From Puniceicoccales bacterium (GTDB taxonomy: Bacteria > Verrucomicrobiota > Verrucomicrobiia > Opitutales > JAIRLM01): a DNA stretch of 64,000 bases. The notes beneath the pieces were generated by a model, which worked only from the letters and a program-made list of their open reading frames with translations, was not told where the DNA came from and made no database searches. The DNA lies in the NCBI GenBank assembly GCA_031290195.1, contig JAITOA010000044.1, positions 256-64,255 of the forward strand, given 5' to 3'. This document shows, piece by piece, positions 1-64,000 of the stretch. Within the stretch, counting starts at the first letter, position 1, and every line of letters begins with the position of its first letter. Made by a program: the position numbers and the translations under genes.

Positions 1-1361
1 TGCCGTGGAAGTAGGAGCGGTCTATGGCGGCAAGGTAGCCATTCCCCGACGGAACGAAGAGGACATTTTCCAGCGTGGCGAGGAGGCTATTCCCATCAAC
101 GGAAAGCCTGAAGGCAAACGGGTTGCCGTCCAGAAAAGCAACTACCCGGTCGGCGCAGAGGGTTCCCGCGGTCAACTCGTCCGCTTGAATTAGCGTGATG
201 CTGTCGCCGAATTCGAGGCCGGTCTCGTCTCCGGCGAAGTCGATTGTCACCAACGTGCCGTCTGGCCAGGAAGCGGTTTCGGATACTTGAAGTAGAAGGT
301 CGCCGTCGGCAACGTCTTCGGGAAGGGTAAAGTGAAACCTGTCAAAATTTTGAATGGATTTCACCGTTCCACACCAATTGTCAACGTGCAGCATGTTGTT
401 GGAGTGGATCGTGGATACTTCTCCTCCCCAACCATATAGATTTGAGTCCGTCAGATCTATGGCGCCAAGACCTCCGAGAATGCGTACGATGTTGTCGGAA
501 ATCACCGCACGGTCTTTACGGTCATAGGAAGCGTTGTAGTACCTTCCATGGCCACCGCAGATATCCGCCGTGATGGTTCCACCGCTGATTTCCACGACGT
601 TCCTGGTGCAAGGAATGTCTGAATAGGTATCTTTACGGACAAAGATGGACCCGCCGTAAATATTGGTCCTCTTTGACGCAGAACCGACGGTCGTTCCACT
701 TCCGGAGATGTAAATTTTGTTTCCGATGACGCTGCCGTCATTGGTGGCACCACCGCAAATTTCTGTTGCTTTCACTTCGGAGTCTTCGGTGATGGTGATG
801 GTGTTGTATTCCGTATGGTTGTCGTTATAACCTCCTATGATAGATTCGACTTCGGCGGAACCGCCGGAAATTGTCACGGTGTTTTCGAAAGTTAATAAAC
901 TTGCCCTGCCGCCATAAATTTCGACATATCCAGTCACCGTTCCGCCAATGGTGACGAAATTGCCGCGGGCGTAATTGCCATTTTGCGTATATCCGCCATA
1001 AACATAGCCGACCCGGGGATCCGGAAATCTCGTCGGATCACCGGTGAATATCACTGAATTATTATACACAACTGATTCATTAGCAGAGTGCAAGCCATAG
1101 AGGGTGTTGTTGCCTGAAAACGTGCAACCATCGACAATTAATTCACCTCCGGTAGCTCCAGATTCAGCTCCATAGCACTTTAAATTGGTTGAAACAGTAC
1201 TATCGGTGAGCATCGTTGCCGCCACTGCCTGCTGGGGAAGCAGTGGCGCCGCGGCGGCGAGCAGGATGGCCAGTGCTTTTCTCCATAGAGATTGTCCTAG
1301 TCGCGACCGCCGTTGAATTTTCCGGGGGACACATCCCCCCCCCCCCCCCGAAGGGGGGCAT
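1..1361 (-). CDS. Autotransporter / polymorphic-membrane-protein-like beta-helical passenger, partial (C-terminus lies beyond base 1); frame broken at a G15 tract after codon 4 (OFF as sequenced)
   Basis: Absent from the ORF track because there is no stop inside the window. My manual minus-strand translation is open from a TAG at about 1375 down to base 1. It reads ...PRKIQRRSRLGQSLWRKALAILLAAAAPLLPQQAVAATMLTDSTV..., which looks like a signal peptide. About 400 aa of 20-25 aa repeats with xGG cores follow (VYGGYT, EIYGGRA, TISGGSA, SIIGGYN, EICGGAT, NIYGGSI, EISGGTI, DICGGHG, RILGGLG), along with FSGN/FENT-type motifs. The only upstream ATG (1361) is out of frame by one base across the G15 tract. 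Confidence 0.7.
1335..1349 (-). repeat. Homopolymer: C15 on the + strand, G15 on the coding strand; followed on the + strand by G-AA-G6 (1350-1358)
   Basis: Counted directly: acat + 6 C (1335-1340) + 9 C (1341-1349) + g + aa + 6 G. It is by far the longest homopolymer I saw in the window; the others are 9 nt or shorter. Confidence 0.95.
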
Positions 1362-1523
1362 CCGTAAAGACTTTTCTACCCATGACCCCTGATTTTCTAA
1401 GGAAACACATGGATGGACAATATTTTTTTAGAATTGCCGGTGAATTTTCCAAAAAACTTCCCACAGGCTGAAGCCTTCTACGCAGTTTCCAAAGGATCAA
1501 TTTGATCCCCCGGTCACCCGACT

Positions 1524-2681
1524 TTACCGGTGGCGGGCACGAATGAGGTAAATAGCCAGAAAAATGCTGAAGAAAAGAGGGATAGCCATGTGGAGGTACA
1601 TCGTCCGGTATCCAAAAAAATCCGCAATGGCGCCGGAAAATAGCGGGCCAAGTCCATTTCCCACGTCAAATCCCAGGAAGAAGGTCGCCGTCGCAGCGCC
1701 AAAGTGGCAGGATTTTACGCCGACGAGGGCCATTACCTGAAGACTTCCCAGAAGGGCACCGAAGGATAGCCCGTGGAGAACGGCCGCCACCGACAGCCAT
1801 CCGGGAAACGGCGCATGGGCAAGGGCGAAAAAAGCAAGAAGAAGAAGAAACAGAGCCGGAATGGAAATAAAGAGGGCACTGTAGCGATCCACAAGACGGC
1901 CCGCAATGGGGCGGGAAATGAGCAATACCAGGGCAGAAATTGTAAAAAATGGCACGGCGGATGGACTTCCCAATTGCCGCGCATAGAGGGGCAAAAAACT
2001 GGTAATGGAGGAAGAGGCGGAAGCCACCATGAAAATAAGGAGGCAGGGAGGCAGGGCCGAACGGAGGAAAAGGGTGGATGCGGGACGGTCCGTGGCCGTT
2101 GTAGTGTCCCGGACGAAGGGTAGCCGCAGCCGTGAAGTCAGGAAAAATCCAAGAAAATTAAGGACGATGCAGGTCAAAAATAGTGCATTGAACGAATAAT
2201 GCTCCACGATGGCGAAGCCGACGGCCGGAGCCGCCCCCATGGCAATGCCGATGGAAAGAGTAAAAATTCCCATTCCTTCACCGAGACGGTTGGCCGGAAG
2301 CAGGCCGGCGACGATGGTGCTGACGGACGTGGCGGCGATCGCCCAAAAAAGACCGTGGAGAATGCGTACCGCCACCAAAGCAGCAATGCTGGTCGCAGCG
2401 AAGTAGGCCATCAGGGAAATTCCAAGACCTATTTGGGCACAGAGGAGAATTTTACGCCGGCCAAAGCGATCCAGCAGCAATCCACCGAACGGCCGAGAAA
2501 AGAGCATGGCAAAAACCATGGCACCGGAGCAGATACCAACGGAACGGTTATCACCTGCCAGCCGGTCCACGAGGAGAGGCAGAGTCGTCAGGAGCATCTG
2601 GGCGACAAAAAACGCGAGAATTTGGACGACGAATAGCCAGGCAAAGTTTGCCGTCCAGAATACGGGTGTGCGGGATTTCAT
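1524..2681 (-). CDS. MFS-family transporter
   Basis: 385 aa and hydrophobic throughout, with about 12 predicted TM segments. It carries the MFS loop motif LLLDRFGRRKILL between TM2 and TM3. Confidence 0.8.
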   Translation of the reverse strand: MKSRTPVFWTANFAWLFVVQILAFFVAQMLLTTLPLLVDRLAGDNRSVGICSGAMVFAMLFSRPFGGLLLDRFGRRKILLCAQIGLGISLMAYFAATSIAALVAVRILHGLFWAIAATSVSTIVAGLLPANRLGEGMGIFTLSIGIAMGAAPAVGFAIVEHYSFNALFLTCIVLNFLGFFLTSRLRLPFVRDTTTATDRPASTLFLRSALPPCLLIFMVASASSSITSFLPLYARQLGSPSAVPFFTISALVLLISRPIAGRLVDRYSALFISIPALFLLLLAFFALAHAPFPGWLSVAAVLHGLSFGALLGSLQVMALVGVKSCHFGAATATFFLGFDVGNGLGPLFSGAIADFFGYRTMYLHMAIPLFFSIFLAIYLIRARHR

Positions 2682-2690
2682 GGGAGAAAC

Positions 2691-4016
2691 TCAGACGGGG
2701 CAGGTCATTTTCTCCACTAAGTGCACGCTGGCCACAATTTCTTCGCTACCCGTCACCATGTTCCTCAGAGTGCAGCGGCCATCCGAGCCACTTTCTTCCC
2801 CGAATAGAACGGCGAACTTCGCTCCCGCCCGATCCGCCAATTTTAGCTGTTTTCCCATGGAAAGTCCCGGCGTCAGCGCATAGAGAACGCTGCGGCCGGC
2901 CAGGCGTAGATTTTGGGCTAGGCCAAGGGCAGCGGCCTGGGCACTGCCATCAAAAACAATCCAAAAATCGCAGCCACCACTGGGAGGAGGAAGTAGTTTC
3001 TTCTCCCGCAAAAGATTTCCAAGAGTCACGTCGCCGATGGCGAAGCCACAGGCCGGAAGAGATATTCCCGTAAGTTTTCCCACCAGATCGTCGTAGCGAC
3101 CTCCACCGGCCAGTGCCCTGGACTCTCCGGTCCGTTCGAAGGCCTCGAAGACGAATCCGGTATAGTAGGCCAATCCGCGGACGATTCCCACGTCGACGGT
3201 AACAAAATCTGCCAGTCCCAGGGCGCCTAAAAACTGCAGCAATTCCCTCCATTCCCCAAGACGCTCCATGGCCAAAGGCAGAGCTAGATTGGAAAAAAAG
3301 TTTTCAAGGGAATTCAAATCGCCGCAGCCGCAGAAGGAACTGGCGGCTCCTAGAAATTTTTCCACGGCGGCGGCGGTCGGAAAAAAAGTTTGCAACCGCT
3401 GCACCGTGATCTCCAAAGGAACCCGTCCCATTCGATCCATGATGCCGAGAACCTCCGGAGTGGAGCTGTCCCCAACGCCAAAGGAGGACAAAAAATGGAA
3501 CCACAGCCGACGATCACTGAGCCGCACCTGGAAATCGCCCGCCGCCAACCCGAAGGCTCGGAGGGAGGAGATGAGTACGGCCAGCACCTCCCCATCGCCA
3601 CGGACCCCCTTTTCCCCCAGCAGGTCCAAGTTCATCTGGTAAAATGCGCGCAGTCGACCCTTCTGGGGCCGTTCGTAGCGGAAATGTTCGCCCACGGTAA
3701 ACCATCGGATGGGCCGGCGAAGACTGGCCGCCCTGGCTCCCACCATGCGGGCCAGGGTTGGCGTCATCTCCGGGCGGAGTGCGACGGAACGGCCGCCGCG
3801 GTCCTGGAATTGGAAGAGCTGCTCCGCTATTTCCGGACCGGATTTTTCCGTAAAAAGTTCCAATGGTTCCAGAATGGGCCCATCAAATTCTTCGAAGCCA
3901 AAGCCACCGGCTACCCGGCGGAAAGTGGAAAAAATGTAATTCCGCAGTGCGCAGTCCTCCGGATAGAAGTCCCGAAATCCTGGCAAAACATCGACCATGG
4001 CACCACCGTGAACCAT
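2691..4016 (-). CDS. hisS: Histidyl-tRNA synthetase
   Basis: Class II motifs are present: FRYERPQKGRLRAFYQMNLDLLG, RGLAYYTG and GGGRYD. I prefer the start at MVHGGAMVDVLPGFRDF (ATG 4016; alternative 3998). The track start at 4139 would overlap the upstream gene. Confidence 0.9.
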   Translation of the reverse strand: MVHGGAMVDVLPGFRDFYPEDCALRNYIFSTFRRVAGGFGFEEFDGPILEPLELFTEKSGPEIAEQLFQFQDRGGRSVALRPEMTPTLARMVGARAASLRRPIRWFTVGEHFRYERPQKGRLRAFYQMNLDLLGEKGVRGDGEVLAVLISSLRAFGLAAGDFQVRLSDRRLWFHFLSSFGVGDSSTPEVLGIMDRMGRVPLEITVQRLQTFFPTAAAVEKFLGAASSFCGCGDLNSLENFFSNLALPLAMERLGEWRELLQFLGALGLADFVTVDVGIVRGLAYYTGFVFEAFERTGESRALAGGGRYDDLVGKLTGISLPACGFAIGDVTLGNLLREKKLLPPPSGGCDFWIVFDGSAQAAALGLAQNLRLAGRSVLYALTPGLSMGKQLKLADRAGAKFAVLFGEESGSDGRCTLRNMVTGSEEIVASVHLVEKMTCPV

Positions 4017-4030
4017 TTTTATTGCCGCTG

Positions 4031-5383
4031 TCAAGTCCCGGCCACCTTCGCCTTTAACCCATGCCAGCCACCGCAACCATTGGCAATCAGGACCAGTGCG
4101 CCGGACTCCCGGAGCACGGCCGCAAAAAATTCCTCCCACTCTTTCATTCGCGACCTCTCGCCGCCATCACCTTCAGTTTCAGGAGTAGGCACGCCCTTCA
4201 ATTTTCCTCCTTTGCGGAGCCGGTCGGTCCAGGCTCTAAGCCGGATTATATCCAGGTAAAAATTTTCTTCGCCGAGGCAAAATTTCACATGCTCCACTGG
4301 ACTTCCTTCTCCGCAGTGCCATAGTTCCCCATTTCCAGCTCCATCAAACACCAAACAGATAGGCTGCCCATGGCCACGGACGGCAATTTCGACGGAATCG
4401 CTTGCCCGAACCTGCTTCCCAATCGGAACGACGCCTTCGAGGTCGAAGTGTCTCTGTTTTATCAGTTGTCGAGTGAGAGGGTGAATGCCTCCGTCTTCCC
4501 GGGAAATTTCCTTGGTTGCGCAGCCATCTATGGCGTGGAGAAGGGTTTCCAACAGAAGGAAATATTCCCAGGTCTCCCCATCCAGAAGTGCGGCGCTAAA
4601 TCTATCGCGGGCAATTTTATAGGATTCCATCAGGGTAAAAAAATTTTCTTTTCTGGGGAAATTTTCGAAATGCTTCCTCTGACTCTCGTAAAAATTAATG
4701 AAAAAATCTATCCCTTCCCGGTTGGGAACTTGGAAAAATAGGTCCTTGAAATTTCCGTTTGGAAGAATTCCAACGTTACTGGGGATGGGGAAACCTCTTG
4801 GAATGGCCTGGATTGCGGCAAGGTCCGGCGTGACCCCCATTCCGCTTAAAAGGGGAACGAGCACGGAACAATGTCGGATTAGCGCACTGTAAATGTACAG
4901 CAGGTGCTGCAGGGCGTCGCCGTGCAGGAAACAGAACAGGGCAGCCCGATTGCTTTCAGGGGTCGAATGCAGTAAATTTTTATTTTCTTCGGCGGCAGCT
5001 CGCTGCACTTTCTTTTCCGGAGAAAGCAGGTTTTGCAAAATTTTTCCGGCATTCGGTGCTTTTTCCCCGTCCAGACCATTCAACATCGGTGCCAACGACG
5101 CCCGATATTCCGCCATCATTTTTGCATGGATGACGTCCCGAAATTTTTGCCAGCCGGCATCGGATTCCTCTTTGAAATGGGCGACACAGCGGTGGAAGTG
5201 ATCTGCAAAGCCTTTGGGGGTAAAACATTTCCAAGTACATCCGAGAAATTTTACCTCTCCCTCTGCTGCCCGGACGCAGACACTCGATGCACCTTCCACG
5301 CCATCCATTGGCTTCCAGTATTTCCCGTGACACCGGCATTGCAATGGAAAAAGCCGATGGGTCCGGCCCCACTTTTCGGCCAA
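4031..5383 (-). CDS. Hypothetical protein with a Cys/His-rich N-terminus
   Basis: 450 aa ORF, co-directional with hisS and ending 15 nt before it. The N-terminus reads CRCHGKYW...CTWKC...HFHRCVAHF, possibly metal-binding. I recognise no family. Confidence 0.55.
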   Translation of the reverse strand: MAEKWGRTHRLFPLQCRCHGKYWKPMDGVEGASSVCVRAAEGEVKFLGCTWKCFTPKGFADHFHRCVAHFKEESDAGWQKFRDVIHAKMMAEYRASLAPMLNGLDGEKAPNAGKILQNLLSPEKKVQRAAAEENKNLLHSTPESNRAALFCFLHGDALQHLLYIYSALIRHCSVLVPLLSGMGVTPDLAAIQAIPRGFPIPSNVGILPNGNFKDLFFQVPNREGIDFFINFYESQRKHFENFPRKENFFTLMESYKIARDRFSAALLDGETWEYFLLLETLLHAIDGCATKEISREDGGIHPLTRQLIKQRHFDLEGVVPIGKQVRASDSVEIAVRGHGQPICLVFDGAGNGELWHCGEGSPVEHVKFCLGEENFYLDIIRLRAWTDRLRKGGKLKGVPTPETEGDGGERSRMKEWEEFFAAVLRESGALVLIANGCGGWHGLKAKVAGT

Positions 5384-5465
5384 TGGGACCCTCTCCGAGG
5401 GGCAAAAACATTTGACTCTTCAGTCGGAGAATTCTAGCAAGAAAGAACGGCGGGCGCAGGTTATT

Positions 5466-8372
5466 ATGCTGGGAATAGGAAACATTTGGCGACGGCTGGT
5501 AGGTCGTCATTACCGTAAATTTTTGCGGCGCTGTGATCCGCTGCTGCAGAAAATCAATGAATGGGACAGTGCTTTCCGTTCCCTCTCCGACGGAGAATTG
5601 GCGCAAAAAACAGAGGAATTTCGTCGTCGCCTGGGTGGGGGAGAAGTTCTGGACACGCTTCTACCGGAGGCCTTTGGCGTCATAAAAAATGCAGCCCGGA
5701 GACTCTGCGGAAAAAAATTGTCCGTTTGCGGGGAGGAGTTGGAGTGGCAAATGGTCCCCTACGATATGCAGCTCATCGGAGGCATTGCTTTGCATTCCAA
5801 TAAAATAGCGGAAATGGCAACGGGTGAAGGGAAGACCCTTGTAGCCACTCTTCCCCTCTACCTCAACGCACTGACGGGACGCAACTGCCAGCTGGTGACC
5901 GTCAATGACTACCTGGCCCGGCGGGACGCAGAGTGGATGGGTTATCTTTTTTCTTTCCTTGGAATTAGCGTCGGTTGCATTCAGAGCGTCATGGACCCGG
6001 AAGAACGGCGGCGGGCCTACGGCTGCGACGTCACCTACGGAACGGCGGCAGAGTTCGGCTTTGACTACCTGCGCGACAACGGTCTGGCCTATTCTCCGGA
6101 GGAGCAGGTGCAGAGGGATCACTACTTCTGCATCGTGGATGAAATTGACTCGGTTCTTGTGGATGAGGCCCGGACTCCGCTAGTTATTTCCGGCCCCATG
6201 GCAGAGGAACGAGTGGCCCCCTATGGAGAACTTTGCGGATCGGTGCAGCGGCTCGTACAATTGCAGACGCAAATTTGCAATCGTCTCATCGGAGAAGCAA
6301 AGGAACTGATGGATAGAAATCCATCCGATGAAACGGCATTTTCAAAATTGTACGCAGTGAGCATGGGCATGCCCAAGCATCGGCAGCTGTGCAAATTGCT
6401 GGAATTCGGCCCCATTGGAAAGCGACTGGAGCGACTGGGGGGAGAAATGGCCAGTGACCTTCGGAGGGACGAGCGCTTTGCACTGCGGGAAAGCCTCTAC
6501 TTCACCGTCGACGAGCGGCAAAACACGGCGGACCTGACGGAGCTGGGCCGCACGGCTCTCTATCCCGATGACCCGGACGCCTTTGTTCTCCCAGATCTCG
6601 CGGAAATTTTTTCCGAAATTGACCGGCGAAATGACCTCACCTTTCCGGAAAAACAGGAGCAAAAGCGGCGGCAGAGTGAACGAGCGGCGGCCATCGGAGA
6701 ACGCATTCACTGCATTGGCCAGCTGGTCCGCGCCCACATCCTCTTCGAAAAGGACCAGCACTACATTGTCCACGGCGGCCAGGTGCTCATCGTGGACCCC
6801 AACACCGGCCGCGCCATGCAAGGGCGCCGCTGGAGCGATGGACTCCACCAGGCCGTGGAGGCCAAGGAGAACCTTACAATCCAAAAGGAAAGTCGCACCT
6901 TCGCCACGATCACTGTTCAAAATTATTTTCGACTCTACGAGAAGTTGGCCGGAATGACGGGTACAGCGGAGACGGAGGCCCAGGAATTTCACGATATCTA
7001 CAGGCTCTCCGTAGTGGTGATCCCCACGCACCAACCCTGCATTCGCAGGGATGAAAACGACGTTATCTACAAAACTCGACGGGAGAAGTATGCGGCGGTG
7101 ATCGAAGACATTGGGGAGGCCCACGGCCGAGGGCAGCCGGTGCTGGTGGGAACAACGTCCGTAGAGGCATCGGAATTGCTGGGAAAAATGCTCCACATGA
7201 AAAAATTGCCCCACACCATCCTCAATGCAAAATTCCATGAAACGGAGGCAAAGATTATTGCAAGAGCGGGGGCCGTCGGAGCTATTACCCTCGCCACCAA
7301 CATGGCGGGCCGAGGAACGGACATCCGTCTTGCCGATGGTGTGTGTGCTCTCGGAGGACTGCGGGTCATTGGAACCGAACGCCATGAATCTCGCCGTATC
7401 GACCGACAGCTGCGGGGGCGCTGTGCTCGGCAGGGGGATCCGGGGGCGTCGAAATTTTACATTTCCCTGGAAGACGACCTCATGCGGCTTTTCGCTAGCC
7501 GTGGACCTATCGCTGCCATCCTCGACCGCACCTTTCGGGAAGGAGACGTACTGACACACCCCCTGCTAAATCGTTCCATCGGCAGTGCCCAGCGGAAGGT
7601 GGAGCAGCAAAACTATGCCATCCGCCGCCGGCTCCTCCAGTACGACGATGTGCTCAATGTACAGAGAGATGTGATCTATGCCATTCGCAATGGCGCGCTG
7701 CACAGTGAACGGCCAAAAGAGATTATTGAGGAATTACTTTCCGAGGAACTTGCCGTTCTGTGCTCCTTTGATGGCGAAAGTGAAATGGCCTCAGAGGAAG
7801 CGATGCAGCGGCTGCGCATGCTATTCCCCATCGTCGTTGAGCGGGAAAAGTTAGCTGGATTGAAGCCGGATGAAAGGGTGGAGCTGCTGATGGAACGGAT
7901 CCGGAAAGCCTATGCGGCCAAGGAGGAATTGGAGGATCCGGAGGTGCTGCGGCGGCTGGAACGCATTATCCTATTGAGAACCATCGACCACCACTGGCAG
8001 GTGCATCTGACGGAAATGGATGACCTGCGCCACGGCGTTGGCCTGCGAAGTTACGCTCAAAAGAATCCACTCTATGAATATAAAGCCGAAGCCTTCGATC
8101 GCTTTGAGCAGCTCATGGGGGCGGTACGGCGGGAGGTGGCATTTTCCCTGTTCCGTTCGGCCAGCAGCGCGGAAAAATTCCAGGAAATTCTGCAGAAGAT
8201 TCACCATTTTGGCGGCGGGGAATCCCTAAAAAATCCACCGCTGGAACCAGAAAAAAAGACGCACCAAATTTTGCGAAGCACGCTTTCTCGGGCGGTGATC
8301 GCCGACACCGGTCGCAATGAACTCTGCCCTTGCGGTAGCGGGAAAAAATATAAGAAATGTTGCGGAAGTTGA
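5466..8372 (+). CDS. secA: Preprotein translocase ATPase SecA
   Basis: DEAD-motor motifs are present (MATGEGKTLVATLP, DEIDSVLVDEARTPLVISG, TNMAGRGTDI), plus the C-terminal zinc motif CPCGSGKKYKKCCG. I prefer the start at MLGIGNIWRR (ATG 5466). The track TTG at 5412 coincides with a TTGACT -35-like box. Confidence 0.95.
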   Translation: MLGIGNIWRRLVGRHYRKFLRRCDPLLQKINEWDSAFRSLSDGELAQKTEEFRRRLGGGEVLDTLLPEAFGVIKNAARRLCGKKLSVCGEELEWQMVPYDMQLIGGIALHSNKIAEMATGEGKTLVATLPLYLNALTGRNCQLVTVNDYLARRDAEWMGYLFSFLGISVGCIQSVMDPEERRRAYGCDVTYGTAAEFGFDYLRDNGLAYSPEEQVQRDHYFCIVDEIDSVLVDEARTPLVISGPMAEERVAPYGELCGSVQRLVQLQTQICNRLIGEAKELMDRNPSDETAFSKLYAVSMGMPKHRQLCKLLEFGPIGKRLERLGGEMASDLRRDERFALRESLYFTVDERQNTADLTELGRTALYPDDPDAFVLPDLAEIFSEIDRRNDLTFPEKQEQKRRQSERAAAIGERIHCIGQLVRAHILFEKDQHYIVHGGQVLIVDPNTGRAMQGRRWSDGLHQAVEAKENLTIQKESRTFATITVQNYFRLYEKLAGMTGTAETEAQEFHDIYRLSVVVIPTHQPCIRRDENDVIYKTRREKYAAVIEDIGEAHGRGQPVLVGTTSVEASELLGKMLHMKKLPHTILNAKFHETEAKIIARAGAVGAITLATNMAGRGTDIRLADGVCALGGLRVIGTERHESRRIDRQLRGRCARQGDPGASKFYISLEDDLMRLFASRGPIAAILDRTFREGDVLTHPLLNRSIGSAQRKVEQQNYAIRRRLLQYDDVLNVQRDVIYAIRNGALHSERPKEIIEELLSEELAVLCSFDGESEMASEEAMQRLRMLFPIVVEREKLAGLKPDERVELLMERIRKAYAAKEELEDPEVLRRLERIILLRTIDHHWQVHLTEMDDLRHGVGLRSYAQKNPLYEYKAEAFDRFEQLMGAVRREVAFSLFRSASSAEKFQEILQKIHHFGGGESLKNPPLEPEKKTHQILRSTLSRAVIADTGRNELCPCGSGKKYKKCCGS

Positions 8373-8857
8373 TGATGGACAAACAAAGAGGCGGTATTTT
8401 GGGGGTCGGCGTGGACCTGATAGAAGTGAACCGCATTCGAAAGGCTCACAGGCGTTGGGGCGATCAATTTTTAAGACGTATTTTTACCGAGGAAGAGGTC
8501 CGCCATTGCTTTTCCAGGATCGACCCCTACCAATCCCTGGCCGCAAGATTTGCCGGAAAGGAGGCCGCGGCAAAGGCACTTTCCAGTGGCTTCGGGGCAC
8601 AACTTTCCTTCCGGTCCATTGCCATCGTCTCCAAAAAAAATGGTGCCCCCCAGGTAATTCTGGAGGAGACAAAGAGCGTATTGCTTCTCGGCAAAAAGCT
8701 GCTCGTTTCTCTGTCTCATACGGCTAAATTTGCCCTTGCCCAGGTAGTTCTCTGCGGCTCCCTTCCCTCGGACCAAACGGACGACCGAATCCCCATGGAG
8801 GGTGTTTCGCAACCTCTGACCAATTCTGATAACCCCAATTTCCTTACGAAAAACTAG
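8372..8857 (+). CDS. acpS: Holo-ACP synthase (4'-phosphopantetheinyl transferase)
   Basis: Contains GVGVDLIEVNRI and ARFAGKEAAAKAL. The ATG shares its A with the secA TGA stop (TGATG overlap). It has a C-terminal tail of about 35 aa beyond the usual AcpS length. Confidence 0.85.
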   Translation: MMDKQRGGILGVGVDLIEVNRIRKAHRRWGDQFLRRIFTEEEVRHCFSRIDPYQSLAARFAGKEAAAKALSSGFGAQLSFRSIAIVSKKNGAPQVILEETKSVLLLGKKLLVSLSHTAKFALAQVVLCGSLPSDQTDDRIPMEGVSQPLTNSDNPNFLTKN

Positions 8858-9061
8858 TTCCTGTCCTGCAAGTTTTCAGAGCAAAAATTTCGCCGCTGAA
8901 ACTATTTTGCGTACCCGAGAGACCGAATATTATCGTAGAAATCGGACCTTGGAAAATTTTTCCAACAAGAAGTGGAGCTAGAATTAGGAATGATTCGTCC
9001 ATGGAGCAATTTATGTAGATTGGTGTGCCGCCAAAACAGACAGAGTTTTGAAATAATAGAC

Positions 9062-9090
9062 TTGACCCGCCCTCCTAAATAGCACACATT
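9062..9090 (+). promoter_or_regulatory. Sigma70-like promoter candidate for the patatin gene (TTGACC-17-CACATT), with the -10 ending 8 nt before the ATG
   Basis: Read directly: cTTGACCcgccctcctaaatagcaCACATTcctaaaaaATG. Confidence 0.4.
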
Positions 9091-9098
9091 CCTAAAAA

Positions 9099-37786: not shown

Positions 37787-39187
37787 ATGCGGTTACGGGA
37801 TGATTTTTGCCGTGCGCGCCGGCTGCGCCGGCTGTGGCTTTCGGTGATGGTTATGTTGTCGCTGTGTATTCTTTTGGGGATCAATGGTCTGGCCGCAAAA
37901 TTTCATCGTCGGTTCGGTTCTTCCTCCCGCACTACCCCATCCAAGGAATGCATCGCACAGGCCCGGTCCCTGGGAGAATCGCTGCAGCTGTACGTTGTCT
38001 ACGACGACGCCGATGGTTTTGAGGACGCAACTTCCCTTAGGACAGCGCTGCAAATATTTCTGGAAAATACTCGGACAAGCTTTTCCGCCGCCGGCGTCCC
38101 CTTCGACTACGATTTTCTTCACCGACTACGCCATGGAGCCCGACTGGAGCAGTGGTTTGCCTCCGCTTTTCCAAAAATTCCTCCGACCAGCGGCATCTTT
38201 CTACGCTCCGGGAATCGCATCCAGGGGGTCCCAGCGTCCGCCTGCTACGTGCTTCGGAACGGAGAAGTGCGGGGGTTTTCCCTCGGTCCTGCCTTGCTGG
38301 AGGCTCTCCGAGCCATCTCCGACCCAATCCCGCCGACAGTTTATTTCCTACGGAACCACGGAGAACGGTCTCTTCAGCAGCGCTATTCCGACGGAGGACT
38401 GGCCCGCCTGCGGCAGTGGATCGAGCGGCAGGGATGGCGGGCGGAGCCGCTGGACGGAGATGGCCTAGAAAAAGTAGATAGTGCCCACGGATTTTTAGCA
38501 ATCATAGATCCTCGATTGCCCCTTCGACCCCGGGAGCAGGTGGCCTTGCAAAATTTTTTCGAAGAAAGGGGCGGCAGGGTGCTTCTCGTCCTCACGCCGG
38601 AAAGTCATGGTGGGCTGGCAGATTTTCTTTTCCACTGGAATGTGCTAGCCGAGGATGCTTTGAAAATCGCCACTTCTTCGGACGGCGACGATGATATCTC
38701 AATTTGCCACTTTGCCCGGGAAGATTTTCTGCAGTCGCTAATCGACTATCAAATGCCCGTGCACTTTGCTTCCGTGCGGCCTATCCGGGAGGATATTGGA
38801 GGGCCGGGGGGGGCGGCACTGCGAGTTACCTCGCTCATGGAAACGACGGCCACGACCCTTTCTCCGCCCTTTTCCATTGCCGTTGCCGTTCAAAAAAAAA
38901 TGGACACCTCTGCTCCCATCGACCAAAATCCGTGGAAAATGGCCATTATTGGTGGGGATTTTCTCTCCAATCGCCTCTTCTCGCTCCCCGGGAATCAACT
39001 TCTCTTTCAGCAGCTCGCATTTTATTTACTGGATAGAAAAATTTCTTCGCCACTTCCCCCAATTGATGAGTTTCAACTTCACCTGTCAAAGTCGGAAATG
39101 GGAGCCATTGCGCGAACCATTTTATTTGCCACATTGCTATTCCCATCGATGCTCGGACTTTTCCATTTTCTACGCCGAAAATTTTAG
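37787..39187 (+). CDS. Hypothetical protein with TM segments at both termini; weak GldG/ABC-auxiliary-like impression
   Basis: N-terminal TM (LWLSVMVMLSLCILLGING) and C-terminal TM (ILFATLLFPSMLGLFHFL). Contains an in-frame G8 run (38806-38813). The functional call is weak. Confidence 0.5.
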   Translation: MRLRDDFCRARRLRRLWLSVMVMLSLCILLGINGLAAKFHRRFGSSSRTTPSKECIAQARSLGESLQLYVVYDDADGFEDATSLRTALQIFLENTRTSFSAAGVPFDYDFLHRLRHGARLEQWFASAFPKIPPTSGIFLRSGNRIQGVPASACYVLRNGEVRGFSLGPALLEALRAISDPIPPTVYFLRNHGERSLQQRYSDGGLARLRQWIERQGWRAEPLDGDGLEKVDSAHGFLAIIDPRLPLRPREQVALQNFFEERGGRVLLVLTPESHGGLADFLFHWNVLAEDALKIATSSDGDDDISICHFAREDFLQSLIDYQMPVHFASVRPIREDIGGPGGAALRVTSLMETTATTLSPPFSIAVAVQKKMDTSAPIDQNPWKMAIIGGDFLSNRLFSLPGNQLLFQQLAFYLLDRKISSPLPPIDEFQLHLSKSEMGAIARTILFATLLFPSMLGLFHFLRRKF

Positions 39188-39304
39188 ATTCTTGCTTCCC
39201 CACAATGTAGTGGGAATTTTTCAGGAAAGTCGAAGTATCATGACCCGGGGAAAGTTTTTTTAATTTTTCTTGCTCGGAAGTCCGACATTATTCTCCTGGA
39301 CGCG

Positions 39305-40315
39305 ATGAAAGGAAAATCTACGGAACGTCCCCTTGTTTTGACCGGCCTGCAGCCGAGTGCTGGAGTGCAACTCGGAAATTTTCTCGGAGCAATTCGCTCC
39401 TGGGTCTCTCTGCAGGAGTCCATGGAGTGCTTGTTTTTCCTCGCTGACATGCACGCAATTACGGTACCGCAGGAGCCGGATCAGCTGCGGACTAATACCC
39501 TGGACTGTGTCGCCATGTACTTGGCTTGCGGCATAGATCCAGAAAAATCCCAAATTTTCATTCAATCCCAGGTCTTTGGCCACGCGGAGTTGGCGTGGAT
39601 TCTTGCCTGTTCCACGGCCATTGGTCAGCTGGAACGCATGACCCAGTTCAAAGATAAGTCCGCTCGAAAGGAGAGCGAATCCGTTGGTGCCGGGCTCCTC
39701 TACTATCCGCTCCTCATGGCCGCGGACATCCTTCTCTACGACGCGGACTACGTTCCGACCGGGGAAGATCAGAAGCAGCACGTGGAGCTGACACGGGACG
39801 TTGCAGAGCACTTCAATCGCCGCTACTCTCCGACATTTACCGTCCCGAAACCCCTCATCTCCAATGCCTGTGCCCGGGTAATGTCCCTGCAGAATCCCTT
39901 TGCAAAGATGTCGAAGTCGGATCCCAATCCATTGGGAGTGGTTTTTTTAACCGATTCCGATGCGCAAATTCAAAAAAAATTCCGCTCGGCCGTGACCGAT
40001 TCGGGTCGAGAGGTACGTGCGTTGCCGGAAAAACCAGGCATCTGCAATTTACTTGAGATTTTGTGTGGTCTGACCGGAGAGCCCGTGGAAGAGTTGGAAG
40101 TACACTATGCCTCCGCTTCCTATGCAGAATTCAAAGGAGCCGTGGCCGCGGCTGCCGTGGCTACAATCGGACCAATTCGGGAAAAATTTTTCGAGTTGCG
40201 TCAGAAAAAGGATTTTCTCCTCGCCGTTCTGGAGCGGGGCCGGAAAACCGCGCAGGAGCAAGCGCTGTCCACTCTTTCGAAGGTGTACCGGAAAGTTGGA
40301 TTTTTGGAAAAGTAA
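39305..40315 (+). CDS. trpS: Tryptophanyl-tRNA synthetase
   Basis: Class I signatures TGLQPSAGVQLGNFLG and KMSKS (FAKMSKSDP). 336 aa. Confidence 0.92.
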   Translation: MKGKSTERPLVLTGLQPSAGVQLGNFLGAIRSWVSLQESMECLFFLADMHAITVPQEPDQLRTNTLDCVAMYLACGIDPEKSQIFIQSQVFGHAELAWILACSTAIGQLERMTQFKDKSARKESESVGAGLLYYPLLMAADILLYDADYVPTGEDQKQHVELTRDVAEHFNRRYSPTFTVPKPLISNACARVMSLQNPFAKMSKSDPNPLGVVFLTDSDAQIQKKFRSAVTDSGREVRALPEKPGICNLLEILCGLTGEPVEELEVHYASASYAEFKGAVAAAAVATIGPIREKFFELRQKKDFLLAVLERGRKTAQEQALSTLSKVYRKVGFLEK

Positions 40316-40430
40316 CCTCGGGGACACCAAGGTCACCGGGACATCCGAGGATGTCGCTACAAACCATCCCCCAAAGAACAAATATGGAAAAAATTCGAGA
40401 CGGGAGGACGTTTCATCCTTCGTCCACAGA

Positions 40431-40634
40431 CTACTCCTTGGCTTTCTTGCTGCGCAAAAAATTAGTGAACTTAATCACCTTTTCCTTGCGGCGGCGACGG
40501 GCACAGGGCTTCTCAAAATAACGCTTTGCTTTCGCGTCCTGTAAAATGTTCTCGCGGTCGAGCCGCTTTTTCAGCCGGCGCAGCGCCTTGTCCACGCCCT
40601 CGCCCTTTCGCAATTCAACTCCTATAATCGGCAT
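40431..40634 (-). CDS. rpsU: 30S ribosomal protein S21
   Basis: MPIIGVELRKGEGVDKALRRLKKRLDRENILQDAKAKRYFEKP..., 67 aa. The longer 148-aa track ORF is an upstream extension. Confidence 0.9.
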   Translation of the reverse strand: MPIIGVELRKGEGVDKALRRLKKRLDRENILQDAKAKRYFEKPCARRRRKEKVIKFTNFLRSKKAKE

Positions 40635-40782
40635 TCTCCATTCACCCCCTCTCACCATCAAATTCCACAATCCGTTCTCTAGAGTCAAGGGAAATTCTCC
40701 CGGTCGTGGACGAAATGCGGAGCTTTTCTCCGGCAGAAAAACTTGACTCGTGGATGCTCGGCGGCTGACTGTCCTCCCGTCC

Positions 40783-42600
40783 ATGAAAAATGCAGAATTG
40801 GGAATCATGCGCCACTCGGCGGCCCATGTGCTTGCGGCTGCAGTTCTCCGGCTTTTCCCGGAAACAAAGTTTGACATTGGTCCTTCAACGGAAACGGGGT
40901 TCTACTATGACTTTGACGGAGACCATTCTTTTACCAGTGAGAATCTTGTGGCCATCGAAGGAGAAATGGACCGCATCATCGGTGAAAACCTTCCCATCAT
41001 CCGCCGGGATGTAACCCGCAAAGAAGCGGAAGAAATTTTCCTAGAGATCGGACAGCACTATAAATTAGAACGGCTTGCCGACATTCCCAGCGGAGAAGTC
41101 ATCTCCATCTACACCGTCGGCGACTTCGTGGATCTATGTCGGGGCCCCCATCTCCCGTCCACCGGAGCCATTGGAGCCGTTCGACTGCTGAGCATCGCCG
41201 GGGCCTATTACCGCGGCGACGAGGGCAATCGGCAGCTGCAGCGCATCTATGGAACGGCCTTTGGGACGAAAAAGGAATTGGACGAGTACCTCAATGGCGT
41301 GGAGGAGGCGAAGCGGCGGGACCATCGACGGCTAGGCAAAGATTTGCAGCTATTTACCGTCGACAACGACGTTGGCCAGGGGCTTGTCCTCTGGCTGCCT
41401 CGGGGAACGATCCTGCGCATGGAGTTGCAAAATTTCATCGCGAAGGAACTTCGGAAACAGGGTTACCAGCAAGTTATGACGCCCCATGTGGCTCGGCTGG
41501 AACTTTTCCGCATTTCCGGTCACTTCCCCTACTACCGGGATTCCCAGTTCGAACCCATTCCAGATCGGGAAAATTTAGACAGGAATCTTACCTATGGGGA
41601 ATTGTCGGCTGCCCTGGAATCCGGTGGCTGTGGTGGCTTCCTCATCAAACCCATGAACTGTCCGGGGCACATTAAGATCTACGCCAACACGCCAAAGTCC
41701 TACCGCGACCTCCCCTACAGGTTGGCGGAATTCGGGACCGTCTACCGCTGGGAACAATCCGGGGAACTGAATGGCATGACGCGGGTCAGAGGGTTTACCC
41801 AGGACGATGCCCACATTTTTTGTACCGAGGAACAATTGGAGACCGAAATTTTAGGTTGCATTTCCCTGGTCCAGAAAGTCCTCACGACGATGGCTCTGAG
41901 GGATTGCCGCGTCCGAATGGGTCTAAGGGACCCCAGTTCCAACAAGTACATCGGTGACGAAGAAATTTGGGAGAAGTCAGAAAACGCCCTGCGACGGGCG
42001 GTGAAACGGCTTGGAATGGTTCACGTGGAAGAAGTAGGAGAAGCGGCCTTCTACGGTCCCAAGATCGACTTCGTAACGAAGGACGTGCTGGGGCGTGAGT
42101 GGCAATTGGGCACAGTTCAGGTGGATTATAACCTTCCGGAGCGCTTTCATTTAAATTACATCGGTGCCGACAATCAGCCCCATGTTCCGGTCCTCATCCA
42201 CCGGGCTCCCTTCGGTTCCTTGGAGCGCTTCTGCGGAGTGCTCATCGAACACTTCGGAGGGGACTTTCCCCTCTGGCTTGCCCCGGAACAGGTCCGCCTG
42301 CTGCCGGTGGGTGATGGGCAGCTCCCCTACGCCAAAGAAGTGGAAAATTTGCTCCTAGAAAGGGACATTCGCGCCACCGTGGACAGTCATTCGGACAAGC
42401 TCGGTGCCAAAATTCGCCGGGCGGAGATAGACAGGGTGCCCTACGCGGCGATCATTGGTGCCAAGGAGCAGGGCAGCCTCGGGGTTTCCATCCGTTCCAG
42501 AATTCGCAAGGACCACGAAGGCGACCACTCCGCCGCCGGCTTTGTGGAGTTGCTCGTGGAGGATATTCGTACCCATAGACTTCCGGACGCACTTCTCTGA
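40783..42600 (+). CDS. thrS: Threonyl-tRNA synthetase lacking the N-terminal TGS domain
   Basis: Begins just before the editing-domain motif RHSAAHVLA. Also has GAYYRGD, KPMNCPGH, RVRGFTQDDAHIF and HRAPFGSLERF. There is no room upstream for a TGS domain, because rpsU on the opposite strand is about 150 nt away. Confidence 0.9.
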   Translation: MKNAELGIMRHSAAHVLAAAVLRLFPETKFDIGPSTETGFYYDFDGDHSFTSENLVAIEGEMDRIIGENLPIIRRDVTRKEAEEIFLEIGQHYKLERLADIPSGEVISIYTVGDFVDLCRGPHLPSTGAIGAVRLLSIAGAYYRGDEGNRQLQRIYGTAFGTKKELDEYLNGVEEAKRRDHRRLGKDLQLFTVDNDVGQGLVLWLPRGTILRMELQNFIAKELRKQGYQQVMTPHVARLELFRISGHFPYYRDSQFEPIPDRENLDRNLTYGELSAALESGGCGGFLIKPMNCPGHIKIYANTPKSYRDLPYRLAEFGTVYRWEQSGELNGMTRVRGFTQDDAHIFCTEEQLETEILGCISLVQKVLTTMALRDCRVRMGLRDPSSNKYIGDEEIWEKSENALRRAVKRLGMVHVEEVGEAAFYGPKIDFVTKDVLGREWQLGTVQVDYNLPERFHLNYIGADNQPHVPVLIHRAPFGSLERFCGVLIEHFGGDFPLWLAPEQVRLLPVGDGQLPYAKEVENLLLERDIRATVDSHSDKLGAKIRRAEIDRVPYAAIIGAKEQGSLGVSIRSRIRKDHEGDHSAAGFVELLVEDIRTHRLPDALL

Positions 42601-43181
42601 TGGAAGCGAAAAAGTTATTCCCATTCGATGAAGTTTGCCGGCTGCGGGAAAGTTGGCGGGCGGAGGGGCACCGCGTTGCGTTGACAAACGGCTGCTTTGA
42701 TTTGCTTCATCCCGGTCATCTTTTTCTCCTGGAACAGGCAGCACAATTTGGTCAGCGACTTATTGTCGCGCTGAATTCCGATGGCAGCGTACGGACGTTG
42801 AAGGGTGCTGGACGACCCATTCTCCACGAGTACTTGCGCGCCTACTCTCTCTCCGCCGTTCGGTGGGTGGATGCCGTTTTCCTCTTTGATGGCACTCGGG
42901 CCGTTGAAGAAATTCGCCGGTTGAAGCCCGACGTCTATGTGCGGGCGGCGGACCGCACCGTCACTGACCTGGATTCCCGGGAACTGCGGGCCCTGGGAGA
43001 GGTCAATGCCACCATCGAATTCGTAGAATTTTTCCCTAATTTGAGTACCACGGCCATCGTCAGGGAAGTTCGCGGGAGGCCATCCCCCGGAGGGAGTTCC
43101 CTCCCCCCAGTTGCCCTTCGATGGCCTCCACCCGGCGAAAAAGTTCTGGGATGCGCCGCCGCAGGACAAAAAAACGATTAG
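42600..43181 (+). CDS. Cytidylyltransferase-fold nucleotidyltransferase (RfaE domain II / HldC-like)
   Basis: [17 protein letters not shown] (HxGH motif) and [10 protein letters not shown]. The ATG overlaps the thrS TGA by 1 nt. The 3' end overlaps lpxD convergently by about 120 nt. Confidence 0.75.
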
Positions 43182-44127
43182 CTTCCCCAATGGGCATGGC
43201 CGGCGTACCGCGGACAACGGTATCGTCGGCCACATCCGAGGAGACCCCTCCCTGGGCAGCCACCCTAACCCTGGATCCAACGGTCAGATGGCCGGCGACG
43301 CCAGCCTGTCCGGCAAGTACGACCCATTCGCCGATTTTTGTGCTTCCTGCAATGCCCACCTGCGCCACAAGAAGAGAATTCTGCCCAATCTCAACGTTGT
43401 GGGCAATCTGCACCAGATTGTCGATCTTCGTTCCTTTTCCAATGCGTGTCATAGCAAAACGAGCCCTGTCGACGCAGCTGTTGGCACCAATTTCAACGTC
43501 TTCTTCGATGATGACTCCGCCGATGTGGGGTAATTTTCGATGCCCATCTGCCTCCGGGGAGTAACCGTAGCCATCACTGCCCAAAACGGCACCGCTATGA
43601 ATAATGGACCGTGCGCCGACGGTGCAATCGCAGTAGAGAGTCACACGCGGATGAAACCGAACACCCTCTCCAACGGTGCAGCGGGGTCCAATGGTGCAGT
43701 GGGAACCGATGGTGCAGCTAGGGCCGACGGTCACTTCCTCTCCAAGGACGCAGAAGGGCCCGATGGAGGAGGTTGGGTGGATATTTGCCGTTGCCGCGAC
43801 GATGGCCGTCGGATGCACCCCGGAGGGGAGAGAAATTTTCCGATCCCCTTCGACGGCGGCGCAGAGTTTTCCGAGGGCCATGGATGGGTCAGGTAGAAAA
43901 AAATAGGCAACTCCTTCCGGAGGTTCTCCGGAAAAATTTTGGGGAAGGAGCAAAATGGAGGCCCTGGAATGCGATACAAGGGACGCATATTTGCCGTTGC
44001 TCAAAAAGGAAAGGTCACCCAGATTCGCCGACTCCAGCGAGGAGATGCCCGTGATCGCAGCCCAGCACCGACCCTTCACGATTTCCGGAGATAGCAACTT
44101 TTCCAGCTCCTCCTGGTCATAGCGCAT
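43060..44127 (-). CDS. lpxD: UDP-3-O-acylglucosamine N-acyltransferase
   Basis: N-terminal uridine-binding region, then a run of left-handed beta-helix hexapeptide repeats including [11 protein letters not shown]. 355 aa. Confidence 0.9.
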
Positions 44128-44234
44128 GGGTCATCGTCTAGGCGGCAACGCAGCTCCCGGCAAGGATAATATCTCCCAGATTTCAATGGATGGGGCAGGC
44201 TCCGGAGAGTTTTTTCAGAGCGAAAAAATTTATG

Positions 44235-44263
44235 TTGCTAAAGATTTTGGCAATTTATAAAAT
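44235..44263 (+). promoter_or_regulatory. Promoter candidate TTGCTA-17-TAAAAT, with the -10 ending 5 nt before GTG 44269
   Basis: Read directly: atgTTGCTAaagattttggcaatttaTAAAATtctttGTG. Confidence 0.45.
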
Positions 44264-44268
44264 TCTTT

Positions 44269-44994
44269 GTGTGCAGTGTTCCACCAGTTCAACCCGTTTC
44301 CACAGGAGCTCCCAGTGTACCCGCTCCTGAAATTCCAAGAAGCGATAGTTCAGTGACAGGCACTCCATCCACCCCCAGCTCTGATGGTGCAGGAATTACC
44401 AATGAAGGTAAAAGTGCAAATGAAAATGGAGCAGTGGAAAAAGATAAAATTAAAGCCGCGCTAAAAGCTCTTGGCATGGAGCAATATGCCATTGACATCG
44501 TAATCGATGAATACATCGGGAAAAATGGAGATAAGGGATGCGCGTTTTTTTTAGGTGGAAATTTTTCCCTTATCTTACCGAGCACCGAAAATGCTGGGGA
44601 AAATTTTGAAAAAGTCGAAATAATTCGAATTCTCGCCAATGGCAAAGAGATACTTTTTGCCAAAAATGGGAGTTTCAATATTTGTGAAAGATATGGAAAG
44701 AAAAAAGCGTCGGCGGGCCATTCTCCGAGACTGACCATTCTGCATACGGACGGGAGCACGACCGAAAAAATCTATGCATCCTCGCTATGCAATTCGGTCA
44801 CTCCATGGAAATGTATCCTGGAATCCGTCCTTGACATCGGGAGCAAGGTCGTCATCGGCGTAGCCACGGCCGTTTTGGTGAAAATCGCTGTCCTATCTAT
44901 GGGATGGCTAATCTTCGCATTTCTTCTTCTTATCGCCGTCAGCGCCGGCGCCAAATTAATTAGTAAGTACTTTTTCGATGGGGCGCTGGCGTAG
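44269..44994 (+). CDS. Hypothetical protein: Pro/Ser-rich N-terminus and a C-terminal bilobed hydrophobic segment
   Basis: 241 aa. The C-terminus reads VVIGVATAVLVKIAVLSMGWLIFAFLLLIAVSAGAKLI. I recognise no family. The GTG start is uncertain. Confidence 0.55.
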   Translation: MCSVPPVQPVSTGAPSVPAPEIPRSDSSVTGTPSTPSSDGAGITNEGKSANENGAVEKDKIKAALKALGMEQYAIDIVIDEYIGKNGDKGCAFFLGGNFSLILPSTENAGENFEKVEIIRILANGKEILFAKNGSFNICERYGKKKASAGHSPRLTILHTDGSTTEKIYASSLCNSVTPWKCILESVLDIGSKVVIGVATAVLVKIAVLSMGWLIFAFLLLIAVSAGAKLISKYFFDGALA

Positions 44995-45123
44995 GTCCTG
45001 GGGTTCAGAGCGGACATTCCAATAGCCCCAGCCGCTAAAAAACAGCAAATTCGCGGAGAATTTTTGACAAATTTTGAGAATGCGATTGACGCCCCCTTTC
45101 GTTCCTATTTATGGATCTTCGCC

Positions 45124-45294
45124 ATGCCGAGGGAACACGTAATCATTGAATGCACCGAAGCCAAGGCGGAGGGAAAGCCAGTCTCCCGCTACATGACAAC
45201 GCGCAATAAAAAATTGCAAACGGAGAAGGTGGAAAAAAAGAAGTACAATAAGTTTCTCCGCCGACATACGCTGCACAGGGAAATTAAGGGCTAG
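45124..45294 (+). CDS. rpmG: 50S ribosomal protein L33
   Basis: [55 protein letters not shown], 56 aa. Confidence 0.85.
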
Positions 45295-46300
45295 GCCCGT
45301 CCATTTCTTCTCGGAGGGAGCGCCCCATGAGGGCAGACCGAATATCTTCCGGTGGTCTGTCTTCGTAGAGGATGCCGTAGATCCCTCCGAGGACGGGAGC
45401 AGGAATTTTCTTTCTCCGGCAAAGCTCGTGGAAGCCCTTTGTTGCTCCGTAGCCTTCGACGGTCAGCTTTCCATCCGAAAGGATGGCCTCCGGTTTTTCT
45501 CCACGGGCAATGCGTTCTCCAAAGGTACGATTGCGACTCCACCGGCCATTCCCCGTTGCGATGAGATCTCCCAGCCCACTTAGTCCATAGAAAGTTTCCC
45601 GCTGCCCTCCAAGGGAGACCCCAATTCGGGCCAGTTCTGCCACCATTCGAGTGAGAAGTGCCGCCCATCCATTGTCACTTCCTGCAAACTTTTCCGCGAT
45701 ACCGAGGCCAATGGCATAGGGATTTTTAAGTGCTCCACCCAGCTCAACTCCAGTCACATCGGCCGTTCTGTAGACGCGGAAGGACGGGGAACTAATCCAG
45801 GCTTGTAGACGGCAAGCACGTTCTCGGTCCATGGCCGTGGCAATGACGGCGGCGGTTGGTTTTCCCAGGGCCACGTCGCCTGCATGGGTTGGACCGGACA
45901 AAACCCCAATCTCAAACTGCGGAAGTAAACTTTGAATGGCAACCGTTGGAAATTGCAGGGACTCCGGGACAAGTCCCTTGCAGAGGGTAATCAGCGGTGG
46001 TAAGCGGGAAAATCCCAGCGTTGCTTCCCGAATGCGTCGGCAAAATTCCAGTACTCCCGCTGTGGCGCAGGCGAGGAAGACAGCATCGGAGGAAAGCAAG
46101 GCGGCAAAGGAAGAGTCCGTTCGTAAATTTTTCGGGAAAGAAAATCCCGGAAAATGGATCGAATTTTCCCGCGCGGCGTCCATCGCATCCGCCTGGGTAG
46201 GCGTCCGCGGCACAAGAACCACGTCGTGCCCCCTAGATGCCAGGTGCAGACCCAGTGCTGTTCCCCAGGCACCGGCCCCCAGGATAGTGAATTTTGCCAT
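45284..46300 (-). CDS. gpsA: NAD(P)H-dependent glycerol-3-phosphate dehydrogenase
   Basis: [23 protein letters not shown] and [18 protein letters not shown]. Confidence 0.9.
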
Positions 46301-46690
46301 TTTTTTGTCCTCGCCTATCCCTCTATATTGGTACCACCTCTACCAGTAGTTGTGACCTTTCAGACCCGCAAGCGCCTATTTTGTCGACGGAAATCCAACG
46401 CTGCCAACGCGCTGCTTTCGAATCGCTTTGGGAAAAATGATGTCCACCCTAGGGTCCGAAGGACATTCCGAGTCGTTCTGATTGTTGCCATCGCCCTAGT
46501 CATCATTCGTGCTACCGTTCTCACTATCAGGGGTATGGGAATCTTTGCTCCGTAGAATATTCGCTGAACCCTTTCCTGCGGAGGAACCGTCTCCGTCGAA
46601 GAGCAAAAAAACGGCTGCGGTGGTGGGCCGATCCATGCAAATTTGCTGGAAAATCTCGCAAATGCCACGGCAGTTCCCTAGCAACGGGCC

Positions 46691-47488
46691 GTGAAAAATT
46701 ATCTGGCCGTGCTGGCCGATGTTTTGGAGCGCGGAGAACAATGCTGCGACCGCACGGGCGTTGGGACCCGTAATCTCTTCGGTGCTCAGCTACGCTTCGA
46801 TCTGACCGCCGGGTTTCCCCTTATGACGACGAAAAGGATCCACTGGAAATCGGTTGTCCATGAATTGCTTTGGTTTCTCCGTGGGTCCACCAATGTTCGC
46901 TATCTGCAGGAAAACGGCGTGCGCATCTGGAACGAGTGGGCCGACGAAAATGGCGAATTGGGTCCCGTCTACGGCAAGCAATGGAGGCGGTGGCAAACGG
47001 TCGACGGCCGGGAAGTGGACCAAATTGCCCAGCTAATTCAAAATTTAAAGGCAAATCCTTTTAGTCGTCGACACTTAATATCTGCTTGGAACGTGGGAGA
47101 AATTGGGCAAATGGCCCTGCCGCCTTGCCATTGTTTTTTCCAATTTCACGTCTCCTCCTCCGGGGATCTCCGCTGCCAACTCTATCAGCGTAGCGCCGAC
47201 ATGTTCCTCGGCGTACCTTTTAACGTCGCCAGCTACTCCCTCATCACCCATATGGTTGCCCATATCTGCGGATTGCGCGCCAAGGAATTCATCCACACGC
47301 TCGGAGACTACCACATCTACAATAGCCATTTGGAACAGGTCCGAGAGCAGCTGGACAGGGAGCCGCGGAACCTTCCAAGTTTGAAAATTGTCCAAAACCG
47401 CCAAGACATCGATGACTTTTGCTTCGATGACTTTGAACTTTCCGGCTACAATCCCCACGGCGCCATTGCTGCTAGGGTCGCCGTGTAA
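46691..47488 (+). CDS. thyA: Thymidylate synthase (ThyA type)
   Basis: [19 protein letters not shown] (catalytic Cys present), [14 protein letters not shown] and [12 protein letters not shown] start. No folA adjacent. Confidence 0.92.
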
Positions 47489-47496
47489 TTTTTTTC

Positions 47497-49281
47497 CTAC
47501 GAATTTTTCCGCAGGGAAATGGCAAGTTCCTTCAGCTGCTGCTCCGTTGCCGACGATGGAGACTGTACCATCAGGTCCATGCCTTTCTGAGTTTTCGGAA
47601 ATGCAATGACATCACGGATGGAGGTGGTTCCACAGAGCATGGCCACGAGTCGGTCGAGGCCGAGGGCGATGCCGCCGTGGGGTGGTGCTCCATAGCGAAA
47701 GGCCCGTAGCATGTATCCGAAGCGGCTCTCAGTAATTTCCGGTGAAATTTTAAGCAAATTTTCAAAAATTTTCCGCTGTAGTTCCGGAGAATGGATCCGA
47801 ATGCTGCCGCCGCCCAATTCCACGCCGTTCATGACGATATCGTAGTGCTGCCCGCGGACGGCCATCGGATCTTTTTCTAGGAGAGGGATGTCTCCGGGAA
47901 TGGGGGCCGTGAACGGGTGATGGGTTGCCACGTGTCGACCTTGCTCTTCGTCGTAGGTCAGCAGAGGAAAATCAACGACCCAAAGCAGATTGAACTGATC
48001 CCATGGAAGTTGCAAAGTTCCCCGTGACCGGAGAAGTTCGAGGCAGTCCAGGCGGACCCTTCCCAAAATTTTACAGGATTTTTCCCAGGGTCCGGCTGAA
48101 AAAAACAGAATATCGCCTTCTTTGGGGGAAATGTTTCGATCTAACTCTTGCCGCTCTTCCTCGGAAAAAAATTTTAAAATGGGAGATTTCCACTGGCCAT
48201 TCTCCACCTTCAAATAGGCAAGACCCTTTGCTCCGACGGAACGAGCTCCTTCCTCTAGACCGCGTAGCTCACCCTGGGTAATATTTGCCAAACCCCTTCC
48301 GTTAAAAATTTTAACAACCCCACCTCCGGCTACAGCAGCGGCGAAAACTCCAAAGGTGGAATTTCTAAAAATTTCCGAAACGTCCGCCAATTCCATGGTG
48401 GAGCGGGTATCTGGCTTGTCGGAGCCGTAGCGGTTCATGGCTTCCCGGAAGGACATACGGGGGAACGGTGTGGCTAATTTTTTCCCCAGTACATCATTCC
48501 ATACCCGCGCCAGCAATCCCTCGATGAGTTCGTAGATATCTTCCCGCTCGATGAAAGACATCTCCAAATCAACCTGGGTGAATTCCGGCTGCCGGTCCGC
48601 CCGAAGGTCCTCGTCGCGGAAGCAGCGGGCTAGCGAATAGTAGCGTTCTATTCCGGCGACCATTAGCATTTGCTTGTACTGCTGGGGTGATTGAGCCAGC
48701 GCATAAAATTGTCCTGGATTGATGCGGCAGGGCACGAGGAACTCCCGGGCACCCTCGGGGGTTGTTTTAAAAAGGGTCGGCAGCTCGATCTCTAAAAAAT
48801 CCTTTTGATTGAGGTAATCGCGGATCGTCGCCGCTACCCGATGACGGCGCAGTAGCCGTCGGTAGCAGTTCTCCCGTCGAAGATCCAGATAGCGATAGGT
48901 TAGTTTTATCTCCTCGTTTACCCTTTTCGCCTGCTCATCTTCCAGGGAAAAAGGCAGTGCATCGGCAACGTTGTGAACGATGGCTTCCTCTACGGCAACC
49001 TCTACTTCCCCCGTTTCTAATTTTTCGTTGTTGGTTTGTTCCGGCCGTAGTCGCACCTTCCCGGAAATTTCAAGGACGGACTCGCAGTGTAGGGCCGACA
49101 GGTGAACCAGTTCCGGATGTTCCTGGCCGTCCACCACCAGTTGCACGAGGCCGGAGCGGTCTCGGAGATCCAAAAAAAACAGCCCACCGTGGTCCCTCCT
49201 GGCGTGGACCCAGCCAACCAGCCGAACCTGTCCACCAACGTGCAAGGACCGTAACTCACCGCAGCGGTGTGTGCGTACCAT
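47497..49281 (-). CDS. aspS: Aspartyl-tRNA synthetase
   Basis: QSPQQYKQMLMVAG, FRDEDLRADRQPEFTQVD, GGGSIRIH and PPHGGIALGLDRLV. I prefer the start at MVRTHRCGEL (ATG 49281). Confidence 0.92.
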   Translation of the reverse strand: MVRTHRCGELRSLHVGGQVRLVGWVHARRDHGGLFFLDLRDRSGLVQLVVDGQEHPELVHLSALHCESVLEISGKVRLRPEQTNNEKLETGEVEVAVEEAIVHNVADALPFSLEDEQAKRVNEEIKLTYRYLDLRRENCYRRLLRRHRVAATIRDYLNQKDFLEIELPTLFKTTPEGAREFLVPCRINPGQFYALAQSPQQYKQMLMVAGIERYYSLARCFRDEDLRADRQPEFTQVDLEMSFIEREDIYELIEGLLARVWNDVLGKKLATPFPRMSFREAMNRYGSDKPDTRSTMELADVSEIFRNSTFGVFAAAVAGGGVVKIFNGRGLANITQGELRGLEEGARSVGAKGLAYLKVENGQWKSPILKFFSEEERQELDRNISPKEGDILFFSAGPWEKSCKILGRVRLDCLELLRSRGTLQLPWDQFNLLWVVDFPLLTYDEEQGRHVATHHPFTAPIPGDIPLLEKDPMAVRGQHYDIVMNGVELGGGSIRIHSPELQRKIFENLLKISPEITESRFGYMLRAFRYGAPPHGGIALGLDRLVAMLCGTTSIRDVIAFPKTQKGMDLMVQSPSSATEQQLKELAISLRKNS

Positions 49282-49440
49282 AACTTTCCGACTCCTAGGA
49301 GGAGACCTCGCGGAAGACAATGCAAAATTACTCCCGGGAACCTTTCTTCGGGACTAACTCCCGAAAGCAGGGACCGGCTGCGGCGAAAAATTAGAAATTT
49401 CCGTTGCATTTCCCGCGGCGGCACCAATCGTTAGGTTCCT

Positions 49441-50838
49441 TTGATGAGTCCGTGCTTGTCCGCACTGGAAAGTCCAGCCCTCCGCCGCAGTCCCGTCTTT
49501 GAGGTTTGCAGACAAATTAACGGCGTCGGGGGCCACTCTTTTTTGGTGGGCGGCTGTGTGCGCGACCTATTGCTGGGCTGTTTTCCCGACGAGTGGGACC
49601 TGGAAGTTTTTAACTGCACCGAGGAAGTCTTGGAAACACTTTTCCGCGACCAGTTGAGTTTCGTCGGTAAGGACTATGGAATTTACAGGTTCCGCCGCTG
49701 GTCCATCGACGTTGGACTACCCCGCCGGGAAAGGCCTCACGGTCCTTCCCATGGGGATTTTTCCGTCGCAACGGATCCGGGTATGAATCTGGTTGAAGCC
49801 GCTCGCCGTCGTGATTTTACCATCAATGCCATTTACTTTGATCCCATCGGGAAGTTTCTGGAAGATCCGTTTGGCGGCCAAGAGGATCTGCTGCGTCGCC
49901 GCCTTCGCCATGTCTCGGAACGCTTCGGAGAAGATCCCCTGCGGGTGCTCCGTGGTATGCAATTTCTCGCCCGTTTCCAGCTGAAAGCTGACCCCCAAAC
50001 GATCCAACTCTGCCGTACTTTGAGTCCACAATTTCTTCCGCCGGAACGTGTTTTCGGTGAATTTTCCAAACTTCTCCTCCGCGGCCTGGCCATCGGTGAT
50101 GGACTGGAATTTTTAAATCGCTGTGGCTGGCTTGCCTTTTTCCCGGAACTTGATTCCCTGAGAAGCTGTCTTCAAAATCCGCAATTTCATCCAGAAGGCA
50201 CTGTATGGGAGCATATTAAGCATGCAATGAATGCCTTTGCGTCCCTGCGGCCTGAAAATGACGAAGATGCCCTTGCCGTCGGCTTTGCGGTTCTCTGCCA
50301 TGACCTTGGAAAGCCTGCCTGCACACACATTGGGCCCGATGGCCGACTCCGCACCGGCGGGCACGATTGGGCGGGCATTGTTCCGGCGCGGCGATTTTTG
50401 GAGCGCATTCGGGCGCCGAAGAGGCTCGTCGAAGGCGTCCTTTCCCTCGTTGAAAACCACATGGTTCCCCATACCCTCTCCGACTCCTCCCCGGAAACCT
50501 TGGGCGTCCTGCGACGACTGGCCCGGAGAATGGGACGCATCGACCGATTGCTCGCTGTGGTTCGCTGCGACAACAGGGGCCGACCTCCGTGCAAACCGAA
50601 TCTGGAGGAGGAAGACCTCCTGGAGCGGCTTGCCCGCAGCGATGGAATTTTTGACAAACCTCCGGAACCCATCATCCGCGGTCGAGATCTCCTGGAACAT
50701 TTTCCATCATTCCCTCAAAAACAAATGGGAAATTTCTTGGGTTATTTATTTGAAGCCCAAATGGACGGGAAATTTTCTTCGCTGGAAGATGGTCTTCTGC
50801 TAGCCAGGGAGGTTGCCGGTGCGTTTTCTCCTCGTTGA
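49441..50838 (+). CDS. cca: tRNA nucleotidyltransferase (CCA-adding) / poly(A) polymerase family with an HD domain
   Basis: Head domain LVGGCVRDLLLG...DWDLEV and HD motif FAVLCHDLGKP. 465 aa. Confidence 0.8.
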   Translation: MMSPCLSALESPALRRSPVFEVCRQINGVGGHSFLVGGCVRDLLLGCFPDEWDLEVFNCTEEVLETLFRDQLSFVGKDYGIYRFRRWSIDVGLPRRERPHGPSHGDFSVATDPGMNLVEAARRRDFTINAIYFDPIGKFLEDPFGGQEDLLRRRLRHVSERFGEDPLRVLRGMQFLARFQLKADPQTIQLCRTLSPQFLPPERVFGEFSKLLLRGLAIGDGLEFLNRCGWLAFFPELDSLRSCLQNPQFHPEGTVWEHIKHAMNAFASLRPENDEDALAVGFAVLCHDLGKPACTHIGPDGRLRTGGHDWAGIVPARRFLERIRAPKRLVEGVLSLVENHMVPHTLSDSSPETLGVLRRLARRMGRIDRLLAVVRCDNRGRPPCKPNLEEEDLLERLARSDGIFDKPPEPIIRGRDLLEHFPSFPQKQMGNFLGYLFEAQMDGKFSSLEDGLLLAREVAGAFSPR

Positions 50839-51310
50839 CGGACTAAACGTTCTCCACGGAAGCGCACAATTTTCCGAATATCTACCTCATAACCTTTTCG
50901 GAGCCATGGAAAAATTGCTCCACCTTCTCTTTTCATTGCTTAGTTCCCCGGATCTGCAGGTGGTCATCGTCTACGACGGAGGAGCCAGGGGGCAATTTCC
51001 CGAGGCGGAAACGCTACACCACCGGCTCTCCATCATCCGCACTGGGGCTGGCAAATCGGCCGATGAAACTATCCTAAAAATTTTAAGCCGCATCAAAAAT
51101 TTACGAAAAGATGCTCGCATCTTCCTGGCAAGTAACGACGGAGGGCTGCGGACCGCAGCGGCGGCCCTTGGAGGAGAATTGCTTACCGTGGAGGAGCTGC
51201 TGGAACGGGTTCGCCTGCACTCCGCAGGAATGGAGGAGCGTCTTCGCCGATCGGAGCAGCAATGGACCAACCGCCTCGGCAATCATCCGGGGTTGAATTT
51301 GGATAAATGA
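50813..51310 (+). CDS. NYN/PIN-like domain protein (YacP-like predicted RNase)
   Basis: FLLVDGLNVLHGS, VVIVYDGG and LASNDGGL. Its 5' end overlaps cca by about 20-26 nt, and its stop overlaps the next ATG (ATGA). Confidence 0.65.
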   Translation: MPVRFLLVDGLNVLHGSAQFSEYLPHNLFGAMEKLLHLLFSLLSSPDLQVVIVYDGGARGQFPEAETLHHRLSIIRTGAGKSADETILKILSRIKNLRKDARIFLASNDGGLRTAAAALGGELLTVEELLERVRLHSAGMEERLRRSEQQWTNRLGNHPGLNLDK

Positions 51311-53895
51311 TCGAAAAATATCCCATTGCCAGCCGGCAGCGGTGTGACTACCCAAAGTTCATGGAAAGGGAAATATGGGTGCGGAGGCGTAACCGGCAGG
51401 TGGTGCCCTGGCAGCGAGGAAAAATCGAAATTGCCATCCGAAAGGCGCTTCTGGCGGAAAAAGGCTCCGAAGATGGGGCGGCTGCCGTTGCGGACGCGGT
51501 GGAGCGGGAAATTTTTTCCCGCGGCATTTCCCCCGTTGACATCGAAACCATCCAGGATGCCGTGCAGGATGCGTTGCTGGCCTCCGGAGAAGAAAACATA
51601 GCCCTCTCCTATGCGACCTACCGACGCCGACGCCGGGAAGGAAGGGAGGATAGTGAGTCCAAAACTTCCCAGCAGACGCTAACCTTTGTTCACCATCCGG
51701 ACGGCACGGTGCGCTGCTGGACCGATGAACTGTGGTTGGAGCGGATCGGAGTCGCCGCCCGGGGGCTCAATCTTCCCGAAAAATCCGAGGAACTCATTGC
51801 GGTTCTGCGGCGGGGCGTAGGTGACGGTCCTACGGCAGAGGAACTGCGAAAAATGGTCCTCTCCAACGCCCTCCGCAGAGCAAAAACTGATCCCTCCTAT
51901 GGCCGTTTCGCGGCTGGTCTTGGACTGCAATTTTCCTACGAGGAAGTGCTGGGCTATGATGTCCAGGTCACTAATTCCAACGCCGTGGCAATGGAGCAAA
52001 AAAGCTATTTTCTCCGCTACATAAAAGACGCTACGGCAAATGCACTCTTGGACCACCGCCTGGAAAATTTCAACGTGGGAGTCCTCGCCAACGCTCTGGA
52101 CATCAGCCGTGACACCCTTCTTGACTGGTCCGCCTTCGACTTGCTTTCCGAAGAATTTCTCCTCCGTAGCCATGGTCATCCCATGGAAACGCCCCAAATA
52201 TTTTGGATGCGGGTTGCCATGGGAATTTTCATCGGTGACGCCGGTCGCGGAGAAAACCATGTCCTGGAACTCTACGATGCCCTCAGCCGTCTGGAATTTT
52301 GCCCCGCTTCCACCACTCTCCTCTACGCCGGAACTCCAAACCAACAGCTTCTCCCGAGTTACGTTTATGTGCTGCGGGATACGATGGAGGACATCATGGT
52401 CCGCGGCATCGCGGAAAATGCCTTTGCATCCCGGTGGGGTGCGGGGCTTTGCGGTTCTTGGTCCCACATTCGCGGAAAAGATTCCGAAATTGGCGGCTCC
52501 AGGGGCGTATCCGAGGGCATAGAACCCTTTTTGCAACTTCATCGGCACCAGCTGGCAATCGCTAACCAGGGATCTCACCGGCGGCGGGGAGCCGGCTGTG
52601 CTACCCTGGACCTTTGGCACTGGGATTTAGAAACATTCATCGAGCTGCGTCGAAAAATGGTAAAATTCTGCCATGGCTCCTGTGAACCGGAACTGCGAAC
52701 CTGCCTGTGGGTCCCTGATCTTTTCATGGAGAGGCTCGAGGAAAAGGACGGCTACTGGACTCTTTTCCAGCCAATGGACGTACCGGGCCTTGCAGGACTC
52801 TGGGGGGTAGCCTTTGAGGAAAATTACTTGGCCGCAGAGGCCCTTGCCGTCCGAGGAAAAATTTGTTCCCGCCAATTTCCCATCCAGGAACTTTGGAAGA
52901 AGATTCTCGCCCTTGCCTTTGAAACGGGTTTTCCGACACTGGCTTTCAAGGATACGTTTAATCGTAGCCACTACCTCGCCCTTAAAAAATACATCCCCGC
53001 ATCCAGCCTTTTCGGAGAGATGGCCATGGCGGCGAATTTTTCGGAAACGGCCGCCGGAGCATTCGGAACCATTTCCCTGCTGGCTCACTCCTCCCCAACG
53101 GGGACCGTGGACCGGGAAAAATTTCGCGGCACCATTCGCCTGGCCATGGAGGCCCTGGACAGCATTCTTTCGGTGAGCACATTTCCGTCGGAGTCCATCG
53201 CACGTCACTGCGACTACTATCGGGGACTTTGTCTCGGCCTGGCCGGACTGCACGATGTTCTGCGCCGACGGGGACTTCCCTTCGATTCCCCGGAGGCGGA
53301 ACGGGAAGCAGAGACCATCTTCGGTGAACTTTCCGATGAAACAAAAAAGGTATCGGAGAGTCTGGCTAGGCAGCTGGGTCCCTGCGGTGCGGACCCCATC
53401 CTCCGCAATGCCTACCGCACCGTCGGCACGGCCAATACGCGAACCGCCAAGCTTCTCGGCGTTTTTCCAGGAGCCTGTCCGGCCGTCCGCAACGGTCACT
53501 CCGTTTCTATGCCGGATGGGAACAGGGTGTGGATCCTGGACGCATTCCTCGCGGATACCCTAAAAGCTAGAAATCTATGGCGGGACGACCTCGGCGAACG
53601 GCTGAATCACATGGAAGGTGACGTTGCGGCATTTCCCGAATTGCCGGAGGACCTGCGAGCTATCTTTGCGACGGCCTTTGACTGCAATCCGGAGCGGCTA
53701 CTCGCCATTGCCGCCGGCATTCAAAGGCAAATTGACCAGTCCCAGGCCCTTCCCCTCCGACTCCGCATGCCCACCCTCTCCCAACTCTCTTCGCTCATGG
53801 TCCTTGCCTGGAAATTGGGCATCAAGTCCATTGGTCCCACGCTGACCGCCCAGTCCCTTGCCAGCGAACGGGCACGGGAAAAATTTAGCCCCTAG
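51307..53895 (+). CDS. Ribonucleotide reductase large-subunit homologue with an N-terminal ATP-cone; catalytic Cys/Asn/Tyr residues all substituted (predicted pseudoenzyme)
   Basis: Collinear with RNR alpha throughout: ATP-cone VRRRNRQVVPWQRGKIEIAIRKAL; ...QGSHRRRGAGCATLDLWHWDLETFIELRR; TLFQPMDVPGL; YRGLCLGLAGLHDVL; QIDQSQ. However, the finger-loop SNLCLEI/SNPCGE position reads SSLFGEM (Phe569, 53011-53013), the SSC position reads PSY (Tyr352, 52360-52362), the ALCTLS position reads AFGTIS, and the C-terminal YY position reads GP. Confidence 0.75.
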   Translation: MIEKYPIASRQRCDYPKFMEREIWVRRRNRQVVPWQRGKIEIAIRKALLAEKGSEDGAAAVADAVEREIFSRGISPVDIETIQDAVQDALLASGEENIALSYATYRRRRREGREDSESKTSQQTLTFVHHPDGTVRCWTDELWLERIGVAARGLNLPEKSEELIAVLRRGVGDGPTAEELRKMVLSNALRRAKTDPSYGRFAAGLGLQFSYEEVLGYDVQVTNSNAVAMEQKSYFLRYIKDATANALLDHRLENFNVGVLANALDISRDTLLDWSAFDLLSEEFLLRSHGHPMETPQIFWMRVAMGIFIGDAGRGENHVLELYDALSRLEFCPASTTLLYAGTPNQQLLPSYVYVLRDTMEDIMVRGIAENAFASRWGAGLCGSWSHIRGKDSEIGGSRGVSEGIEPFLQLHRHQLAIANQGSHRRRGAGCATLDLWHWDLETFIELRRKMVKFCHGSCEPELRTCLWVPDLFMERLEEKDGYWTLFQPMDVPGLAGLWGVAFEENYLAAEALAVRGKICSRQFPIQELWKKILALAFETGFPTLAFKDTFNRSHYLALKKYIPASSLFGEMAMAANFSETAAGAFGTISLLAHSSPTGTVDREKFRGTIRLAMEALDSILSVSTFPSESIARHCDYYRGLCLGLAGLHDVLRRRGLPFDSPEAEREAETIFGELSDETKKVSESLARQLGPCGADPILRNAYRTVGTANTRTAKLLGVFPGACPAVRNGHSVSMPDGNRVWILDAFLADTLKARNLWRDDLGERLNHMEGDVAAFPELPEDLRAIFATAFDCNPERLLAIAAGIQRQIDQSQALPLRLRMPTLSQLSSLMVLAWKLGIKSIGPTLTAQSLASERAREKFSP

Positions 53896-54027
53896 TCGCA
53901 GCGGAAATTTCCGACGAAGTGCCCCGCGAATGGAAGGAGATGGTTGAAATTTTTTCGGGTAATGGATGGCTGCTATCCCTTTCTTTTCCATTGCTTCTCC
54001 GTGGAAAAATTTTAGCCTAAATTTTCC

Positions 54028-54996
54028 ATGAGGGTGCTGGTCATTGGGGGCGCAGGATATCTCGGAAGCCACGTGGTTCGGCGCCTGCTAGCCAACGACG
54101 TGGAAGTGTCCGTAATCGACAATTTTTCCACCGGACAGAGGGATTCGCTACCAAAGGCGGTTCCCATTTTTTCCTGTGATGCCGGATTGATCATCGGCCT
54201 TGAAGACGTCCTGAAAAAAAATGCCTTCGACGTGGCCATCCACTGCGCCGGGCTCAACGGCATTGGTCGTTCTTTGGAATTTCCCTTCCACTACTACCAC
54301 AACAATTTCGTCGCCACCTACTATCTGCTGCAGACCCTCATTAGGCATAGGGTGCAGAAATTTCTCTTTTCCTCGGATTTTTCTGTCTATGGTCCGCAGG
54401 TAGTCTGCCCCATCGAGGGCAAAACGCCGAAGCGGCCCTGGACCCCTCTCGGCCGTTCCCTGGTGGCCGTCGAAGAGTTGCTGAAGGATTTGACAGAAGC
54501 TAATGGGTTGCACCATGCAATTTTGCGCGTAGGAAACATTGCCGGAGCTGACCCGAGCAGTGTGCCCAAAATTTCCCCTGGTTCCGGTTTCAGTCGGCTG
54601 CTGGCGACAATTTTCGAAGTGGCACAGGGAAAGAAAGAAGTTTTGCCCATCCACGGATCAAAGTTGCCTACGGAGGATGGTACGCCAATGAGGGACTACG
54701 TCCACGTAGTTGACGTGGCCGATGCCTACGTCAAGGCAATCAAAACAACTGGCCTAGAAAACGGAGCAGAACTTCTTTTGGGAACCGGAAGACCCTCCTC
54801 CGTGCTGGAGGTCGTTGCAATGGCCGGCAACGTTGTCCACAGGAGCATAGCCACGGAGGCCGCTGAACCGCGAAAATGGGAACCGGCGAGCACCTTTGCG
54901 GATCCCAGTACCACGGCGCATAGCATCGGCTGGTTCCCCACCAGAGGCCTTAGGGAAATCGTTGAAAGTTCCTGGCGGGCAATAAACATCCAATGA
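54028..54996 (+). CDS. UDP-glucose 4-epimerase (GalE) homologue lacking the SDR Ser/Tyr/Lys catalytic triad
   Basis: GalE-like end to end: MRVLVIGGAGYLGSH, IHCAGL, YYHNN, RDYVHVVDVADA, LGTGRPSSVLEVV, ADPSTTAHSIGW. The SSSATVYG position reads SSDFSVYG (Asp117, 54376-54378). The PYGxSK position reads PLGRSL (Leu141 at 54448-54450; Leu145 at 54460-54462). Confidence 0.75.
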   Translation: MRVLVIGGAGYLGSHVVRRLLANDVEVSVIDNFSTGQRDSLPKAVPIFSCDAGLIIGLEDVLKKNAFDVAIHCAGLNGIGRSLEFPFHYYHNNFVATYYLLQTLIRHRVQKFLFSSDFSVYGPQVVCPIEGKTPKRPWTPLGRSLVAVEELLKDLTEANGLHHAILRVGNIAGADPSSVPKISPGSGFSRLLATIFEVAQGKKEVLPIHGSKLPTEDGTPMRDYVHVVDVADAYVKAIKTTGLENGAELLLGTGRPSSVLEVVAMAGNVVHRSIATEAAEPRKWEPASTFADPSTTAHSIGWFPTRGLREIVESSWRAINIQ

Positions 54997-55080
54997 GATT
55001 CATCAAATCCGCGAAAATTTGCCACTGGAGGTGCCCCGTGGAGTTGCAAAGGACGTGGAATTATTTTCCAACGGAACTTC

Positions 55081-56214
55081 ATGATCCACAGCCGCCACAT
55101 CTTCGGTCAGGTTTTCTGGGCCTCTCTCTGGTTCACCCTTTTTTTTGTGGGAATTTTACTGCTAGGGAACATATTGCGGGACGTGCTCCAGCTAGTCGTC
55201 GCGGGACAGATGGATCAAAAATTTTTCCTGCGGACGCTACTTTCTCTAGTTCCATCGGTTTTTTCCTACGCTCTCCCCGTCGGCGTACTAGCCGCGGTCC
55301 TACTGGTGCTTGGACGCATGGCGGCTTCCAATGAAATTTTGGCTCTTCAGACAGCCGGAATATCGATGGCGCGCATTGTCGGTCCCGTTTTTCTTTTGTC
55401 CGCACTCGGAGGTGTTGCCGCTCTATCCGTCAATTTCTTCTATGGTCCCCACGCCCTCCACGCCTATCGCCGGAGCATCCACTCCATTGTCCGGGAAGAT
55501 CCTCTCCGTTTCGTCCGGCCCCGGCAATTTATCAGGGATTTTCCAGGCCATGTCCTCTACGCCGGCGGACGGGATGGCGATTCACTCACTAATTTGCATA
55601 TCTGGCAATTTGACAGGCAACAGAATCTCACTGGCTTTCTCCATGCCCAGAGGGGAAAATTTTCTAAATCTGCCGTCGATGGCTCCCTGCGACTGGATCT
55701 ACGTCGCGGAACTCTGGAAAGGCCGGGACAGGAAAATGGGGATGCTCTGCTGCATTTCCGAGATTTTTCTCTCCTGCTGGCGACGGAGCAGTTCCTCGCC
55801 GAAAGGGATGGTGACCAAAGGCGACTAAAATACATGGATCTGGGGGAACTGTTGGTAACTCGACCCGTCCGGCCGGCGGGGGCGGCAGCGGGGACGGACA
55901 ATTCTTTGTCGCGGTGGCGCGGGGAAGTCATTTTGGTCGACTTCATGATCCAGCAGCACCTTGCGATGGCAGCTTCCGTCTGCACCTTTTCCATTTTGGG
56001 GATTCCAATTGCCCTGCGCATGCGGCGGACAGAAACCTCCATTGGCATCGTGCTGGCCCTTTTTCTTGCCCTTGGGTACTATTTTGCCACGGCTATTATC
56101 TCGTGGATGCAGACAACTCCCCATTGTCGTCCCGACTTGCTTATTTGGCTGCCGAATTTGGTAATTTTGACCGTCGGAACACTCCTGCTATGGCGCCAAT
56201 CGCAGCCGCGATGA
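55081..56214 (+). CDS. LptF/LptG-family (YjgP/YjgQ) LPS export permease
   Basis: 377 aa with three N-terminal TMs, a periplasmic beta-jellyroll-sized loop, and three C-terminal TMs. The family-typical N-terminus is present. Confidence 0.75.
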   Translation: MIHSRHIFGQVFWASLWFTLFFVGILLLGNILRDVLQLVVAGQMDQKFFLRTLLSLVPSVFSYALPVGVLAAVLLVLGRMAASNEILALQTAGISMARIVGPVFLLSALGGVAALSVNFFYGPHALHAYRRSIHSIVREDPLRFVRPRQFIRDFPGHVLYAGGRDGDSLTNLHIWQFDRQQNLTGFLHAQRGKFSKSAVDGSLRLDLRRGTLERPGQENGDALLHFRDFSLLLATEQFLAERDGDQRRLKYMDLGELLVTRPVRPAGAAAGTDNSLSRWRGEVILVDFMIQQHLAMAASVCTFSILGIPIALRMRRTETSIGIVLALFLALGYYFATAIISWMQTTPHCRPDLLIWLPNLVILTVGTLLLWRQSQPR

Positions 56215-56278
56215 CCGGTCAGGACCACCGCCATAAAATGACAAAAAAACTTCAATCCTTTCACCGGAGCGTTGGTGG

Positions 56279-64000: not shown

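What the first reader, a model, noticed from the sequence alone, without database searches (positions are those of the whole stretch)
1297..1375. G15 tract four codons into a hidden Pmp/autotransporter-like gene: predicted slipped-strand ON/OFF switch, OFF as sequenced
Seen in the sequence:
- The minus strand reads ATG(1361) CCC CCC TTC, then G15 (1349-1335), then ATGTGTCCCCCGG.
- With 15 G, the ATG frame gives MPPFGGGGGMCPPENST... and stops at 1200-1202 after 58 codons.
- The long passenger ORF, open from about 1375 to base 1, sits in the adjacent frame. It has no ATG, GTG or TTG ahead of its signal-peptide-like segment.
- With 14 G (or 11 or 17), the ATG joins it. The product would be MPPFGGGGGCVPRKIQRRSRLGQSLWRKALAILLAAAAPLLPQQAVAA-TMLTD..., which has a basic n-region, a hydrophobic core and an AxA-type cleavage site.

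Established knowledge: homopolymeric G/C tracts at the 5' ends of surface-protein genes drive phase variation. Examples are the contingency loci of Neisseria and Haemophilus and the poly-G tracts in Chlamydia pneumoniae pmp genes.

Inference: this is a contingency locus. The ORF track misses the gene because its stop lies outside the window.

Side note: G15 is just long enough for a three-tetrad G-quadruplex, and the neighbouring C6 run (G6 at 1353-1358 on the + strand) could pair with part of it as a hairpin.
Basis: partly seen in the sequence, partly recalled or inferred. Interest (0 to 1): 0.72.

Follow-up and report, generated by a model that had tools for sequence, protein, structure and literature searches.

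The report
Poly-G frame switch in autotransporter gene

Summary
The minus strand reads ATG(1361) CCCCCC TTC G15(1349-1335). This is the only G/C run longer than 8 in 64 kb. The passenger frame is open from 1375 to base 1 and has no ATG, GTG or TTG before its signal-peptide core. One detail is wrong: the ATG-1361 ORF is 53 codons, not 58.

The gene is NCBI LBS68_03170 of a Puniceicoccales MAG. NCBI annotates it only from an internal GTG and as partial. It is a distant relative (28-38% identity) of autotransporters that carry PF03797. It is not a chlamydial Pmp.

The main correction concerns the start codon. A paralog in the same MAG (LBS68_00940) begins MGKKVFADTPLGG..RKIQRR..KALAILLAAAAPLLP. 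This matches the window on both sides of the tract, but upstream it matches the third frame (ATG 1383, MGRKVFTDAPLRGGGG). The likely start is therefore ATG 1383, which is in frame at G13/16/19. G15 is OFF for both.

Phase variation remains an inference. The only other assembly of this locus breaks 7 nt before the tract, and no reads were available. A consensus length error of one base, or a recent pseudogene, cannot be excluded. This is a new member of a known kind, of modest interest.

The parts
1335..1349 (-). G15 homopolymer (C15 on the + strand). It is the proposed slipped-strand tract and encodes the Gly run of the leader.
   Evidence: the only G/C run longer than 8 in 64 kb; the longest run in 1.3 Mb of related loci is 11.
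1381..1383 (-). ATG, the most likely start codon (MGRKVFTDAPLRGGGG...). It is in frame with the passenger at G13/16/19.
   Evidence: Paralog LBS68_00940 starts MGKKVFADTPLGG and continues into the shared leader. Frame table.
1408..1410 (-). Upstream ATG in the same frame as ATG 1383 (MCFLRKSGVMGRKVF...). An alternative start with the same ON lengths.
1359..1361 (-). It is in frame with the passenger at G11/14/17 and is a possible secondary start.
   Evidence: The paralog has D-T where the window has D-A, so this ATG is not conserved there (inference from the protein).
1353..1358 (-). C6 run. It can pair with the first G's of the tract through a UUCG-type loop.
   Evidence: The fold is not better than shuffles (z = 0.6 and -1.2).
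1322..1326 (-). C5 run just after the tract. It is a second, shorter homopolymer where the frame slip relative to the paralog could also lie.
   Evidence: The paralog reads GG-VS-LLRKIQ. The window frame from ATG 1383 with G15 reads GGGG-D-VS-PGKF.
1220..1333 (-). Remainder of the leader in the passenger frame: CVPRKIQRRSRLGQSLWRK (basic n-region), ALAILLAAAAPLLP (h-region) and QQAVA|A (predicted cleavage).
   Evidence: net charge +9 before the h-region, and best 11-residue Kyte-Doolittle window of 2.46. It is 71% identical to the paralog leader.
1..1219 (-). Passenger region with seven (I/V)(Y/C/I/L)GG repeats and the NxLHVDNW...IQNF..FxFTLP module. It runs off the window and then off the contig.
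   Evidence: AF2 model is all-beta with mean pLDDT 79.
1297..1299 (-). TAG that ends translation from ATG 1383 or 1410 at G15 (28 or 37 aa).
1200..1202 (-). TAG that ends translation from ATG 1361 at G15 (53 aa).
1376..1378 (-). TAG that closes the passenger frame upstream, so no start exists in that frame at G15.

Best explanation
The locus is a simple-sequence-repeat translational switch on a chromosomal autotransporter-like surface-protein gene (NCBI LBS68_03170) of an uncultured Puniceicoccales bacterium.

How it is built (shown): The G tract lies inside the long N-terminal leader. It is downstream of the start codon and upstream of the hydrophobic core of the signal peptide. Its length therefore decides whether ribosomes that start upstream reach the signal peptide and passenger in frame. 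Every start is out of frame at the assembled length of 15.

Which start is used (inferred from the paralog): The start conserved in a paralog, ATG 1383, is in frame at 13, 16 or 19 G. It gives MGRKVFTDAPLRGGGGGCVPRKIQRR...KALAILLAAAAPLLPQQAVA|A. A second ATG at 1361, in another frame, is in frame at 11, 14 or 17 G and might provide a weaker second ON state. At 12, 15 or 18 G, translation stops after 28-53 codons (OFF).

How it would switch (inferred from established knowledge of homopolymeric contingency loci): Slipped-strand mispairing during replication should change a tract this long at high frequency. The population would then be a mixture of ON and OFF cells for this surface protein.
For: - The tract is real in the assembly and far beyond chance.
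- The passenger frame stays open for at least 540 codons downstream of the shift: 444 in the window plus 87 more in NCBI protein P0001. That argues against old decay.
- The leader is conserved with paralog LBS68_00940 on both sides of the tract. It is 71% identical, and the paralog reads in frame from MGKKVF through the h-region.
- The leader has signal-peptide features.
- Homology to autotransporters is collinear with P0041, running into the first ~45 residues of its PF03797 beta-domain.
- The gene sits in a chromosomal housekeeping context: MFS transporter, HisRS, SecA, ThrRS, AspRS and RNR.
- There is precedent. The N. meningitidis autotransporters NalP and MspA carry 6-15 bp polyC tracts in their coding sequence, with ON at every third length, and assemblies break at these tracts (PMC3723659).
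- An independent short-read assembly of the same population (2 mismatches in 11,326 bp) ends 7 nt before the tract.
Against: - No read-level or between-strain variation in tract length was seen. Only one assembly crosses the tract.
- A 15-base homopolymer in a MAG consensus can be off by one base.
- The Logan contig ends before the tract begins. That fits a coverage or quality drop, or a repeat shared with the paralog, at least as well as length heterogeneity.
- It is the only long G/C tract in 64 kb, and the rest of the genome could not be examined.
- The paralog has only GG at the homologous position.
- No orthologue exists in any searched collection, so tract conservation cannot be tested.
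- There is no clear Shine-Dalgarno sequence before any of the three ATGs. Most genes in the window also lack one.
- The beta-barrel and the stop codon lie beyond the contig end.
Confidence: 0.55

Rival explanations
1. Consensus length error. The true modal tract is 16 (or 13 or 14) G. The gene is simply intact and ON in most cells, and the apparent frameshift is an assembly or polishing artefact of a long homopolymer. This does not exclude hypermutability of the tract.
For: Homopolymers of this length are miscalled by all common platforms (general knowledge). The independent Logan assembly fails to cross the site. One extra G restores the paralog-supported reading frame exactly. NCBI's pipeline had to start the gene at an internal GTG.
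Against: There are no data on platform or coverage. The only sequence available says 15. Even if true, a 14-16 G tract in a coding leader would still be expected to slip.
Confidence: 0.25
2. ATG 1361 is the sole start and ON is G14 (or 11 or 17).
For: ATG 1361 exists and joins the passenger at those lengths, giving a plausible leader.
Against: - The paralog starts 7 codons further upstream in another frame (MGKKVFADTPLGG) and has D-T where the window has D-A, so this ATG is not conserved.
- ATG 1361 is followed directly by the C6-UUC-G6 hairpin, or by a predicted G-quadruplex. Either would lie inside the ribosome footprint (the inhibitory effect is inferred).
- Ribosomes starting at 1383 would read through it.
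Confidence: 0.12
3. Recent pseudogene. The autotransporter gene has been inactivated by a frameshift in a homopolymer and is not under selection. The tract has no switching role.
For: - The gene is out of frame as assembled.
- The paralog LBS68_00940 is only 87 aa, which suggests this family may be decaying.
- There is no close orthologue anywhere.
Against: At least 540 downstream codons have no stop. A G15 tract is not expected to arise or persist neutrally: expectation is about 3e-5 per window, and the maximum in relatives is 11. The frameshift lies exactly at, or next to, the one reversible site.
Confidence: 0.1
4. Expression is rescued at the RNA or ribosome level. Transcriptional slippage of RNA polymerase on the G15 run, or ribosomal frameshifting, would produce some in-frame product whatever the DNA length. 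The tract would then tune the level rather than switch it.
For: Long homopolymers are known to cause transcriptional slippage (established for poly-A/T runs; less documented for G). The tract is on the sense strand, so the mRNA carries G15.
Against: There is no direct evidence here. Documented cases mostly involve A/T runs. A predicted stable G-quadruplex or hairpin is not a known frameshift signal at this position.
Confidence: 0.06
5. The tract lies in a 5' untranslated or promoter region. Translation would start downstream at a non-canonical codon (ATT 1318 or CTG 1273), so tract length would affect transcription or mRNA structure, not the reading frame.
For: Rare-start codons exist in the passenger frame before the h-region.
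Against: The paralog's annotated protein reads through the equivalent region in frame, and residues on both sides of the tract are conserved. No promoter-like hexamers were found in 1100-1700. ATT and CTG starts are rare.
Confidence: 0.03

Closest known systems
NalP and MspA of Neisseria meningitidis (phase-variable autotransporters with polyC tracts in the coding sequence)
   Same: Both have a homopolymeric G/C tract of similar length (6-15 bp) inside the 5' part of an autotransporter ORF. Both are ON only at every third length. Assemblies break at the tract in both (PMC3723659).
   Different: There is no sequence relationship beyond the autotransporter architecture. Variation and the ON/OFF phenotype were shown experimentally there and are not shown here. 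The host here is an uncultured verrucomicrobial lineage.
Chlamydia pneumoniae pmp genes with poly-G tracts
   Same: A poly-G tract gates translation of a type V secreted surface protein (own knowledge).
   Different: The passenger here lacks the GGA[ILV]/FxxN motifs and gives no Pfam Pmp match. It is not a member of the Pmp family.
Campylobacter jejuni/coli autotransporter genes (capA and others) with poly-G tracts
   Same: Poly-G tracts in autotransporter genes are linked with phase variation and decay (title and abstract of PMC7168839).
   Different: The phylum and passenger type differ. I did not read that paper beyond its abstract.
Haemophilus influenzae lic1 (licA), with start codons in more than one frame upstream of the repeat
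   Same: ATGs lie in two of the three frames upstream of the repeat (1383/1410 and 1361). Two of three length classes could therefore give product, possibly at different levels (own knowledge of lic1; frames).
   Different: lic1 uses a CAAT tetranucleotide repeat and encodes a cytoplasmic enzyme. Use of the second start is untested here.
YGG-repeat autotransporters of Negativicutes and other gut bacteria (for example the Phascolarctobacterium 'autotransporter outer membrane beta-barrel domain-containing protein', P0012)
   Same: They are the closest sequence relatives of the passenger (28-38% identity). They share the repeat (N.V.I.GG....YGG) and the NxLxV..W...IxNF..F.F.LP module, followed by PF03797.
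   Different: They start with ordinary signal peptides and have no G tract in the proteins seen. The leader of the window gene is found only in this MAG.

Membership tests
Classical (type Va) autotransporter | N-terminal Sec signal peptide | tested here: met
   This holds only when the frame is restored. Features: net charge +9 before the core, the core ALAILLAAAAPLLP (best Kyte-Doolittle window 2.46) and AVA|A. The test is heuristic; SignalP was not available.
Classical (type Va) autotransporter | Beta-helical passenger domain | tested here: inconclusive
   The AF2 model has mean pLDDT 79 and pTM 0.82, and is all-beta with short periodic strands. Foldseek against the PDB puts autotransporter passengers near the top (Ag43, TibA, EspC, pertactin), but E >= 7.5e-3 and TM <= 0.27.
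Classical (type Va) autotransporter | C-terminal 12-strand beta-barrel (Pfam PF03797) | tested here: inconclusive
   The region is outside the window and mostly beyond the contig end. There is no Pfam hit on the 546 aa available. The last ~45 aa of P0001 do align collinearly with the start of the PF03797 domain of P0041.
Classical (type Va) autotransporter | Sequence homology to proteins that carry the beta-domain | tested here: met
   There are 178 library proteins at E <= 1e-3 and 22 at E <= 1e-10. Many hits carry PF03797. BLASTP against P0041 gives E = 2e-28.
Chlamydial polymorphic membrane protein (Pmp) | Repeated GGA[ILV] and FxxN motifs in the passenger | tested here: not met
   0 GGA[ILV] and 1 FxxN in 546 aa.
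Chlamydial polymorphic membrane protein (Pmp) | Match to the Pfam Pmp repeat or middle-domain models | tested here: not met
   No Pfam family at E <= 0.01. At E <= 10 there is only one spurious hit.
Simple-sequence-repeat contingency (phase-variable) locus | Repeat tract long enough to be hypermutable, within or just upstream of an ORF | tested here: met
   G15 lies in the 5' coding leader and is unique in the window.
Simple-sequence-repeat contingency (phase-variable) locus | A change in tract length switches a start codon in or out of frame with an otherwise intact ORF | tested here: met
   Frame table. The downstream ORF is open for at least 540 codons.
Simple-sequence-repeat contingency (phase-variable) locus | Observed tract-length heterogeneity within a population or between strains | not testable with these tools
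   No reads were available. The only other assembly (Logan SRR14710898) ends at window 1356, 7 nt before the tract. No related locus was found in the genome or metagenome collections.
Simple-sequence-repeat contingency (phase-variable) locus | Several such loci in the same genome, typically in surface-structure genes | not testable with these tools
   Only this 64-kb window of the MAG could be read, and it holds no other run longer than 8. The paralog's DNA was not retrievable.

The most novel reading that the evidence does not exclude
The locus is a three-state switch. ATG 1383 (ON at G16/13) and ATG 1361 (ON at G14/17) lie in different frames upstream of the tract. Two of three length classes would then make the autotransporter with different N-terminal leaders, and probably at different levels, while one class is OFF. 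The G15 in the mRNA, as a predicted three-tetrad G-quadruplex or a C6/G6 UUCG hairpin, would add a translational brake. I found no paper in the searched library reporting slipped-strand phase variation in Verrucomicrobiota. This would therefore be a first example for that phylum, in a deep-branching lineage that appears symbiont-like.
Probability: 0.12. Interest if true: 0.45.

Novelty: new member of a known kind. Interest (0 to 1): 0.3.

Why it matters
If reads confirm mixed tract lengths, stochastic ON/OFF control of a surface adhesin-like protein would extend to an uncultured Puniceicoccales lineage. This strategy is textbook for Neisseria, Haemophilus, Campylobacter and Chlamydia. It would imply fluctuating selection on this bacterium's surface from a host, protists or phages.

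There is also a practical point for annotation. The pipeline annotation of this gene starts at an internal GTG and loses the signal peptide. Homopolymer-gated genes in MAGs are therefore systematically mis-called. The mechanism itself would not be new.

Tried and rejected
- **Pmp membership.** Rejected on motifs and Pfam.
- **Paralogs in the window.** tblastn found none.
- **Orthologues or other copies of the leader.**
  - An alignment-based scan of genome contigs found 182 pattern matches and none confirmed.
  - The same scan of metagenome contigs found 284 matches and none confirmed.
  - A word-index search with the leader found only the paralog.
- **Paralog and NCBI contig DNA.** Exact-protein look-ups for P0001 and P0075 returned 'not on record'. 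The paralog's tract could not be read.
- **HisRS-anchored synteny scan.**
  - The nearest genomes share only 46-55% HisRS identity.
  - None of the 80 loci holds an autotransporter homolog or a G/C run longer than 11.
  - The orthologue test is therefore uninformative.
- **Hairpin significance.** The folds are not better than dinucleotide shuffles. The hairpin remains a possibility only.
- **Promoter and terminator scan of 1100-1700.** Nothing found.
- **Shine-Dalgarno argument for choosing a start.** Dropped, because most genes in the window lack one.
- **Source paper.** A literature search for the source sample found nothing.

Full report
**1. The observation**

On the minus strand the window reads ...GGTC ATG(1383) GGT AGA AAA GTC TTT ACG G ATG(1361) CCCCCC TTC G15(1349-1335) ATG TGT CCCCC GG AAA ATT.... 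The G15 (C15 on the plus strand) is the only G/C run longer than 8 in the 64 kb. Run counts fall from 85 (length 5) to 13, 2 and 2 (length 8), and then jump to this single run of 15. Extrapolating that decay gives roughly 3e-5 expected runs of 15 or more per window. In 1.3 Mb of loci fetched from related Opitutia genomes the longest G/C run is 11.

The passenger frame is closed upstream by TAG 1378-1376 and is open from 1375 to base 1. It has no ATG, GTG or TTG before the hydrophobic segment. The description is therefore correct apart from the codon count.

**2. What the gene is**

The window comes from an NCBI MAG named 'Puniceicoccales bacterium'. The gene is LBS68_03170 (MDR3317038.1), a 'hypothetical protein, partial' on a 67,755-bp contig. 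NCBI starts it at an internal GTG (window 1051, 'VIFTGD'). That start lacks the signal peptide. The gene runs off the contig end 87 residues past window base 1.

Neither Pfam nor NCBIfam matches it. An exhaustive HMMER search finds 178 relatives at E <= 1e-3, with the best at 38% identity. The word-index search finds 28-31% relatives, many of which carry PF03797. Some are named 'autotransporter outer membrane beta-barrel domain-containing protein', from Phascolarctobacterium.

The alignment to P0041 is collinear. It runs through the (I/V)YGG repeats and the 'NxLHV.NW....IxNF..F.FTLP' module, and into the first ~45 residues of P0041's PF03797 domain. An AlphaFold model of the window part is all-beta with short periodic strands (pLDDT 79). 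Its best PDB matches are autotransporter passengers, but these are not significant.

It has none of the Pmp hallmarks: 0 GGA[ILV], 1 FxxN and no Pmp Pfam hit. 'Autotransporter-like' is therefore supported and 'Pmp-like' is not. The beta-barrel itself is unseen.

The neighbourhood is ordinary chromosome: MFS transporter, HisRS, SecA, ACPS, a Na/H exchanger, ThrRS, AspRS and RNR.

**3. The start codon: the main correction**

The exhaustive search also returned an 87-aa protein, P0075, that matches only the leader at 71% identity. It is LBS68_00940 (MDR3316628.1), from an 8,888-bp contig of the same MAG. Its sequence is MGKKVFADTPLGGVSLLRKIQRRPRLGQSLRKKALAILLAAAAPLLPPQAVA....

Downstream of the tract this aligns with the window's passenger frame (..PRKIQRRSRLGQSLWRKALAILLAAAAPLLPQQAVA). 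Upstream of the tract it aligns with the window's third frame: ATG 1383, MGRKVFTDAPLRGGGG. The paralog thus reads uninterrupted from an MG(K/R)KVF start through the position of the tract into the signal peptide.

The most likely start is therefore ATG 1383, or the in-frame ATG 1410. The frame table shows it joins the passenger at G13/16/19. ATG 1361 does so at G11/14/17. At G12/15/18 every start terminates within 28-54 codons.

With G16 the product starts MGRKVFTDAPLRGGGGGCVPRKIQRRSRLGQSLWRKALAILLAAAAPLLPQQAVA|A. This is a 55-56-residue leader with net charge +9 before a strongly hydrophobic core and an AxA site. Most genes in the window lack a Shine-Dalgarno sequence, so its absence is not informative.

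One caveat applies. The paralog reads GG-VS-LLRKIQ, and the window's ATG-1383 frame at G15 reads GGGG-D-VS-PGKF. The slip relative to the paralog could therefore equally sit in the C5 run at 1326-1322, since C6 would give ...GGGGDVSPRKIQRR. This rests on two residues only and needs the paralog's DNA.

**4. Is it a switch?**

The anatomy fits a slipped-strand contingency locus:
- The G tract is very long and non-random.
- It lies between the start codon and the signal-peptide core of a surface-protein gene.
- The gene is otherwise intact for at least 540 codons.
- A one-base change in either direction puts one of the upstream ATGs in frame.

The closest precedents are the meningococcal autotransporters NalP and MspA. 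They carry 6-15 bp polyC tracts in the coding sequence, are ON at every third length, and have tracts that sometimes split assemblies (PMC3723659).

The defining property, length heterogeneity, could not be tested. The only other assembly of this population is the Logan contig SRR14710898_11307. It has 2 mismatches in 11,326 bp and stops at window 1356, inside the C6 run and 7 nt before the first G. A break before the tract fits a coverage or quality drop, or a repeat shared with the paralog, at least as well as length polymorphism.

No orthologue or further copy of the leader exists in the genome or metagenome collections. The nearest genomes share only 46-55% HisRS identity and have no autotransporter at this locus.

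The assembled length of 15 is a MAG consensus and could be off by one. If the true mode is 16, the gene is simply ON. I put 0.55 on a genuine length-dependent switch, 0.25 on a consensus length error (which is compatible with the switch), about 0.1 on a recent pseudogene, and small weights on the other rivals.

**5.

The C6/UUC/G6 hairpin and a second G5-6/C5 hairpin are predicted. They are no better than dinucleotide shuffles (z = 0.6 for RNA and -1.2 for DNA). With ViennaRNA's G-quadruplex model switched on, the G15 in the mRNA is predicted to form a three-tetrad quadruplex: -68.3 versus -49.0 kcal/mol for the 130-nt region. This is an energy-model result only. Either structure would lie within the ribosome footprint of ATG 1361 but outside that of ATG 1383. 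That is a further, inferred, reason to prefer 1383.

**6. Novelty and verdict**

Phase-variable autotransporters gated by G/C homopolymers are well known. Full-text searches pairing Verrucomicrobia with slipped-strand or homopolymeric phase variation returned nothing relevant. The phylum may therefore be new for this mechanism, but the mechanism is not.

This is a new member of a known kind. The evidence for it is structural, not population-level. Interest is about 0.3.

Noticed in passing
window 1356 (end of Logan contig SRR14710898_11307 = L001/L002): An independent short-read assembly of the same population matches window 1356-12681 with 2 mismatches in 11,326 bp. It terminates inside the C6 run, 7 nt before the G15 tract. 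No Logan protein matching the autotransporter or its leader is in the protein collection.
   Followed up: partly
not in window: NCBI MDR3316628.1 (LBS68_00940), 8,888-bp contig of the same MAG: A paralog shares the 5' leader (71% identity) but is only 87 aa long and has GG where the window has the G tract. It may be a second truncated or frame-shifted member of a small family that shares one leader. Its DNA could not be retrieved.
   Followed up: partly
L053 17223-17236 (Cerasicoccus arenae KCTC 12870, NZ_BMXG01000007.1): A cultured relative has ATG followed directly by C11 at the start of a 128-aa ORF with a CxxC...CxxC motif and hydrophobic segments (MPPPPSSEIISRGLTGCCPKCG...). It is in frame as sequenced. 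This is another long G/C homopolymer at the very 5' end of a gene in the same order.
   Followed up: partly
window 1322-1326 and 1353-1358: The G15 tract is flanked on both sides by complementary C runs (C6 upstream, C5 downstream). Runs of this length are themselves uncommon: the window holds 7 C6 and 46 C5 runs.
   Followed up: partly
window 2691-4139 and loci L003-L082: The HisRS of this MAG is at most 55% identical to any HisRS locus in the GTDB species-representative collection. The nearest are Puniceicoccales MAGs with 'k119_' contig names. The MAG itself is not in that collection, so it is a deep-branching lineage.
   Followed up: partly
window 4031-5383 (-), 33947-35770 (+), 56279-58195 (-): Three large ORFs (425-450, 607 and 638 aa) have no Pfam match at the thresholds used.
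   Followed up: no
window 43669-43731: An imperfect 18-nt tandem repeat of about 3 copies (TCCAATGGTGCAGCGGGA) lies inside the ORF 43060-44127.
   Followed up: no
window-wide: A/T homopolymers are frequent (44 A runs and 23 T runs of 7 or more). G/C runs of 7 or more number only five, including the G15.
   Followed up: no

What the first reader, a model, noticed from the sequence alone, without database searches (positions are those of the whole stretch)
51307..53895. Full-length ribonucleotide reductase alpha homologue with every radical and redox residue replaced
Seen in the sequence: an uninterrupted 862-codon ORF, collinear with RNR large subunits from the ATP-cone to the C-terminal barrel.

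I aligned it by eye to E. coli NrdA, using landmarks I recall from the literature: C225, N437, C439, E441, C462, Y730, Y731 and the C-terminal Cys pair. The positions read as follows:
- The FSSCVLIE position reads LPSYVYVL, so C225 becomes Tyr352.
- The SNLCLEI position (SNPCGE in class II) reads SSLFGEM. N437 becomes Ser, the thiyl-radical C439 becomes Phe569, and only the Glu is kept.
- The IALCTLSA position reads GAFGTISL, so C462 is lost.
- The KTLYYQN position reads KSIGPTL, so both radical-transfer tyrosines are lost.
- There is no C-terminal CxxxxC tail.
- I find no N-x-C-x-E motif anywhere else in the protein.
- No nrdB-like gene is adjacent.

Other enzymes in the window that I checked keep their catalytic motifs: ThyA, MurB, MurC, Ddl, SucD, LpxD and the aminoacyl-tRNA synthetases. 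The loss is therefore specific to this gene rather than general decay.

Inference: this is a maintained, catalytically dead RNR fold, possibly a nucleotide-sensing or scaffolding protein. The only precedent I know of is the inactive R1 homologues of beta-herpesviruses, which were repurposed against host cell-death signalling. I know of no described bacterial case.
Basis: partly seen in the sequence, partly recalled or inferred. Interest (0 to 1): 0.8.

Follow-up and report, generated by a model that had tools for sequence, protein, structure and literature searches.

The report
Catalytically dead bacterial ribonucleotide reductase homologue
This gene encodes a full-length copy of the large subunit of ribonucleotide reductase that has lost every residue needed to make DNA building blocks, yet has been kept intact in a group of termite-gut bacteria, so it probably now senses or binds nucleotides instead of reducing them.

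Summary
ORF 51307-53895 (862 aa) is an ATP-cone + all-alpha + barrel protein of the NrdAz type; its best solved relative is P. aeruginosa NrdA. The thiyl-radical Cys is Phe569, the redox pair is Ser351 and Gly584, Asn437 is Ser567, the Tyr-Tyr dyad is Gly-Pro, and the C-terminal Cys tail is absent. One register error: C225 aligns with Ser351, not Tyr352.

It is not a one-off or a pseudogene. Thirteen other proteins, 44-62% identical and found in eight species-level Puniceicoccales MAGs (codes checked are lower termites), carry the same replacements in intact ORFs. dN/dS is about 0.13-0.21.

Conservation is uneven. The ATP-cone keeps 74% and the specificity-site/dimer helices 59% of the residues invariant in working relatives. 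The finger loop, phosphate-binding helix and Tyr-Tyr strand keep only 12-18%.

No nrdB lies beside the gene in the window or any relative's locus examined, whereas a canonical relative has nrdB immediately upstream.

A profile search found at least twelve further dead or half-dead NrdAz-like lineages, all with an ATP-cone. I found no published bacterial case.

Most likely this is a non-catalytic, nucleotide-binding pseudoenzyme. Whether these genomes hold a working reductase elsewhere could not be tested.

The parts
51307..53895 (+). Complete ORF of the dead NrdA homologue (862 aa; NCBI MDR3317082.1, 'hypothetical protein LBS68_03395')
51361..51363 (+). Internal ATG (Met19). This may be the real start: most homologues begin 2-6 residues before the VxRRN motif, and residues 1-20 model with pLDDT below 50.
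   Evidence: sequence
51379..51636 (+). ATP-cone (aa 25-110). It corresponds to the only Pfam-detectable cone of working Opitutales NrdA and to the dATP-binding first cone of P. aeruginosa NrdA. It keeps 74% of the residues invariant in canonical relatives.
51682..51951 (+). Inner, degenerate cone-like region (aa 126-215). It aligns with the single ATP-cone of E. coli NrdA but lacks the nucleotide-binding Lys/Arg, both here and in the working relatives.
52132..52344 (+). Ribonuc_red_lgN all-alpha domain (aa 276-346)
52357..52359 (+). Ser351 codon (AGT), the position of redox Cys225 of E. coli NrdA. It varies within the clade (S/N/G/D).
52378..52563 (+). Helix A - loop 1 - helix B (aa 358-419): specificity (effector) site and dimer interface. 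This is the best-conserved part of the protein. The equivalents of D232, R262, I268, S249 and F281 are kept.
52564..52593 (+). Loop 2 (aa 420-429, NQGSHRRRGA). The Q294 and R298 equivalents are kept here and in 11-12 of 14 clade members. The loop is deleted in P0009 and P0012.
52993..53034 (+). Finger loop (aa 563-576, IPASSLFGEMAMAA). It holds Ser567 (N437), Phe569 (thiyl-radical C439, codon TTC at 53011-53013) and Glu571 (E441). It has been remodelled into a new sequence that is itself conserved in the clade.
53056..53058 (+). Gly584 codon, the position of redox Cys462. It varies within the clade (S/G/C/R/A).
53422..53454 (+). Substrate-phosphate-binding helix start (aa 706-716). Canonical APTATISNI is replaced by GTANTRTAKL here; the clade consensus is APTsRTA.
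53833..53838 (+). Gly843-Pro844, the positions of the radical-transfer dyad Tyr730-Tyr731. The protein ends 18 residues later and has no Cys-x-x-Cys tail.
49441..51310 (+). Two upstream same-strand genes with overlapping ends: a CCA-adding/poly(A) polymerase family gene (49441-50838) and a YacP-like NYN gene (50813-51310, overlapping the dead nrdA start by ATGA). Probably a shared transcript.
53964..53978 (+). Weak terminator-like hairpin 70 nt after the stop codon. It is a consensus match only.

Best explanation
The gene encodes a pseudoenzyme: a class I (NrdAz-type) ribonucleotide reductase alpha subunit that can no longer reduce nucleotides but is kept by selection.

Shown: it lacks the thiyl-radical cysteine, both redox cysteines, the Asn of the N-x-C-x-E motif, the Tyr-Tyr radical-transfer dyad and the C-terminal re-reducing cysteines. 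No beta-subunit gene lies beside it.

Shown: the two allosteric nucleotide-binding modules and the dimer interface are the parts selection has preserved best. These are the N-terminal ATP-cone, which binds ATP/dATP in working enzymes, and the specificity site on helix A, loop 1 and helix B.

Inferred: the protein still dimerises, still binds ATP/dATP at the cone and a (d)NTP at the specificity site, and changes conformation or oligomeric state in response. It would thus report or buffer the nucleotide pool for an unidentified partner.

Inferred: the change happened in a lineage of Puniceicoccales living in the anoxic guts of lower termites, probably in association with gut flagellates. An O2-dependent class I reductase is of little use there, and deoxynucleotides may come from another reductase or from the host.
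For: - Catalytic residues replaced.
- Below NCBIfam equivalog cut-offs: best hit 443.5 bits against a cut-off of 965; TIGR02506 298.6 against 341.
- Same replacements in 14 proteins from at least 9 genomes, all with intact ORFs.
- dN/dS of 0.13-0.21 at dS of at least 1.
- Its divergence between two genomes (51%) matches that of ordinary transporter proteins from the same two genomes (50-61%), so it evolves like a constrained protein.
- Confident RNR fold: pLDDT 83.6; Foldseek E 5e-57 to 5im3; target-normalised TM 0.87 to human R1.
- Region-wise retention of residues invariant in working relatives: ATP-cone 74%, specificity/dimer helices 59% and loop 2 50%; against finger loop 12%, phosphate helix 13%, Tyr-Tyr strand 18% and C462 strand 22%.
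- ATP-cone motifs (VxRRNG..VPW..KIE; IQDxVQ; YxxYR) are kept in nearly all dead lineages.
- No nrdB nearby in the window or any relative's locus examined; it is adjacent in a canonical Puniceicoccaceae genome.
- Termite origin: the MAG codes Nm470, Gsp477 and Roe453 are lower termites.
- A relative of the gene sits 2 kb from a TLC nucleotide transporter.
Against: - No nucleotide binding, oligomerisation or partner has been shown. The output of the supposed sensor is unknown.
- Loop 2 is deleted in two clade members and degenerate in most of the wider dead lineages, so communication between effector site and active site is not universally needed.
- The finger loop has not simply decayed. It has a new, nearly invariant sequence (SSLFGExAMA), which could mean a new activity rather than mere loss.
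- dS is saturated, so dN/dS values are rough.
- I could not determine whether these genomes hold a working reductase (NrdJ, NrdD or another NrdAB) or import deoxynucleotides.
- The endosymbiont lifestyle is inferred, not shown for this MAG.
Confidence: 0.55

Rival explanations
1. Neofunctionalised enzyme. The barrel has been rebuilt around a new active site (Ser567, Phe569, Gly570, Glu571, Tyr352, Tyr354, Arg712, new Cys466 and Cys635). It catalyses a non-radical reaction on a nucleotide or related substrate, still under ATP-cone control.
For: - 59 positions that are invariant in working relatives are replaced by a different residue that is itself conserved in the clade. These include the finger loop SSLFGExAMA, Arg712 in the phosphate-binding helix, Cys466 and Cys635.
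- The Glu441 equivalent is retained in 11 of 14 members and is Asp in the other 3.
Against: - The positions of the two redox cysteines vary freely (S/N/G/D and S/G/C/R/A), as expected for an abandoned site.
- The wider dead lineages share no common replacement at the finger loop: F, H, G, W, L, A, N, E and R all occur.
- A bulky Phe at the loop tip could simply fill the pocket.
- Model confidence is lowest around the former active site.
Confidence: 0.2
2. Regulatory or decoy partner of a working reductase. The dead alpha forms heterodimers with an active alpha, or binds the beta subunit. It would tune or inhibit reduction, in the way yeast Rnr4 is an inactive partner of Rnr2.
For: - The dimer-interface and specificity-site helices are the best-conserved segment.
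- There is precedent for inactive RNR subunits acting as partners (established knowledge of yeast Rnr2/Rnr4).
Against: - No canonical nrdA or nrdB was seen in the window, in 280 kb of related loci, or among the 120 closest database relatives of canonical NrdA and NrdB from these MAG series. This absence is weak evidence.
- The Tyr-Tyr strand and C-terminus, which lie close to the alpha-beta contact, are poorly conserved.
- The gene is never next to another nrd gene.
Confidence: 0.15
3. A decaying pseudogene, or an assembly or sequencing artefact, that happens to retain an open reading frame.
For: - The catalytic residues are gone.
- The barrel-domain Pfam score is about half that of working relatives: 276 against 625 bits.
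- The protein evolves far faster than canonical NrdA, which stays at least 69% identical among the 120 closest relatives, spanning several Opitutales and Puniceicoccales genera.
Against: - Fourteen independent assemblies carry intact ORFs of about 860-880 codons at synonymous divergence of at least 1. Under neutrality, dozens of stop codons would be expected (inference from the fraction of substitutions that create stops).
- dN/dS is 0.13-0.21.
- 75 columns are invariant within the clade.
- The replacements are shared across assemblies, so they are not read errors.
Confidence: 0.03
4. It is still a working ribonucleotide reductase that uses a relocated or unconventional radical site.
For: The overall fold, the Glu441 equivalent and the effector sites are retained.
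Against: - Every characterised reductase of classes I-III uses a finger-loop cysteine (established knowledge; PMC10121223, PMC9531940).
- There is none here, no N-x-C-x-E elsewhere, no radical-transfer tyrosines, no reducing cysteines and no beta partner nearby.
Confidence: 0.01

Closest known systems
Class I NrdAz-type alpha subunits with multiple ATP-cones (P. aeruginosa NrdA, PDB 5im3; C. trachomatis NrdA; canonical Opitutales/Puniceicoccaceae NrdA such as P0016 and P0030)
   Same: - Same domain order and fold.
- 34-36% identity over the whole length.
- The same ATP-cone, which aligns with the dATP-binding first cone of 5im3.
- The same degenerate inner cone.
- The same specificity-site residues.
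- By neighbour-joining, the dead clade branches next to the verrucomicrobial canonical group.
   Different: - All radical and redox residues are replaced.
- There is no C-terminal Cys tail.
- The roughly 150-residue N-terminal extension of the Opitutales enzymes is absent.
- There is no adjacent nrdB.
- It scores below every NCBIfam equivalog cut-off.
- It evolves several-fold faster.
Inactive R1 homologues of beta-herpesviruses (MCMV M45, HCMV UL45)
   Same: A full-length RNR large-subunit homologue that has lost catalytic residues and is retained for a non-catalytic role (PMC5469499, seen; otherwise established knowledge).
   Different: - Those are viral and act on host cell-death and NF-kB signalling through added N-terminal motifs (RHIM).
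- This protein is bacterial and chromosomal, has no added domain, and keeps an intact-looking ATP-cone and specificity site.
- No direct sequence or structure comparison with M45 or UL45 was made here.
Yeast Rnr4 (inactive beta-like subunit)
   Same: A catalytically inert paralogue within the RNR system, kept because it has a structural or regulatory role (established knowledge).
   Different: Rnr4 is a small-subunit homologue that works as an obligate partner of an active subunit. Here the large subunit is dead, and no active partner has been found.
NrdR (ATP-cone transcriptional repressor of nrd genes)
   Same: It uses an ATP-cone to read the ATP/dATP ratio without doing catalysis. This is the closest functional analogy for a cone-based sensor (established knowledge).
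   Different: NrdR is a small protein with a zinc-ribbon DNA-binding domain. The present protein has no DNA-binding domain and carries a whole dead barrel.
NCBIfam NF005401 (PRK06948) 'ribonucleotide reductase-like protein'
   Same: It is a curated family name showing that RNR-like proteins of uncertain activity are recognised in bacteria.
   Different: The window protein matches it only weakly: 67.9 bits against a cut-off of 906. It is not a member. I did not examine that family's residues.

Membership tests
Class I ribonucleotide reductase alpha subunit (NrdA), as a working enzyme | Ten-stranded alpha/beta barrel with a finger loop, preceded by an all-alpha domain | tested here: met
   Pfam lgN and lgC domains are present. 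The AlphaFold model has pLDDT 83.6. Foldseek top hits are all class I alpha chains, with target-normalised TM-scores of 0.77-0.88.
Class I ribonucleotide reductase alpha subunit (NrdA), as a working enzyme | Thiyl-radical cysteine at the finger-loop tip within N-x-C-x-E (E. coli N437, C439, E441) | tested here: not met
   The sequence reads S567-L-F569-G-E571. In the clade the Cys position is Phe in 13 of 14 members and His in 1. There is no N-x-C-x-E anywhere in the protein.
Class I ribonucleotide reductase alpha subunit (NrdA), as a working enzyme | [quoted passage not shown] | tested here: not met
   These positions are Ser351 and Gly584, and both vary across the clade.
Class I ribonucleotide reductase alpha subunit (NrdA), as a working enzyme | Stacked Tyr-Tyr dyad for radical transfer from the beta subunit (E. 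coli Y730, Y731) | tested here: not met
   These positions are Gly843-Pro844. Gly is found in 13 of 13 clade members that cover the position.
Class I ribonucleotide reductase alpha subunit (NrdA), as a working enzyme | C-terminal cysteine pair that re-reduces the active site | tested here: not met
   The protein ends at ...EKFSP. Canonical relatives end in C-E-x-C-Q.
Class I ribonucleotide reductase alpha subunit (NrdA), as a working enzyme | Partner beta-subunit gene (nrdB), usually in the same operon | tested here: not met
   There is no nrdB in the window or in 280 kb of related loci (contexts). It is adjacent in the canonical relative L016. The rest of the genome could not be searched.
Class I ribonucleotide reductase alpha subunit (NrdA), as a working enzyme | Score above the curated NCBIfam equivalog cut-off | tested here: not met
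   NF005544 scores 443.5 against 965. TIGR02506 scores 298.6 against 341.05. All other models score far below their cut-offs.
RNR allosteric modules (ATP-cone activity site and specificity site) | ATP-cone with the conserved nucleotide-binding motifs | tested here: met
   Pfam ATP-cone scores 66.5 bits against a cut-off of 25.8. The motifs are conserved in the clade and shared with working relatives. Actual binding is not testable with these tools.
RNR allosteric modules (ATP-cone activity site and specificity site) | Specificity-site residues on helix A, loop 1 and helix B, plus loop 2 Gln/Arg | tested here: inconclusive
   The equivalents of D232, S249, R262, I268 and F281 are invariant or nearly so. 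Q294 and R298 are kept in 11-12 of 14 members. However, loop 2 is deleted in P0009 and P0012.
Pseudoenzyme (maintained inactive homologue) | Catalytic residues lost, yet the gene is under purifying selection in several lineages | tested here: met
   14 intact orthologues; dN/dS of 0.13-0.21; 75 invariant columns within the clade.
Pseudoenzyme (maintained inactive homologue) | Demonstrated lack of activity and a demonstrated non-catalytic role | not testable with these tools
   This needs protein biochemistry and genetics.
Known anti-phage defence proteins (PADLOC) | Match to a defence-system model | tested here: not met
   No PADLOC hit for this protein or for four neighbouring ORFs.

The most novel reading that the evidence does not exclude
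Bacteria that live in or on eukaryotic cells repeatedly convert their class I reductase large subunit into an ATP-cone-bearing pseudoenzyme. The termite-gut Puniceicoccales clade, and at least a dozen further lineages found here, would be examples. In this reading the organisms have given up ribonucleotide reduction altogether. The dead subunit would serve as the cell's sensor of the dATP/ATP and dNTP pool, coupling imported or salvaged deoxynucleotides to replication or transport.
Probability: 0.25. Interest if true: 0.85.

Novelty: new variant of a known kind. Interest (0 to 1): 0.68.

Why it matters
Ribonucleotide reductase is normally either present and extremely conserved, or deleted outright in a few parasites and endosymbionts (PMC10121223, PMC2795772). 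A large subunit kept intact for a long time after losing all its chemistry points to a second, non-catalytic job for this fold. It is also a natural experiment that separates the allosteric machinery from catalysis.

There is a practical consequence. Public databases label several of these proteins 'ribonucleoside-diphosphate reductase subunit alpha'. Metabolic reconstructions of these termite-gut symbionts would therefore wrongly credit them with making their own deoxynucleotides.

If the wider set of dead lineages is confirmed, it defines an unrecognised family of bacterial pseudoenzymes.

Tried and rejected
- Co-occurrence with a working reductase. I searched the 5.8-billion-protein collection with a canonical Puniceicoccaceae NrdA and with its neighbouring NrdB. 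Both proteins are so conserved (at least 69% and about 80% identity across orders and phyla) that the 120 listed hits were filled by marine and freshwater relatives. None carried the termite-MAG label, so the result says nothing either way. Class II and class III queries from a close relative were not available.
- tblastn of canonical and E. coli NrdA and NrdB against the window and all fetched loci found only the dead genes.
- A gene beside relative P0354 carries the Pfam label dCMP_cyt_deam_1, which looked like a deoxynucleotide-salvage link. Its sequence has the HAE...PCxMC signature of TadA-like tRNA deaminases, so I dropped the point.
- PADLOC defence models: no hit.
- Rfam and tRNA scans of the window: nothing found.
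- The supplement of the termite metagenome paper PMC9137090 did not contain the MAG codes. The codes were resolved through PMC11707648 instead.
- An exact-sequence look-up of the window protein in the contig index failed.
- A first Biopython tree run timed out and was redone with my own distance code.
- The AFDB fold library was not available.
- YN00 dN/dS failed for all but one pair because synonymous sites are saturated.


Full report
**The observation**

The window holds an uninterrupted 862-codon ORF at 51307-53895 on the + strand. Pfam finds an ATP-cone (aa 25-110), the all-alpha domain of the RNR large subunit (276-346) and the barrel domain (E 9e-82). The closest solved structure by sequence is P. 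aeruginosa class I NrdA, 5im3, at E 2e-98 and collinear from residue 21 to 842.

I fetched E. coli NrdA from NC_000913.3 and aligned it with the protein and 46 relatives. The equivalences are:
- C225 -> Ser351
- N437 -> Ser567
- C439 -> Phe569
- E441 -> Glu571, kept
- C462 -> Gly584
- Y730/Y731 -> Gly843/Pro844

The C-terminal cysteine pair is missing because the protein ends early. The codons are unambiguous; Phe569 is TTC. There is no N-x-C-x-E motif anywhere.

One register is off by a residue: C225 falls on Ser351. Tyr352 matches a tyrosine that working relatives also have (SSCYLY versus LPSYVY).

**It is a conserved clade, not a lone casualty**

The protein is identical to NCBI MDR3317082.1, 'hypothetical protein LBS68_03395' of a Puniceicoccales MAG. 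Thirteen other proteins, 44-62% identical and mostly about 860-880 aa long, form a tight group. After them there is a jump down to about 35% identity for canonical Opitutales NrdA proteins of about 1085 aa.

All fourteen share the replacements:
- LPSYVY
- SSLFGE, with a few variants reading SSLHGD or ASLFGD
- Gly-Pro in place of Tyr-Tyr
- no Cys tail

The canonical proteins keep SSCYLY, SNLCTE, CNLG, TTYYLR and CExCQ.

A scan of one genome per GTDB species found the clade in eight species-level MAGs, all titled 'Puniceicoccales bacterium' with sample codes such as Nm470, Gsp477 and Roe453. Another paper that uses the same MAG series identifies those codes as the lower termites Neotermes meruensis, Glyptotermes and Roisinitermes ebogoensis (PMC11707648).

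**Selection**

For the closest pair with DNA in hand (P0004 and P0007, 69% identical), dN/dS is 0.21 by Nei-Gojobori and 0.13 by YN00, with dS of at least 1. More distant pairs are saturated. At that synonymous divergence a neutral sequence of 880 codons would have collected many stop codons (inference). All the sequences are open.

Within the clade, 75 columns are invariant.

As a yardstick, the three proteins of an amino-acid ABC transporter are 50-61% identical between the window genome and MAG JAISOW. The dead NrdA is 51% identical between the same two genomes. It therefore evolves like an ordinary constrained protein. Canonical NrdA stays at least 69% identical among its 120 closest relatives, which span several Opitutales and Puniceicoccales genera, so the dead protein is no longer held to that standard.

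**What was kept and what was lost**

I took the 455 columns that are at least 97% conserved in 106 canonical relatives and asked how many the dead clade retains.

| Region | Canonical-invariant residues retained |
|---|---|
| ATP-cone | 74% |
| Helix A - loop 1 - helix B (specificity site and dimer interface) | 59% |
| Loop 2 | 50% |
| Strand with C462 | 22% |
| Strand with the Tyr-Tyr dyad | 18% |
| Phosphate-binding helix | 13% |
| Finger loop | 12% |

The retained cone is the one that Pfam also detects in the working Opitutales enzyme (P0016, residues 157-241). It aligns with the first, dATP-binding cone of P. aeruginosa NrdA. The canonical N-terminal extension of about 150 residues is absent.

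The specificity-site equivalents of D232, S249, R262, I268 and F281 are invariant or nearly so. Loop-2 Gln and Arg are kept in 11-12 of 14 members, but the loop is deleted in P0009 and P0012.

The positions of the two redox cysteines vary freely. The finger loop, in contrast, has settled on a new and nearly invariant sequence, SSLFGExAMA. In all, 59 canonical-invariant positions now hold a different conserved residue.

**Structure**

An AlphaFold2 model built from a 47-sequence alignment has mean pLDDT 83.6 and pTM 0.81. The weakest confidence lies at the extreme N-terminus, in linkers and around the former active site. Foldseek against the PDB returns only class I alpha chains: 5im3 at E 5e-57, and human and yeast R1 with target-normalised TM-scores of 0.80-0.88. 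The fold is that of a reductase large subunit.

**Context**

The gene is the last of three overlapping same-strand genes: CCA-adding enzyme family, YacP-like NYN, then the dead nrdA. A weak hairpin follows it. Around it lie ordinary housekeeping genes. These include aspS, thyA with an intact ALPPCH motif, lpxD, gpsA, an epimerase, lptF/G, sucCD, aminoacyl-tRNA synthetases and mur genes.

The neighbourhood is not conserved among relatives, and no locus has an nrdB. tblastn with canonical and E. coli NrdB finds nothing in the window or in the related loci, about 280 kb in all. In a canonical Puniceicoccaceae genome nrdB sits directly upstream of nrdA.

Partial synteny links the window to more distant dead relatives. 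The gene lies near aspS in the window and in L019, and near dnaG-rpoD in L019 and L021. This suggests vertical descent.

**A wider family**

A profile of the clade, searched against 1.84 billion cluster representatives, ranked the clade first. Immediately after came proteins of 812-1046 aa that also lack the catalytic set:
- Fully dead: P0354, P0355, P0356, P0357, P0358, P0361, P0372, P0374, P0375, P0380 and P0397.
- Half dead: P0351 keeps N-x-C-x-E and the second Cys but lacks C225, one Tyr and the tail.

All lack the Tyr-Tyr dyad and the Cys tail. All but P0380 keep recognisable ATP-cone motifs.

P0354 and P0356 come from termite-series Puniceicoccales MAGs. P0357 comes from a 'Verrucomicrobia bacterium' MAG, GCA_003489865.1.

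In a neighbour-joining tree the termite clade is monophyletic in 100 of 100 bootstraps. It sits with seven of the other lineages beside the verrucomicrobial canonical group. Four others, plus P0375, branch elsewhere in NrdAz. All dead sequences together are monophyletic in only 3% of replicates. That points to more than one origin, with the usual caution about long branches.

One relative (P0354) lies 2 kb from a TLC-type nucleotide transporter, a hallmark of intracellular bacteria.

**Lifestyle (inferred)**

A 'termite cluster' of Verrucomicrobia, the Nucleococcus cluster, comprises intranuclear and cytoplasmic symbionts of gut flagellates with genomes of about 1 Mb (PMC8204192). Several features fit such a lifestyle:
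- lower-termite origin of the MAGs
- an ankyrin-repeat protein (a faint Pfam hit) near one relative
- the TLC transporter
- patatin-like and autotransporter genes, and clusters of low-GC orphan genes, in the window

I have no 16S rRNA or localisation data for this MAG.

**Interpretation**

Loss of ribonucleotide reduction by this protein is as secure as sequence can make it. Maintenance by selection is well supported.

The pattern of retention favours a protein that still dimerises and binds ATP/dATP and (d)NTP effectors, that is, a nucleotide-binding pseudoenzyme. What it signals to is unknown. I put 0.55 on this reading.

The main rival is a new enzymatic activity in the remodelled barrel, which I put at 0.2. 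The newly fixed finger-loop sequence speaks for it. The lack of any common replacement across the wider dead lineages speaks against it.

A role as partner or decoy of a working reductase (0.15) cannot be excluded, because I could not search the rest of these genomes. Decay (0.03) and residual reductase activity (0.01) are very unlikely.

**Comparison with what is known**

The protein descends from the NrdAz class I alpha family but fails every catalytic membership criterion. It also falls below all NCBIfam equivalog cut-offs.

In concept it resembles three known cases:
- the inactive R1 homologues of beta-herpesviruses (PMC5469499)
- the inactive yeast beta-like subunit Rnr4
- NrdR, in its presumed use of an ATP-cone as a sensor

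It is not a member of any of those families.

Full-text searches of the held open-access library found no description of a bacterial dead alpha subunit. The searched papers included the large RNR phylogeny papers, the RNRdb paper and the paper on life without ribonucleotide reduction. Those papers describe loss of reduction by gene deletion only.

I therefore rate it a new variant of a known kind. Interest is moderately high, limited by the unknown function and the untested genome-wide reductase content.

Noticed in passing
proteins P0351, P0354-P0358, P0361, P0372, P0374, P0375, P0380, P0397; loci L017, L019-L023: At least twelve further 50%-identity cluster representatives of NrdAz-like alpha subunits lack the catalytic residues; P0351 lacks only some of them. 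All lack the Tyr-Tyr dyad and the Cys tail, and nearly all keep an ATP-cone. By neighbour-joining they fall into at least two groups, which suggests repeated origins. Most have no name or taxon in the databases.
   Followed up: partly
L017 6582-8105: A TLC-type (PF03219) nucleotide transporter gene lies 2 kb upstream of the dead NrdA relative P0354, in a termite-gut Puniceicoccales contig. It is a marker of intracellular nucleotide parasitism. None was seen in the window or in the other fetched loci.
   Followed up: partly
window 20173-23676 (+): Three tandem paralogous ORFs of about 350 aa, 27-29% identical to each other. They have no Pfam family and sit in a 42-44% GC stretch of a roughly 54% GC contig. 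One has a faint, sub-threshold HECT-domain hit (E 0.005). They may be lineage-specific effector-like genes.
   Followed up: partly
window 15562-17913 (-): A single 783-aa ORF combines a very divergent MurC-like N-terminal half (Mur ligase domains at only E 4e-4 to 6e-3) with a clear MurB C-terminal half. It appears to be a MurC-MurB fusion.
   Followed up: partly
window 33300-35770 (+), 56279-58195 (-), 58348-59130 (+), 44269-44994 (+), 4031-5383 (-): Several long ORFs have no Pfam, PADLOC or internal paralogue match. Some lie in lower-GC stretches (45-49%).
   Followed up: partly
window 9099-11102 (+) and 30500-31654 (-): A patatin-like phospholipase (667 aa, weak Pfam hit) and a protein with an autotransporter beta-domain. 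Both types are common among host-interacting bacteria.
   Followed up: no
window 28086-28940 (+): The real gene here is MreC on the + strand, conserved at 56% identity in L007. The overlapping 246-aa ORF on the - strand has no support.
   Followed up: yes
window 51307-51363: The first 18 codons of the ORF have no counterpart in most homologues and model as disordered. Translation may start at Met19 (51361). Against this, the ATGA overlap with the upstream NYN gene at 51307 would fit translational coupling.
   Followed up: partly
window 47497-49320; L019 13196-14653 and 17164-20730; L021 6964-10527: There is loose synteny of dead nrdA genes with aspS and with dnaG-rpoD across very divergent genomes. 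This hints that the group next to the verrucomicrobial canonical NrdA descends vertically from one ancestral locus.
   Followed up: no
database annotations of P0004, P0007, P0354, P0356, P0357: NCBI and JGI name several of these dead proteins 'ribonucleoside-diphosphate reductase subunit alpha', while others are called 'hypothetical protein'. The enzyme name is probably a misannotation that would mislead metabolic reconstructions.
   Followed up: yes

What the first reader, a model, noticed from the sequence alone, without database searches (positions are those of the whole stretch)
54028..54996. GalE homologue with the Ser-Tyr-Lys catalytic triad replaced by Asp-Leu-Leu, directly downstream of the dead RNR
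Seen in the sequence: the 322-aa protein matches UDP-glucose 4-epimerase block by block.
- The Rossmann motif GGAGYLGSH is retained.
- Also retained are IHCAGL, YYHNN, FSS..VYG, RDYVHVVDVADA, LGTGR..SVLEVV and ADPS...GW.
- The three residues that define extended-SDR catalysis (E. coli GalE S124, Y149, K153) read D117, L141 and L145. The motifs are SSDFSVYG and TPLGRSLVAVEE, in place of SSSATVYG and SPYGKSKLMVEQ.

Established knowledge: the YxxxK motif and the upstream Ser are essential for hydride transfer in SDR epimerases and dehydratases. 'Atypical' SDRs that lack them, such as NmrA-type proteins, act as NAD(P)-binding regulators.

Inference: this is probably a non-catalytic dinucleotide or sugar-nucleotide binding protein.

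Two adjacent, co-oriented, otherwise well-conserved genes each lacking their active site is unusual.
Basis: partly seen in the sequence, partly recalled or inferred. Interest (0 to 1): 0.62.

Follow-up and report, generated by a model that had tools for sequence, protein, structure and literature searches.

The report
Conserved catalytically dead GalE-like protein
This gene encodes a sugar-epimerase look-alike that has lost all three catalytic residues yet has been kept intact by selection in a group of termite-gut bacteria, so it is a repurposed "pseudoenzyme" of unknown role rather than a broken gene or a working GalE.

Summary
ORF 54028-54996 (+, 322 aa) aligns end to end with UDP-glucose 4-epimerase (E. 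coli GalE E=1e-49; model TM 0.94), and S124/Y149/K153 read D117/L141/L145.

It is not a one-off or a decaying gene. It belongs to a monophyletic clade (100% bootstrap) of 17 aligned proteins. All lack Lys and all but one lack Tyr. Where the source is known, they come from Puniceicoccales MAGs from guts of kalotermitid termites. Members diverge to about 36% identity, ORFs are intact, and dN/dS is 0.06-0.3.

Constraint has been redistributed:
- The adenosine/pyrophosphate half of the NAD site is as conserved as in real GalEs.
- The UDP-clamping residues are released across the clade, although this protein keeps most of them.
- One face of a dimer-interface helix is more conserved than in real GalEs.

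Best reading: a non-catalytic, probably NAD-holding, dimeric SDR-fold protein that acts through protein contacts, perhaps linked to envelope biogenesis. The role is inferred, not shown.

The neighbouring RNR is also truly dead and has its own conserved clade in this lineage, but the adjacency occurs only in this genome. GalE triad loss arose independently at least twice elsewhere. Moderately interesting: a new variant of the known non-enzymatic SDR theme.

The parts
54028..54996 (+). CDS of the GalE-derived pseudoenzyme (322 aa)
   Evidence: ORF. Full-length homology to GalE. GalE fold. Member of a conserved dead-triad clade. dN/dS 0.06-0.3.
54046..54072 (+). Codons for GGAGYLGSH (residues 7-15), the GxxGxxG dinucleotide-binding motif
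   Evidence: Position. G7, G10, Y11 and G13 are invariant in every clade member that covers the region. The adenosine/PPi site class is as conserved as in active GalEs.
54283..54345 (+). Codons for helix residues 86-106 (PFHYYHNNFVATYYLLQTL...), equivalent to E. coli GalE ~93-113, one of the two dimer-interface helices; more conserved in the clade than in real GalEs
   Evidence: Helix 86-106 in the model. Conservation 0.81 vs 0.59, P<5e-5. The clade-specific residues F87, H91, F94, V95, Y99 and Q102 lie within a 140-degree arc of the helical wheel. The four-helix-bundle dimer interface of GalE is described in PMC6668579.
54376..54378 (+). Codon for D117, at the position of catalytic Ser124
   Evidence: This column is D or N in 10 of the 17 aligned clade members, S in 6 and G in 1.
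54448..54450 (+). Codon for L141, at the position of the catalytic base Tyr149
   Evidence: This column is L, Q or S in every clade member and never Y.
54460..54462 (+). Codon for L145, at the position of Lys153
   Evidence: This column is L, I, M, Q or D in every clade member and never K.
51307..53895 (+). Context only: upstream co-oriented RNR alpha-like gene with an ATP cone, also catalytically dead; not a conserved partner
   Evidence: Pfam and NCBIfam hits. Catalytic cysteines lost. Forms its own Puniceicoccales-only clade. Not adjacent to the GalE-like gene in any other locus.
55081..56214 (+). Context only: downstream co-oriented LptF (LPS export permease), 84 bp after the GalE-like stop
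   Evidence: PF03739 5.4e-56 and TIGR04407. It is one of several envelope-biogenesis neighbours seen across clade loci.

Best explanation
The gene encodes a GalE-derived pseudoenzyme. The protein keeps the whole extended-SDR/GalE fold but can no longer carry out the NAD-dependent oxidation-reduction that defines epimerases. The catalytic base (Tyr149) and the lysine that activates it and holds the nicotinamide ribose (Lys153) are both leucine, and the assisting serine is aspartate.

The protein is kept by purifying selection in a lineage of Puniceicoccales bacteria. Where the source is known, they come from guts of lower termites. A published study of these MAGs treats related small-genome termite Opitutales as probable symbionts of gut flagellates.

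Most likely mechanism (inferred):
- It still holds an adenine dinucleotide. This would be NAD(H) bound mainly through its ADP half, either as a structural ligand or as a sensed one.
- It forms the usual four-helix-bundle dimer, or uses that same surface to bind another protein.
- It acts non-enzymatically as a regulator or scaffold, in the way NmrA, NMRAL1 and MAT2B use the SDR fold.
- The process it serves may be cell-envelope biogenesis, judging from recurrent neighbours.

Shown here: homology, fold, loss of the triad across the clade, selection, and the redistribution of constraint. Inferred: ligand binding, dimerisation or partner binding, and the cellular role.
For: 1. Homology and fold.
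2. Triad loss is a clade property. Of the 17 aligned members (P0001-P0012 without the truncated P0006, plus P0121-P0124, P0157 and P0159), none has Lys153 or Tyr149. The clade is monophyletic in 200/200 bootstrap replicates with the triad columns removed.
3. Selection: all 12 CDSs examined are intact. Pairwise dN/dS is 0.06-0.3 for most pairs, with synonymous sites saturated. Overall column conservation equals that of active GalEs (0.60 vs 0.63). The window is 90% coding, so this is not a decaying genome region.
4. Redistributed constraint:
- Adenosine/PPi/glycine-motif positions: 0.80 vs 0.81 in active GalEs.
- UDP clamps: 0.48 vs 0.96 (P<5e-5).
- Nicotinamide-side residues are relaxed.
- The C-terminal substrate domain is relaxed (0.54 vs 0.63).
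- Helix 94-112 gains conservation (0.81 vs 0.59, P<5e-5), with the new invariant residues on one helix face.
- Contact lists and the helix-bundle interface were checked against PMC6668579.
5. Precedent: non-enzymatic NAD(P)(H)-binding SDR-fold proteins are an established category (PMC2792337). GalE proteins denature irreversibly without NAD (PMC6668579), which gives a reason to keep the ADP-binding half.
6. Envelope hint:
- Immediate co-oriented neighbours are LptF (window), MraY (L004), MurA (L087) and FtsW/RodA (L015).
- A MurA-family (EPSP_synthase) gene lies one gene further upstream in L090.
- LptF with LpxL, MurJ and LptD lie within about 4 kb elsewhere.
Against: - No ligand binding, oligomeric state or partner has been measured or modelled, and coordinates of the model could not be inspected.
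- Lys84, Tyr149, Lys153, Tyr177 and Phe178 contact NAD in real GalEs and are all lost, so NAD affinity may be much reduced or changed.
- The envelope association is a post-hoc category. It is absent from about five loci (L005, L006, L010, L011, L016), and no single partner gene is conserved.
- The helix conservation could reflect homodimer packing only.
- SDR enzymes with non-canonical triads (SMK) exist, so triad loss is strong but not absolute evidence of inactivity (PMC2279256).
Confidence: 0.6

Rival explanations
1. It is a UDP-sugar (and NAD) binding sensor. The dead active site still binds UDP-glucose or UDP-GlcNAc without turning it over, and reports sugar-nucleotide supply to the envelope-synthesis machinery.
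For: - This protein and its closest relative P0002 keep N179, L200, R231 and R292, with D295 changed to E.
- The E. coli S124A/Y149F double mutant still crystallises with NAD and UDP-glucose. Those mutant entries (1A9Y, 1A9Z) are among the best PDB matches.
- Neighbours that use UDP-sugars (MurA, MraY) recur.
Against: - Across the clade the UDP clamps are the least conserved site class (0.48 vs 0.96, P<5e-5).
- R231 and R292 occur together only in P0001 and P0002.
- Subgroup B has deleted 8 residues of the loop after F218.
- A function shared by the whole selected clade therefore cannot depend on UDP binding.
Confidence: 0.15
2. It is an obligate regulatory or stabilising subunit of an active enzyme. 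It would pair through the conserved helix face with another SDR or an envelope enzyme, as MAT2B does with MAT2A or as dead paralogues do in other pseudoenzyme-enzyme pairs.
For: - The clade-specific, single-face conservation of the interface helix exceeds that in homodimeric active GalEs.
- MAT2B is a precedent for an SDR-fold regulatory subunit (PMC2792337).
Against: - No conserved neighbouring partner gene was found.
- Whether these genomes have a canonical GalE or another candidate SDR partner could not be determined.
- Conservation of the helix could simply reflect a tighter homodimer.
Confidence: 0.12
3. It is still an enzyme, using a different catalytic apparatus (for example Asp117 or His91) on an unknown substrate.
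For: - Asp, or Asn, replaces Ser124 in 10 of the 17 aligned members, and His at E. coli position 98 is invariant in the clade.
- SDRs with altered triads are known (PMC2279256).
Against: - Both Tyr and Lys are replaced by aliphatic residues.
- No conserved Tyr or Lys is displaced into the site. Arg143 sits two residues from L141 on the helix and so points away, and Tyr99 is two turns from the cofactor (inference from helix geometry).
- Asp117 is not conserved in subgroup B.
- The substrate-domain pocket residues are the most variable part of the protein.
Confidence: 0.07
4. It is a decaying relic (pseudogene in progress) in a reduced symbiont genome. Alternatively, it forms a two-gene unit with the dead RNR.
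For: - The lineage is described as having small genomes and a probable endosymbiotic lifestyle (PMC11257099).
- Two dead enzymes are adjacent and co-oriented in this window.
Against: - Intact ORFs persist in all members despite divergence to 36% identity. dN/dS is well below 1, and overall conservation equals that of active GalEs.
- The window is 90% coding.
- The RNR-like gene is not next to the GalE-like gene in any of the other loci, including the 59%-identical closest relative.
Confidence: 0.03

Closest known systems
UDP-glucose 4-epimerase GalE (EC 5.1.3.2; TIGR01179; extended SDR, Pfam PF01370)
   Same: - Full-length homology (34-38% identity).
- Same two-domain fold (TM up to 0.94).
- GxxGxxG motif, the D31 loop, D58 and N99 of the NAD adenosine site.
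- The two long helices that form the dimer interface.
   Different: - The S/T-Y-K triad is replaced by D-L-L.
- K84, Y177 and F178 are lost, with F178 changed to Gly in nearly all members.
- The UDP clamps are not conserved in the clade.
- The score falls below the TIGR01179 trusted cutoff.
- The protein descends from a GalE but does not meet the definition of one.
Non-enzymatic NAD(P)(H)-binding SDR-fold proteins: NmrA, NMRAL1/HSCARG, CC3/TIP30, MAT2B
   Same: - Rossmann/SDR fold with a retained dinucleotide motif.
- The classical active-site residues are missing.
- They act by protein-protein interaction, with nucleotide binding as a sensor or structural element (PMC2792337; PMC2279256). This is the kind of mechanism proposed here.
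   Different: - No specific sequence relationship. The clade gives no PF05368 (NmrA) hit, whereas active GalEs do give weak ones.
- It is an independent, recent derivation from GalE, restricted to one bacterial lineage.
- Neither a partner nor ligand binding is known.
Other dead-triad GalE homologues found here: the Isoptericola group (P0074, P0080, P0082, P0208) and Caldichromatium japonicum WP_166269193.1 (P0267) with P0101
   Same: - GalE homologues that have lost Tyr149 and Lys153.
- The Isoptericola group even has the same Leu/Leu pair in the motif PLGRSL.
   Different: - They have independent origins. They never (Isoptericola) or rarely (6%, Caldichromatium) group with this clade in bootstrap trees.
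- They keep RxFN-like and RDY motifs and lack the YYHNNF...YYLLQ helix signature.
- Their public records name them GalE.
E. coli GalE S124A/Y149F engineered mutants (PDB 1A9Y, 1A9Z)
   Same: The same two positions are disabled. These mutants are among the best sequence and structure matches in the PDB. They show that a triad-less GalE can still fold and hold NAD and UDP-sugar.
   Different: They are laboratory mutants that retain Lys153 and all ligand contacts. The natural protein has also lost Lys153, K84, Y177 and F178.

Membership tests
UDP-glucose 4-epimerase GalE (TIGR01179 equivalog) | Full-length sequence homology and the two-domain extended-SDR fold | tested here: met
   phmmer vs E. 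coli GalE 1.3e-49 over residues 1-317. Foldseek TM 0.89-0.94 to GalE structures.
UDP-glucose 4-epimerase GalE (TIGR01179 equivalog) | Score at or above the curated trusted cutoff of the equivalog model | tested here: not met
   252.2 bits against a cutoff of 262.3.
UDP-glucose 4-epimerase GalE (TIGR01179 equivalog) | Catalytic Ser/Thr-Tyr-Lys triad (E. coli S124, Y149, K153) | tested here: not met
   D117, L141 and L145 in this protein. Lys is absent in all 17 aligned clade members and Tyr in all of them too.
UDP-glucose 4-epimerase GalE (TIGR01179 equivalog) | Conserved UDP-binding residues (N179, L200, R231, R292, D295) | tested here: inconclusive
   This protein keeps N179, L200, R231 and R292, with D295 changed to E. 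Across the clade these are the least conserved class (0.48 vs 0.96 in active GalEs).
UDP-glucose 4-epimerase GalE (TIGR01179 equivalog) | Interconversion of UDP-glucose and UDP-galactose | not testable with these tools
   Needs an enzyme assay on recombinant protein.
Extended SDR / NAD-dependent epimerase-dehydratase (Pfam PF01370) | Domain match above the gathering threshold | tested here: met
   135.9 bits against a cutoff of 20.9, E=2e-39.
Extended SDR / NAD-dependent epimerase-dehydratase (Pfam PF01370) | N-terminal GxxGxxG dinucleotide motif and an acidic residue at the end of strand 2 | tested here: met
   GGAGYLGSH at residues 7-15 and D31. Both are conserved in every member that covers the region.
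Extended SDR / NAD-dependent epimerase-dehydratase (Pfam PF01370) | YxxxK active-site motif | tested here: not met
   LGRSL stands in place of YGKSK.
NmrA-like / non-enzymatic SDR-fold NAD(P)(H) sensors | Sequence membership in the NmrA family (Pfam PF05368) | tested here: not met
   No PF05368 hit at E<=0.01. The precomputed domain lists of P0001-P0012 lack PF05368, whereas many active GalEs list it.
NmrA-like / non-enzymatic SDR-fold NAD(P)(H) sensors | SDR fold with a dinucleotide motif but without the classical catalytic residues | tested here: met
   The category is described in PMC2792337.
NmrA-like / non-enzymatic SDR-fold NAD(P)(H) sensors | Binds NAD(P)(H) without turnover and regulates a protein partner | not testable with these tools
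   Needs binding assays and interaction studies. Only indirect support exists: a conserved adenosine site and a conserved helix face.
Pseudogene / decaying relic | Disrupted reading frames or neutral evolution (dN/dS near 1) in relatives | tested here: not met
   12 of 12 CDSs are intact. dN/dS is 0.06-0.3 for most pairs, with a maximum of 0.52.

The most novel reading that the evidence does not exclude
In this putatively endosymbiotic termite-gut lineage, several core metabolic enzymes (at least GalE and the RNR alpha subunit) have been converted into ligand-sensing, non-catalytic regulators. The dead GalE would sense NAD(H), and in some members UDP-sugar, to tune peptidoglycan/LPS synthesis. 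The dead ATP-cone RNR would sense (d)ATP. This would be a programme of enzyme-to-sensor exaptation accompanying dependence on host metabolites.
Probability: 0.1. Interest if true: 0.7.

Novelty: new variant of a known kind. Interest (0 to 1): 0.45.

Why it matters
- Annotation: JGI labels this protein as UDP-glucose 4-epimerase. The public records for the independently derived dead homologues from Isoptericola and Caldichromatium name them GalE. Metabolic reconstructions of these symbiont genomes would therefore wrongly credit them with galactose/UDP-sugar interconversion.
- Biology: it adds a clean, selection-supported case of a GalE-derived pseudoenzyme family. A second one, a dead RNR alpha, exists in the same lineage. 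It also shows that loss of the GalE triad has happened repeatedly in bacteria. That makes GalE a tractable system for asking what SDR scaffolds are reused for.
- Open lead: if the link to envelope biogenesis or nucleotide sensing were confirmed, it would show how reduced symbiont genomes regulate cell-wall synthesis.
- Limit: on present evidence the function is unknown, and non-catalytic SDR-fold proteins are already a recognised category. The finding is solid but not a major surprise.

Tried and rejected
1. A conserved operon partner. All-against-all BLAST of neighbours across 12 loci found none. The RNR adjacency is unique to the window.
2. Whether a canonical galE co-exists in the same genomes.
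- The window has no second copy (tblastn).
- No Verrucomicrobial canonical seed could be identified among the best canonical hits.
- This question stays unresolved.
3. Positional orthology with canonical GalE. The closest TYK-triad relatives of the basal member P0124 lie in exopolysaccharide clusters, not in the murA/SBP_bac_5 slot. Nothing could be shown either way.
4. JGI metagenome scan for more clade members. The termite metagenomes appear not to be in that collection.
5. Promoter and terminator scan around the gene. It found fewer sites than in shuffled sequence, so it was uninformative.
6. Family and genome size of the specific MAG bins. The stored supplement of PMC11257099 is cut off before Verrucomicrobiota.
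7. Literature search for a described GalE pseudoenzyme. Nothing relevant was found.
8. The Caldichromatium neighbour epimerase as a canonical GalE paralogue. It is a GDP-fucose-synthase-type SDR, so this was rejected.
9. The first bootstrap attempt timed out and was redone with vectorised distances.
Full report
**1. The observation**

The window holds an ATG-initiated ORF at 54028-54996 (+) of 322 aa.

It matches the Pfam epimerase/dehydratase domain (PF01370, 2e-39) and the GalE equivalog model TIGR01179 (5.7e-75). Its 252.2 bits fall just under that model's trusted cutoff of 262.3.

The best solved relatives are E. coli GalE chains, with E=1.3e-49 and residues 1-317 aligned to 1-327. In that alignment:
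- FSSDFSVYG lies under FSSSATVYG.
- TPLGRSLVAVEE lies under SPYGKSKLMVEQ.
- So S124, Y149 and K153 correspond to D117, L141 and L145.

An AlphaFold2 model built on 12 relatives is confident (pLDDT 84.5, pTM 0.87). It superposes on GalE crystal structures with TM 0.89-0.94.

**2. Not a singleton and not decay**

A search of 5.8 billion proteins found a distinct group, P0001-P0012. They are 36-59% identical to the query. Every named member comes from 'Puniceicoccales bacterium' MAGs. Ordinary GalEs begin at about 38% identity.

In a joint alignment none of these proteins has Tyr at position 149 (they have L, Q or S) and none has Lys at 153 (L, I, M or Q). Ser124 is Asp or Asn in one subgroup and Ser in another.

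An exhaustive profile search of 1.84 billion representatives showed a sharp score gap. Five representatives score above 360 bits and everything else is at or below 272 bits.

Reading the triad columns in all 269 proteins collected added three distant members, P0124, P0157 and P0159. That gives 17 aligned members; P0006, a truncated 273-aa entry that also reads DLL, was left out.

With the triad columns excluded, the 17-member clade is monophyletic in 200 of 200 NJ bootstrap replicates.

All 12 coding sequences examined are intact. Pairwise Nei-Gojobori dN/dS is 0.06-0.3 for most pairs (maximum 0.52). Synonymous sites are saturated, so omega is if anything overestimated.

Mean column conservation in the clade (0.60) equals that of equal-sized samples of active GalEs (0.63). 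The window is about 90% coding. This is a maintained protein, not a relic.

**3. Where it lives**

In the GTDB species-representative collection the clade occurs in ten MAGs, all 'Puniceicoccales bacterium'. Their isolate codes are Nm470, Iy174, Roe453, Cc175, Gsp477 and Pcl387.

The supplement of Mies et al. 2024 identifies these codes as gut metagenomes of kalotermitid lower termites. The hosts are Neotermes meruensis, Incisitermes snyderi, Roisinitermes ebogoensis, Cryptotermes cavifrons, Glyptotermes sp. and Procryptotermes leewardensis.

That paper describes a large clade of small-genome, putatively endosymbiotic termite Opitutales (families LL51 and UBA9783). The clade includes the endonuclear Candidatus Nucleococcus (PMC11257099).

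That our bins belong to those families could not be verified, because the stored table is truncated.

A scan of JGI metagenomes from other environments returned only ordinary GalEs. The three distant members come from other sequencing runs of unknown origin.

**4. What is still constrained and what is not**

Ligand-contact lists were checked against the Bifidobacterium GalE structure paper (PMC6668579). Conservation was compared between the clade and active GalEs, with permutation tests.

| Site class | Clade | Active GalEs | Result |
|---|---|---|---|
| Glycine motif, D31-S36 loop, D58/I59, N99 (adenosine and pyrophosphate side of NAD) | 0.80 | 0.81 | unchanged |
| Nicotinamide-side and catalytic positions | 0.67 | 0.86 | relaxed, P=0.009 |
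| UDP clamps (N179, L200, R231, R291/R292, D295) | 0.48 | 0.96 | strongly relaxed, P<5e-5 |
| C-terminal substrate domain | 0.54 | 0.63 | relaxed |
| Helix at E. coli 94-112 | 0.81 | 0.59 | more conserved, P<5e-5 |

Other points:
- F178 has become Gly in nearly all members.
- Subgroup B has deleted eight residues of the loop after F218.
- The helix at 94-112 is one of the two helices of the GalE four-helix-bundle dimer interface.
- The residues that are newly invariant on it are F87, H91, F94, V95, Y99 and Q102 in this protein. They all fall within a 140-degree arc of the helical wheel, so they form one face.
- The window's own protein and its closest relative P0002 still have N179, L200, R231 and R292, with D295 changed to E. 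UDP binding therefore cannot be excluded for them, but it cannot be the function shared by the clade.
- No conserved Tyr or Lys is displaced into the site. The only conserved basic residue on the catalytic helix (R143) is two positions from L141 and so points away (inference from helix geometry).

**5. Genomic context**

In the window the gene lies between the RNR-like gene (132 bp upstream) and lptF (84 bp downstream). All are on the + strand, in a run of housekeeping genes: ThrRS, LpxD, GpsA, ThyA, AspRS, CCA-adding enzyme, YacP and SucCD.

Promoter and terminator scans were uninformative.

Across the other loci no neighbour is conserved, and the RNR-like gene is never adjacent.

Envelope-biogenesis genes do recur:
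- MraY immediately upstream in L004.
- MurA 12 bp upstream in L087. A MurA-family gene sits one gene further upstream in L090.
- FtsW/RodA immediately downstream in L015.
- LptD in L013 and L015.
- MurJ in L003.
- LptF, LpxL and a GT2 gene in L001.

The three distant members share the order murA-(dciA)-galE*-SBP_bac_5-acetyl-CoA hydrolase-SurA.

By a rough estimate, if about 3.5% of genes are peptidoglycan or LPS genes, 0.8 of 22 flanking slots would be expected to hold one, and 4 were seen. The category was chosen after seeing the data, and five loci show nothing of the kind. This is a lead, not a result.

**6. The neighbouring RNR**

The 862-aa neighbour has an ATP cone and an RNR barrel but scores below all NCBIfam cutoffs.

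It belongs to its own Puniceicoccales-only clade of 44-60% identity and about 870 aa. Canonical Opitutales NrdA is at 33-36% identity and about 1085 aa.

All 12 members examined have lost the following:
- Cys225.
- Asn437 and Cys439 (SNLCTE reads SSLFGE).
- The Cys462 motif.
- The C-terminal CxxC tail.

So the lineage maintains two independent pseudoenzyme families. Their adjacency here is incidental.

**7. Recurrence elsewhere**

Dead-triad GalE homologues also exist in two other groups:
- An Isoptericola group (P0074, P0080, P0082, P0208), which even has Leu/Leu in the motif PLGRSL.
- Caldichromatium japonicum WP_166269193.1 (P0267) together with P0101, with Gln/Ala.

Neither group clusters with the termite clade (0% and 6% of bootstrap replicates). 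The GalE triad has therefore been lost at least three times. The public records for these proteins name them GalE.

**8. Interpretation**

Established knowledge:
- Tyr149 is the catalytic base.
- Lys153 lowers its pKa and holds the nicotinamide ribose.
- Ser124 assists. Mutagenesis supporting these roles is cited in PMC6668579.
- SMK-triad SDR enzymes exist, so loss of Tyr alone is not conclusive (PMC2279256). Here Lys is gone as well, and both replacements are aliphatic.

The most economical reading is a non-catalytic protein with these properties:
- It retains the ADP-binding half of the cofactor site. This may be needed simply for folding, since GalEs denature without NAD. It may also serve as a redox or nucleotide sensor.
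- It has a newly constrained protein-protein interface on the dimerisation helix.

This places it, by mode of action, with the recognised non-enzymatic SDR-fold proteins NmrA, NMRAL1, CC3/TIP30 and MAT2B (PMC2792337). It is not a sequence member of the NmrA family, as there is no PF05368 hit.

Alternatives are a UDP-sugar sensor (possible only for this sub-branch), an obligate partner subunit of an active enzyme, a cryptic new enzymatic activity, or decay. They are ranked in the rival explanations.

Not established:
- Ligand binding.
- Oligomeric state.
- Any binding partner.
- Cellular role.
- Whether a canonical GalE co-exists in these genomes.

**9. Verdict**

- Non-catalytic and probably dinucleotide-binding: yes.
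- Sugar-nucleotide binding as a family trait: no.
- A functional pairing with the dead RNR: no.

It is a new, lineage-specific variant of a known kind of protein. It has practical relevance for annotation and moderate biological interest.

Noticed in passing
window 51307-53895 (+): The RNR alpha-like neighbour is one of a Puniceicoccales-only clade (P0273-P0286, 44-60% identity, about 870 aa with an ATP cone). All 12 members checked lack Cys225, Cys439, the Cys462 motif and the C-terminal CxxC tail. This makes it a second selection-maintained pseudoenzyme in the lineage, perhaps an ATP/dATP-binding regulator. An intact ThyA lies at 46691-47488.
   Followed up: partly
P0074/P0080/P0082/P0208 (Isoptericola spp. 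and relatives; L089) and P0267/P0101 (Caldichromatium japonicum WP_166269193.1; L088 7001-8002): These are independently derived GalE homologues that lack Tyr149 and Lys153 (S-L-L/H and S-Q-A). Their public records name them 'UDP-glucose 4-epimerase GalE', which is probably a misannotation. It also shows that GalE triad loss is recurrent.
   Followed up: partly
L087 1082-3346; L090 129-3041; L091 956-4145: The three most divergent clade members share the gene order murA-(dciA)-dead galE-SBP_bac_5-acetyl-CoA hydrolase-SurA. This may be the ancestral location of the gene.
   Followed up: partly
window 20173-23676 (+): Three tandem paralogous ORFs of 351, 364 and 349 aa (27-29% identical to each other) have no Pfam family. 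They lie in a low-GC patch (0.43 against about 0.54 for the window). They could be a lineage-specific expanded family or an acquired island.
   Followed up: partly
window 9099-11102 (+), 33947-35770 (+), 56279-58195 (-): A patatin-like phospholipase domain protein (667 aa) and two large orphan proteins (607 and 638 aa, no Pfam or NCBIfam hit) are present. The first two lie in lower-GC stretches. Proteins of this sort are often host-interaction factors in intracellular bacteria.
   Followed up: no
window 54028-54996: Annotation is inconsistent between sources for the same protein. JGI calls it 'UDP-glucose 4-epimerase', while NCBI calls it 'NAD-dependent epimerase/dehydratase family protein'. 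The TIGR01179 score is 10 bits below the cutoff.
   Followed up: yes
L004 8001-9125 (P0009); L009 1237-2376; L010 3502-4638: Several clade members are annotated, or read as ORFs, with long N-terminal extensions upstream of the conserved MR(A/V)L(V/I)xGGAGY start. These are probably mis-called start codons rather than real extensions.
   Followed up: no
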